Virus record (IMG/VR): IMGVR_UViG_3300029721_000142
Source: a virus
Taxonomy: Duplodnaviria > Heunggongvirae > Uroviricota > Caudoviricetes
Length of the DNA stretch: 12,070 nucleotides
Strand: one strand, 5' to 3'
Shown piece by piece: positions 1 to 12,070 of the stretch (its first letter is position 1; each line of letters opens with the position of its first letter). The position numbers were made by a program, and so were the translations under genes. The notes below the pieces were generated by a model. That model searched no databases and was not told the DNA's origin. It saw only the letters and a program-made list of their open reading frames with translations.

Positions 1-1230
1 ATGAGCAGAGCACTTAACAAACTGAGCGATACACAGCTGAGGAAAATCAACGGCACACCCGCCCAAAAAACAGCCTTTCTTAATGACGGTGGAAACCTGA
101 GCGTCAGGCATTCAACCAGTGGCCTTTTAACCTGGTATTTCACTTACAGGGCCGGAACGGGAAGGGGGGCACCACCGGAACGCATTAAGCTGGGAAATTA
201 TCCTGATCTGAGCCTGAAATCAGCCAGGGAAAAAGCCGCCCAGTGTCGCGCATGGCTGGCAGAGGGGAAAAATCCACGTCATGAAATGAATTACACCGTA
301 CAGGAAGCGTTAAAGCCGGTAACGGTTGGCGATGCGCTCACCTACTGGCTTGAGTCGTACGCAAAGGAAAACCGCGTGGATTATGCCGCCCTGAAAAAGC
401 GCCTTAATAATCACGTAATACAGCACATTGGTGCTATGCCGCTGGATAAATGCGAGCTACGGCACTGGCTGGCCTGTTTTGACCAGGTGGCAAAGCGAAC
501 GCCTGTTACTGCCGGATTCTTGCTACAGACGTGCAAACAGGCGCTTAAGTTCTGCCGGAGGCGGCGCTATGCAATCAGCAACGTTCTTGATGATATGAGT
601 GTGGCGGACGTTGGGAAAAAACCGGATATAAGCGAGCGCGTCTTAAGCACCAAAGAACTTGGCGAATTATTGCAGGCACTGGACAAAAAAATATTTTCCC
701 CTTACTACGTCGCACTAATCCGCCTCCTGATTGTTTTCGGATGCCGGACGGTAGAACTGAGGTTATCGGAGATCAGCGAGTGGGATTTTACCGAAATGCT
801 CTGGACCGTGCCGAAAGAACACAGCAAAACGAAGGTGGCAATATTCCGGCCCATACCGGAAGCAATACTGCCGTTCGTCACGCAGCTGGTGGAGCAGAAC
901 AGGCACACGGGCTTATTGCTGGGGGAAGTGAAACAGGAAACAAGCGTGTCGCAGTACGGCAGATTAGCGCACAGGAGGCTAAAACACCCTCACTGGTCAC
1001 TGCATGACATCCGGCGCACCTTTACAACCATGCTGAACGATTTAGGCGTTGATCCGCATGTCGTGGAGCAGCTTACAGGTCATCAGATGCCAGGGATGCA
1101 ACGAGTCTATAACCATTCCCGTTATCTGGATGCGAAACGTGACGCGCTGGATATGTGGACGGAGCGGTTAGGGATACTGGCGGGAACACATGAAAACGTA
1201 ACCACATTGCCAATAGCCAGAGAAATATAA
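1..1230 (+). CDS. int: Tyrosine recombinase / integrase, P4-type
   Basis: 409-aa ORF. C-terminal catalytic region carries the tyrosine-recombinase signature (LHDIRRTF ... LTGHQMPGMQRVYNHSRY, i.e. His-x-x-Arg then the Tyr nucleophile region). N-terminal ~80 aa (LSVRHSTSGLLTWYFTYR) resemble the arm-binding domain of P4-family integrases. Position at the island edge fits. Family assignment from recalled signatures. Confidence 0.9.
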   Translation: MSRALNKLSDTQLRKINGTPAQKTAFLNDGGNLSVRHSTSGLLTWYFTYRAGTGRGAPPERIKLGNYPDLSLKSAREKAAQCRAWLAEGKNPRHEMNYTVQEALKPVTVGDALTYWLESYAKENRVDYAALKKRLNNHVIQHIGAMPLDKCELRHWLACFDQVAKRTPVTAGFLLQTCKQALKFCRRRRYAISNVLDDMSVADVGKKPDISERVLSTKELGELLQALDKKIFSPYYVALIRLLIVFGCRTVELRLSEISEWDFTEMLWTVPKEHSKTKVAIFRPIPEAILPFVTQLVEQNRHTGLLLGEVKQETSVSQYGRLAHRRLKHPHWSLHDIRRTFTTMLNDLGVDPHVVEQLTGHQMPGMQRVYNHSRYLDAKRDALDMWTERLGILAGTHENVTTLPIAREI

Positions 1231-1255
1231 TTTTTTTTGCGATTTTTCAGGATGC

Positions 1256-1315
1256 GGACAACGTGAAACAACGAGACACAACGACGAACAACAAGGAACA
1301 AAATGGAACAACGGG
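1256..1315. repeat. Six tandem 10-bp repeats (ggacaacgtg / aaacaacgag / acacaacgac / gaacaacaag / gaacaaaatg / gaacaacggg; core RAACAAC) just downstream of int
   Basis: Seen directly: strict 10-bp periodicity over 60 bp, one helical turn per repeat, followed by an AT-rich stretch up to alpA. Candidate protein-binding array (integrase arm sites, AlpA or host factor sites). Confidence 0.6.
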
Positions 1316-1595
1316 TTAAAAATCAGCCATCGTAATAACCATTTGATTTTTATAGGTGTACTGTTTTTTTATACACTGGCGAATTACTCTTAAAAATATG
1401 TAAAAAAGGCGTAAAAGTAAAATTTTATGCCTTTGCATCATAATGAATTAAAAGAGTTTTTATTCTCATTCCCCCTGCTTCTGTAAAACGACCGCCGCCA
1501 GTGTTTGCCATTCCACAAACACCCTGACACAATCCGACACAACCCAACCCAATAATCCACCCAATGACTCTTTAAGAAACAACAAAGGGGGAATT

Positions 1596-1784
1596 GTGTT
1601 AAGCACAGATCGCTTTATACGTGAAAAAGAATGTCAGCAACTTACAGGCCTGAGCCGCTCATGTCGGTACCGCCTGGAAAAAGCCGGACAATTCCCATCA
1701 CGGCGTAAGCTGGGCGGTCGTTCCGTTGGCTGGTCTTTATCCGAAGTTCTGGCATGGAAGGACAGCTGCGAGGCAGTTCACTAA
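1596..1784 (+). CDS. alpA: AlpA-family phage transcriptional regulator (small HTH, excisionase-like)
   Basis: 62-aa ORF with GTG start at 1596 and RBS aaaggggga upstream. The sequence LTGLSRSCRYRLEKAGQFPSRRKLGGRSVGWSLSEVLAWK matches the AlpA family pattern (ITGLSRST.YRL...G.FP....LG.R.V.W...E...W). Position immediately after int is typical of P4-like elements and Gram-negative PICIs. Confidence 0.85.
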   Translation: MLSTDRFIREKECQQLTGLSRSCRYRLEKAGQFPSRRKLGGRSVGWSLSEVLAWKDSCEAVH

Positions 1785-1836
1785 TCAGGCTGGCGGCACA
1801 CAGCCGCCACCCATCCACTAATACAGAGATCTAACC

Positions 1837-2212
1837 ATGAATACTGGATATTCTCCCGAACAAGGGCGGGGCTTCGTTCGTCCTGAAAAACAGAATCTGC
1901 AAAATTTTGCCGAAATTATTCCGGTTATTTCCGGCCTTACTGGCGGGAGTGAAACCAATATTGCTAACGCCAGAGCGTTGCAGATGTTTGATGATAAAAA
2001 GGGAGTAAATTTAACTTACACCCCTGACGGCAATCAGAATATGAGCATTATCTCTGAGTCAGGTTTCTACAAACTAATAAAAACAAAAAGCGCCCCGTTG
2101 CCGGAGCGCCTTTGTGAACAATTAACCTACTGCGCAAAAAATGAATCTGAGCAGTGGGATTATATCAACCATGTGGAGAAGCGCCACAATTGCCGAATAA
2201 CGGGCAAAACAA
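1837..2212 (+). pseudogene. Protein-like 5' part of a 423-codon ORF (1837..3108); probable 3'-truncated gene remnant, possibly with a Bro-N/antirepressor-like fragment
   Basis: The first ~125 codons have normal protein composition (ISESGFYKLIKTKSAPLPERL is faintly Bro-N-like). From about 2212 to 2922 the same frame becomes Cys/Ser/Arg-rich nonsense while the opposite strand holds two well-formed small genes and a terminator. The frame reopens as a plausible small gene only at 2923. No in-frame stop exists before 3108. Confidence 0.3.
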
Positions 2213-2233
2213 AGGCCACCCGCTACGGTGGCC
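2201..2233 (-). terminator. Rho-independent terminator for the minus-strand two-gene operon
   Basis: Perfect 7-bp stem GGCCACC / GGTGGCC (2214-2220 and 2227-2233) with a 6-nt loop. On the minus strand it is followed by TTTGTTTTG. It lies about 80 nt downstream of the 62-aa gene stop. Confidence 0.5.
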
Positions 2234-2312
2234 CCTCGACACAAGCTACACGTTATCCCCAACGCATGAGCATTGCCAACAATGCCACATTTGCGGCTGG
2301 TGGGCAATGCAA

Positions 2313-2501
2313 TCAGTCTGGTTCAGTTCGTTGCCATACCTGCAATGAGCGCTTTTCCCTGTACTCTTTAAGGAATTGCTCAAGGGCAAAAGCACATGGC
2401 GCGAATCTTTCTGATTCATGCTCTATCTTTCTGCGCCGTCTTTTCCGTGCCGGTGATAATGTTTTGGTCAATTCTTTATCGGTCATTGTGTTGTCCTGCA
2501 T
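2313..2501 (-). CDS. Small basic protein (62 aa), downstream partner of the RHH gene; function unknown
   Basis: ORF in the same frame and operon as the RHH gene. Contains an arginine/lysine cluster (ARKRRRRK) followed by a predicted helical segment. An alternative start exists at the second Met (MTDKEL...). Confidence 0.45.
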   Translation of the reverse strand: MQDNTMTDKELTKTLSPARKRRRRKIEHESERFAPCAFALEQFLKEYREKRSLQVWQRTEPD

Positions 2502-2543
2502 AGCAATGCGCCGTAGTTCCTCACACCACGGCGCTGATGGTGA

Positions 2544-2723
2544 TTACTCTGGTTCTTTGGCCTTGCGCCGCTGGCGATATTCAACTTCTCGTTTTAATGC
2601 CGCAGTAACAAATTGCCCCGTACTTTCGCCAGGCATTTTTACCGCCTCAACATTGTTCATAACTTCATGCGGAACCCTTGCCGCAACGGTTTGTGATTTT
2701 GCGTTTACTGCTTTTGTCGCCAT
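2544..2723 (-). CDS. Ribbon-helix-helix (CopG/Arc/MetJ-like) DNA-binding protein, 59 aa; candidate repressor or antitoxin
   Basis: Hand-translated from the minus strand (below the ORF-track size cutoff): MATKAVNAKSQTVAARVPHEVMNNVEAVKMPGESTGQFVTAALKREVEYRQRRKAKEPE. Layout is beta strand (TVAARVP), helix A, loop, helix B, typical of RHH proteins. RBS GAGGGG sits 7 nt upstream of the ATG and an in-frame stop lies 5 codons upstream. It faces the operator cluster at 2773-2826. Confidence 0.65.
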   Translation of the reverse strand: MATKAVNAKSQTVAARVPHEVMNNVEAVKMPGESTGQFVTAALKREVEYRQRRKAKEPE

Positions 2724-2772
2724 GTGGTGTACCCCTCATAAAAAACAAATGCAGTATGCAGGAAAAAAAATA

Positions 2773-2826
2773 AGTGTTCAACACTTGACGTGTTTAACAC
2801 CTGGGTTTAAATTGGTGTTCAACACC
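2773..2826. promoter_or_regulatory. Operator cluster: three copies of the palindrome GTGTT(C/T)AACAC overlapping divergent promoters
   Basis: Seen directly: aGTGTTcAACACt (2773-2785), GTGTTtAACAC (2790-2800), gGTGTTcAACACc (2814-2826). A plus-strand promoter candidate is TTGACG (2785-2790), 17-nt spacer, TAAATT (2808-2813). A minus-strand promoter candidate is TTGAAC, 17-nt spacer, CATACT upstream of the RHH gene. Operators overlap the -35, spacer and +1 regions. Confidence 0.6.
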
Positions 2827-2922
2827 TTGTTGGCGCAAGGTGCAGAAACGACGAAACCCGGCAGTGCGCTAACACTAACCGGGCTTCTAACCACCAACGA
2901 TAGCGAAAGTATCGAGGTAGCT

Positions 2923-3108
2923 ATGAGAAATCATACCACACACCCGCAAGGGCGGGACTCGCACGACCTGAATAAATACATCTGGCGTTTTATCGCCCTG
3001 AGCACGGCACAACCGCGCGTGATTACCATCGAGGCCACCAGCGAACAGGAAGCGCGTCAGCAATCTCCTGATGGCTGCGTGATGGTATTCGCTGCCCGTA
3101 TTCGCTAG
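2923..3108 (+). CDS. Small protein (61 aa), tentatively Icd-like/Ash-region-like; first gene of the early operon
   Basis: ATG at 2923 with RBS GAGGT 5 nt upstream. Protein MRNHTTHPQGRDSHDLNKYIWRFIALSTAQPRVITIEATSEQEARQQSPDGCVMVFAARIR. The ATSE.EAR....FAAR motif resembles small Icd-like proteins found upstream of replication genes in P4-like prophages (from memory, unverified). Confidence 0.45.
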   Translation: MRNHTTHPQGRDSHDLNKYIWRFIALSTAQPRVITIEATSEQEARQQSPDGCVMVFAARIR

Positions 3109-3118
3109 GGGGTAGGCC

Positions 3119-3340
3119 ATGTGCAATAAAACCACACCGGACGCAGCAGCCGCCGCGCTCACTACGCTGATGCACGCGCTTATTGATATTGAATGCACGG
3201 CAGAGCTTGCGCAGGGAGAAGAACAGAAAGACCGGACAACGTTCGCCCAGGAATGTATCCGATACATCGCAACGCGGTCACTGAATGACGCTAAAAATAT
3301 TCTTGTTGCCGATTGTGAAAATGGGGGGGGTTATGCGTGA
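3119..3340 (+). CDS. Hypothetical protein (73 aa)
   Basis: ORF with RBS gggggtagg upstream, tightly packed in the early operon. The C-terminus runs through a G8 homopolymer and overlaps the next gene by 8 nt. Confidence 0.5.
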   Translation: MCNKTTPDAAAAALTTLMHALIDIECTAELAQGEEQKDRTTFAQECIRYIATRSLNDAKNILVADCENGGGYA

Positions 3341-3554
3341 TGATCGTTTTAATTCCCTGAAACAGGAATTTTCCGGCGTTCCTGATGATGCGGCTGATGC
3401 GCTTTCGTCAATGCCAGAGCTTATTAGAGCGGCTTTTTTCTTACTTTCCACGAGAGAATATAAATCAACGGGGCTTGATGTACTGAATATCGCCGCCGAT
3501 TATGCTGATTTCGTGACAGAGGTTATTTTAAGAAAAACGACGGACGGGGATTAA
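3333..3554 (+). CDS. Hypothetical protein (73 aa; MRDDRFNSLKQEF...)
   Basis: The ORF track starts this frame at 3285, but the ATG at 3333 directly follows the G8 tract (RBS-like) and avoids a long overlap with the upstream gene. Start choice is an inference. Confidence 0.5.
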   Translation: MRDDRFNSLKQEFSGVPDDAADALSSMPELIRAAFFLLSTREYKSTGLDVLNIAADYADFVTEVILRKTTDGD

Positions 3555-3555
3555 T

Positions 3556-3789
3556 ATGCGTGATATTTACCACGAAACAATAGACCGCGCATTTCTTGCA
3601 CTTTCTCACAGTGAAAACATGCTGGAAATATTGCGCATATGGCTTGAAACACTTGGCGACAATGAACGCGACAAACAAAAATCAAGAATTGCCACGGCAT
3701 TAATAACGCTTCTTGAGCCTGTAATAATGGAACTGCAAGAAATAGATCTATTGCACGACAGATATAAAGAACAGCACACCGGAGAATAA
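3556..3789 (+). CDS. Hypothetical protein (77 aa)
   Basis: ORF starting 2 nt after the previous stop, with protein-like helical composition. No family recognised. Confidence 0.55.
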   Translation: MRDIYHETIDRAFLALSHSENMLEILRIWLETLGDNERDKQKSRIATALITLLEPVIMELQEIDLLHDRYKEQHTGE

Positions 3790-3794
3790 AAATA

Positions 3795-4094
3795 ATGAAA
3801 CTTAAATATTCTGGCTTAACTGCCAGTGGCAACACTCACCCTAAATTTACGCGCGGTGATATTTACCGCGACCAGTACGGCGGCACGGTAATGATTAAGG
3901 GCGTGGAAGAACGGCGCGTAACCTACCGCCGTGAAGGTTACGAATATGATTGCGTGATGCCTGTTTATCAGTTCCGGCGTGATTTTTCTCTGGTACAGAC
4001 CGCGCCGCATAACGTGCCCACCAGCAACGCCAGGGCACGGGCAAACATCCAGAAGCTGAAAACCATGATTAACGGATTCAGGGGCAAGAAATGA
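3795..4094 (+). CDS. Hypothetical protein (99 aa)
   Basis: ORF whose stop overlaps the rep start (ATGA at 4091-4094), implying translational coupling. No family recognised with confidence. Confidence 0.55.
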   Translation: MKLKYSGLTASGNTHPKFTRGDIYRDQYGGTVMIKGVEERRVTYRREGYEYDCVMPVYQFRRDFSLVQTAPHNVPTSNARARANIQKLKTMINGFRGKK

Positions 4095-5491
4095 AAAGCG
4101 CACCGAACTTAAAAAAACAGCCTTACGACAAGATGACCGAAGTCATTATTTTTGCGGGTAGTGATGCCTGGGCACATGCGAAACAGTGGCAGGAACAGGA
4201 CGGGCGACTGGCTGGCGATAATGTGCCTCCCGTTGTGCTGGCTGATGATCAACTGGATGAACTGGCAGACCTGAGAATCATCGACGAGGGGCGCTATTGT
4301 GTCCGGCTGTACAAGGCAGGCCACATCAGGCCATCAAATATTAATGCCATTGCGCACAAGCTGGCGGCGGCGGGTGTAACTGATGCGAATTATTACCCCG
4401 AAGGGATGCACAGCCATATGCGGGAGAACTGGCGCGAATACCTGGAACGGGTGCGCGGGAAAGAGCCGGTGGAAGAAAAAAACCACCAGCGAAAAACCAC
4501 GCTACCGATGAGCGTTGGATCTACCGGATACGACACGCAACTGGATTACGTGGTTAAGGGGATTATTCCGGCGGTATCGCTATGCAGCATATACGGGGCT
4601 AGCGGGTCCTATAAATCATTCCTTGCCGGATCGTGGGCGTGCCATGTTGCCACTGGTCGCCAGTGGGGAGGCCGCAGGGTTGCACATGGTGCGGTTCTCT
4701 ATGTGGTTGGTGAAGGCGGTATAGGTGTTCCGCGTCGTGTAAAAGCCTGGGAGGTTGTGCACGATGAGCAGGTGAAAAATCTGTATCTGGTAAACCGCCC
4801 CATCTTTCCGGCTGCCCCGCTTGATGTTGATGAAATGGTTATCGCTGCCCGTCAGGTGGAGCGGGAAACGGGTAAACCTGTACGCATGATTATTCTGGAT
4901 ACGCTGGCGCGTTGCTTTGGTGGGAATGATGAAAATGATTCCCGTGATATGGGGGCGTTTATCCGTGGTTGTGACGAACTGAAACGACGCACAGGGGCCA
5001 CGGTGCTGGTGGTTCACCATTCCGGCAAGGATGAGACGAAAGGCGCGCGCGGTTCCAGTGCATTTCGTGCTTCGCTGGATGCTGAATACCGGATACGCAG
5101 GGAGGACGCAGGAAGCGAAGCGCTGGTTATCTCATGCACCAAAATGAAGGACGCGGAGGAACTCAAAGAAGCCGCATATGACTTACGCGTGGTGGAGCTT
5201 TTTACCGACGCTGACGGTGAATTAATCACGTCGCTGGTGGTGGTGGATGATCCGCGCCCTCCTGTTGAACTGGAGCGCATCGAGGAGGCAGGGAACAAGA
5301 CGGAAAACCATACCGCGCTATGGGGGTGCATCCGTTCACGCACACAGAACGGCGACAAGTGCACGATCCCGCTGTTACGTGATGACATGAAAAAGCTGGG
5401 GTATGAAATGAAAAACTTCCGGCGCTGGCTGTACAAGCTGGAAAAAGATGGGGTTATTCGTATCGATGGGGATGATGTAGCGCCGCTATAA
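4091..5491 (+). CDS. Replication protein: RecA-fold RepA/DnaB-like ATPase (AAA_25 type) with an N-terminal TOPRIM-like region
   Basis: 466 aa. P-loop IYGASGSYKSFLAG, Walker B MIILDTLARC, and the RepA-type motif VLVVHHSGKDETKGARGSSAFRASLD. N-terminal EVIIFAGSDAWAHA ... PVVLADDQLDE is suggestive of a TOPRIM-like domain (inference). Followed immediately by an iteron array. Confidence 0.8.
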   Translation: MKSAPNLKKQPYDKMTEVIIFAGSDAWAHAKQWQEQDGRLAGDNVPPVVLADDQLDELADLRIIDEGRYCVRLYKAGHIRPSNINAIAHKLAAAGVTDANYYPEGMHSHMRENWREYLERVRGKEPVEEKNHQRKTTLPMSVGSTGYDTQLDYVVKGIIPAVSLCSIYGASGSYKSFLAGSWACHVATGRQWGGRRVAHGAVLYVVGEGGIGVPRRVKAWEVVHDEQVKNLYLVNRPIFPAAPLDVDEMVIAARQVERETGKPVRMIILDTLARCFGGNDENDSRDMGAFIRGCDELKRRTGATVLVVHHSGKDETKGARGSSAFRASLDAEYRIRREDAGSEALVISCTKMKDAEELKEAAYDLRVVELFTDADGELITSLVVVDDPRPPVELERIEEAGNKTENHTALWGCIRSRTQNGDKCTIPLLRDDMKKLGYEMKNFRRWLYKLEKDGVIRIDGDDVAPL

Positions 5492-5682
5492 AAGTGAGGA
5501 GCAAAAGCGAGGGGGATAGAAAGAGGGCCAAAATTAGCCCGCTCTCCCTCACTTTTCGACCTGTATACATCCTCAAAAGTGAGGGGTAAAAAAATACTTA
5601 TGAAACACACACATAGAAAAACCGAAAATCCCAACTGCGACGAAGTGAGACGCTTGAAAAAGTGAGGCGAAAAAGTGAGAGG
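5491..5682. repeat. Putative origin of replication: iteron array of AAGTGAG(G/A) repeats around an AT-rich core
   Basis: Seen directly: AAAGTGAGG (5491-5499), variant AAAGCGAGGGG (5504-5514), inverted CCCTCACTTTT (5546-5556), AAAAGTGAGGGG (5575-5586), GAAGTGAGA (5642-5650), AAAAAGTGAGG (5657-5667), AAAAGTGAGAGG (5671-5682). An AT-rich stretch lies at 5587-5630. Iterons directly downstream of rep are the usual ori arrangement in PICI/SaPI-type elements. Confidence 0.55.
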
Positions 5683-5691
5683 TTGCGAGAA

Positions 5692-5943
5692 ATGACCCAA
5701 AAACGCAGAGACAGAACAGAGCCAAAATATAAAGCGTTAGACATGACTGAGCACACCTTAAAGGTGGCAATCAGAACGATAGACCGCCACACGCGGGAAG
5801 GATACGCGAAGGAACATCCCGACCTGATAAGCGCATTCATGACCACGGCGGCGGCAAACTTTGCCACGCTGACAGAACGGGAGATTGCCGAAGCGGAACA
5901 GGTAACAACCATCAACGTTAAAACCGGAGAGGTGGAATCATGA
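5692..5943 (+). CDS. Hypothetical protein (83 aa)
   Basis: ATG at 5692 with RBS GAGAGG upstream. The ORF-track start at 5662 lies inside the iterons. The stop overlaps the ssb start (ATGA). Confidence 0.5.
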   Translation: MTQKRRDRTEPKYKALDMTEHTLKVAIRTIDRHTREGYAKEHPDLISAFMTTAAANFATLTEREIAEAEQVTTINVKTGEVES

Positions 5944-6350
5944 CAGCACAGATAGCCGCTTACGGGCGGCTGGTGGACGACCCGCAGGTAAAACAGACCA
6001 GCAAGGGCACACCGATGACGCTGGCGCGTATGGCGGTCCCCCTTCCGTGCAGCCAGGCAGATGACGGAACGGCGACGATGTGGTTATCCGTCCTGGCATT
6101 TGGCAGACAGGCCGAAGCACTGGAAAGGCACCGCAAGGGTGAACTCCTGAGCGTGGCGGGTAACATGCAGATCAGCCAGTGGACTGGGCAGAACGGAGAA
6201 ACGCGGCAGGGTTATCAGGTTATTGCAGACAGCGTAATCAGTGCCCGTGCGGCACGTCCTGGCGGGAACAGACGCAAAACCACAGGCACACAGGGTAATC
6301 AGCTACCAGCGGGAGGCGATGACCCTTACGGTGATGATATTCCGTTCTGA
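5940..6350 (+). CDS. ssb: Single-stranded DNA-binding protein (phage-type SSB)
   Basis: 136 aa. OB-fold-like core (IAAYGRLVDDPQVKQTSKG ... WLSVLAFGRQAE ... GELLSVAGNMQISQWTGQNGETRQGYQVIADSV), a Gly/Gln-rich linker, and the hallmark acidic C-terminal tail DDIPF. Confidence 0.9.
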   Translation: MTAQIAAYGRLVDDPQVKQTSKGTPMTLARMAVPLPCSQADDGTATMWLSVLAFGRQAEALERHRKGELLSVAGNMQISQWTGQNGETRQGYQVIADSVISARAARPGGNRRKTTGTQGNQLPAGGDDPYGDDIPF

Positions 6351-6360
6351 GGGGGTGAGG

Positions 6361-6609
6361 ATGGTACATGACCGCATAGCGGAGGAACTCGAGGCAAAAG
6401 GCTTTTACCGGAGGGCGGCGGCACGATGGGGTGAAGTCATGCAACTGGTGGAGACAGACAAGGAACGGCATCAGGTTACGATGCGACGGCTGGAATGTTC
6501 CAGGAAGGCACAGAGGCCACCGGAGCCGCCAACGGAGAACTATGCAGACCTGAGAAATGCAGTAAATCGCACTTACGCAGACATGGGGCTGAGCAAATTA
6601 GCAGAGTAG
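6361..6609 (+). CDS. PerC-family-like transcriptional regulator (82 aa)
   Basis: ATG at 6361 after RBS gaggggg; the ORF-track start at 6241 overlaps ssb and is rejected. The N-terminus MVHDRIAEELEAKGFYRRAAARWGEVM matches my recollection of the PerC family signature (LE.KGLYRRAA.RW). Last gene before the double terminator. Confidence 0.55.
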   Translation: MVHDRIAEELEAKGFYRRAAARWGEVMQLVETDKERHQVTMRRLECSRKAQRPPEPPTENYADLRNAVNRTYADMGLSKLAE

Positions 6610-6632
6610 GAATACCAGAACCACACCACACA

Positions 6633-6654
6633 GCCGGAGCAATCCGGCTTTTTT
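6633..6654 (+). terminator. Rho-independent terminator (GCCGGA gcaa TCCGGC + T6)
   Basis: Seen directly: 6-bp GC stem, 4-nt loop, six T residues, 24 nt after the PerC-like stop. Confidence 0.7.
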
Positions 6655-6660
6655 GCGCCC

Positions 6661-6702
6661 AAAAAAAGCCCGATAAGGTCAGAGGTGGCTTATCGGGCTT
6701 TT
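6661..6702. terminator. Second, bidirectional-type terminator (A7, GCCCGATAAG, 11-nt loop, CTTATCGGGC, T4)
   Basis: Seen directly: 10-bp perfect stem flanked by an A-run and a T-run. Tandem with the previous terminator, separating the early and late operons. Confidence 0.65.
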
Positions 6703-6779
6703 GCATATGAGGTTTTTTGGTGCACTGACACACATGATCGGGATAATCATTTCATAATTTGCAACGCAACTCAATTTCA

Positions 6780-6830
6780 TTGCACAAAATGCAATCATGA
6801 TTATAATCATAACTGGATGAACATCCAGTT
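6780..6830 (+). promoter_or_regulatory. Late-operon promoter (TTGCAC, 16-nt spacer, consensus TATAAT) embedded in two perfect palindromes
   Basis: Seen directly: -35 TTGCAC (6780-6785); -10 TATAAT (6802-6807); 14-bp palindrome ATGATTATAATCAT (6797-6810) covering the -10; palindrome AACTGGATG-aa-CATCCAGTT (6811-6830) covering the predicted +1. RBS aagagga precedes the ATG at 6864. Confidence 0.55.
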
Positions 6831-6863
6831 ATGATTTTTTAAGTCAAAGAGGAATTTCTTACT

Positions 6864-7070
6864 ATGGCTGAAGAGAAAAAAGGCGGTGTTTCGGTGTACA
6901 TAAGCCCCGACATCGTGAAGGCGCTCAAGGAACGCCACCAGCAGAACGTAAAAGCAGGCATTGCGGCAGGACTTGATCCGCTGGCGATGGTTGAGCCGTC
7001 AACAGGCTGGCAGGTACGCGCCTATTTACGCGCGGCGCTGGGTATGAATCAGGTTCACGGGGGTGAATAA
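6864..7070 (+). CDS. Hypothetical protein (68 aa), first gene of the late/capsid operon
   Basis: ORF with a good RBS. Its stop overlaps the capsid gene start (TAATG), implying translational coupling. Function unknown; a scaffold or size-determination role is speculation. Confidence 0.6.
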   Translation: MAEEKKGGVSVYISPDIVKALKERHQQNVKAGIAAGLDPLAMVEPSTGWQVRAYLRAALGMNQVHGGE

Positions 7071-8125
7071 TGACAGTAAAAGCAATGGCACTTAACACTA
7101 ACCAGCTTTTTGCGTACCTGAATCGCGGGGATATTGCGGAATTTAAATTCAGTCCGCTGTTTACCACGCTGTTTTTCCCGAACGTGGCGACATTCAGCAC
7201 GCAAAACATCATGCTGGATACCCTGGACATTGAAGAAGTCACCATGTCGGCGTTTTGTTCGCCTATGGTGGGTAGCCAGGTTCAGCGCGATAAAGGGTAC
7301 GAAACCAGCACGATTAAACCTGGCTACATGAAGCCAAAGCACGAAATCGATCCAACGAAAACCATCATGCGCATGGCTGGAGAAGATCCGGCACAGCTTA
7401 ACGACCCTACCTATCGCCGTATGCGCCTGATTACTGGCAATATGCGCCGCCAGATAAACGCCATAAAAGCGCGCGTGGAATGGCTGGCGGTAAATGCGGT
7501 AACGACCGGAAAAAACATCATTGAAGGCGAAGGCATAGAGCGCTATGAAATCGACTGGAAGATACCGGAAAAAAACATCATAGAGCAGGCCGACGGGAAA
7601 AAATGGTCAGAGCAGGACAAAGAAACCCACGATCCAATCTATGATATCGAACTATACGCCGATCAGGCTGGTTGCCCCGCAAACGTCATGATTATGGGCG
7701 CTGAGGTATGGCGAACGTTACGCAGCTTTAAAAAATTCCGTGAGCTGTACGATCTTTCCCGTGGTTCAGAGTCCGCCGCAGAGCTGGCCTGTAAAAACCT
7801 GGGCGAAGTGGTGAGCTTTAAAGGCTATCTGGGCGATATTGCCCTTATCGTCTATTCCGGCAAATACACTGACAGCGACGGCACAGAAAAATATTTCCTT
7901 GAGCCTGATTTGCTTGTCCTGGGCAACACCAACAATAAAGGGCTGGTGGCCTATGGTGCGATTATGGATCAGGACGCAGTAAGAACGGGCGCAACGCAAA
8001 ACATGTTTTACCCGAAAAACTGGATTGAGGACGGCGATCCGGCGATTGAGTACGTGCAGACGCACAGCGCACCGCAGCCGGTTCCGGCAGATATTCGCAA
8101 ATTTGTTACCGTCAAAATTGGTTAA
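7070..8125 (+). CDS. Major capsid protein, lambda gpE-like (HK97 fold)
   Basis: 351 aa. Blocks of recalled similarity to lambda gpE (341 aa): EFKFSPLFTTLFF vs KFKFDPLFLRLFF; KPGYMKPKHEIDP vs TPGYVKPKHEVNP; DPTYRRMRLITGNMR vs DPAYRRRRIIMQNMR; KWSEQDKETHDPIYDIELYA vs EWSKRDKSTYDPTDDIEAYA; YPKNWIEDGDPAIEY vs YPKNWVTTGDPAREF. Similar length. Confidence 0.9.
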   Translation: MTVKAMALNTNQLFAYLNRGDIAEFKFSPLFTTLFFPNVATFSTQNIMLDTLDIEEVTMSAFCSPMVGSQVQRDKGYETSTIKPGYMKPKHEIDPTKTIMRMAGEDPAQLNDPTYRRMRLITGNMRRQINAIKARVEWLAVNAVTTGKNIIEGEGIERYEIDWKIPEKNIIEQADGKKWSEQDKETHDPIYDIELYADQAGCPANVMIMGAEVWRTLRSFKKFRELYDLSRGSESAAELACKNLGEVVSFKGYLGDIALIVYSGKYTDSDGTEKYFLEPDLLVLGNTNNKGLVAYGAIMDQDAVRTGATQNMFYPKNWIEDGDPAIEYVQTHSAPQPVPADIRKFVTVKIG

Positions 8126-8136
8126 CGGGGGATTCT

Positions 8137-8472
8137 ATGGACACTCCATACATTGAGTTATTTGCAGGCAGTCAGCAGGTCGCCACGACGCTGGTACATT
8201 TTGCCGCTGATGCTGGCGTTATTCAGGAATTTACCCCGCTGATGCTGGCGGACAATGGCGAGTTTAAGCCGTGGGATGGTAAGGAATCTGGCAAGGCTGT
8301 TTATCTGACCTCGTACCCTGTGGACACGTCAAAGCAGAAATCAGCACAGTGTTACAAGACGGGGATATTCAATATTGCCGCCGTTAACTGGCCTGAGAGC
8401 GTCGACACCGATGCGAAAAAATGCGCCGCCTTTGCGGGTTCCGGCGTATCCGTTCAGCCGCTGGCCCGATAA
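8137..8472 (+). CDS. Head decoration protein, lambda gpD-like
   Basis: 111 aa vs lambda gpD 110 aa. Recalled motif similarity: TPLMLADNGEFKPWDG vs TPLMLDTSSRKLVAWDG; YKTGIF vs YKSGTF; WPE; KKCAAFAGSGVS vs KKRTAFAGTAIS. Gene order is E-like then D-like, the reverse of lambda. Confidence 0.85.
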   Translation: MDTPYIELFAGSQQVATTLVHFAADAGVIQEFTPLMLADNGEFKPWDGKESGKAVYLTSYPVDTSKQKSAQCYKTGIFNIAAVNWPESVDTDAKKCAAFAGSGVSVQPLAR

Positions 8473-8484
8473 GCAGGGGGAACG

Positions 8485-8898
8485 ATGGCAACGAATGAAA
8501 GCATCATGACGCTACCGCTGGCGAGTAAATTTAAAGCCGAAGCGCGGGCAATGGCTGACAGAGGTTTATCAACCTATGAGGCCGTATATCAACTAAACAA
8601 ACTGGAAGAGCAGGACAAGCCGCGCGCTGATGCGATTATGGCGCTTCATGAGCATAAAGACTATCAGCCGCTGTTACGTGCAATGGCAAACGTGCCATGT
8701 ATTAGCGTCGATAATGCTCGTGAAATCCTGAACATGACCATAGAGCAGGAGCGCCCAAAGGTTGCACCAGAGCTTACCGCAGCCTTTGAAAACTTTATGG
8801 ACATGCACAGCCCGCAAGCCGTATCAGCTGGCATGGCATACGATGGCAGAAACCAGGGCGATGACGGCGACATCGATCGCATACTGAAAACCATCTGA
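8485..8898 (+). CDS. Hypothetical protein (137 aa) between the decoration gene and cos
   Basis: ORF with RBS cagggggaacg, followed by a terminator. No family recognised. It occupies the position that gpFI has after gene E in lambda (positional analogy only). Confidence 0.6.
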   Translation: MATNESIMTLPLASKFKAEARAMADRGLSTYEAVYQLNKLEEQDKPRADAIMALHEHKDYQPLLRAMANVPCISVDNAREILNMTIEQERPKVAPELTAAFENFMDMHSPQAVSAGMAYDGRNQGDDGDIDRILKTI

Positions 8899-8903
8899 GA
8901 CAA

Positions 8904-8926
8904 GGCCGGAGAAATCCGGCTTTTTT
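8904..8926 (+). terminator. Rho-independent terminator (GCCGGA gaaa TCCGGC + T6)
   Basis: Seen directly. The hairpin is nearly identical to the one at 6633-6654 (loop gaaa vs gcaa). Confidence 0.65.
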
Positions 8927-8927
8927 A

Positions 8928-8992
8928 CGGGTCCTTCCTGGAATTATGGCCCGTTACGGGGCGGCGACCTCGCGGGTTTTCGCTATTTATGA
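8928..8992 (+). other. cos-like element, left copy: cosQ-like flank + cosN (GGGCGGCGACCT, 8959-8970) + 22 bp of lambda-like left-end sequence; no R-site array
   Basis: Seen directly: cgggtccttcctggaattatggcccgttacg GGGCGGCGACCT cgcgggttttcgctatttatga. The 12-mer equals the phage lambda cohesive end, and the flanks resemble the lambda right end (ACGGGTCCTTTCCGG...GTTACG) and left end (CGCGGGTTTTCGCTATTTATGA), quoted from memory. It is an inverted duplicate (63/65) of 9676-9740. Confidence 0.75.
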
Positions 8993-9059
8993 CGTTTTTC
9001 CGTGAAGGTGACACCACCACCACTTGATTAATATTTAACCATGCAGTTAAGGTAACATT

Positions 9060-9494
9060 ATGATTGATAAAGCTTGTTTTGTAAGTCAGCAGGAAATAGC
9101 TGAACATTTCAAGGTTAACAGAACCACTATTCGCGCATGGACCAAACAGGGGATGCCGTATCTTAATGCGGATCGCGGAAAGTCTGGCGGTTATCACATC
9201 GGGCATACATTGCTTTGGTCTTCAGGTAAAAGCCGTCTTGAGGCCATCAGATATCACGTAGAAACCAGTGCGCTGGAAAAAATTATGTTTGCCAGGCTGC
9301 TTTCATCTGAGCGTGACGAGTACTCCAGTGAAGAAACAGAACATCGATTTGATGAAGGTTTGCAGATTTACGGCTATTCACCGGAAGATGTGAGCAAGGC
9401 ACGAAATAAAATGGCTGGCTTTCTGGCTGGGTGGCGTCATGCCGTAAGCGTTCGCCGTGCCAGCATGGAGCAATCAGCCGATACAGAACAGTAA
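9060..9494 (+). CDS. Small terminase subunit-like protein with a Nu1-type N-terminal DNA-binding domain; candidate packaging-specificity or redirection factor
   Basis: 144 aa. N-terminus MIDKACFVSQQEIAEHFKVNRTTIRAWTKQGMPYLNADRGKSGGYHI parallels lambda Nu1 MEVNKKQLADIFGASIRTIQNWQEQGMPVLRGGGKGNEVLY (winged HTH). The C-terminal half is unlike the Nu1 region that binds gpA. The gene sits between the two cos copies. Confidence 0.8.
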   Translation: MIDKACFVSQQEIAEHFKVNRTTIRAWTKQGMPYLNADRGKSGGYHIGHTLLWSSGKSRLEAIRYHVETSALEKIMFARLLSSERDEYSSEETEHRFDEGLQIYGYSPEDVSKARNKMAGFLAGWRHAVSVRRASMEQSADTEQ

Positions 9495-9562
9495 AGCCGA
9501 TAACTTGTTAATCACTCGCAGCAATGCATGTGATTTGTGCACACTTTCGGTTAACTGGTTCG

Positions 9563-9740
9563 ATGTCCGGTTTTAGTGTCTGTTTTTTGCGCATGTCCGG
9601 TTCATGGAAAGCATGTTTTTATATTTTTCATATGGTTAACTTGCAGAGAAACCGGACATGGATCCCGAAAAATTTTCATAAATAGTGAAAACGCGCGAGG
9701 TCGCCGCCCCGTAACGGGCCATAATTCCAGGAAGGACCCG
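9563..9740 (-). other. Complete cos-like site in inverted orientation: cosQ-like flank, cosN (9698-9709), three R-type repeats ATGTCCGGTT, AT-rich bend region
   Basis: Seen directly. cosN lies on the minus strand as aggtcgccgccc. Repeat copies are at 9563-9572 and 9593-9602 (direct) and 9650-9659 (inverted, nearest cosN), with an AT-rich segment at 9611-9633 between them. This mirrors the lambda cosN-R3-I1-R2-R1 layout but with a different repeat sequence (lambda R elements contain CGTTTCC). Confidence 0.75.
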
Positions 9741-9773
9741 ACGACACCAGACTATCAGAACGATGGGGGCACA

Positions 9774-10055
9774 ATGACAGAAGCCGAAATACTGCGATTA
9801 ATCCGCCGCGTTGCCGGAATCAGCCAGCAGGCCGACGAACAGACCACGCAGCCGGACAGCGTGACCGCCGAAAATTATGTTCGTGTGGTTGCTGAGGTGA
9901 TTCGCCGTAATGGTATCCAGCTTAATGATGTGGATATGCGCAACATACGGATCCGCGTTCTTGAAATGCTGGCCTACAATCGCCGCGTGGCACTGTATCG
10001 GGAAACGGAGAAAATTACGTACCACTGGAAGAAGCCGGAGCGGTTGCGGCGGTAA
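9774..10055 (+). CDS. Hypothetical protein (93 aa), last island gene
   Basis: ATG at 9774 with RBS gatggggg 5 nt upstream. The ORF-track start at 9576 would read through the cos repeat and is rejected. No family recognised. Confidence 0.55.
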   Translation: MTEAEILRLIRRVAGISQQADEQTTQPDSVTAENYVRVVAEVIRRNGIQLNDVDMRNIRIRVLEMLAYNRRVALYRETEKITYHWKKPERLRR

Positions 10056-10057
10056 CT

Positions 10058-10217
10058 GGTTGATATTTTCGAAATTCGCCAGCGGCGAACATCGGGGAAA
10101 CCAGCCTAACCCGTTGATATTTTCGGGAACCTCAAATTGAAGAGGTCGGAAACATAACCCGTCATATTCTGGATGCTGATAATTACCACGCAGCCCATTA
10201 AGGCCTAACCCGTTGAT
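10058..10217. repeat. Degenerate direct repeats at the island/chromosome junction (GGTTGATATTTTCG; CCTAACCCGTTGATATTTTCGGG; TAACCCGTCATATT; GCCTAACCCGTTGAT)
   Basis: Seen directly at 10058-10071, 10105-10127, 10155-10168 and 10203-10217. Candidate right attachment-site arm sites; the left att is outside the window so a core direct repeat cannot be confirmed. Confidence 0.4.
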
Positions 10218-10460
10218 TCTTCCACAATCCCCCATTGGGGGAGGCTGGGCGGCCTGCTGTGGGCTTTTCCACCATTGGTGGAAAGGCGCACATCTGGATC
10301 ATCATTACGGTGATCAAGGGTATGTAAAACCCACCAGCCTGATTGACATTTAACCGGAAAAAAGCCAGGTAGCCCCGTTATGGGGATCCCCATATCGACA
10401 TTAACGCCCCTCATGAATTGGCGCGCTTCCCCCTGGAAAGATGACCCGCCTGTATATTTC

Positions 10461-10490
10461 TTGTGTCTATTTGTTCCACGTTGTTTCATA
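10461..10490. repeat. Three tandem 10-bp repeats (ttgtgtctat / ttgttccacg / ttgtttcata), the inverted counterpart of the RAACAAC array at 1256-1315
   Basis: Seen directly. The reverse complement reads tatgaaacaa / cgtggaacaa / atagacacaa, sharing GAAACAACG, GGAACAAA and GACACAA with the left array. Lies 120-150 bp downstream of the phoQ stop. Confidence 0.4.
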
Positions 10491-10609
10491 CAGTGCAACG
10501 ATCGGTGTAGTTAATGGTGTAGTCAATTTGCGATTTTTAGCACTTTTTGCAGTGCAAATCATTTAATTAAATCAATGGCTTGCCTTGATGTAGTGATAAA
10601 AGGGCATAT

Positions 10610-12070
10610 TTATTCATCTTTCGGCGCAGAATGCTGGCGACCAAAAATCACCTCCATCCGCGCACCGCCCAGCATGCTCTCTCCGGCGACGATTTTACCC
10701 TCATATTGCTCGGTGATTTCGCGGGCTACCGCCAGCCCTACACCTTGCCCAGGGCGTAAAGTATCAACCCGTTGACCACGGTCGAAAATGACCTCTCGCT
10801 TGCTTAATGGAATACCGGGGCCATCATCCTCGACCACAATATAGAGATGCTCGTCGGTTTGCCTTGCAGAAATTTCGACAAACTCGAGGCAATATTTACA
10901 GGCATTATCCAGCACGTTGCCCATCACCTCGACAAAATCGTTCTGCTCACCGACAAAGCTGATCTCTGGCGAAATATCGAGAGAGATATTGACCCCTTTG
11001 CGTTGATACACTTTGTTCAGCGCTGAGGTGAGATTGTCCAGCAGTGGGGCGACCGGATGCAGCTCGCGGCTGAGCAATGTCCCGCCGCGCATACTGGCAC
11101 GATGCAGGTAGTAGCCAATTTGCTGTGAAATGCGGCTGATTTGCTCCAGCATTACCGGCTCAGCATCACTGACGCTCATCTTTTCACTACGCAGAGAACG
11201 CAGCGTACTTTGCAGCACCGCCAGTGGCGTTTTCAGACTATGGGTCAGGTCGGTGAGCGTCGTACGGTATTTGTCGTAACGTTCGCGTTCACTTTTTAAC
11301 AATCGGTTCAGGTTTCGTACCAGACTGGTCAGTTCTCGCGTTGTGGCTGGATTGAGCAATTCGCGGTTATGTTCTTCCAGTTCGCGGACTTCTTTTGCCA
11401 GGGCTTCGATGGGGCGTAAACTCCACCAGGCGGCGACCCACAGCAGCGGGATCACTAACAGCAGATTGGCTGAGAGCACATAGATAAACCAGCTCCAGAC
11501 CATATAGGAACTTTTTAGCTCCACCGGAATGGTATCCACCACCACAATGGTTAATTTTGGCATCCGCGATGTTGCCGGGTAGACGTTTACTGCCACCGAG
11601 TGGGTCATCTCCGCGTCGTCATCATCTTCCCGCACTTCCTGCAACTGTTGCTGTATCGAATGATCTCCACTCAGCAAGAGGCTGGTATCGTTAACATCCG
11701 CTTCAATTTCATGAAAACCATTCGATTTCAGCCAGTCAGGCTGGATCATCTTCATCAGCCAGGGCACGTCACGTTGCGCCCATAAAAGCTGCCCGTTCTC
11801 ATCATAAATTAGCGTCATGGTGGGGCTTTGCTTGTCGATATTTTCGGGTAACTCGACATGCAACTTATTGTTTTCCCACTTCGCAAGGGTATAGAACAGA
11901 TTGCTCTCGCCACGTAACAGCCGAAACGTAGTTTTATCGAAACTGACGCTATAACCGATCAGCGCGACCATTCCGTAGGCAAGCGAAAGCACCAGTACTA
12001 CCGCTGCCGTTGCCAACAGAAAACGTACCCGCAGCGAGAGCGGGAAAAAAAGACGCAGTAATTTTTTCAT
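10610..12070 (-). CDS. phoQ: Sensor histidine kinase PhoQ (PhoP/PhoQ two-component system)
   Basis: 486-aa ORF spanning to the window edge. Two transmembrane segments flank a periplasmic sensor domain with the acidic patch EDDDDAE, followed by HAMP, the phosphoacceptor His box ([12 protein letters not shown]) and an ATPase domain with G boxes (DDGPGI, GQGVGL). Sequence matches E. coli PhoQ as I recall it. Confidence 0.97.

Follow-up and report, generated by a model that had tools for sequence, protein, structure and literature searches.

The window analysed here, a stretch of 12,070 nt from a virus of the Caudoviricetes (IMG/VR record IMGVR_UViG_3300029721_000142), contains an open reading frame whose product joins a DNA-binding domain resembling that of the lambda small terminase Nu1 to a C-terminal half of another kind, which raises the question of what such a protein does and on which DNA it acts. 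The preliminary description of this locus had seen in it a factor that redirects the helper terminase to the cos site of an island in the manner of the Rpp proteins, either by replacing the helper TerS or by forming a heterocomplex with it, and had placed its target in the repeats of ATGTCCGGTT.

The first part of the answer is the identity of the protein. At 144 of 144 residues it is identical to C_RS07025/WP_000565609.1 of CFT073, which is c1503, the RppA protein of the island EcCICFT073, a name given by Fillol-Salom et al. (2019, Mol Cell 75:1020, PMC6739421). Residues 1-50 and the C-terminal tail, as far as they are legible in Fig S1 of that paper, agree with the window; the length of RppA is given as 144 residues in the primary paper, as found here, and as 135 residues in a review (PMC9026076). 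Among the solved structures the best match is RppC (PDB 6HLK/6HN7), with E=5e-31 over residues 2-125 (phmmer against the PDB), and all features of the Rpp family that can be checked in a sequence are present in the window protein. Close homologues were found solely in the Enterobacterales. The 2-kb region around rppA is 98.1% identical to CFT073 at 1,386,998-1,388,999, and in nine other complete E. coli genomes this region (window 8400-10400) is present with 100% identity. We conclude that the ORF is almost certainly RppA of an EcCICFT073-type phage-inducible chromosomal island (PICI) located next to phoQ, and that it works by the published mechanism; no evidence contradicting this explanation turned up in the analysis. 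Since the protein is RppA, the feature is already known: the two cos sites were reported in 2018, and 2019 saw the publication of its identity, the structure of a homologue and the mechanism. The features of the window are listed in Table 1.

Table 1. Position of the island genes, the two cos sites and their elements in the 12,070-nt window.
Feature	Position	Strand	Remarks
Integrase gene	1-1230		
alpA-type HTH gene	1596-1784		
Replication gene	4091-5491		AAA_25-type, 466 aa
ssb	5940-6350		
Major capsid gene, lambda gpE-like	7070-8125		PF03864, E=2e-52; upstream of rppA
Decoration gene, gpD-like	8137-8472		PF02924; upstream of rppA
cosQ-like element of cos1, TTTACGGGTCCTTCC	8924-8938	+	Matches the lambda-type cosQ and EcCICFT073 cos1 (Fig S1A, PMC6739421)
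Inverted repeat I1, left arm	8928-9005		
cosN of cos1, GGGCGGCGACCT	8959-8970	+	12 nt; exact lambda left cohesive end; within I1
cosB of cos1, RppA-responsive region (published swap)	9000-9059	+	Island-specific
Conserved core of cosB1, ACACCACCACCACTTGATTAATATTTAAC	9011-9039	+	bp 53-81 from cosN nt 1
rppA	9060-9494	+	Real ORF; ATG start, 144-aa product
Phage-type cosB of cos2 with three R-like repeats	9563-9659	-	Downstream of rppA
R1'	9563-9572	+	cos2 bp 138-147
R2', AACCGGACAT	9593-9602	+	cos2 bp 108-117
R3', ATGTCCGGTT	9650-9659	-	cos2 bp 51-60
Inverted repeat I1, right arm	9663-9740		
cosN of cos2, GGGCGGCGACCT on the minus strand	9698-9709	-	EcCICFT073 cos2 (Fig S1A, PMC6739421)
cosQ-like element of cos2, CGGGTCCTTCC on the minus strand	9730-9740	-	In the right arm of I1

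The context of rppA is that of a PICI: the island carries int, an alpA-type HTH gene, rep and ssb, together with a cos whose cosQ and cosN are phage-like and whose cosB is not. The decoration gene is followed, in this order, by a 137-aa ORF, cos1, rppA, cos2 and a 93-aa ORF. The 137-aa ORF is closed by a terminator-like hairpin with a T run (GGCCGGAGAAATCCGGCTTTTTT, 8903-8926), which directly adjoins the cosQ of cos1. A 423-aa ORF at 1837-3108 is probably not a gene, its CFT073 equivalent being annotated as a set of small genes lying on the two strands (among them YlcI/YnfO-family and Icd-like genes). The capsid and decoration genes, which are c1499 and c1500 in the literature, where no phenotype was found for them, are conserved without portal, protease or scaffold genes, and the module composed of the capsid gene, the decoration gene, an ORF of about 130 aa and rpp recurs in islands of E. 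coli, Klebsiella and Salmonella (L007, L010 and L013).

An RppB-type island (L007, 2960-3165) displays a cos1(+)-rpp-cos2(-) layout with cohesive ends that are not those of lambda (GGGTACGTGTAC for cos1 and GGGTAGCCATAC for cos2). Its cos1 keeps the ACACCACCACCACTTGATTAATATTTAA motif and its cos2 possesses different R-like inverted repeats (TTCCGGTTTTT / AAAAACCGGAA). No phage or prophage carrying the cosB of this cos2 was found, the sole phage match being 80% over 70 nt, and its best partial genome match was another PICI. The rpp gene of a Salmonella island (L013; GCA_023563885.1, 2076-5429) and the ORF ahead of it overlap, and downstream come a hok-like gene and, after it, head-tail genes resembling FI, FII and Z of lambda; a search for cosN with two mismatches allowed found no cos in the 5.4 kb examined. 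The locus may represent an island embedded in the late operon of a prophage, as is the helper-embedded satellite of PMC10111431.

The domain split attributed to the protein was confirmed for both of its halves. Residues 8-71 of RppA align with residues 3-55 of lambda Nu1 at 30% identity (pairwise BLASTP, E=3e-6 as a single comparison), the alignment including TIRAWTKQGMPYL versus TIQNWQEQGMPVL, and this bears out the Nu1-like character that had been assigned to the N-terminal ~65 residues. The C-terminal half, which had been said to be unlike Nu1, indeed shows no similarity to it past residue 71, where the best BLASTP segment has E=61. The N-terminal likeness is weak in database searches: phmmer against the PDB gave E=0.13 for the Nu1 NMR structure 1J9I and E=0.08 for the TerS chain of 6HN7 (6HN7_B), with further weak matches to the small-terminase entries 7LW0, 7LWR and 7LXS, and the Pfam profile Phage_Nu1 (PF07471) scored 14.7 bits, for a cut-off of 30, over residues 8-40 (profile positions 3-36 of 164). 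With a Pfam score below the cut-off and no C-terminal alignment, RppA does not fall within the Nu1 family, and since the HTH matches of the Pfam scan were all sub-threshold, no family assignment can be taken from Pfam.

The protein is thus composed of a winged HTH (approximately residues 1-65) and of a helical C-terminal dimerisation half, which aligns with helices a4-a6 of RppC up to residue 125. Structure prediction, a check named in the preliminary description, gave a poor model. This AlphaFold model, built from a 16-sequence alignment, is of low confidence (mean pLDDT 54, pTM 0.44) and for this reason adds little; its helix pattern alone was used, with helices predicted at residues 10-17, 21-29, 48-62, 71-85, 91-103 and 108-143, and the wing is not resolved. 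This predicted pattern fits RppC, and a Foldseek search of the PDB with the weak model returned 6HLK as the only significant match.

The second part of the question concerns the DNA on which RppA acts. The start codon of its gene lies 102 bp past nt 1 of the upstream lambda-type cosN. When cos1 was compared with 50,697 phage records, the match was limited to cosQ, cosN and the first ~50 bp, and none of the records matched past about bp 52. The core of cosB1 is kept in CFT073, in the RppB-type island with a different cosN and, partly, in a Klebsiella island, and it overlaps the R3-PICI site proposed at bp 48-65 by Murialdo and Feiss. This conservation agrees with published work in which the cosB regions of the two cos sites were swapped and the RppA response was assigned to the one of cos1: when RppA was present, only plasmids with the cosB of cos1 were transferred (PMC6739421). 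The response of cosB1 was measured by in vivo transfer (PMC6739421), and the exact binding site is a proposed one. According to the primers used for the phi80 chimera, the transplanted cosB1 corresponds to window 9000-9139 and reaches into the 5' end of rppA (PMC6739421).

A second cos is revealed by I1, a 78-nt inverted repeat with 91% complementary arms, which correspond to the cosQ-cosN halves of cos1 and cos2, the latter on the minus strand. The site upstream of rppA is the published cos1 and the inverted downstream site is cos2 (Fig S1A, PMC6739421). In the 2018 work that reported the two cos sites of EcCICFT073, deletion of cos1 lowered lambda- and phi80-mediated transfer and deletion of cos2 raised transfer; cos2 is dispensable, and its loss is beneficial to lambda-mediated transfer (PMC6092414). 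The cosQ-cosN spacer of cos1 in the window (GGAATTATGGCC) is identical to that of cos2, and the spacer of CFT073 cos1 differs (GGCATATGGACC), which suggests that gene conversion may have occurred between the two inverted cos sites in the lineage of the window.

The repeats had been described as island-specific and as lying beside cosN. Three exact copies of ATGTCCGGTT are indeed found next to a cosN, about 0.69 matches being expected by chance per window even with one mismatch, but this cosN is the one of the inverted cos2 downstream of rppA. The three repeat cores (ATGTCCGG) are located at about bp 51, 110 and 140 of cos2, and R3' is inverted relative to R2' and R1'. It could be argued from these exact copies, which adjoin a cosN at distances like those of R3, R2 and R1, and from the TerS-like winged HTH of RppA, that RppA, alone or with TerS, binds the repeats as an island-specific cosB, a reading that we consider very improbable. 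Because the repeats belong to cos2 and the published RppA-dependent transfer requires the cosB of cos1, the cosB in which they sit is the one unresponsive to RppA. Their cos site can be deleted with a gain in lambda-mediated transfer, as described above, and Rpp islands with another cos2, or without cos2, keep the cosB1 motif. The same cosB, moreover, precedes terS in lambdoid phages and prophages in which no Rpp is encoded in the stretches examined. Both the island specificity of the repeats and their role as the RppA-responsive site were therefore not sustained. We infer that the ATGTCCGGTT repeats are not the target of RppA but represent the R sites of cos2, this cos having been taken over from a different class of lambdoid phage.

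This class was found by comparing cos2 with the 50,697 phage records, where 179 nt matched at 93.3% identity to the Escherichia phages PhiR12_1, PhiR12_2, PhiR12_2_star, PhiR12_4 and PhiR12_5. In PhiR12_1 the lysis genes lie on one side of the cos2-like sequence and nu1 on the other, with 49 bp separating its end from the start of nu1. From bp 46 to bp 148, cos2 is identical at 101 of 103 positions to PhiR12_1 and to an O104:H4 prophage, compared with 30/103 for cos1, 28/103 for lambda and 23/103 for phage 21; the similarity to the phages stops at bp 148, with 9 of 52 positions identical beyond this point. Six phage and prophage cos sites were compared: their three repeat cores are invariant, their spacers vary, and all of them lie 49 bp upstream of the same 169-aa TerS. 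As in a phage-type cosB, the repeats stand at fixed distances from cosN and are kept in phages directly upstream of terS, and it is on account of this shared cosB and its invariant cores that we take them for captured phage R-type sites, and not for an Rpp operator. Since Phage_Nu1 covers residues 49-150 only of the 169-aa TerS (WP_000235436 type), the N-terminal domain of this protein is not Nu1-like; the three cos2 repeats are putative sites for this cognate TerS. An assignment of the repeats to the R sites of phage 21 was also considered, the core being similar (ATGTC-GG), but was rejected because of the low identity of the cosB as a whole. In the phages, the third repeat is immediately followed by GACCGGTTTT, a possible fourth half-site in the orientation of R3', and the cos copy of the island ends just before it.

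The cos2-type cosB was detectable in 226 of 5,426 complete E. coli genomes. A combined query of part of the cosB and terS reached at least 80% coverage in 1,141 genomes, a count that measures the terS class and not the cosB, since terS and the spacer almost suffice for this coverage. Strain HM670 is a confirmed case in which a 100%-identical copy of window 8400-10400 and a prophage with this cosB are found in the same genome. A second site was present in 9 of 50 genomes among the matches listed, versus a background of ~3%, which makes the co-occurrence of the island and its cognate prophage suggestive; in the CFT073 genome, no prophage with a cos2-type cosB was found. The authors who described EcCICFT073 could identify no phage cosB in the island, and asked why some PICIs carry two cos sites. 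Our literature search found no paper linking the cosB of cos2 to a phage, and returned nothing relevant on the PhiR12 phages. The phage origin of this cosB, as it appears from the sequence comparisons, would therefore be the new element of the present analysis, and the repeats constitute the cosB of a real and common class of phages, and not an invention of the island.

Tentatively, and with slightly less than even confidence, we propose that cos2, far from being a degenerate duplicate, comprises all parts of a cos (cosQ, cosN and three R sites) and derives from a common class of lambdoid prophages whose TerS bears a DNA-binding domain unlike that of Nu1 at its N-terminus, and that the island would thus possess two specificities, inverted and on either side of rppA: cos1, used through RppA-TerS with helpers of the lambda, phi80 or 21 type, and cos2, used directly and without Rpp by a PhiR12-type terminase. 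A putative functional use of cos2, by this Rpp-independent route through PhiR12-type helpers, is suggested by the position of the same repeats in the phages, R3/R2/R1-like and 49 bp ahead of this TerS. If the proposal is right, EcCICFT073-type islands would hedge between adaptor-dependent and adaptor-independent hijacking, with a wider range of helpers, and the cos2 route would explain the acknowledged puzzle of the two cos sites. The same would be of consequence for PICIs engineered as delivery vehicles, the range of helpers open to them depending on the cos retained.

For RppA at cos1, the binding of TerS, the interference with phages and the specificity for cos1 are taken from the literature. 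The c1503 protein blocks lambda and phi80, deletion of rppA lowers the transfer of the island, and transfer is also poor with helper TerS mutants that have escaped Rpp; with RppA, the transfer of phage-cos plasmids goes down and that of cos1 plasmids goes up (PMC6739421). Rpp and the helper TerS form a heterocomplex, which blocks recognition of the phage cos and promotes packaging from cos1 of the island (PMC6739421). The winged HTH of RppC (residues 1-64) superposes on the DNA-binding domain of Nu1, helices a4-a6 form its dimerisation domain, and in the complex Rpp and one TerS monomer constitute a hybrid DNA-binding unit (PMC6739421).

Applied to the window, the proposed course of events would be as follows. 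Upon induction of the helper, the island would excise and replicate. The N-terminal winged HTH of RppA would mimic the DNA-binding domain of a helper small terminase of the lambda Nu1 type and, together with the C-terminal helices, would give rise to an Rpp-TerS heterodimer. Phage packaging would be blocked because this hybrid unit no longer recognises the R sites of the phage cosB, and the island-specific cosB located in the interval from cosN (8959) of cos1 to the start of rppA would be recognised by the same unit. The helper TerS would still be needed for packaging of the island, and according to a hypothesis of Murialdo and Feiss it supplies the TerL-binding C-terminus that Rpp is without. 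The helper TerL would then nick the lambda-identical cosN, and concatemers of the island would be packaged into full-size phage heads.

The Rpp-like redirection of the helper terminase to the island cos was thus read correctly from the start, because the protein is Rpp itself, as its full-length identity and the published genetics and structures attest. Between the two modes that had been left side by side, it is the heterocomplex that is supported by the published work; the replacement of TerS is not, as deletion of phi80 terS abolishes island transfer (PMC6092414). This result also bears on the idea of a self-sufficient island small terminase, which would replace the helper TerS and recruit TerL directly, as the SaPI TerS does. 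RppA has the TerS-like DNA-binding domain that such a protein would need, and its gene directly follows cos, as nu1 does; nevertheless, the requirement for helper terS and the poor transfer of the island by TerS mutants that escape Rpp, together with a sub-threshold Phage_Nu1 match confined to residues 8-40 and no similarity to the half of Nu1 that holds the proposed TerL-binding segment, leave this explanation with next to no probability. An ordinary MerR/AlpA-like HTH regulator or excisionase without a role in packaging deserves practically no credence, as the Pfam matches of this kind are all below their cut-offs, the identical protein has a demonstrated function in packaging and interference, and RppC has been crystallised in complex with TerS.

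The RppA explanation places the window among several known systems. With EcCICFT073 it shares an identical protein, the order cos1-rppA-cos2 next to phoQ, the same cosB1 and the same cos2 cosB; it differs in being a mosaic variant with a nearly identical packaging module, the CFT073 island encoding a 584-aa primase-family protein (its locus 4244-5998) where the window has the AAA_25-type protein of 466 aa. RppC is homologous over residues 2-125 and has the same arrangement of an N-terminal winged HTH and a helical C-terminal half. Its DNA-contacting residues R21, T22, R25, K29, K39 and K41 are present at the aligned positions of the window protein, and R30 is replaced by Q30. However, the identity is ~44%, RppC exceeds RppA in length by nine residues and there is little conservation of the residues involved in dimerisation; in a published two-hybrid assay the two proteins showed no cross-interaction (PMC6739421).

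The cosB of cos2 resembles those of lambda and phage 21 in having three short repeats at comparable distances past cosN, R3 being inverted versus R2. The R sites of phage 21 are annotated at bp 50, 107 and 150 (M81255), and the cos2 repeats are found at about 51, 108 and 138; the phage 21 sites also resemble the cos2 core, with CATGTCGG in R1 and R2 and CGTGTCGG in R3. Unlike in both of these phages, R1' of cos2 is oriented like R2', and the N-terminal domain of the TerS associated with the cos2-type cosB differs in kind from that of Nu1.

With lambda gpNu1, RppA has in common the winged HTH, aligned at 30% identity, and the location of the gene directly after cos. In contrast, the central and C-terminal part of Nu1, including its proposed gpA-binding end, is absent from RppA, which has no similarity to it past about residue 70, and according to published work the DNA specificity of gpNu1 differs from that of Rpp. 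The TerS(S) and Ppi proteins of the SaPIs reach a comparable outcome, since the helper's packaging is made to serve the island and that of the phage itself is blocked, but by means of two proteins, a complete TerS of their own that replaces the one of the phage and Ppi, which inhibits the phage TerS, whereas the single Rpp protein converts the phage TerS without replacing it.
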